Source of the DNA: a virus
Taxonomy: Duplodnaviria > Caudoviricetes
Length of the DNA: 24,655 nucleotides
Reading direction: 5' to 3' (one strand)
IMG/VR virus record: IMGVR_UViG_3300033150_002248
Span: 1 to 24,655 of that record
Shown one piece after another: positions 1 through 24,655 of the stretch. A program made the position numbers and the translations under genes. Each line of letters opens with the position of its first letter. Position 1 is the first letter of the stretch. The notes under the pieces were generated by a model. The model searched no databases. It was not told where the DNA came from and saw only the letters and a program-made list of their open reading frames with translations.

Positions 1-16
1 GGAGTACGAAAGGTGA

Positions 17-817
17 ATGCACATGCGCAGGGCGTGTGAAACATGCCGGTGGTGGAATAGGTTCTGTCCATCCCAGGGCGAATGTCGCGCTGCTCCACCA
101 CATCCTTATCGGCATAAGTCGCCACATGAGGATGATTGGTCGCCGATGTGGCGGGTATGGCCCGTAACGGCCAGTGACGACTGGTGCAAAATGTGGGAGC
201 CGAAGGAGGACTTGACCATGAGCGCTGATGCCCTGGCCGAACTGAAAGGGGCTTTGCAAAGAGGCCCTTTATGGAACAGGCAGGAAGCCTTCAACGTGGC
301 AGTCGCCCTGGGATATTGTGAAACCCGGGGCATTGAGGTTCCCAACAAGGAACCTTTTCGCAGCCAGCTATGCCTGGACCCGCCCTTCTCACCCTCTTTG
401 CTACCAGAGGATGCCCTGGGCGCCGTCCAGTATGCCCGGGCATTGGTGGCAACCAACGTGAAGCTTTACGAGGAGTGTCATTTAGATGATACCCTTGCAT
501 GGAAGATGGCTTGCGACCGCATGGACGTTTTCTGCGCGTTCGAGGTACTGGTCCTCTCGTTCCAGCACTACTGGGTACTTTATGAAGATGCCCGGGCCAA
601 TAGAAAGAAACCGCCGGTCCCCTGGGAAAAGGTGGAACAACTAGAGGGCGGACTCTTGGAACTCGAAGAAGCTGTGCATCAATGGGATGCCCTGTTACAG
701 GAAGCCAAGGTATTCGACAAGGTACCGCTATCCTTGCTGAGCGAATGGCGCCAGTCCCTGCACAGTGAAGCCAAGGTTCCCTGGTGGCTTGATGGTATCC
801 CTGTCAACCAGAGGTAA
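17..817 (+). CDS. Hypothetical protein with N-terminal Cys-rich module; probable second in-frame start at 218
   Basis: N-terminus CETCRWW..GECRAAPP..WPVTASDDWC resembles small phage Cys-rich proteins. SD AAGGT precedes 17. A strong SD AAGGAGG precedes the in-frame ATG at 218. Confidence 0.7.
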   Translation: MHMRRACETCRWWNRFCPSQGECRAAPPHPYRHKSPHEDDWSPMWRVWPVTASDDWCKMWEPKEDLTMSADALAELKGALQRGPLWNRQEAFNVAVALGYCETRGIEVPNKEPFRSQLCLDPPFSPSLLPEDALGAVQYARALVATNVKLYEECHLDDTLAWKMACDRMDVFCAFEVLVLSFQHYWVLYEDARANRKKPPVPWEKVEQLEGGLLELEEAVHQWDALLQEAKVFDKVPLSLLSEWRQSLHSEAKVPWWLDGIPVNQR

Positions 818-859
818 CCCGCTTGTGCCGGAAAATCAGGGCCATTAGTGGAGGGGTGA

Positions 860-1120
860 ATGATGGAAGCAATCATTACTCGGTTCTGTCCCCCGACGGA
901 GACCCGGAAGGCGCACATCGTTGCCAGATGTTCAAAGGGATGCGCAATCGTAGATCGCAACCCCGACGTGCCCAGGGATGCAAACCACGCTTTGGCTTTG
1001 GAAAGACTGGCCCGCGAACTGAACTGGTGCGGTCGCTGGGTGGGAGCGTACCTACCCGACGGCCGTATGGTTTGGGTACCTGCCGTTGGGCGCGTAATCG
1101 ACGTGAGTAGCGAAGAGTGA
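860..1120 (+). CDS. Conserved phage hypothetical protein
   Basis: SD GGAGG. The pattern AIITRFCPPT..NHALA..L.W.G..LPDG..VWV resembles a recurrent small phage protein family (from memory). Confidence 0.75.
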   Translation: MMEAIITRFCPPTETRKAHIVARCSKGCAIVDRNPDVPRDANHALALERLARELNWCGRWVGAYLPDGRMVWVPAVGRVIDVSSEE

Positions 1121-1203
1121 ACCGTGACACCGCCCGCGCCGGAATCAACTTCAAGGCCATGCAGCGCGGGGGCATGGCAAAAAAGCAACGAGGAGGACGT
1201 GTT

Positions 1204-1572
1204 ATGTACGCCCGCATTTACGAGGAAGCTTGCGAGGCAGCGGAACGTGCTGCCCGGCAATGCCAGCCCCAACCCATGGTTGTGGGCACGCCCAGCACCC
1301 CGCTGGGCAATGACTTGGACCCCAGCAAGCCCATTTACGTCTGCCGGGAGGGCCTGTGCGGTTTCGCCTGGGTCGCTTTCCCGGGCAACACAGGATGGGC
1401 ACGCTGGTGCAAGAAGAAGGGATTGACCTCGAAACGCTACCCTAAAGGACTGATGATCTGGGTGAATGGTTTCGGTCAATCCTATGAAAGGAAGATGGCC
1501 TATGCCCGTGCCTTTGCAGAGGTCTTGCGAAAGCACGGTATCAAGGCGTGGGCCGAGGGACGCCTGGACTGA
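1204..1572 (+). CDS. Conserved phage hypothetical protein (CGFAWV family)
   Basis: SD GAGGAGG before ATG 1204 (alternative GTG at 1117 overlaps the upstream stop). Motifs GLCGFAWV, QSYERKMAYARAFAEVL and C-terminal GRLD are typical of a widespread phage family of unknown function. Confidence 0.8.
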   Translation: MYARIYEEACEAAERAARQCQPQPMVVGTPSTPLGNDLDPSKPIYVCREGLCGFAWVAFPGNTGWARWCKKKGLTSKRYPKGLMIWVNGFGQSYERKMAYARAFAEVLRKHGIKAWAEGRLD

Positions 1573-1583
1573 GGAGGATCGTC

Positions 1584-2066
1584 ATGCGTGACCTGGACCT
1601 GAAGTTGTGGCGGGCCGAGTGCATCCTTGGCCCGGAGGAATACTGGGACAATGTGGAGAGCTTCCTGGAGGCCGCTTATGACCTCCTGGTGGCTCTCCGT
1701 GAAGGTCGTGCCCAGTTGGTCGGCAAGGACGCCGACTACGAAATCCATGAGTTCCTGGACAAGGGGTACACCTTCGCCCGGGACTGCGAAGAGGCTGCTC
1801 AAATCCAGCACATGCAGAGCCTCAAACGTACCCGGGAGAAGATCACCCCTGAGTTTATAAGGCAGCGGTTTTCGGAATCGGAAACCGAGTTTCAGGCCAT
1901 TCAAAAACTCAACCGGGAATCGCCAGTGTTGGGGTTCATCCTTTGCAAGCACAAGCAGCAAGGTTGCATTAACCCGGAGGCTGTTGTGCGAGACTTTCGC
2001 CGGGCAGTCTGTTCCGGCGCGGTCACCTGGGATGATACCCAGAAGTGGTGGAACGAAACTCATTGA
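1584..2066 (+). CDS. Hypothetical protein
   Basis: SD GAGGAGG before ATG 1584; tiles between its neighbours. Confidence 0.75.
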   Translation: MRDLDLKLWRAECILGPEEYWDNVESFLEAAYDLLVALREGRAQLVGKDADYEIHEFLDKGYTFARDCEEAAQIQHMQSLKRTREKITPEFIRQRFSESETEFQAIQKLNRESPVLGFILCKHKQQGCINPEAVVRDFRRAVCSGAVTWDDTQKWWNETH

Positions 2067-2077
2067 AAGGGCCTGCC

Positions 2078-2323
2078 ATGAAAACGAAAATCAGAACCCT
2101 GCTTCACCGTTACGGCCTGCGCAAGGCCATCCCGCACCTGCGGCAGGTTGATGACGTACTGGGTGAAATCGCCAGTTGTTTCGCCGCTTCTCTCTTCCCA
2201 GAGGAAGAGGGGCCGGAGCTGGCAGACCTCATCGCGGCCGATTATTCCAGGGCCAAGAAAGAGGGAGTGGCCAATGCCCGCCAGGCGTGCAACTGGTGGA
2301 TGCGTGTCCATATGGGGGAGTGA
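2078..2323 (+). CDS. Hypothetical protein
   Basis: AAAGG before ATG 2078; followed by a terminator hairpin. Confidence 0.65.
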   Translation: MKTKIRTLLHRYGLRKAIPHLRQVDDVLGEIASCFAASLFPEEEGPELADLIAADYSRAKKEGVANARQACNWWMRVHMGE

Positions 2324-2341
2324 CGACGGTCCTCCTCGTCG

Positions 2342-2392
2342 GGGCGGGGGGTTCGGTTGTGCGCAGGCGCCGACCCCCCGCTCTTTTCCTTT
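2342..2392 (+). terminator. Rho-independent terminator
   Basis: GGGCGGGGGG(T)TCGG pairs with CCGACCCCCCGCTC and is followed by TTTTCCTTT. Confidence 0.75.
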
Positions 2393-2408
2393 CACGGGAG
2401 ACATTTAG

Positions 2409-2933
2409 ATGGAACCTGGATGGTATGATTGCTATCGTTGCCCATTGCACCACAACGGGCGTGCCCCATGGCGGGGCGATCCACGTGCCCAGGTAGTATT
2501 CATCGGCGAGGCTCCCGGTCGTTCCGAGGCCCGCCTGGGCAAAGCGTTCATCGGCCCGGCAGGGAAACTGCTGGACAAGATCATCGTCACAGCCCAAGAC
2601 CACCGCAAGCCCTTCACTTGCGGGTTTTGCAACGTGGTGGGCTGTATGCCGCTAGACGAGAGGGGGCACACTCGCCCCCCAACACTGGAAGAGATTGAAA
2701 CCTGTCGCCCCAACCTGGTAGCACACCTGCGGGCACTCAAGCCCGCCCTGGTAGTGCTGGTGGGACGCATTGCCCGTGAACATGCTCCACCGGCCCTCAG
2801 AGAGGCTGGGGTTTACAACCAGTGTGCCATCGTTCACCCTGCCCATATTCTCCGGCAGGACACCGGGTACCAGTTTGGCTTGTTTAACGAGGCGGTACAC
2901 CGGATTCGTACCGCCTGGGAGGAAATCCGATGA
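2409..2933 (+). CDS. Uracil-DNA glycosylase, family 4 (Fe-S)
   Basis: CYRCPLH, VVFIGEAPGRSE..GKAFIGPAGKLLD, NVVGCMP, CRPNL, VLVGRIA, HPAHILR. Confidence 0.92.
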   Translation: MEPGWYDCYRCPLHHNGRAPWRGDPRAQVVFIGEAPGRSEARLGKAFIGPAGKLLDKIIVTAQDHRKPFTCGFCNVVGCMPLDERGHTRPPTLEEIETCRPNLVAHLRALKPALVVLVGRIAREHAPPALREAGVYNQCAIVHPAHILRQDTGYQFGLFNEAVHRIRTAWEEIR

Positions 2934-3868
2934 GTAAGAAACTTTGGACCCTGGAGGACGGTCTTACCCAGTCCGCCCTCCGCTTGTGGTTGCGATGCCC
3001 CCATCAGTTTTGGCTGACGTATGTTCGGGGCCTAAGCCCTAAGTTTACGTCCACCTCCATTGAGTTTGGCACTCTGTTCCACAGGCTGTTGGAGTGCCAT
3101 GATGAACTGCCCGAAGACGTGGCCCACCAATACTACCGGGAAGCCAAACAGGGAGGCATTTCCCTGCAAGAGGAACAGAAACTCAACTGGGTAGTAGAAA
3201 CCGCCCTGGTGGTGTACGAGCAGTACCGCAATTTCTGGCGCAGCCAGTTGAACAAGATGGAGTTTGTGACCGCGGAAGAGGTCTTTGACAGCCACGTAGA
3301 AACTTCCCTGGGCCAGTCTGTCCGCTTGCGGGGACGGATCGACGGGATATTCAAGCTCCGCAGCGGTTCCCTTTACATCCTGGAAACCAAGACCAAGGGC
3401 CGTATCCAGGAGGACCTGCTTCGGGATGCCCTGCCCTTTGACTTCCAGTCCAACATGTACGCCCTGGCCGAGCACCGGCAAATCTCCGGTTTCCAGTACA
3501 ACGTGATACGGATTCCCCAGCTTATCCAGCGCAAGGACGAATCCCTGGGCGACTATTGCCGACGATTAACCCAGGATATTACTTCCCGCCCGGCCTGGTA
3601 TTTCATGCAGTGGCGGCACCGTTACCGCAAAGATGAGTTGAAGATGTGGAAGCGCCGCATCCTGCAACCCATCCTCACACACTTTGTCCTTTGGTGGAAA
3701 TCAGTGGAAAACTTGACCGACCCGTTCCAGTCCCCGCTGCATTACATGAACCCTGATGCCCTGGTGAGCAGTTACGGGGGCAAGTGCATGTTGTTTGACT
3801 ACATCACCCGGGGAAGTGCTTACGGTTTAACCGTCCGCCGCACTCCCTTTCCCGAACTCGAAGAGTGA
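2930..3868 (+). CDS. PD-(D/E)XK nuclease (RecB/AddB-like, PDDEXK_1)
   Basis: TQSALRLWLRCPHQF, FGTLFHRLLE, LRGRIDG, ILETKTK. ATGA overlap with the UDG gene. Confidence 0.88.
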   Translation: MSKKLWTLEDGLTQSALRLWLRCPHQFWLTYVRGLSPKFTSTSIEFGTLFHRLLECHDELPEDVAHQYYREAKQGGISLQEEQKLNWVVETALVVYEQYRNFWRSQLNKMEFVTAEEVFDSHVETSLGQSVRLRGRIDGIFKLRSGSLYILETKTKGRIQEDLLRDALPFDFQSNMYALAEHRQISGFQYNVIRIPQLIQRKDESLGDYCRRLTQDITSRPAWYFMQWRHRYRKDELKMWKRRILQPILTHFVLWWKSVENLTDPFQSPLHYMNPDALVSSYGGKCMLFDYITRGSAYGLTVRRTPFPELEE

Positions 3869-3878
3869 AGGACCAACC

Positions 3879-4184
3879 ATGAACCCCTACTACTACGGGT
3901 TGTTGCGGCGCTTTGACAAGCGTGCCCGGTTGCTGCTACGACTGGGTTTCGCTTACAGGTCGGTAACCGTGGGGCGCTGGGAATCGGACCCCCACCCCAC
4001 CCATATCGCCCTGTTTGTCCGCCGCCGCCTGTTCAGGACGGACGTAATTCCTGCCCATGCAGTTATGGGTGCGGACAAACGCTACTGGCAGGCATTACTG
4101 GAACAATGCCTGCACAGACCCCAGAAAGGAGAAGGTCATGGTACGCAAACTCAGAGGTGCCAGCGTGCGAAAAACGGCAGCTAG
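3879..4184 (+). CDS. Hypothetical protein
   Basis: SD AAGGA before the ATG; fills the gap between the nuclease and the ATPase. Confidence 0.65.
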   Translation: MNPYYYGLLRRFDKRARLLLRLGFAYRSVTVGRWESDPHPTHIALFVRRRLFRTDVIPAHAVMGADKRYWQALLEQCLHRPQKGEGHGTQTQRCQRAKNGS

Positions 4185-5031
4185 CACGCCCGGCAAGAAA
4201 TCCCCGGCTGCCAACTTGCAGGTGAGCCTGCCCACCAAGCCCAACCAGCCCAGCGACAACCTGCAAGACTACAGCATCTTCCTGTTCGGGGCCAAGGGCG
4301 TGGGCAAGTCCTCCCTGGCAGGTCAATTCCCCAACGCTCTCCTGTTCCAGTGGGAGCCGTTTCGTACCAACCTGCCCGTGATGCAGGTTCCTGCCAAGGA
4401 TGAGCCTCCCTTGAATTGGGAACGGCAGAAAGCCTACATCACCTTGATTACCAAGGAGAAGAAACCCGGCCAGATCACCCCCGTGATTGACACGGTGGAC
4501 CGGGCCTGGGATGCTTGCATCGCCAGCATCTGTGGTGCCCGTTGCCATCCGGGTTTCATCAATGACTACGGGGCTACCTGGGACAAGATCAAGCGGGAGT
4601 TTGATTACCAGTTTACCCGTTTGCTGGCCCATCGTATCAAACCCATTTTCATCTCTCATGCCCGCCTGCGTGACGTGAACCCACCGCTGGGCGAACAATA
4701 CCAGCAGTACATCCCTACCTTGCAACCCTCCTGCTGGGACAACATCATCAAGGCCATCTGTGACATTTGCCTGTACTATGGCTTTTACGGGCAGGACCGG
4801 GTGATTGTGGTACGGGGAGGCGAGTTTGTCTGGACCGCTTGCAACCTGGACGATCACTTTCGCACTCCCGACGGTGAACCCATTGCCATGTTCCTGGCCG
4901 GGGAAAGCGCCGCTGAAGCCTACAAGCGGTTGCAACAAGCCTGGAACAACAAGATTAGTCGTGACCTGGTGTGGACTGTTTCGGAGTATATGGCCGTCCA
5001 GGAGGAGGCCAAACAGTCCCACAAACGCTAG
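4138..5031 (+). CDS. AAA_24 / Sak4-like P-loop ATPase (recombination)
   Basis: SD AAAGGAG before ATG 4138. Walker A GAKGVGKS, Walker B VIDTVD, IFISHAR. It sits between the nuclease and the SSB-like gene. Confidence 0.85.
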   Translation: MVRKLRGASVRKTAASTPGKKSPAANLQVSLPTKPNQPSDNLQDYSIFLFGAKGVGKSSLAGQFPNALLFQWEPFRTNLPVMQVPAKDEPPLNWERQKAYITLITKEKKPGQITPVIDTVDRAWDACIASICGARCHPGFINDYGATWDKIKREFDYQFTRLLAHRIKPIFISHARLRDVNPPLGEQYQQYIPTLQPSCWDNIIKAICDICLYYGFYGQDRVIVVRGGEFVWTACNLDDHFRTPDGEPIAMFLAGESAAEAYKRLQQAWNNKISRDLVWTVSEYMAVQEEAKQSHKR

Positions 5032-5049
5032 TTGATGGGAGGTATCGTT

Positions 5050-5640
5050 ATGGCTCGCAAGAAGAAGGCTGCACGCAAGAAGGCCGCTTCCCGGAAGAAA
5101 GCTTCTTCCCAGACCAGGGAAGGCGCTTCTTCCACCGTGGACCCCAGGTTCGCGGAAATGTACCAGGGGGTGGACCGCTCGGTGTGGGAGGAGTTTGCCG
5201 AGCGGCAGGCCCAATCCAGCTTTGCTCCACCGGACATTCCCGACGGCGACTACTACGCCGTGGTGGACCAGGTACAGGCCCGGGTGGCTGGGGAAAACCC
5301 CATCCTGGAGTTTACCTTTGTTATCACCCAGGATCACCCGGACGTGGAGCATTCGATTGAGGGCCTGCGCCCCCGGCTGACGTTCTGGCTGTCCCCCGAA
5401 AGCGAGTACTACCTGGGCAACCTGGACCGCCTGGCCAAGACCCTCTACGCATTGGGGTACGATTCCCGCGACTTCGACCCTACCACTCCCGAGGGCATTG
5501 CGGAGATCGTGGAACGGCTCAACAAGGATTGCCCCTTCTGCGTTATCGGCATCCGCTGGCGGGGCGAGCGCCAAAACGTCCGCGTCCTCTACCCGACCGA
5601 CGAGAACGGCACCCCGTTGCGGGAAGAGGACATGGAGTAG
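5050..5640 (+). CDS. Putative single-stranded DNA-binding protein (DUF669-like) with basic N-terminal tail
   Basis: SD GGAGG before ATG 5050. FAPPDIPDGDYYAVV..LEFTFVI beta-rich core and acidic C-terminus. Its position after the Sak4-like ATPase fits. Confidence 0.65.
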   Translation: MARKKKAARKKAASRKKASSQTREGASSTVDPRFAEMYQGVDRSVWEEFAERQAQSSFAPPDIPDGDYYAVVDQVQARVAGENPILEFTFVITQDHPDVEHSIEGLRPRLTFWLSPESEYYLGNLDRLAKTLYALGYDSRDFDPTTPEGIAEIVERLNKDCPFCVIGIRWRGERQNVRVLYPTDENGTPLREEDME

Positions 5641-5647
5641 TATCGCT

Positions 5648-5682
5648 GCCTCTCCCGGCCACGGATGGCCGGGAGGGGCTTT
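5648..5682 (+). terminator. Strong hairpin / probable terminator
   Basis: GCCTCTCCCGGCCA-CGGA-TGGCCGGGAGGGGC followed by a short TTT. Confidence 0.6.
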
Positions 5683-5710
5683 CACCGAACACTAACAGGG
5701 AGGACCTGCC

Positions 5711-7507
5711 ATGCTGGCAATCGACACAGAAACTACCGGCGTTCGTGTTCAGCACGGGTGCCAGCCGTTTCTGGTGGCGGCTACCGACGAGCGGGGAAGA
5801 AGCGTTTACTGGCACTTTCCCGTGGACCCCTGCACCCGGGAAGTGAAGGTATCCCGTACCACTGCCCGCAAAATGCTGGAAACATTCCTCAAGCATGATC
5901 GCTGGGTATTCCACAATGCCAAGTTTGACGTGCGTGCCCTGTTCAACATCGGAGTGGACCTTACCCCGTACTGGGACCGCATAGACGATACGCTACTGAT
6001 GAGCCACGTCTGCAATTCCGCGGAACCTCACGGGTTGAAGGAACTGGCGGACAAGTACCTGCACTTTCCCACCCGTGACCTGGAAAGCCTGAAAGAGGCT
6101 GTCCGTTCCGCCCGCCGACGGGCACCTTCCACCTACATGCTCCACGAAAACGTGGAGGGCGACTACTGGCTGCTGATGGACGGGCCGGACGCCAAGTTGG
6201 TGGTGGAATATTGCCTGAACGACACCCGGCGTACCCTGCTGCTCTGGAAACTCTACCGGCAGGTAATCGAAGCCGAGGGCCTGGAAGAGCAGTACCAGCG
6301 GGAGCGCCGGTTGCTTCCCCTGGTCTATCGGATGGAAGAGGCCGGGATTCCCCTGCGGCCCGTTGTCCTCAACCGGGAAATCGACCGCTATTACAACCAG
6401 GCAGTCCTGGAACAACAAGCTTGCCGTAGTACCTGCCACCTGGGGTTGAATCTCAACTCTTCCCGCCAGGTAGCCCATGTCCTTTACCAGGAACTAAACC
6501 TGCCCGTTATCCGGCATACGGCTACTGGCGAGGGCAGTACGGACTACGAAACCCTCCGGGAACTGCTGAAAATGGTGGAACCGGGCAGCCGGGCGGAGCG
6601 ATTCTTGAAGGCATTGATTGCCTATCGCAAGGCCATGAAGGCTTACCAATACCTGGTTAGCTATCAGGAACTGGCCATTCACCACGATGAAGATCGCAGC
6701 CTGCGGCTGCACCCATCGCTCAACCAGGTGGGAACCCGCACCACCCGTTTCTCTTCCTCCGATCCCAACGAACAGAACATCAGCAAGCAGTCGGAGATTC
6801 CCCTGCGAAGGGTGTTCGGTCCCCGCCGTAACTGCCTGTTAATCAGTGCCGACTACGATCAGTTGGAACTCCGCATCCTGGCCCACCTGTCACGGGACTG
6901 GAACCTCTGCCGAGCCTTTGCCGAGGGCCGGGACATTCACCAGGAAACCGCCGACCTGTGCGGCATTGATCGCCAGCAAGCCAAGACGGCCAACTACGCC
7001 ATCGTTTATGGTGGGGGGCCGAAAACCCTGGCCCGCCTGACCGGGGTACCGGACATGGTGGAGCGGTTCCACCGGGCCTATCCCGGAGTCCACCGTTTCA
7101 TGCAGAACTGCATTGAACAAGCCCGCACCCGGGGATACATAACCACCATCAGCGGTTATCGCCTTTACGTACCCCAGGACCGGCTTTACGTGGCGGCCAA
7201 TTATGCCGTCCAGGGATCGGCCGGTGACCTGCTCAAGGAGGCCATGCTGGAAGTGGACCAGGCACTATCCGGGTATGACACCCGCAAGGGCTTGCCCCGG
7301 TTGATAATGACCATTCACGACGAGCTGGTGATTGAGTGTTTTCGTGACCAGAAAGACGTGGCCTTCCAGGTAGGCGAAGCCATGCAACGGCCTGGTCACC
7401 GTTACGGGATAGAAACCCCCGTGGACTTGTCTTTGATTCCGGTTTGCTGGTCGGACCCCAAGCCTTTGAAGGGATGGAAGAATGCAAGGAATGGCAAACA
7501 CCAATGA
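5711..7507 (+). CDS. polA: DNA polymerase family A with 3'-5' exonuclease
   Basis: ExoI AIDTETTG, ExoII FHNAKFD, ExoIII YCLND. TRFSSSDPNEQNI, motif A ADYDQLELRILAHLS, motif B RQQAKTANYAIVYG, motif C IHDELV. Confidence 0.97.
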   Translation: MLAIDTETTGVRVQHGCQPFLVAATDERGRSVYWHFPVDPCTREVKVSRTTARKMLETFLKHDRWVFHNAKFDVRALFNIGVDLTPYWDRIDDTLLMSHVCNSAEPHGLKELADKYLHFPTRDLESLKEAVRSARRRAPSTYMLHENVEGDYWLLMDGPDAKLVVEYCLNDTRRTLLLWKLYRQVIEAEGLEEQYQRERRLLPLVYRMEEAGIPLRPVVLNREIDRYYNQAVLEQQACRSTCHLGLNLNSSRQVAHVLYQELNLPVIRHTATGEGSTDYETLRELLKMVEPGSRAERFLKALIAYRKAMKAYQYLVSYQELAIHHDEDRSLRLHPSLNQVGTRTTRFSSSDPNEQNISKQSEIPLRRVFGPRRNCLLISADYDQLELRILAHLSRDWNLCRAFAEGRDIHQETADLCGIDRQQAKTANYAIVYGGGPKTLARLTGVPDMVERFHRAYPGVHRFMQNCIEQARTRGYITTISGYRLYVPQDRLYVAANYAVQGSAGDLLKEAMLEVDQALSGYDTRKGLPRLIMTIHDELVIECFRDQKDVAFQVGEAMQRPGHRYGIETPVDLSLIPVCWSDPKPLKGWKNARNGKHQ

Positions 7508-9503
7508 GATGCCACCCAAGCTTCGCCCCCTGTTGTTCCACGGACTGCAAATCCGGCGGGTAACAGAGGAGCAAGCCCAGGGTGATTGTCCGTTTTGTGG
7601 AAAGCCCCGCCACTTTTACGTCAATCCCGCCAACGGGAAATGGGATTGCAAGCGATGTGGCAGGAAGGGCAACATTTACAGTTTCCTTCGCCAGTGGTAT
7701 GAGTTTTGCCTGGCCGAAACCCCGGAAACGGCCTACAAGGAACTCTCCGAGGAACGCAGTATCCCGGTTGAAGCCTTCGCCCACTGGCAGTTGGCCCGTG
7801 ACCCGCAGGGCCGCTGGCTGTTCCCCGTTCACAACCTGGACGGCAGGCTGGTCAATCTCCACCTGCGCGAGCAGTCCGGCAGCCCCATTCTTTCCACCCC
7901 GGGTTGCAAGCTGCACTTGATTGGCGAGCAGAACATCCCCTCCTCCATGCCCGATTCGCCGGTCTATATCTGCGAGGGGTTCTGGGACACCTACGCCCTT
8001 TCCTGGGCAGTACGTCGCGGTTCCCAACCCGCCCTGGTGCTGGGAGTACCCGGCGCCCAGGTGTTCAAACCCGAGTGGTCCGAGTGGCTGGCCCGGCGGG
8101 ATGTGAAGCTGCTTTACGACAACGACCCGGCAGGTGCCCGGGGCATGAGCAGCATGTGCCTGAAACTGACACACTCCCGGTTGTGGGTCATTCGCTGGCC
8201 CGCCGGGTTATCCGAGGGTTACGACATCAGCGATTATGTCAAGTCCCGCCGCCGTGCCCCGGTCAAGCTGCTCAAGGAACTGGAACGGATGCTGGTCCCC
8301 TTCACTTCCCAGGAAGGAAAGAAGGCGGTACACACCCGCCCGTCCAAGCCCCCTTCCCTGAAAAAGGTATTGAATACCTATCGCAAGTACCTCCACCTGG
8401 ACCCGGTAATGGAGGATGCCATCAAGGTGATGTTTGCCTGCGTGTTATCCATCAAGGTTCCAGGTGACCCGCTGTGGCTGTTCCTGGTAGGCCCGCCGGG
8501 AGCCGGAAAAACGGTGGTCCTTCGCTGCCTGGAAGCTGTCCCCTACTGTCACTTTGAAAGCACTCTTACACCCCACAGCTTGATCTCCGGGTGGCGTACC
8601 CCTGACGGTTCCGACCCCAGCCTCATCAAGCTGCTGGCCGATGATAAAGTGCTGGTCATCAAGGATTACACGGCCATCAAGTCCATGCCCGTGGGCGAAC
8701 AGGAGGAAATCTACGGCCTGTTACGCGACGCTTACGACGGCCGGATTGACAAGGTATTCGGCCACCTGGGACCCCGGCAGTACACCTGCCATTTCGGTAT
8801 TGTGGCCGGGGTGACCGACGTAATTTACGGGGATGAGCGAGCCACGTTGGGTGAACGATTCCTGAAATGCGCGTTCATCGGTCCCGAGCACGCCAGTGAG
8901 AAACACATCCGGGCCGCCATGCGTACTATTCAGTCGCAGGCCGACTGGGAGGACCGCTTGCGGCAGATAACCGCTGACTTCCTGGACCGCGATCTGTCCC
9001 GTGTACCCAAGATTCCCGGCTGGTGGGAGGATCGCATCATCGCCTTGAGCCAGGTGGTAGCCTACCTGCGAGCCGGAGTCATTCGCCGGGGTGGTGAACT
9101 AATCAGCCGCCCCCGCCCGGAAATCGGCACCCGGCTGGCCAAGCAACTAGTCAAGCTGTCCCAGTTGCTAACCGTTATCCTGGAAACCCGGGGCCGGATT
9201 ACCAAGGAAGTCTGCCGCCTGGTCACCAAGGTGGGCCTGGACACGGTAGCGGGCTGGAACCAGGAAATTATCCGGGCATTGGCCGCGGTTTACCCGGACC
9301 GTCTCACTGTCCAGGAAATATCCCAGCGCGTGAGTGCTTCCGATTCATCGGTTCGCCGCAGGTTGGAGGACATGCGGGAATTGCGTATCGTTACCCGGAG
9401 GTCTGAGTCCAACGGGGGCCGCCGGGGTAAACCTTCCTACGGGTACGCCCTTGTCCCTGAACTTTACAAGCTCTGGGAAAGGGCCAAGTTGGAGAAAGGA
9501 TGA
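7482..9503 (+). CDS. Primase-helicase: Zn finger + TOPRIM + AAA+ ATPase + C-terminal winged HTH
   Basis: CPFC..CKRC; YICEGFWD and LYDNDPAG (TOPRIM); GPPGAGKT, VIKD, LRDAYDG, LGERFL (AAA+); LTVQEISQRVSASDSSVRRRLEDM (wHTH). The start could be 7482, 7491 or 7509. Confidence 0.88.
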   Translation: MQGMANTNEMPPKLRPLLFHGLQIRRVTEEQAQGDCPFCGKPRHFYVNPANGKWDCKRCGRKGNIYSFLRQWYEFCLAETPETAYKELSEERSIPVEAFAHWQLARDPQGRWLFPVHNLDGRLVNLHLREQSGSPILSTPGCKLHLIGEQNIPSSMPDSPVYICEGFWDTYALSWAVRRGSQPALVLGVPGAQVFKPEWSEWLARRDVKLLYDNDPAGARGMSSMCLKLTHSRLWVIRWPAGLSEGYDISDYVKSRRRAPVKLLKELERMLVPFTSQEGKKAVHTRPSKPPSLKKVLNTYRKYLHLDPVMEDAIKVMFACVLSIKVPGDPLWLFLVGPPGAGKTVVLRCLEAVPYCHFESTLTPHSLISGWRTPDGSDPSLIKLLADDKVLVIKDYTAIKSMPVGEQEEIYGLLRDAYDGRIDKVFGHLGPRQYTCHFGIVAGVTDVIYGDERATLGERFLKCAFIGPEHASEKHIRAAMRTIQSQADWEDRLRQITADFLDRDLSRVPKIPGWWEDRIIALSQVVAYLRAGVIRRGGELISRPRPEIGTRLAKQLVKLSQLLTVILETRGRITKEVCRLVTKVGLDTVAGWNQEIIRALAAVYPDRLTVQEISQRVSASDSSVRRRLEDMRELRIVTRRSESNGGRRGKPSYGYALVPELYKLWERAKLEKG

Positions 9504-9507
9504 TCTG

Positions 9508-9771
9508 ATGGAGAACTTGAGCGACGTGTTGGCCCGGGCCTTGAGGTCCCATGATGTGATAACCATCATCAAGCTGGAGGGTGGTCTGCTGATCCAGGGT
9601 TCCCCTTCCAAGGACATTGACCCGGTGGTGGAGCAATTGAACTTCTACCGGCGGGCCTGGAAAAAGATGCCCAGTAACATGACCGAAGAAAACCCTTTCC
9701 TGGGCAAGTTTCTGGATTCCCTTTCCCATGTTCTGAGCCTGGTATCTATCAGGGTTCAAGAACCTGATTGA
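9508..9771 (+). CDS. Hypothetical protein
   Basis: SD AAAGGA before ATG 9508. Its stop lies inside the degenerate first repeat unit of array 1. Confidence 0.65.
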   Translation: MENLSDVLARALRSHDVITIIKLEGGLLIQGSPSKDIDPVVEQLNFYRRAWKKMPSNMTEENPFLGKFLDSLSHVLSLVSIRVQEPD

Positions 9772-9831
9772 GTTGCAATCTTCGTTCAAGAACTCGATTG
9801 AGTTGCAATCTTCGTTCAAAAACTCGATTGA
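9742..9831 (+). repeat. 30-bp tandem repeat array 1 (one degenerate plus two near-identical units)
   Basis: 9742 GTATCTATCAGGGTTCAAGAACCTGATTGA; 9772 GTTGCAATCTTCGTTCAAGAACTCGATTGA; 9802 GTTGCAATCTTCGTTCAAAAACTCGATTGA. Confidence 0.95.
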
Positions 9832-9843
9832 AAGGAGGACGCC

Positions 9844-10581
9844 ATGTTAATGACCCGCAACGCACGCTCGGTTAGCGAGGACGAACTGGCTGAATTGCCC
9901 TGCCCGCAGGGCACCCGTACCTGGATGCCCATACCACACACCTGGTTACTGCACCTGGTGCGCCGGTCCATCCCTCTACCCTGGGAAATCGTTTCCCAGG
10001 AACATACCGTCGTAGGCAAGGACGGCCATTCCTACTTCGGCCTGCTTCACCTGCGACAGGAATCCCTGGCGGACTACTATTTCACCATTGGCCTGCGGAA
10101 CAATCACCGCAAGCAGTTTGCCGCTGGCCTGGCCTTCGGCCACAAGGTTCTCGTTTGCGAAAACCTGGCCTTCATCGGTGAGCGGGTGCTTACCCGCAAG
10201 CACACCACCGGCATCGTGGCCGATCTGCCCAGTCGCGTGCGCCAAGTAGTCACGGAGGCCCTGCCCGACTTCCACACCCGGCAATGCGACTTCTTCCACC
10301 AGTTGCATACCAGTCACCTGACGGTGGCCGATACGTACTGGCTGGTCCACCAGTCCATCATGCGGGGAATCATTCCCAAGCAGCACGCCTACCTGCCAAT
10401 GAAGCAGCTAGAGGAAATGGGGTTGCTACCCGCTCGGAACGAGCGCTACTTCATAAGTGCCTGGAATGTTTACCAGGGATTCACCCGGGTAATGCGCCTG
10501 GTCTGCCCGCCAACCAGAATTGTACGGCGCACCGTGAAGCTGTATAATCTCTTCCAGGAATTGTGGAGGAACCCGGTATGA
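9844..10581 (+). CDS. DUF932-like protein
   Basis: SD AAAGGAGG. WMPIPH, YFGLL, IGLRNNH, VLVCENLAF, RKHT motifs. Confidence 0.78.
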   Translation: MLMTRNARSVSEDELAELPCPQGTRTWMPIPHTWLLHLVRRSIPLPWEIVSQEHTVVGKDGHSYFGLLHLRQESLADYYFTIGLRNNHRKQFAAGLAFGHKVLVCENLAFIGERVLTRKHTTGIVADLPSRVRQVVTEALPDFHTRQCDFFHQLHTSHLTVADTYWLVHQSIMRGIIPKQHAYLPMKQLEEMGLLPARNERYFISAWNVYQGFTRVMRLVCPPTRIVRRTVKLYNLFQELWRNPV

Positions 10582-12197
10582 GCAAGTGGAAGAATCGCAT
10601 CGTAGGACGCGAGCTAGTCTCGCCTGAAAAACTGGTTCCCAACCCGGAGAACTGGCGAAAGCACCCGGTTTGGCAACGGCGAAGTATCGGCTGGCTGCTT
10701 TCCAAGGTGGGTTGGGTCCAGGATGTGGTGGTCAATGTGACTACCGGCCACCTGTTGGACGGTCACATGCGGGTGGAAGAGGCGTTGAAGCGAGGGGAGG
10801 AAACCGTTCCCGTGCTTTACGTCAAGCTCACCCCCGAAGAGGAACGCCTGGTCCTGGCCACCTTTGACCCCATCGCCGAGTACACCGAGACCGATACCGA
10901 CGCTCTCGAAAACCTTACCCGGGCAGCCGTGGCCGGGATGGAAGAACTGGAAGAGGATGGCCTGGACCTGCTGGAAACCATTGCCGGTGACAGTGGCATT
11001 TCGCTGGAGGCCGACGTGGCCGAAAAGGACGAGGGTCTGGCTTTCCACCGCCGGGAGGTTTGCAGCCCGGTTTCCCAGCCAGTGGAACGTGCCCCCAATG
11101 TTTGCTGCCCGTTCTACGCTCTGGACGTGGGGGTTGGTCCCTGTCGGCATAACTGTGCCTACTGTGCTACCCTGGGTCAACGGGGCAGCACCAGCCTGGG
11201 CAATCGTTTCCGTCCGGCCACTTCCACCTCCCTCAAAAAGCTGGTGGACAAAGCCAAGCTGCTCAAGGCCCCGCTGGAACTGGGAGCCGCCCAGGACCCG
11301 GCCATGCGGGAGTACGGGGTAGCCCTGCGGGAAACCCTTCGCCTGGCCCATGGTGCCGGGTTGTTCATCCTTTTCCTCACCAAGAACCCGGAGCCCATTG
11401 TTCAGGCCGTTCTGGACACCAAGTTTCCCGTGGAGCAATGCCTGGTAAAGGTCAGCTTCGGCACCTTCGACGACGATGTTGCCAAGCGGCTGGAACCCGG
11501 AGCCCCACCTCCTTCGGCCCGGTTGAAGTGCCTGCGGGAAGCCTGGAAGAAGCACGGCATTGAGGGTTGCATTCACGTCTCCCCCATGATCCTGGATCAC
11601 TGGCGAGTGGGATTCGCCGAATCCCTCAAGAAGTTTGACGGTGAACGGATCACCTGTCACCTGTTCTCCGTTTCCACCATCGGCAAGGACAATTACTACG
11701 CTCCCCGGATGGACGGCAAGATCAGCCCGGACTGGTCCATCGACCGTTACTTGGCCAAGTTTGGCAGGCGCAACCCGTCACTGTGGGGCATGTTCTACGA
11801 CTTCGACCCGGAAATTGTCCGGGAACAGATGAAAGAGTTGAAAACCATCGCGGCTGACTTCAACAAAAAGGCCAGTCCTTGTGGAATCCTGTTGACACGG
11901 CATACCTGGGATATGGTAGAATACCCTTACGGTTGTTGTACCAGCCGGATGGAAAGCCTGGGTATCGTGTCCGAGGACCCGCCACGAGGAATCCAGAACC
12001 AGTTTTGTTACCTGTGTGGAACGGGTAAGGTCAAGCGATTGCATTGTGAGTTTCTGCGGGGGATTGAAAAGCTGCCGGAAACGGAAAAGGAGCTTCAACT
12101 CTTCCGTCTCCGCCTGGCGAACGATCCCCGCGACGGGCTTTACAGATTCCGCGAAGCCGTGGAGGTGAATCATGGCCAAGAAGAAGAAGAAAGCTAA
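10578..12197 (+). CDS. ParB-N-like domain fused to SPL-like radical SAM enzyme
   Basis: SD GGAGG with ATGA overlap at 10578. ParB-like LVPNPENWRKHP..LLDGHMRVEEA..VPV. Radical SAM CRHNCAYC (CxxxCxxC), QDPA, LTKNP, AKRLEPGAPPPSARL. Confidence 0.88.
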   Translation: MSKWKNRIVGRELVSPEKLVPNPENWRKHPVWQRRSIGWLLSKVGWVQDVVVNVTTGHLLDGHMRVEEALKRGEETVPVLYVKLTPEEERLVLATFDPIAEYTETDTDALENLTRAAVAGMEELEEDGLDLLETIAGDSGISLEADVAEKDEGLAFHRREVCSPVSQPVERAPNVCCPFYALDVGVGPCRHNCAYCATLGQRGSTSLGNRFRPATSTSLKKLVDKAKLLKAPLELGAAQDPAMREYGVALRETLRLAHGAGLFILFLTKNPEPIVQAVLDTKFPVEQCLVKVSFGTFDDDVAKRLEPGAPPPSARLKCLREAWKKHGIEGCIHVSPMILDHWRVGFAESLKKFDGERITCHLFSVSTIGKDNYYAPRMDGKISPDWSIDRYLAKFGRRNPSLWGMFYDFDPEIVREQMKELKTIAADFNKKASPCGILLTRHTWDMVEYPYGCCTSRMESLGIVSEDPPRGIQNQFCYLCGTGKVKRLHCEFLRGIEKLPETEKELQLFRLRLANDPRDGLYRFREAVEVNHGQEEEES

Positions 12198-12267
12198 GAA
12201 GGCCAAGAAGGCTCCCAGACGAGGCAGACGTGGCGGGCGCCGGAAGGCTGCTGCTGGGCGTCATTGA
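12172..12267 (+). CDS. 31-aa Lys/Arg-rich histone-H1/protamine-like peptide (not in ORF track)
   Basis: SD GGAGGT at 12161 and ATG at 12172. Translation MAKKKKKAKKAKKAPRRGRRGGRRKAAAGRH*. Confidence 0.75.
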   Translation: MAKKKKKAKKAKKAPRRGRRGGRRKAAAGRH

Positions 12268-12618
12268 AAAGACCTGGTAACCTTCGCTCCCGGACCGGAC
12301 GGCCCGTTTGTCCGCTTCGAGACGGAGGATTGCCGAAAGGTCATCCGCCAGTGCCGGGCTGCTTGCTGTGCCCTGAGTGGCCTGGAATTGACGGACGATG
12401 AAGCCCAACAGATCGACCCCCGCTACCGGGTCTGGAACCCGGAAAGCCGTTGCTGGGAGTTGCGCCGGGGATCGGACGGGTACTGCATGTTGCTGGACAG
12501 GGAAACCCTGCTCTGCACCATTTACGACCACCGACCCCGGACGTGCAGGGAGTTTCACTGTACCCTGGCCCCCGACACGCGGGGCTGGAGACTGGACCTG
12601 GTACGCCTGGACGAATAG
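12268..12618 (+). CDS. YkgJ-family (CxxCxxCC) Cys-cluster protein; start codon unresolved
   Basis: The frame is open from 12268: ..DCRKVIRQCRAACC..GYCMLLD..LCTIYDHRPRTCREFHC. The track start at 12388 would omit the N-terminal Cys motif. Confidence 0.8.
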   Translation, partial: KDLVTFAPGPDGPFVRFETEDCRKVIRQCRAACCALSGLELTDDEAQQIDPRYRVWNPESRCWELRRGSDGYCMLLDRETLLCTIYDHRPRTCREFHCTLAPDTRGWRLDLVRLDE

Positions 12619-12645
12619 GCAGGGTGGAAGGCCGTTCTCTATCAC

Positions 12646-12684
12646 AGGCCCGGGCCTGTTACCAGTTGCCCGGGCCTTCTTTTT
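12646..12684 (+). terminator. Rho-independent terminator
   Basis: AGGCCCGGGC..GCCCGGGCCT stem followed by TCTTTTT. Confidence 0.8.
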
Positions 12685-12752
12685 GCGCCCCTGCCACACT
12701 ACAATAGGATTGACAAAGGGAACGAATACCTGCAAAGCAACAAGTGACAACC

Positions 12753-13292
12753 ATGGCCACCCACAAAACAAAACGCTACGCCAGCCGCCGGTTGGTCAAC
12801 CTGCTGGCCAACGAAGAGCTTTACGACAGGTTTCTTAGATTTATCCGGGCAGGAGCCAGTGCCCATGCAGCCTCCAGGACCATCGGCATTTCCGAATACA
12901 CCTTCTACCGCTGGCTGAGATGGGGTGAAAAGAACAGGGGGCCGGAATACCGGAGGTTCTACAGGGACGTGATGGAGGCCCGGGCCATGGCCCAGGTGGT
13001 AGCCGAGGTGAAGGTATTCAAAACCGACCCCAAGTTTTGGCTTACCCATGGTCCAGCCCGAGACGATTGGACTCCTGCCCCGCAAGAGGTTCGCCTGGAA
13101 GGGTTCCTGGAAACTACCCCCTGCCCCGCCCAACCCACGGACCTGGCCCAGGCATACGGCGTGCTAGCCGAGCTAGGCATTGCCGTCCAACAGGAACAGG
13201 TACAATTCTCCCCAGAAAAGGAGGGTGGCCAGCCCCGTACCGCCCCTGCCCTGAAACTGGTCCTCGGTGATGGCAAAGCGGAGAATGGCTGA
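12753..13292 (+). CDS. terS: Terminase small subunit (HTH type), putative
   Basis: HTH AHAASRTIGISEYTFYRWLRWG, YRRFYRDVMEARA, KFWL. Lies directly upstream of terL with a TGATG overlap. Confidence 0.75.
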   Translation: MATHKTKRYASRRLVNLLANEELYDRFLRFIRAGASAHAASRTIGISEYTFYRWLRWGEKNRGPEYRRFYRDVMEARAMAQVVAEVKVFKTDPKFWLTHGPARDDWTPAPQEVRLEGFLETTPCPAQPTDLAQAYGVLAELGIAVQQEQVQFSPEKEGGQPRTAPALKLVLGDGKAENG

Positions 13293-14908
13293 TGAAGTCA
13301 CAGTCTTCGTTTGAGAACTCGGTTGGGTTGCAGTCTTCGTTTGAGAACTCGACTGGCTGGAAAGACCGCCTGGCCAGCGCCCTGAAAGACAAGCCCGACC
13401 TGCAACGCAAGCTGTTGCCTGCCTGGACTCCCTACATCCCTCACAAGCCCACTCCCCGCCAACTGGCCTTCCTTTGCCTTACCCACCGCGAGGCCCTTTA
13501 CGGTGGAGCGGCAGGTGGAGGGAAATCGGATGCTCTGCTGATGGGAGCCCTGCAATACGTCAACGTCCCTGGCTACTCTGCCCTCATCCTTCGCAAAACC
13601 TTTACCGACCTCAGCCAGCCCGGAGCCTTGATCGACCGCAGCCATGACTGGCTGGACGGCACCCCAGCCGTTTGGCGACCCCAGCTTCACCGCTGGGACT
13701 TTCCTACCGGGGGCAGGCCAGCCACGTTGCAATTCGGCTACTTGCAAAGTGCCCTTGACGTGTACCGCTACCAATCCGCCGAGTTTCAATACATTGCCAT
13801 TGACGAGTTGACCCAGCACTACGAGTGGGACTACCTGTTCCTCTTCTCCCGCTGTCGCCGTCCCCGTTGTCCAGACCATGCTGACGAGCCCCATCCCCGC
13901 TGTCCCACCTGTGCCGAGTGTGCTGCCCTGGCCCGTGTCCCCTTGCGTGTACGCAGTGCCACCAACCCCGGAGGTATCGGCCATCGCTGGGTCAAGGAGA
14001 GGTTCGGTATCCGGCAGGTGACCGATCCCCGTACAGGACAAACCCGTTGGCTGGGCTCTTATGCCGACCGTCCCTACATTCCGGCCTATATCCAGGACAA
14101 TCCCTACATCGACCAGCAGTCCTACATTCTCTCACTCCACAACCTGGACCCGGTGACCCGGGAGCAGTACCTTTCTGGCGACTGGTCCATCACTCACGAG
14201 GGCCGCATCAAGCCCTCCTGGGCTCGCTACTACACCATCGACAACAAGACCGTCTATCTCAAGGACAACCAGCGAAACATCGTTCTCCGTACCTGGCCCC
14301 TGGCCCGTTGCCGGGTATTCTGCACTGCTGACACTGCTGCCTCCGTCCGCGAAGGTCCGGCAGACAAGCTGCTCTGGCGCCGGGAACCATCCTGGACGGT
14401 ACTAGCTACCTGGCTGGTCACCCCCGACCATGACCTGTTGCTTTACGACATCCTCCGTTTCCAGAAGGAAATCCCCGACATCATCCGCCTGTTCAAGCAA
14501 CGCTTCCAGGAGCTTTGCCAGAAGGGACTGCAACCGGAGTTTATCGGTATCGAAGCAGCCGCCGTTTCCCTGGGCATCATTCAAACCCTCCGCCGCGAGG
14601 GCTTGCCCATCCGTCCCCTTTCTCCCTACACCGGAGACAAGCTGGTACGGGCCACGGACTTCATCAACCGGATGGAACAGGGCAAGGTTTACTTCCTCCA
14701 GGATGCGCCCTGGCTTCCGGCCTATGAGAACGAGCTTTACACCTGGGTAGGTGATCCGGCCCAGGCTGCCGATCAGATAGACGCTTCCGCCTACGCGGGC
14801 CGTGAGGTAACCCGCTGGGCAGGTTCTACGACTACTGTTGTCCGGCGCCGCAGTGACCTGCCACGCGACTTGCCGGGCAGTGGTGTGATTCGCATGGGGA
14901 GGTTCTAG
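13292..14908 (+). CDS. terL: Terminase large subunit
   Basis: PTPRQ, Walker A YGGAAGGGKS, Walker B IAIDELTQH, SATNPGG, DNPYID. Nuclease domain TADTA, IGIE, DKLVRA, DQIDA. Confidence 0.96.
   Translation: MKSQSSFENSVGLQSSFENSTGWKDRLASALKDKPDLQRKLLPAWTPYIPHKPTPRQLAFLCLTHREALYGGAAGGGKSDALLMGALQYVNVPGYSALILRKTFTDLSQPGALIDRSHDWLDGTPAVWRPQLHRWDFPTGGRPATLQFGYLQSALDVYRYQSAEFQYIAIDELTQHYEWDYLFLFSRCRRPRCPDHADEPHPRCPTCAECAALARVPLRVRSATNPGGIGHRWVKERFGIRQVTDPRTGQTRWLGSYADRPYIPAYIQDNPYIDQQSYILSLHNLDPVTREQYLSGDWSITHEGRIKPSWARYYTIDNKTVYLKDNQRNIVLRTWPLARCRVFCTADTAASVREGPADKLLWRREPSWTVLATWLVTPDHDLLLYDILRFQKEIPDIIRLFKQRFQELCQKGLQPEFIGIEAAAVSLGIIQTLRREGLPIRPLSPYTGDKLVRATDFINRMEQGKVYFLQDAPWLPAYENELYTWVGDPAQAADQIDASAYAGREVTRWAGSTTTVVRRRSDLPRDLPGSGVIRMGRF
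13297..13356 (+). repeat. 30-bp tandem repeat array 2 (two units, inside 5' end of terL)
   Basis: GTCACAGTCTTCGTTTGAGAACTCGGTTGG / GTTGCAGTCTTCGTTTGAGAACTCGACTGG, followed by CTGGAAAG. Confidence 0.93.
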
Positions 14909-14910
14909 CC

Positions 14911-15162
14911 ATGTCCTGCAAGGACCCTCTATCGGACGATAGCGGTCTTTCTACCAGGGAGAAGAACGCCGTTCTGCTCCGCCGCCTGCGACAACTGCAA
15001 CTCCAATCCGGCCGTCCCCCCTCTGACTACTACACCGACGAAAGCCCTGAACTGTTTTTCAGCCGTCCCTGGGGACCATCCGGTTCCCTTTACTCCGTCC
15101 CTCCCCGTTGCCCGCGCCCCCAGGTGAACCGCGAGGAGCGGTGGTTCCTGGCCGGGGATTGA
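14911..15162 (+). CDS. Hypothetical protein
   Basis: SD GGAGG, starts 2 nt after the terL stop. Its TGA directly abuts repeat array 3. Confidence 0.6.
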   Translation: MSCKDPLSDDSGLSTREKNAVLLRRLRQLQLQSGRPPSDYYTDESPELFFSRPWGPSGSLYSVPPRCPRPQVNREERWFLAGD

Positions 15163-15222
15163 GTTGCAATCTCCGCTTAAGAGCTTGATTGGGTTGCAAT
15201 CTTCGCTTAGGAGCTTGATTGA
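15163..15222 (+). repeat. 30-bp tandem repeat array 3 (two units)
   Basis: GTTGCAATCTCCGCTTAAGAGCTTGATTGG / GTTGCAATCTTCGCTTAGGAGCTTGATTGA, preceded by GATTGA and followed by CTGGAAAT. Confidence 0.93.
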
Positions 15223-15285
15223 CTGGAAATCTGCTCCTGCCTTGGGTTATACTGGGTAAGGGAAGGTAACTGGAGGAAATCAGTT

Positions 15286-15543
15286 ATGCGAAAAGCTACC
15301 CGCCAGATGATGAAGGGGCTGTATGCAGCCCGTCTCCAGCACGAACAGAGCCAGTCGCGAAGGCGAAGGTTGGACTTTGAGGACCTGGAACGTGGCCGCA
15401 AACGTCTGGCTACCCTGCACCGCCAGCAGCGGAAAAAACTGGGACGTGCTCGATACCGTCGCAAACTGAAGAAACTGGGACAGCAACTGAAACGCAGGCA
15501 TCGCAGATCACTAGACCCCTATTCCACTTACTACCTACCCTGA
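15286..15543 (+). CDS. Arg/Lys-rich small basic protein (paralog 1)
   Basis: SD GGAGG. Shares GLYAAR..H and RLA.xHR..R..xG...YRR.L..xG.Q with the next ORF. Confidence 0.75.
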   Translation: MRKATRQMMKGLYAARLQHEQSQSRRRRLDFEDLERGRKRLATLHRQQRKKLGRARYRRKLKKLGQQLKRRHRRSLDPYSTYYLP

Positions 15544-15550
15544 CGGAACG

Positions 15551-15778
15551 ATGAACATTTCACCTCGTCCCAAAAGACGCCCTCGCCGTGGCCCCCTGCG
15601 TGTGGCCACTGCTTCCGTTTCCCGGCGGACCTCCGAACTGGGCATGGGCCTGTACGCTGCCCGCCAGCGACACCGCAATCGCAGGCGACTGGCCCGAATG
15701 CACCGCCGCCGCCGGAGGCAGGTAGGACCCAAGGGGTATCGCCGGATACTCCGCGAAATCGGGATGCAGTATTCCTGA
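15551..15778 (+). CDS. Arg-rich small basic protein (paralog 2)
   Basis: Sequence similarity to 15286..15543; tandem position. Confidence 0.72.
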   Translation: MNISPRPKRRPRRGPLRVATASVSRRTSELGMGLYAARQRHRNRRRLARMHRRRRRQVGPKGYRRILREIGMQYS

Positions 15779-15782
15779 AACG

Positions 15783-15968
15783 ATGCCCCGCAAGAAACGC
15801 TTCCGCAAGCGAAAGACCCGCGAGGGGTGGCGCAAGAGCTACCGGCACCTGGACTGGGCAAAGCGACCCCCTAGCTGGGATCAGGGATCGTGGGCACGTT
15901 ACTGCTGGGGAGTTGCATCTTCCGGGACAGCACCATCAACTCCTGCAACTTGCCCGTCTCGCCAGTAG
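15783..15968 (+). CDS. Small basic protein, uncertain
   Basis: MPRKKRFRKRKTR N-terminus continues the basic cluster. Its 3' half overlaps the convergent gene and it has no clear SD. Confidence 0.4.
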   Translation: MPRKKRFRKRKTREGWRKSYRHLDWAKRPPSWDQGSWARYCWGVASSGTAPSTPATCPSRQ

Positions 15969-17241
15969 TCACGGTGAAGTGGAAGCGATCCCCCCGGTGA
16001 AACCTTTCCCTGCCCGCAACCAGCCCCATTGCCAGCCCTTCGTACCAGAAGGCCGGGTTCAGCACCAGGTTGTCCACCCAGACCGCTGCACCTGCCGGTG
16101 AACCACCCGGTTCCAGGCTTACTTGGACCTTTGCATCCGGGGGTACGTCACGGGGAGCGGTCAACCAGCAGTGGTAAAGCGTCCAGTCTGCCAGCCCGGC
16201 CAACTCTGCCTGCGGGATCAATACCCGTTCGTACCGCTTGCTACTGGTGCTGGGTGTCCATCCCGTTCCAGTCACCTGGACGGTAAGACTGCCCGTCACC
16301 CCTGCCTCGGCCTTCACCCTGAAAGCCAGCAAGTATCGCCGCAGGGCATCCAGCGTTACCGTCTGCTCCAGGGAAATGGTGGTCCCGTCCGCTTCCACCA
16401 TCTTCAAGCAACTGCCGTCGTACCCGCTTGTTTCCTCGAAGACATGGGTTCCTGCGCTGCCGCTGGCAATGAGCCACCCGTCCGGCGTGTTGCTCTCCCA
16501 GGAATCGAAACCCCCGTTCATCAGCAATGACCCGCCCGGTGTCAATCCTCGCTGGCTGCCGTTACTTCCCTGCACGGCAAACTCTTCACTGCCCACTCCG
16601 GTACCGTCCATCCCGCTATCTCGAATGCACTCCACTGCCACCTCGCCGGAGGCAGTCATCTCACAAGCTGTCCCCTCATACCCTGCCCCTTCCCCGGGCC
16701 ACAACTCGTTCTCGTAGTCATAGGCATAGTCCGTCACCTGGGGCCAGCCATAACCCGGAGCATCATACCCGCTCAACAGCGAACCCCCAGCGCTGCCATC
16801 CCGGGGGCGATCCACCAGCAACTCCCCGGCATCGGCTGGAGCCTGCCGGGTCACATCGGAGATAGTCAGGGTAGTACGCTTCAACCGATGGTTGTCGTCC
16901 AGCATCTTGCCGTACAGCACACGTACCACGTCCTCTGCCCCGGCCTGGTCCGCCAGCCGATACCCTTCCGATTTCAACGGGGCAATCACCTTTTCCGGGT
17001 CCGTCAACAGTACATCTACCAGCCCGACCAGGGTTTCCGCCTGCGACGTGATTACGTCCTGAACACCCGTGACCGTGCCCATCATGTTCTCCAGGGACTC
17101 ATACCACTGCTTGCCAGACAGGTCATCCAGCAGCCCGGTCATCAACACCTCGTAGCTGTTCTGGCCAAAGACGTTCACGGCATCATAGAGATCGTACAAC
17201 CGGGAGAGATGGGTACCGAACAGGTCATCTAACAGGGCCAT
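15871..17241 (-). CDS. Acidic 456-aa protein with C-terminal carbohydrate-binding-like (CBM4/9-type) beta-sandwich; probably virion-associated
   Basis: SD GAAAGGAGG before ATG 17241, which is a better start than 17499. LLMNGGFDSW..PDGW..SCLKM..LEQTV..YLLAFRVK..VWVDNLVL. Confidence 0.75.
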   Translation of the reverse strand: MALLDDLFGTHLSRLYDLYDAVNVFGQNSYEVLMTGLLDDLSGKQWYESLENMMGTVTGVQDVITSQAETLVGLVDVLLTDPEKVIAPLKSEGYRLADQAGAEDVVRVLYGKMLDDNHRLKRTTLTISDVTRQAPADAGELLVDRPRDGSAGGSLLSGYDAPGYGWPQVTDYAYDYENELWPGEGAGYEGTACEMTASGEVAVECIRDSGMDGTGVGSEEFAVQGSNGSQRGLTPGGSLLMNGGFDSWESNTPDGWLIASGSAGTHVFEETSGYDGSCLKMVEADGTTISLEQTVTLDALRRYLLAFRVKAEAGVTGSLTVQVTGTGWTPSTSSKRYERVLIPQAELAGLADWTLYHCWLTAPRDVPPDAKVQVSLEPGGSPAGAAVWVDNLVLNPAFWYEGLAMGLVAGRERFHRGDRFHFTVTTGETGKLQELMVLSRKMQLPSSNVPTIPDPS

Positions 17242-17283
17242 GGCCTTCCTCCTTTCGGGGGGATGAGAATGGGAATCTTCGCC

Positions 17284-17313
17284 TTGCACCGTTTCCCTCC
17301 CCCCGAGTATAAT
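17284..17313 (+). promoter_or_regulatory. Sigma70-type promoter of the head operon
   Basis: TTGCAC-18 bp-TATAAT in the divergent intergenic gap, then SD GAGGTG and ATG 17335. Confidence 0.65.
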
Positions 17314-17334
17314 ACACGGCAGAGGTGATAAACC

Positions 17335-18405
17335 ATGCGTTTCGTCAAGCAAATCCTCAAACCCGGGGTCTATCTGGCCAGCACTCCCTCTGGTCGCAAG
17401 CGGCGGGTGCGCTTGACCCTGGACCGGCTGAAGCGCATCTGCGAGACCTTCCAGAACATGCTCAAGGCCGGGTTGAACATCCCGGCCCCCTGGGGCCATG
17501 ATGGCTCCATCCCTGTTCGCAGCGCGGACGTGGTGAAAAACAACGTGGGGTTCTGGAAGAAGCTTTGGCTGGACCAGAAGACCGGCTGGCTGTACGGGGA
17601 ACTAGAGGTGCCCCGGGAAGAGGACGCTTCCAGGGTAGGAACCACCGTACAAGAGGTTTCCCCGTTCCTGGCCCCGGAGTGGAGAGATGGGCAGGGAAAC
17701 GTCTGGAAGGACGCCATTTTGCACATTGGCCTGGTAGCTCATCCGGTAGTTGCCGGGCAGGAAAACTTTCAGAAGGCCGAGGAGTCTGCCATGTCGCTGC
17801 AAATGAGCGGTTATCTTTTTGCTGACGAAGGAACTGAACTGGAACGGGCGCTGGCCATCCTGCGGGGACTGGGCTTGCCCTTGCCCGATGATACCACCGA
17901 GGAAAACTTGCTGGAACGAATCCTCATCGCCGGTGAGGCGTTGTTGAAGAAGAAGCAAGACGAAGAGGGCGAGCCCGAAAAGAAAACCGGGGAACAGAAA
18001 TCCCCCGAGAAGCCCCAGCAAGAGCCTGCTCCCGTGGCCATGGCTGCCGAGCTTGAAGCGGCAGGCCAGAAGATCAAGGTTCTGGAAGCCACCGCTTCCA
18101 AGTTGCTGGGCGAGCGTTACCTGTCCCGCATCCGGCAGCTAGTCGCCACCGGCCGCTGCTCCCCGGACTATGCCAACAAGAAGCTGGTGCCGATGGCTGA
18201 AAACCTCCAATTTTCGCTGGACGAGAAGGGCGTTCCCATGTCCAATCCCTTGGACCCCATCCTGGAGGCCCTGGAAGCCCAGCCTGCCAATCCCATCACC
18301 CGAACCGAGGAACCCTTCCCCTACAAGCCCACTGGCGAGTTGACGGACGAAGAAGCAGAGAAGATTGCAGACTCCGTGTTTCAAGTCGCCGGACTCAAGT
18401 GCTGA
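17335..18405 (+). CDS. Prohead protease / scaffold (Mu gpI-like)
   Basis: ILKPGVY, IPAPWGHD, VGFWKKL, LYGELEV, EVSP, HIGLVAHPVVAGQENF, then a charged helical C-terminus. Lies upstream of the capsid genes. Confidence 0.82.
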   Translation: MRFVKQILKPGVYLASTPSGRKRRVRLTLDRLKRICETFQNMLKAGLNIPAPWGHDGSIPVRSADVVKNNVGFWKKLWLDQKTGWLYGELEVPREEDASRVGTTVQEVSPFLAPEWRDGQGNVWKDAILHIGLVAHPVVAGQENFQKAEESAMSLQMSGYLFADEGTELERALAILRGLGLPLPDDTTEENLLERILIAGEALLKKKQDEEGEPEKKTGEQKSPEKPQQEPAPVAMAAELEAAGQKIKVLEATASKLLGERYLSRIRQLVATGRCSPDYANKKLVPMAENLQFSLDEKGVPMSNPLDPILEALEAQPANPITRTEEPFPYKPTGELTDEEAEKIADSVFQVAGLKC

Positions 18406-18429
18406 CTAGGACCATGAAAGGAGACCACC

Positions 18430-19257
18430 ATGCTGGTATCCCAGGAATACGGCCGTATGCCGGGTATTCACTCTGTCTATGAGACCCAGGAAGCGGTGCT
18501 GGGTTGGGGTCGCCGCCACCTGGAAGTCCTGCGAGGTTTCGGTATTCACTCCTCGGCCACTGATGCTGGGAACAGCCCCAACACTTTGCTGCGGGCTGGC
18601 CTGCTGATGGCCCTGCACAATACCGAGGACTACCTGATGCCCTGGGACCCCGATTCCACTGGCCGACAGGGCCAAATCTTCGGGGTGCTGGGTCACTCCC
18701 AGAACATGCTGGATGCCTCCGGCACTGCCAAGAGCCGCATTCACGGAGACATCATCATTGGCGGGCCAGTCAAAAGCGACATGTTGATTATCCCTGGCGA
18801 AAGCTCTCGGGGCATTGCCGGGAACGACTACGAGTACCTGGTCCGCAACCAGATGGCTACCCGTTTCCTTCTGGACAACTTCCCGGATTACCTGCCGGGT
18901 GGTGTAGCCAGTGGGGTTCGACAGGCAGGTTTGAAGATTACCCAGAACGCTTCCCTAGACGAGTCCCACAGTGGCCGAACCATTTACGTCGAGGGCACCG
19001 GGGCCATTACCCTGACCCTCCCCTCTGCCAAGCCGGGCCTGAACTACCGGATCATCGAAGTTGCCGGGAACGCCCTGACAATCCAGACCGTCAGCAGCCA
19101 GAAAATCTACGGTATCGGTACCTGGACCGATGATACCTCCATGACCCTGAGCGCTGCCCAGGGTGGTGGGGGCGTGGACCTGGTGGCAGACCAGATCGGT
19201 TCTGAACTGGCCTGGTATGCAGAAGAGATCGCCGGTTCGTGGTCTTACGGATCGTGA
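18430..19257 (+). CDS. Head decoration protein with C-terminal extra domain
   Basis: Located between scaffold and MCP. DAGNSPNTLLRAGLLMA..PWD..GVL N-terminal domain; C-terminal SGRTIYV..AITLTLPSAKPGLNYRI. Confidence 0.7.
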   Translation: MLVSQEYGRMPGIHSVYETQEAVLGWGRRHLEVLRGFGIHSSATDAGNSPNTLLRAGLLMALHNTEDYLMPWDPDSTGRQGQIFGVLGHSQNMLDASGTAKSRIHGDIIIGGPVKSDMLIIPGESSRGIAGNDYEYLVRNQMATRFLLDNFPDYLPGGVASGVRQAGLKITQNASLDESHSGRTIYVEGTGAITLTLPSAKPGLNYRIIEVAGNALTIQTVSSQKIYGIGTWTDDTSMTLSAAQGGGGVDLVADQIGSELAWYAEEIAGSWSYGS

Positions 19258-19292
19258 TGAAACCTGGAACTCCCCCTCGTGGAGATTGAACG

Positions 19293-20438
19293 ATGCCCAA
19301 CATTTCCATTGACCAGTTGCTAAGCTACTCGGTAGTTTCCCGCCTGGTGAGCCGGGTTCGCTCGCCGATCAGCATGTTCCAGCGGTTCCTGGGTGTTCTG
19401 CCCGGAGGGCCGAATACCACTGCCGTAGGCGGACACGTTGACGGCTGGGACATCTTCGACCGTACCCGCAAGGTAGCCAAGGGACGGGCGATTGAAAGTG
19501 GACCGGCCACTTCCATGCCGCAGAAGGTCGGGCATGTCACTGCCCAGATGGTCCGCCTGCACGAAAAGATTCACCTGCACTATTCCCGCATCTTTCGCCG
19601 CCGACCCCTGGGTGAGCCGTTCGGTACGGTTGACCCCATGGGCCAGCGGTACGTAGCCCAACAGGCAGCCCACCTGGGACGGCGGTTTGCCAATGCCCGG
19701 GAGTTTGTCCTGTCCCAGTGTCTTTGCGGGGGCAAGTTTGATCTGCTGGTCAACGGTGACGACCTGATCCCGGTCAAGGCAGGCAACGGGACCTACGAGA
19801 TCGACTTCCAGATTCCTGCCGGTAACCGTGACCAACTGGACATGCTGGGTGACGGGGACATCATTGACACTTCCTGGGACAATGCCAATGCAGACGTGAT
19901 CGGCCACTGCCTGAAAATCCGCAGTGCTGGCGAACAACTGCATGGCTTCCCGTATCGCCACGCCTTCACTGACAGCACCATCATCAAGTACCTGATGAAC
20001 AACACCGGGCTGAAAGAGGCTGCCGGTACGGCCAACGTGGTGTTTGCTGACTGGCGGGAATCGCCGGAGGTTTCCGAGGAAGGTATCCCCGACACTGGCC
20101 ACATCGTGGTATTCCGTGCCCTGCCCTGGCTGGTCTGGCACGTGTACGATGCCGGGCTGGAAATTGGTGTTGAGGGCTCTGAATCCTTCGTCAAGTTCTT
20201 CGACGGAACCACCGTGTTGTTCCTGCCCGATCCCAGCCCGGACTGGCTGGAAATGCACGAGGGCAGCGAGGTTGTAGTGGAAAACGTGATGGCGGAACCC
20301 CGGGAGGTTTTCGGGATGGGGGCCTGGACCGAGCAAATCACTCAGCCTGCCGGATTCGAGTTGCTGGCCGTGGACAACTTTATTCCAGCGCTGTACATTC
20401 CCTCGGTCCCGGTGTTTGGAACAGTGGTGTTCTCGTAA
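19293..20438 (+). CDS. Major capsid protein (lambda gpE-like, HK97 fold)
   Basis: 381 aa in the canonical position. WDIFDRTRKVA, REFVLSQCL..GK, IDFQIPAGN, SWDNANADVIG, LVWHVYD, FIPALYIP. Confidence 0.88.
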   Translation: MPNISIDQLLSYSVVSRLVSRVRSPISMFQRFLGVLPGGPNTTAVGGHVDGWDIFDRTRKVAKGRAIESGPATSMPQKVGHVTAQMVRLHEKIHLHYSRIFRRRPLGEPFGTVDPMGQRYVAQQAAHLGRRFANAREFVLSQCLCGGKFDLLVNGDDLIPVKAGNGTYEIDFQIPAGNRDQLDMLGDGDIIDTSWDNANADVIGHCLKIRSAGEQLHGFPYRHAFTDSTIIKYLMNNTGLKEAAGTANVVFADWRESPEVSEEGIPDTGHIVVFRALPWLVWHVYDAGLEIGVEGSESFVKFFDGTTVLFLPDPSPDWLEMHEGSEVVVENVMAEPREVFGMGAWTEQITQPAGFELLAVDNFIPALYIPSVPVFGTVVFS

Positions 20439-20470
20439 TCGGTCCGGGTTGTCGCGTCGTTTCCCCTCGT

Positions 20471-20504
20471 GGCCTCCTGGGGCGTTTCCCGGGAGGCCCT
20501 TTCT
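20471..20504 (+). terminator. Hairpin / probable terminator after MCP
   Basis: GGCCTCCTGGG-GCGTTT-CCCGGGAGGCC followed by CTTTCT. Confidence 0.6.
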
Positions 20505-20519
20505 ACAAAGGAGCGGATC

Positions 20520-20786
20520 ATGTACGGTTTTCGATTCAGAAGGCTGGCGGCTGCCTTGGGTGTGACCCATCGCAACGTGCGCAAGGTGGCCCTGAAACTC
20601 CGGCAGGCGGGCAAGCTGCCGGAAGATCGTGACGAAGCGGTGGAGGTGGTGCTGGACACCATCATCCAGGAAAACGCCGAAGAGTGGGACAAGGCCCTGG
20701 TTGATCCGGGCATTGACTGGGAAACCCTGTTGGAGCTAATCTATCAGATCATCCAGTTGGTGGTGCGGATCATCCTTCTGTTTTGA
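20520..20786 (+). CDS. Small protein with C-terminal hydrophobic/amphipathic helix
   Basis: SD AAGGAG before ATG 20520; ends IDWETLLELIYQIIQLVVRIILLF. Confidence 0.75.
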   Translation: MYGFRFRRLAAALGVTHRNVRKVALKLRQAGKLPEDRDEAVEVVLDTIIQENAEEWDKALVDPGIDWETLLELIYQIIQLVVRIILLF

Positions 20787-20798
20787 GGAGGGATAGCC

Positions 20799-21056
20799 AT
20801 GACCGATCCCCGTCTTTCTACCGTGGCCGAAACTCTGGCTTCCGCCCTGCGACCCTTGAAAGCGTCTTTCACCCGGGAGCAGATACGGGCCATCATCACC
20901 GCCTGCCTGCTGGTAGGTAAAGTGGTGGTTGGCTGGACCGCTACCCCGGTGGACGACAAGGTGATCGCCTGGCTGGAGGACTTTTCCCGGAGCGAGCAGA
21001 TGGAGCGGTTGATTGACCTGGTGCTCAACCTTCTGCAAGAGGATGTGGAAACATGA
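20799..21056 (+). CDS. Small membrane-associated protein (TxTPxDD motif), possible holin-like
   Basis: SD GAGGAGG; hydrophobic stretch followed by WTATPVDDKVIAWL. Confidence 0.65.
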   Translation: MTDPRLSTVAETLASALRPLKASFTREQIRAIITACLLVGKVVVGWTATPVDDKVIAWLEDFSRSEQMERLIDLVLNLLQEDVET

Positions 21057-22024
21057 CCCTGGCAGGATCAATCCTGGCGTGCGTCCTCCTTGCCCAGGCC
21101 CAGCCCGTGGCTGCCCGTGCCGTAATTGAAGGTCCGTCTGTGACACCTCCCGGAGTCCTGGTGACCCTGAACGGTGCGGGCAGCACGGGCACCGGGTTTG
21201 CCTGGGCCGTGATCCCGGAGGCCCCTGACAACATTGCCGTGGACACCAGCGGCAAGCAACTCTATTTTGCCACCCCTGTTCAGCCCGGTACTTGGACGGT
21301 GGTTCTGGCCGTGGCTTCTGGCGACACGGTGGACCTGGCTACCCATCAACTAGTAGTAGGCGCCCCCGCCCCCTTACAACTCTCTCTGCCAGAGAAAATC
21401 CCCGAGGGCCAGTCTGCGACAGGGGTTGTCCGTGCAACCGGGCCTGTTGAGGTTCAACTGCATTCCGACTCTCCTTCCAGGCTACAAGTGCCCCCGGTGG
21501 TACAGGTTCCCTTTGACAAGGCCACCTTTACCCTAACCGCCCCGGACAACCAGGAGACGGACGGCGATACCACTGTACGGGTAACGGCCGAAGCTGGCGG
21601 TGACCGGGTTACGACCCGGCTGCTGGTGGTGGACAATGACCTGCCCCCGCCCGACCAGTTGTGGGGCATTGTGATCCACGAGTCCAGCCAACCATCGCCG
21701 GAAAAGGCCATCGTCCTTTCCTCCAAGCGGATTCGGGATGCTTTGAACGGGCGGTGGCGTATTGCCGACAAGGACGTGCAAGACCAGCACGGAGAGATTC
21801 CCCCGGACCTGAAACCCTGGGTGGAACGTGCCCCTGAAGACAGGTTACCCTGGCTGTTCATGGTCGATTCCCAGGGACGCATTTACCACCAGGGACCACT
21901 ACCCCTGGACGTGGATAGGGTTCTGGACTTGATCCACTCTCTTTTGCCGGGAAGCGAGCCATGGAGTACAAAGAACAAGTCGAAGCAAACCTGTCCGCTT
22001 GGAAGCGGTTGTACTCAGCCCTGA
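21053..22024 (+). CDS. Exported protein with Ig-like (PKD / Calx-beta-like) domains
   Basis: Signal-peptide-like MTLAGSILACVLLAQA. VTLNGAGSTG..FAW (PKD-like), APDNQETDGDTTVRVTA..VVDND (Calx-beta-like), and an alpha/beta C-terminal domain. Confidence 0.7.
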   Translation: MTLAGSILACVLLAQAQPVAARAVIEGPSVTPPGVLVTLNGAGSTGTGFAWAVIPEAPDNIAVDTSGKQLYFATPVQPGTWTVVLAVASGDTVDLATHQLVVGAPAPLQLSLPEKIPEGQSATGVVRATGPVEVQLHSDSPSRLQVPPVVQVPFDKATFTLTAPDNQETDGDTTVRVTAEAGGDRVTTRLLVVDNDLPPPDQLWGIVIHESSQPSPEKAIVLSSKRIRDALNGRWRIADKDVQDQHGEIPPDLKPWVERAPEDRLPWLFMVDSQGRIYHQGPLPLDVDRVLDLIHSLLPGSEPWSTKNKSKQTCPLGSGCTQP

Positions 22025-22812
22025 AAGAAAAGCCCCTGGCCCAGCGTGTGGGCGATTCGTCGGGCCTGGACTGGCTGGAATGTGCCATTCTGGATCATCC
22101 GCCTGTCTATCGGCGGAAAGACGGGCAGGAGGTACGCCGGGCCAAGGGATTGATTCGGGAAAGCTACCTTCCCGCGCCCCGGACTATCTACTTCCGCGAG
22201 GCATTCCCCACCATTCCCCGCAACCGCTGGGACAAGCTGATCGCCGACCGCGACGCGGTAGATTTGGCCCTTTACTCCGGCTATCGCATGGATCAGGATG
22301 CCGTTGGCTCCTGCGCCGCCGAAAGTGCCAACAACGGTGTCGAGGTCTGCGAAATCTGGGCAGGGCAAAAACCTACCAAGTTCAATCCCTGGTTCGGCTA
22401 TCACACCACGTCGGGTGGAGTGGACCGGGGTTCGAGTCTGCAAGACAACCTGCGATTCATCCAGGAATACGGATGCTGCCCGGAAAAGGTCTGGCCGCGA
22501 AGCAAGGGCTGGCGAACCAAGCCCAGCGCTGAAGCCTACGAAGCAGCCAAGGCTCACCGCCTGTTGGAGTTCTGGGAGGTAACCAATTGGGATGAGTTCG
22601 CCTCTGCCCTGCTCTACGGGATGCCGGTGTACTTCGGTTATCCGGGCCACGCGATTCTGGCGGTGAAACTCCTGGCAAAGGACAGGCTGCTCTACGAGAA
22701 CAGTTGGGGAGCAGATTGGGGCGACAATGGGTTCGGCAGCCTTTCGTGCAATCGCATTGCCTGGGAGTATGGTGCCTATGCCTTCCGGCTGGCTACGGAT
22801 GCGGTTGAGTAG
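21961..22812 (+). CDS. Papain-family (C1) cysteine peptidase
   Basis: DQDAVGSCAA (oxyanion Q and catalytic C), GHAILAV (H), ENSWGADWGDNGFG (N). Confidence 0.93.
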   Translation: MEYKEQVEANLSAWKRLYSALKEKPLAQRVGDSSGLDWLECAILDHPPVYRRKDGQEVRRAKGLIRESYLPAPRTIYFREAFPTIPRNRWDKLIADRDAVDLALYSGYRMDQDAVGSCAAESANNGVEVCEIWAGQKPTKFNPWFGYHTTSGGVDRGSSLQDNLRFIQEYGCCPEKVWPRSKGWRTKPSAEAYEAAKAHRLLEFWEVTNWDEFASALLYGMPVYFGYPGHAILAVKLLAKDRLLYENSWGADWGDNGFGSLSCNRIAWEYGAYAFRLATDAVE

Positions 22813-22838
22813 GCAACTGGCGCGCCTGATGGAGATTT

Positions 22839-23261
22839 GTGAACACCTGTGAAACTGTGGTGCATGTGATGAGCGATGTTTTACTGCAACCGTGGAGTCC
22901 CGTAGTCCAATACGGATTTGCGGGATTCGCCTTCTTGCTGCTGGGTATCGTGGTCTGGTTGATTCGCCAGTTACTTCGCGTACTCAAGGAAGTGGGAGGG
23001 ATTATTCAAGGTAACACTCGCGCCCTAGATGCAGTCAACGCCAATTCCGAGGAAACCCGGCGGCTGATGGAAAACATCCGGGACCAGTTGCTTTCCCGGC
23101 CTTGTTTGTTAACCCTGGAAGAGTTGGAAAAGAGGTTGAAACATGGGCAATCAACCGCAAGGTATCCGGCAACTGTCAGAGATGGCCTTCACTCTGCTGG
23201 AACGCTTCCAGAAACACGGGATAGAGGTTCGGGTGGAGAAAATACTGGGCCTGGCACTTAG
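22839..23261 (+). CDS. Single-TM holin-like protein
   Basis: QYGFAGFAFLLLGIVVWLIR TM helix followed by a coiled-coil-like segment. Start is GTG 22839 or ATG 22869. Confidence 0.6.
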   Translation: MNTCETVVHVMSDVLLQPWSPVVQYGFAGFAFLLLGIVVWLIRQLLRVLKEVGGIIQGNTRALDAVNANSEETRRLMENIRDQLLSRPCLLTLEELEKRLKHGQSTARYPATVRDGLHSAGTLPETRDRGSGGENTGPGT

Positions 23262-23322
23262 GGACACGGTAATCCGCATACGGCTGGGACAGCCTGAAAA
23301 GGATGAGCAGCAATGCCGGTAA
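23143..23322 (+). CDS. Hypothetical 59-aa protein (not in ORF track)
   Basis: SD AGAGGT before ATG 23143. MGNQPQGIRQLSEMAFTLLERFQKHGIEVRVEKILGLALRDTVIRIRLGQPEKDEQQCR*. Confidence 0.55.
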   Translation: MGNQPQGIRQLSEMAFTLLERFQKHGIEVRVEKILGLALRDTVIRIRLGQPEKDEQQCR

Positions 23323-24655
23323 TTCAGCGATTGCCCCAGGATCGGATGTTCGTGGCAGCCGCCGATGCCCTTTCATCTGAGAAGCGGCGGGCTTACTGGC
23401 GTTGCACGGGAACGGATGACCACCTGGTTCTCCAGGAAGCTATCGACCACATCTGGACCGAGGGGCGAGGCTGCCTGCGGTTATCCGGGGGAAACTTTCT
23501 GCTGGGTGCCCACCCGGACACGGAACGTGTAGCGGGCACTGGCAAGTTCTACGGCACGAGCGAAGGTAGTGGGGGAAAGTGCTGGCTGGACGTGGGCAGC
23601 GAAGCGAACCGGGCCAAGTTTCAGGCCGGGGACGTAGTGTACCTGCGGGGTGGAGACCGTGGCGGCAATACCCTTGAATACTACGGCTGCCATGGTTGGG
23701 TAGCGGTTACGGACGTTCCCGACACCGGCACCCTGATCCAGCTTTTCAGTATCAGCTACTACAGCTTCGATAACGTGGACTGGGTACGCCCCCAATCTTC
23801 CCTGCGCCTGCGACCTTGGGTTTCCTTGCTGGGGGCCGGGCCACTACACACCATCCTCATTCACCAGGCCGGGGCCAATTGCATCCTTCTGCACACCACC
23901 ACCGAGGGCGACTACGCCGTGGGTGGGCAACACATTCACGAACTCAGCCTGCAAGGCAACTACGCCAACCAGACCCCTGCCCATTCCTGGGAGCATGCCG
24001 GGCTGGTCAACGGGGCTGCCTTCGATGTCCACGTCCGCGACGTAGAGTCCCGCTACTTTCTGGGCACAGGGATAGCAGTCACTTACGGCTGGGGCTACCA
24101 GCAGCGGGGCGCCTGGGTCGAAGATTGCAATGTGGGCATTCAGGCCGATTGGCATGGATTCATCACCGGGGTGAAGGTAGCCCAGAACGGACGCAACTAT
24201 CTGTCCGATGACCCCTACGGCTGCGGAGCACGTTCCGGCTACGTATGCTGGTGCAATTGCGAGATTCACACCGACCGGGACAACATGCCTGCCCTCATCA
24301 TGCACGGGTTCTCCAACTGGGGCGGGGTTGTACAGGGCGGGTTCATCGAATCTACGGCCAATGCTCCCTGCGTGCGGTTCAGCCCGTTTGCCGACAAAGC
24401 CTGTGTAGGCCCCATCCTGGAAGGCGTGAAGTTTCGCCCCCACTCCGGCAGCCCTATCATTGATTTCGCCCCCAGCATGGGAGTAGTGGACAACCCGCGC
24501 ATCACCGGGCATGCTTCCGGTAGCACTTCCCCCCTGACCAGCGGAACGGATCACACCAAGCTGGTCGGGGCTACCGTGGACCTGCGGGGCTACTATCGCA
24601 CCTACCCGGAGAACGCCCTGCGCATCGAATCCCTCCCGGCATGGAACAGCACGGG
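23313..24655 (+). CDS. Right-handed beta-helix protein (tailspike/depolymerase-like), truncated by window end (not in ORF track)
   Basis: The frame is open from ATG 23313 to the window end. CTGTDDHLVLQEAID..GRGCLRLSGGNF cap motif, LRPWVSLLGAG..TILI, IHELSLQGNYANQ, VRDVESRYFLGTGI. Confidence 0.82.
   Translation, partial: MPVIQRLPQDRMFVAAADALSSEKRRAYWRCTGTDDHLVLQEAIDHIWTEGRGCLRLSGGNFLLGAHPDTERVAGTGKFYGTSEGSGGKCWLDVGSEANRAKFQAGDVVYLRGGDRGGNTLEYYGCHGWVAVTDVPDTGTLIQLFSISYYSFDNVDWVRPQSSLRLRPWVSLLGAGPLHTILIHQAGANCILLHTTTEGDYAVGGQHIHELSLQGNYANQTPAHSWEHAGLVNGAAFDVHVRDVESRYFLGTGIAVTYGWGYQQRGAWVEDCNVGIQADWHGFITGVKVAQNGRNYLSDDPYGCGARSGYVCWCNCEIHTDRDNMPALIMHGFSNWGGVVQGGFIESTANAPCVRFSPFADKACVGPILEGVKFRPHSGSPIIDFAPSMGVVDNPRITGHASGSTSPLTSGTDHTKLVGATVDLRGYYRTYPENALRIESLPAWNST

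Follow-up and report, generated by a model that had tools for sequence, protein, structure and literature searches.

What are the short tandem repeats that stand at three gene junctions of this phage, and through which molecule do they act? In the window, i.e., the whole 24,655-nt stretch of DNA that was analyzed (IMG/VR record IMGVR_UViG_3300033150_002248, Caudoviricetes), three arrays hold seven 30-bp units in all, every one on the + strand, with a period of 30 and no spacers. The reading that we favor, at a probability of about 0.45, is that the arrays are a lineage-specific, protein-bound mRNA operator placed at the three junctions. The arrays and their surroundings are as follows:

9508..9771, + strand: orphan ORF of 87 aa, no PHROGs or NCBIfam match; its stop TGA ends the degenerate unit
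9742..9771, + strand: array 1, degenerate unit; coding; pairs replace the internal loop; predicted -8.1 kcal/mol
9772..9831, + strand: array 1, two full units (9772, 9802); 3′ end flush with the Shine-Dalgarno site of the next gene
9832..9838, + strand: Shine-Dalgarno-like sequence AAGGAGG before the ATG at 9844
9844..10581, + strand: DUF932-like protein (ESM Atlas features 0.97, structure TM 0.89 to DUF932 clusters); no Pfam match by hmmscan
12744..13292, + strand: terminase small subunit (TerS), helix-turn-helix (phrog_4102, E 4.9e-9; HTH_23 below cut-off)
13292..14908, + strand: terminase large subunit, terL (phrog_979, E 8.6e-61); ATG at 13292, GGAG at 13280-13283
13297..13356, + strand: array 2, two units (13297, 13327), inside terL codons 2-22
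14911..15162, + strand: ORF of 83 aa; a partial unit end at 15157-15162 supplies its stop TGA
15163..15222, + strand: array 3, two units (15163, 15193), inner-stem C-G double change
15224..15253, + strand: weak sigma-70-like match, 9/12, at chance level (2 found, 2.5 expected)

The arrays sit along a long run of same-strand genes. A profile of the six good units scored those six at 42-50 bits and the degenerate unit at 17, the best score elsewhere in the window being 8.7; together with a second phage that carries the same units, this confirms the seven units, three arrays and single strand reported by the first-pass annotation. The consensus given there fits five of the six good units, unit 13297 starting with GTCA and not GTTG. 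Its statement that the arrays start at or just after a stop codon is right for array 3, which follows the stop at 15162, and has to be amended elsewhere: the degenerate unit lies within an ORF, and array 2 lies within terL. The terS stop and the terL start share one base, and array 2 begins 5 nt past the terS stop and likewise 5 nt past the base that opens the terL start codon, which places it in coding sequence. Four of the seven units are intergenic, with array 2 and unit 9742 falling within reading frames. A peptide-repeat reading was rejected, as the open frame is used in array 2 only and changes are often non-synonymous. Among 165 related loci examined, there was no comparably good dispersed 30-bp tandem family; 11 contained a tandem unit that resembled a distant second sequence at 75% identity (period 21-24 in ten, 33 in one). 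The arrays probably spread by local duplication, with sequence exchange continuing. A length of 30 nt preserves the reading frame.

A second contig shares 99.2% identity with the first (175 differences over 21,033 aligned bases) and bears the same seven units; a search of its 38,251 bases that allowed up to 3 mismatches found no eighth. The repeats are thus not an assembly artefact. The arrays differ faster between the two phages (2.8%) than the genomes as a whole (0.83%), and all five differences within units are in unpaired positions (P 0.02, or 0.05 when they are taken as four events). Stem-breaking substitutions in a homologue, which the first-pass annotation had set against its own claim, were therefore not what the second phage showed.

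Across nine distinct units, 72 of 72 cells are paired, a result equalled by 1 of 500 shuffles, and variable columns are rarer among paired (5/16) than among unpaired positions (11/14; Fisher P 0.014). With the structure fixed, the unbroken pairs give P 0.0024, and the addition of the two double changes gives P 0.0007; with any hairpin allowed, 19 of 3000 shuffles reach the observed pairing. The variation thus respects the stems beyond chance, as had been claimed, and the claim that the + strand acts agrees with the count of broken cells, none on the + strand and four on the - strand. The double changes and G-U pairs described earlier are present in the units, with two G-U pairs in the first unit of array 2 and a G-C double change in its second. 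Two of the compensatory double changes count as independent, because the one seen in each unit of array 3 probably arose once and was then copied. All variants within units are transitions, as are 169 of the 175 differences genome-wide, so that each has even odds of leaving a G-U pair. On this comparison the pairing signal holds but is small: it comes from two genomes, with two G-U pairs and two double changes that count as independent.

The arms are spaced asymmetrically, by 3 positions on one flank and 2 on the opposite one, an arrangement better fitted to an internal loop in RNA than to a dyad in DNA. This bears on an unlikely alternative that nevertheless deserves weight, namely tandem double-stranded DNA operators, in which a dimeric phage protein (a repressor, a late activator or the helix-turn-helix terminase small subunit) would bind spaced inverted half-sites every 30 bp, about three helical turns. 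The weakness of the RNA folding is in keeping with such sites, the symmetric columns of a dyad would tolerate the same change, and TerS bears a helix-turn-helix, with array 2 at the end of terS. The second phage also has a distinct family of 28-bp tandem repeats that resembles DNA sites, having inverted arms of 5 bp and copies in inverted orientation, and the weak promoter-like match follows array 3, its -10 hexamer being retained in the second phage. However, a dyad need not change both arms in the same copies, as both double changes do, and the asymmetric spacing also speaks against one. The promoter match is at chance, with none upstream of any array or downstream of arrays 1 or 2, and the 37 + 21 + 23 ORF queries scanned yielded no repressor family, 23% of the genome being missing.

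Predicted folding shows which form the pairs could take. Single units fold no better than shuffles (z -0.4 to -0.65; +1.8 for 13297). Two units folded as one 55-nt rod reuse the same pairs and are 5.7-9.0 kcal/mol better than two hairpins in 6/6 dimers, the rod being the minimum-energy fold, or nearly so, in 5/6. It has 18 pairs, with 107/108 cells paired and double changes at 3 pairs; a change at 9820 disrupts its extra pair. Because the rod accommodates the same pairs more stably, the earlier picture of tandem single hairpins, each with one 3x2 internal loop, is not established. An alternative inner pairing, of the 3-nt loop strand with the following purines, was the minimum-energy fold in two single units, failed in three others and was set aside. 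The dimers are no better than tandem-preserving shuffles (201, 336 and 97 of 500). With flanks, the intra-unit pair probability is at most 0.21 in 5/6 of the arrays examined, and that of the outer rod pair is 0.00 in 6/6. The first unit of array 2 can pair with the terL ribosome-binding site, and forcing the conserved fold there cuts the opening cost of the site from 12.7 to 9.2-10.0 kcal/mol; at arrays 1 and 3 it shifts access by 0.8 kcal/mol at most. As DNA, the units fold at -0.2 to -5.5 kcal/mol (+2.6 for 13297 in the conserved fold).

From the repeats, their common strand, their placement at stop/start junctions and their pair-keeping variation, all of which are observed, we infer that RNA is the molecule that folds. 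In the mechanism that we propose, the three arrays would be copies of one phage-specific mRNA operator, whose RNA would form a weak stem-internal loop-stem, most stable as the predicted rod over two units; a protein would grip the folded RNA and so adjust expression of the gene after each junction. A protein would be needed because the fold by itself is weak and, within its flanks, mostly loses out to other pairings. Control would be exerted at translation start, since array 1 lies directly against a ribosome-binding site, the bases right after the terL start codon fall within array 2, and array 3 leads an arginine-rich gene cluster. Arrays 1 and 2 overlap or abut a translation start directly, and array 3 does not, its end lying 49 nt before the next Shine-Dalgarno site. 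The operators of T4 RegA, gp32 and gp43 are described at or beside the translation starts of several genes, where the phage protein competes with the ribosome, and such repressors are known to control their own genes as well (PMC3014915). Arrays 1 and 2 resemble these translational operators in lying by the translation starts of genes. RegA sites are unstructured and not repeats, whereas the arrays consist of a near-identical 30-nt unit placed head to tail in each of three locations. The phage ORFs scanned included no RegA-like protein and no other known binder.

Behind array 3 lie the following features:

15258..15586: variable patch, 329 bases here and 88 different bases in the second phage
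15286..15543, + strand: Arg/Lys-rich ORF 1, 85 aa, 34% R+K, not in the second phage
15551..15778, + strand: Arg/Lys-rich ORF 2, 75 aa, 33% R+K, orphan, candidate binder
15783..15968, + strand: Arg/Lys-rich ORF 3, 61 aa, 26% R+K

ORFs 1 and 2 are 45% identical in alignment; ORF 2 has no Atlas match, and the sole match found is the second phage's copy. Speculatively, and with rather low odds, one of these orphan arginine-rich peptides could be the binder, which would give self-control; the peptides may also simply condense DNA. A more elaborate version, which we consider quite unlikely, would make the spacerless unit pairs two-state switches, alternating between twin hairpins or a two-fold symmetric rod and folds that hide the ribosome site. 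A ribosome halting at the stop codon within the repeat itself would tip these switches, and the orphan arginine-rich peptides would lock them, so that one protein would time replication-to-packaging expression at three junctions, one of them within the terminase frame. The same interval of 4 syntenic relatives contains no comparable arginine-rich orphan cluster and no repeat. In the relative L011 there is one 131-aa ORF with 31% R+K, which looks like a different, Cys/His-bearing protein. Another arginine-rich peptide is encoded behind the portal gene.

The variable patch, which is surrounded by a SNP cluster from 15194 to 15619, raises the question of recombination. Slippage could have duplicated an inverted repeat and template switching produced the matched changes, the copies being kept as crossovers for gene swaps; we regard such recombination anchors or neutral quasi-palindromes as improbable. 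In the one comparison at hand, the divergent tract begins at array 3 and leads on to the replacement of 329 by 88 bases, the loop of unit 13327 in the second phage is identical to the array 1 loop, as expected of gene conversion, and the phage codes for a Sak4-like annealing protein and an exonuclease. Template switching is also reported to make inverted arms homogeneous (PMC8604942). It should, however, erase the internal loop and invert the loop, and 12/12 good units keep the former with 0 inverted. Further, stem columns are less variable than loop columns, the replacement begins 35 nt beyond the array, and a crossover between arrays 2 and 3 would delete terL.

The operator reading was also set against RNA elements that act on the polymerase. 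Like the predicted hairpins of the arrays, lambdoid nut/boxB and put sites are small RNA hairpins at several places in a genome, and the put element of HK022 (PMC8632103) consists of two hairpins over about 65 nt, similar in length to the 60 nt of the two full units in each array. The lambdoid N protein is arginine-rich, and by analogy the small, basic, unstructured peptides of the phage are putative binders. A 60-nt twin hairpin in the nascent RNA could thus bind RNA polymerase and carry it past terminators into the packaging genes, along the long same-strand gene run. This is very improbable here: the arrays are not promoter-proximal, no promoter-like match lies upstream of them, and no + strand terminator-like site exists between 8000 and 15068. 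Put hairpins must self-fold, and the units fold weakly; their two hairpins are mutual copies that can form one rod. The arrays show no sequence match to nut/put and no Rfam match, and a boxA motif with one mismatch allowed occurs once in the window, at 2379, against 5 expected, and nowhere near an array.

The unit appears to be lineage-specific: in all our searches here, it was found only in two genomes, the window phage and its near-twin. A comparison of the window with Rfam 15 at E up to 5 gave 5 matches, all of them away from the arrays and none near gathering score, in agreement with the view that the element is undescribed and matches no Rfam family. A covariance model, the check proposed for relatives, could be built and scored the window units at 40-52 bits, and retrieved no homologue (at most 19.5 bits) from 185 loci, namely listed terminase, capsid and polymerase relatives (85 + 80 + 20), of which the terminase relatives are a sample from profile scans that covered 5 and 20 of 64 parts. 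A dispersed repeat in L011 has a few letters in common with the unit, gave no score with this model and was rejected. In viral contigs, the hairpin pattern returned 9 stretches, of which 3 belong to the twin and the other 6 are single matches in 3 unrelated families, and the junction pattern 35, 3 from the twin and the rest single, in 2 unrelated families and without the 3′ arm. In metagenomes, an 18-base pattern returned 0 matches and a 14-base pattern 31 single matches, with no tandem. A pair is broken in 11 of 27 distinct contexts of the viral and metagenome matches, about as by chance. With blastn, array 1 had 3 matches at E 1-4 in 50,697 phage and 72,556 plasmid records; the capsid profile had no match in genome contigs, and within viral contigs the DUF932 gene was found in the twin only. 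For the viral structured RNAs of Fremin et al. (PMC10690425), four short motifs were absent from 4 of the 6 supplementary files, the alignments possibly lying elsewhere. A literature search, which cannot be made by the unit's sequence, found no paper on the element.

The units are palindromic, 30 nt long and start with GTT, and the last unit of array 1 continues into GAAAG; GAAAG-like ends occur in some type I/III CRISPR repeats. CRISPR-repeat mimics (RNA anti-CRISPR decoys) or Cas6-type processing sites are nonetheless the least credible of the explanations, as the GAAAG ending is found in 1/7 units and, unlike in a CRISPR array, the period equals the unit length (30), leaving no unique spacers. 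Racr/SRU elements (PMC10651486) are likewise phage-borne palindromes of CRISPR-repeat length with no spacers or cas genes. They are defined there as solitary, with no other repeat within 100 bp, and the candidates are intergenic and correspond to a known repeat; the phage units stand 2-3 per array, one array is coding, and no matching host repeat was found in the genomes scanned. In this indirect test, a repeat-ends pattern run over 401 genomes of the order around a Pirellulaceae genome, from which the phage's host may differ, gave 22 single matches and no array, against 16 control matches, and the 31 metagenome matches contained no array.

The units share with REP/BIME elements and IS200/IS605 hairpins an imperfect hairpin with a tetranucleotide at its base, and a clustering after stop codons. 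Such elements form a stable single-strand DNA hairpin and have an HUH transposase as partner. The phage units differ in being direct spacerless tandems of 7 copies only, with very weak DNA folding, and a Pfam search of 37 window ORFs found no HUH transposase family; the REP-family match that had been named as speaking against a new element was therefore not obtained. PeSL cassettes of T4-type phages (PMC2839356) are, like the arrays, dispersed stem-loop repeats at gene borders, and orphan genes and a variable patch adjoin both. The arrays differ from them in being tandem and not single, in flanking a core terminase gene, and in being without a strong sigma-70 promoter or terminator tail: no consensus sigma-70 promoter lies within the motif, the 9/12 match after array 3 is at chance level, and 0/7 terminator-like sites (G+C stem and U run) in 8000-18000 are at an array.

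Should the arrays be DNA operators or recombination anchors, they would join familiar phage repeat types. If the mRNA operator reading is right, they would be an undescribed RNA operator in a phage lineage without close sequenced kin, with a candidate partner adjacent, and the phage would have built a multi-site RNA regulon from copies of a single short unit, placed even within a reading frame. Outside the near-twin, the nearest other terminase is 54-56% identical and the nearest polymerase 42%; one named terminase relative is from a Thermoguttaceae bin (49%), and the genome matches listed span many phyla.

Tandem repeats of a 30-bp self-pairing unit lie in three arrays in the window, a 24,655-base piece of a tailed phage. 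The repeats are real and apparently undescribed; that they form an RNA structure is moderately supported, and any function is putative. The order of genes and arrays is:

+ strand, in order: exonuclease, Sak4-like protein, family A DNA polymerase, primase
9508-9771, + strand: orphan ORF after the primase
9742-9831, + strand: array 1 (units at 9742, 9772 and 9802)
9844-10581, + strand: DUF932-like gene after the orphan ORF
+ strand, next: ParB-like/radical SAM gene, terminase small subunit (terS), large subunit (terL), small ORFs
13297-13356, + strand: array 2 (units at 13297 and 13327)
15163-15222, + strand: array 3 (units at 15163 and 15193)
next, after the small ORFs: one gene on the - strand; then head genes including that of the major capsid protein

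One other contig, here called the twin, is 99.2% identical to the window; beyond it, among the candidates scored, the closest terminase shares 54-56% identity and the closest polymerase 42%. One terminase at 49% identity bears a Thermoguttaceae label, a weak host pointer against which stand genome matches from many phyla. The lone - strand gene (15871-17208) between the terminase and head genes recurs in this layout in four distant relatives (L011, L017/L018, L059, L061), with the portal gene far off. At 10563-12197 one gene joins a ParB-like and a radical SAM domain and may encode a DNA-modification enzyme. The twin has a near-consensus sigma-70 promoter ahead of its early genes (L104 ~5150-5200, - strand), back to back with two opposite-strand genes.

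The seven units are spacerless; the six good ones score 42-50 bits and the degenerate one (9742) 17, while the best other site in the window scores 8.7. The twin, whose 38,251 bases cover by estimate 77% of the genome, carries the same seven and no more, and the arrays diverge by 2.8% between the two phages, compared with 0.83% overall. Arrays 2 and 3 have in common the seven bases past their last unit, which suggests that whole arrays were copied with their flank.

The stem changes described in the first-pass annotation are all found in the units. The two phages together give nine distinct units, in which 72 of 72 cells are paired, a score reached by 1 of 500 shuffles in a control that ignores relatedness. 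When each column's change pattern was kept and the patterns were dealt to random columns, zero broken pairs arose in 0.24% of deals, and zero broken pairs plus two double changes in 0.07%; with any hairpin of at least 8 pairs counted, 19 of 3000 column-shuffled alignments equalled the real one. Changes fall in 5 of 16 paired versus 11 of 14 unpaired columns (P 0.014), and all five between-phage differences in the good units are unpaired (P 0.02; 0.05 when the two neighbouring ones count as a single event). Reading the units on the - strand breaks 4 cells. The inner-stem double change reported for both units of array 3 is present but is likely one inherited event, so that independent double changes number only two. 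All unit variants are transitions, in line with the very strong transition bias between window and twin (L010; 169 of 175 differences genome-wide), and each G-U outcome is thus an even chance. Recombination anchors or neutral quasi-palindromes would suit the divergent tract that begins at array 3 and a loop swap in the twin; since the internal loop is kept in 12 of 12 good units, we consider them rather improbable.

Folded singly, five units have z of -0.4 to -0.65, none beating shuffles, the unit at 13297 has +1.8 and the degenerate unit -1.7. Because the units stand head to tail, the same arms can also pair across them. In the two-unit rod that would result, 18 pairs are interrupted by two 3x2 loops and, in the middle, by a 2x2 purine loop, with a 5-nt loop capping the end. 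RNAalifold picks the rod (107 of 108 cells paired, 3 double-changed pairs), which is better than two hairpins by 5.7-9.0 kcal/mol in 6 of 6 dimers; one change disrupts its extra pair. The covariation fits hairpin and rod alike and separates neither, and tandem-preserving shuffles reveal no gain for hairpin or rod (201, 336 and 97 of 500 fold as low). Once 40 flanking bases are included, intra-unit pairs have a probability of at most 0.21 in five of six arrays and of 0.85 in the twin's array 3, the outer rod pair has 0.00, and junction stems reach 0.49 (window array 1) and 0.94 (window array 3). Pairs that are conserved but weak in context would prevail only with help from a ligand or from co-transcriptional timing, and we infer that they are the expected signature of a protein-recognised site. 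A DNA dyad operator would suit the weak folding and the 30-bp tandem spacing, and a second, 28-bp tandem family in the twin, with inverted copies, resembles DNA sites; such an operator leaves unexplained both the change of the two arms in the same copies and the 3-versus-2 arm spacing, and is in our view unlikely.

All three arrays lie at stop/start borders between adjacent genes, and the repeat's own TGA is the stop of the ORFs preceding arrays 1 and 3. Array 1 ends flush with a strong ribosome site. Counted from the first base of the terL start codon, array 2 starts five bases further on, overlying the bases right after the start; because a good ribosome site serves this start, which overlaps the terS stop, the array is most likely translated, as terL codons 2-22, and the 30-base unit preserves the frame. 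Pairing is possible between the first unit of this array and the terL ribosome site; opening the site costs 12.7 kcal/mol when folding is left free versus 9.2-10.0 with the conserved fold forced. In a separate control, only one of 18 starts was more closed than that of terL. Three small arginine-rich ORFs have array 3 as their leader. Forcing the fold in arrays 1 and 3 shifts ribosome access by at most 0.8 kcal/mol, which leaves bound protein, not the fold alone, as the source of any effect at these two. We tentatively read the arrays as RNA operators (probability about 0.45), which would act at gene borders as sites bound by protein, much as phage translational operators (PMC3014915) or boxB-type sites do. 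A put-like antiterminator would match in array size but has neither a promoter before nor terminators after, and we give it a slim chance.

For each of Rfam families, Racr/SRU (PMC10651486), CRISPR arrays, PeSL (PMC2839356), nut and REP, at least one defining feature was looked for and is absent at the arrays. One unit's ending is like the ends of some CRISPR repeats, which were used for comparison along with boxA and REP features. This would suit a CRISPR mimic; in an indirect test, 401 genomes gave 22 single matches versus 16 in the control and no array, and we consider mimicry highly improbable. A search of Rfam gave no homologue beyond the twin, in keeping with the earlier proposal of an undescribed element. 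The covariance model proposed with it was built and run, and found no homologue among 185 related loci. Pattern scans of viral and metagenome sequences gave single matches only, with pairs broken at chance rate, annotated phages and plasmids yielded no homologue, and four syntenic relatives (39-49% terminase identity) do not have the repeat. Four of the six supplements of a viral structured-RNA catalogue (PMC10690425) contain no motif match; its largest files may list one. Judged by its sequence distribution, the element is young or lineage-limited, which sets a ceiling on the evidence that comparison can give.

The arginine-rich peptides are candidate binders of the arrays, although a doubtful choice, and may be DNA-condensing instead. 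Lambdoid N proteins are described as small basic peptides that bind hairpins (PMC8632103). The arginine-rich ORF searched is an orphan matched only in the twin, and the repeat is equally twin-limited; the twin is without one of the three ORFs, and another such ORF, the fourth, follows the portal gene. These four small arginine/lysine-rich ORFs are near packaging genes (window 15286-15968, L104:8600-8854), and the first two resemble paralogues. A 329-base patch with an arginine-rich ORF (15258-15586) is replaced in the twin by 88 unrelated bases (L010:11967-12054), which also shifts the next ORF to a different start.

Other repeats were seen nearby or in relatives. The twin's second family (L104:8420-8600; 2.5 x 28 bp, unrelated to the 30-bp unit), not found in any other viral contig, has 5-bp inverted arms around 12 nt and starts at the stop of the arginine-rich ORF behind the portal gene; after it comes a long A+T-rich hairpin that has inverted copies of the unit (fold z -7.7). 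The region may be a genome end or a site of packaging or replication. The distant relative L011 has its own dispersed A+T-rich repeats (3900, 13164, 21283 and 2154, 13427, 16022), several right before ribosome-binding sites, which the window-unit model does not match. In an unrelated low-G+C virus family, a structured non-coding stretch (L007:2780-3070, - strand; also L005 and L006; fold z -3.2, with no Rfam family reaching its gathering score) holds one chance-like copy of the unit's hairpin shape. A terminase-related virus carries tandem, operator-like 22-bp palindromic repeats (L029:5494-5634).
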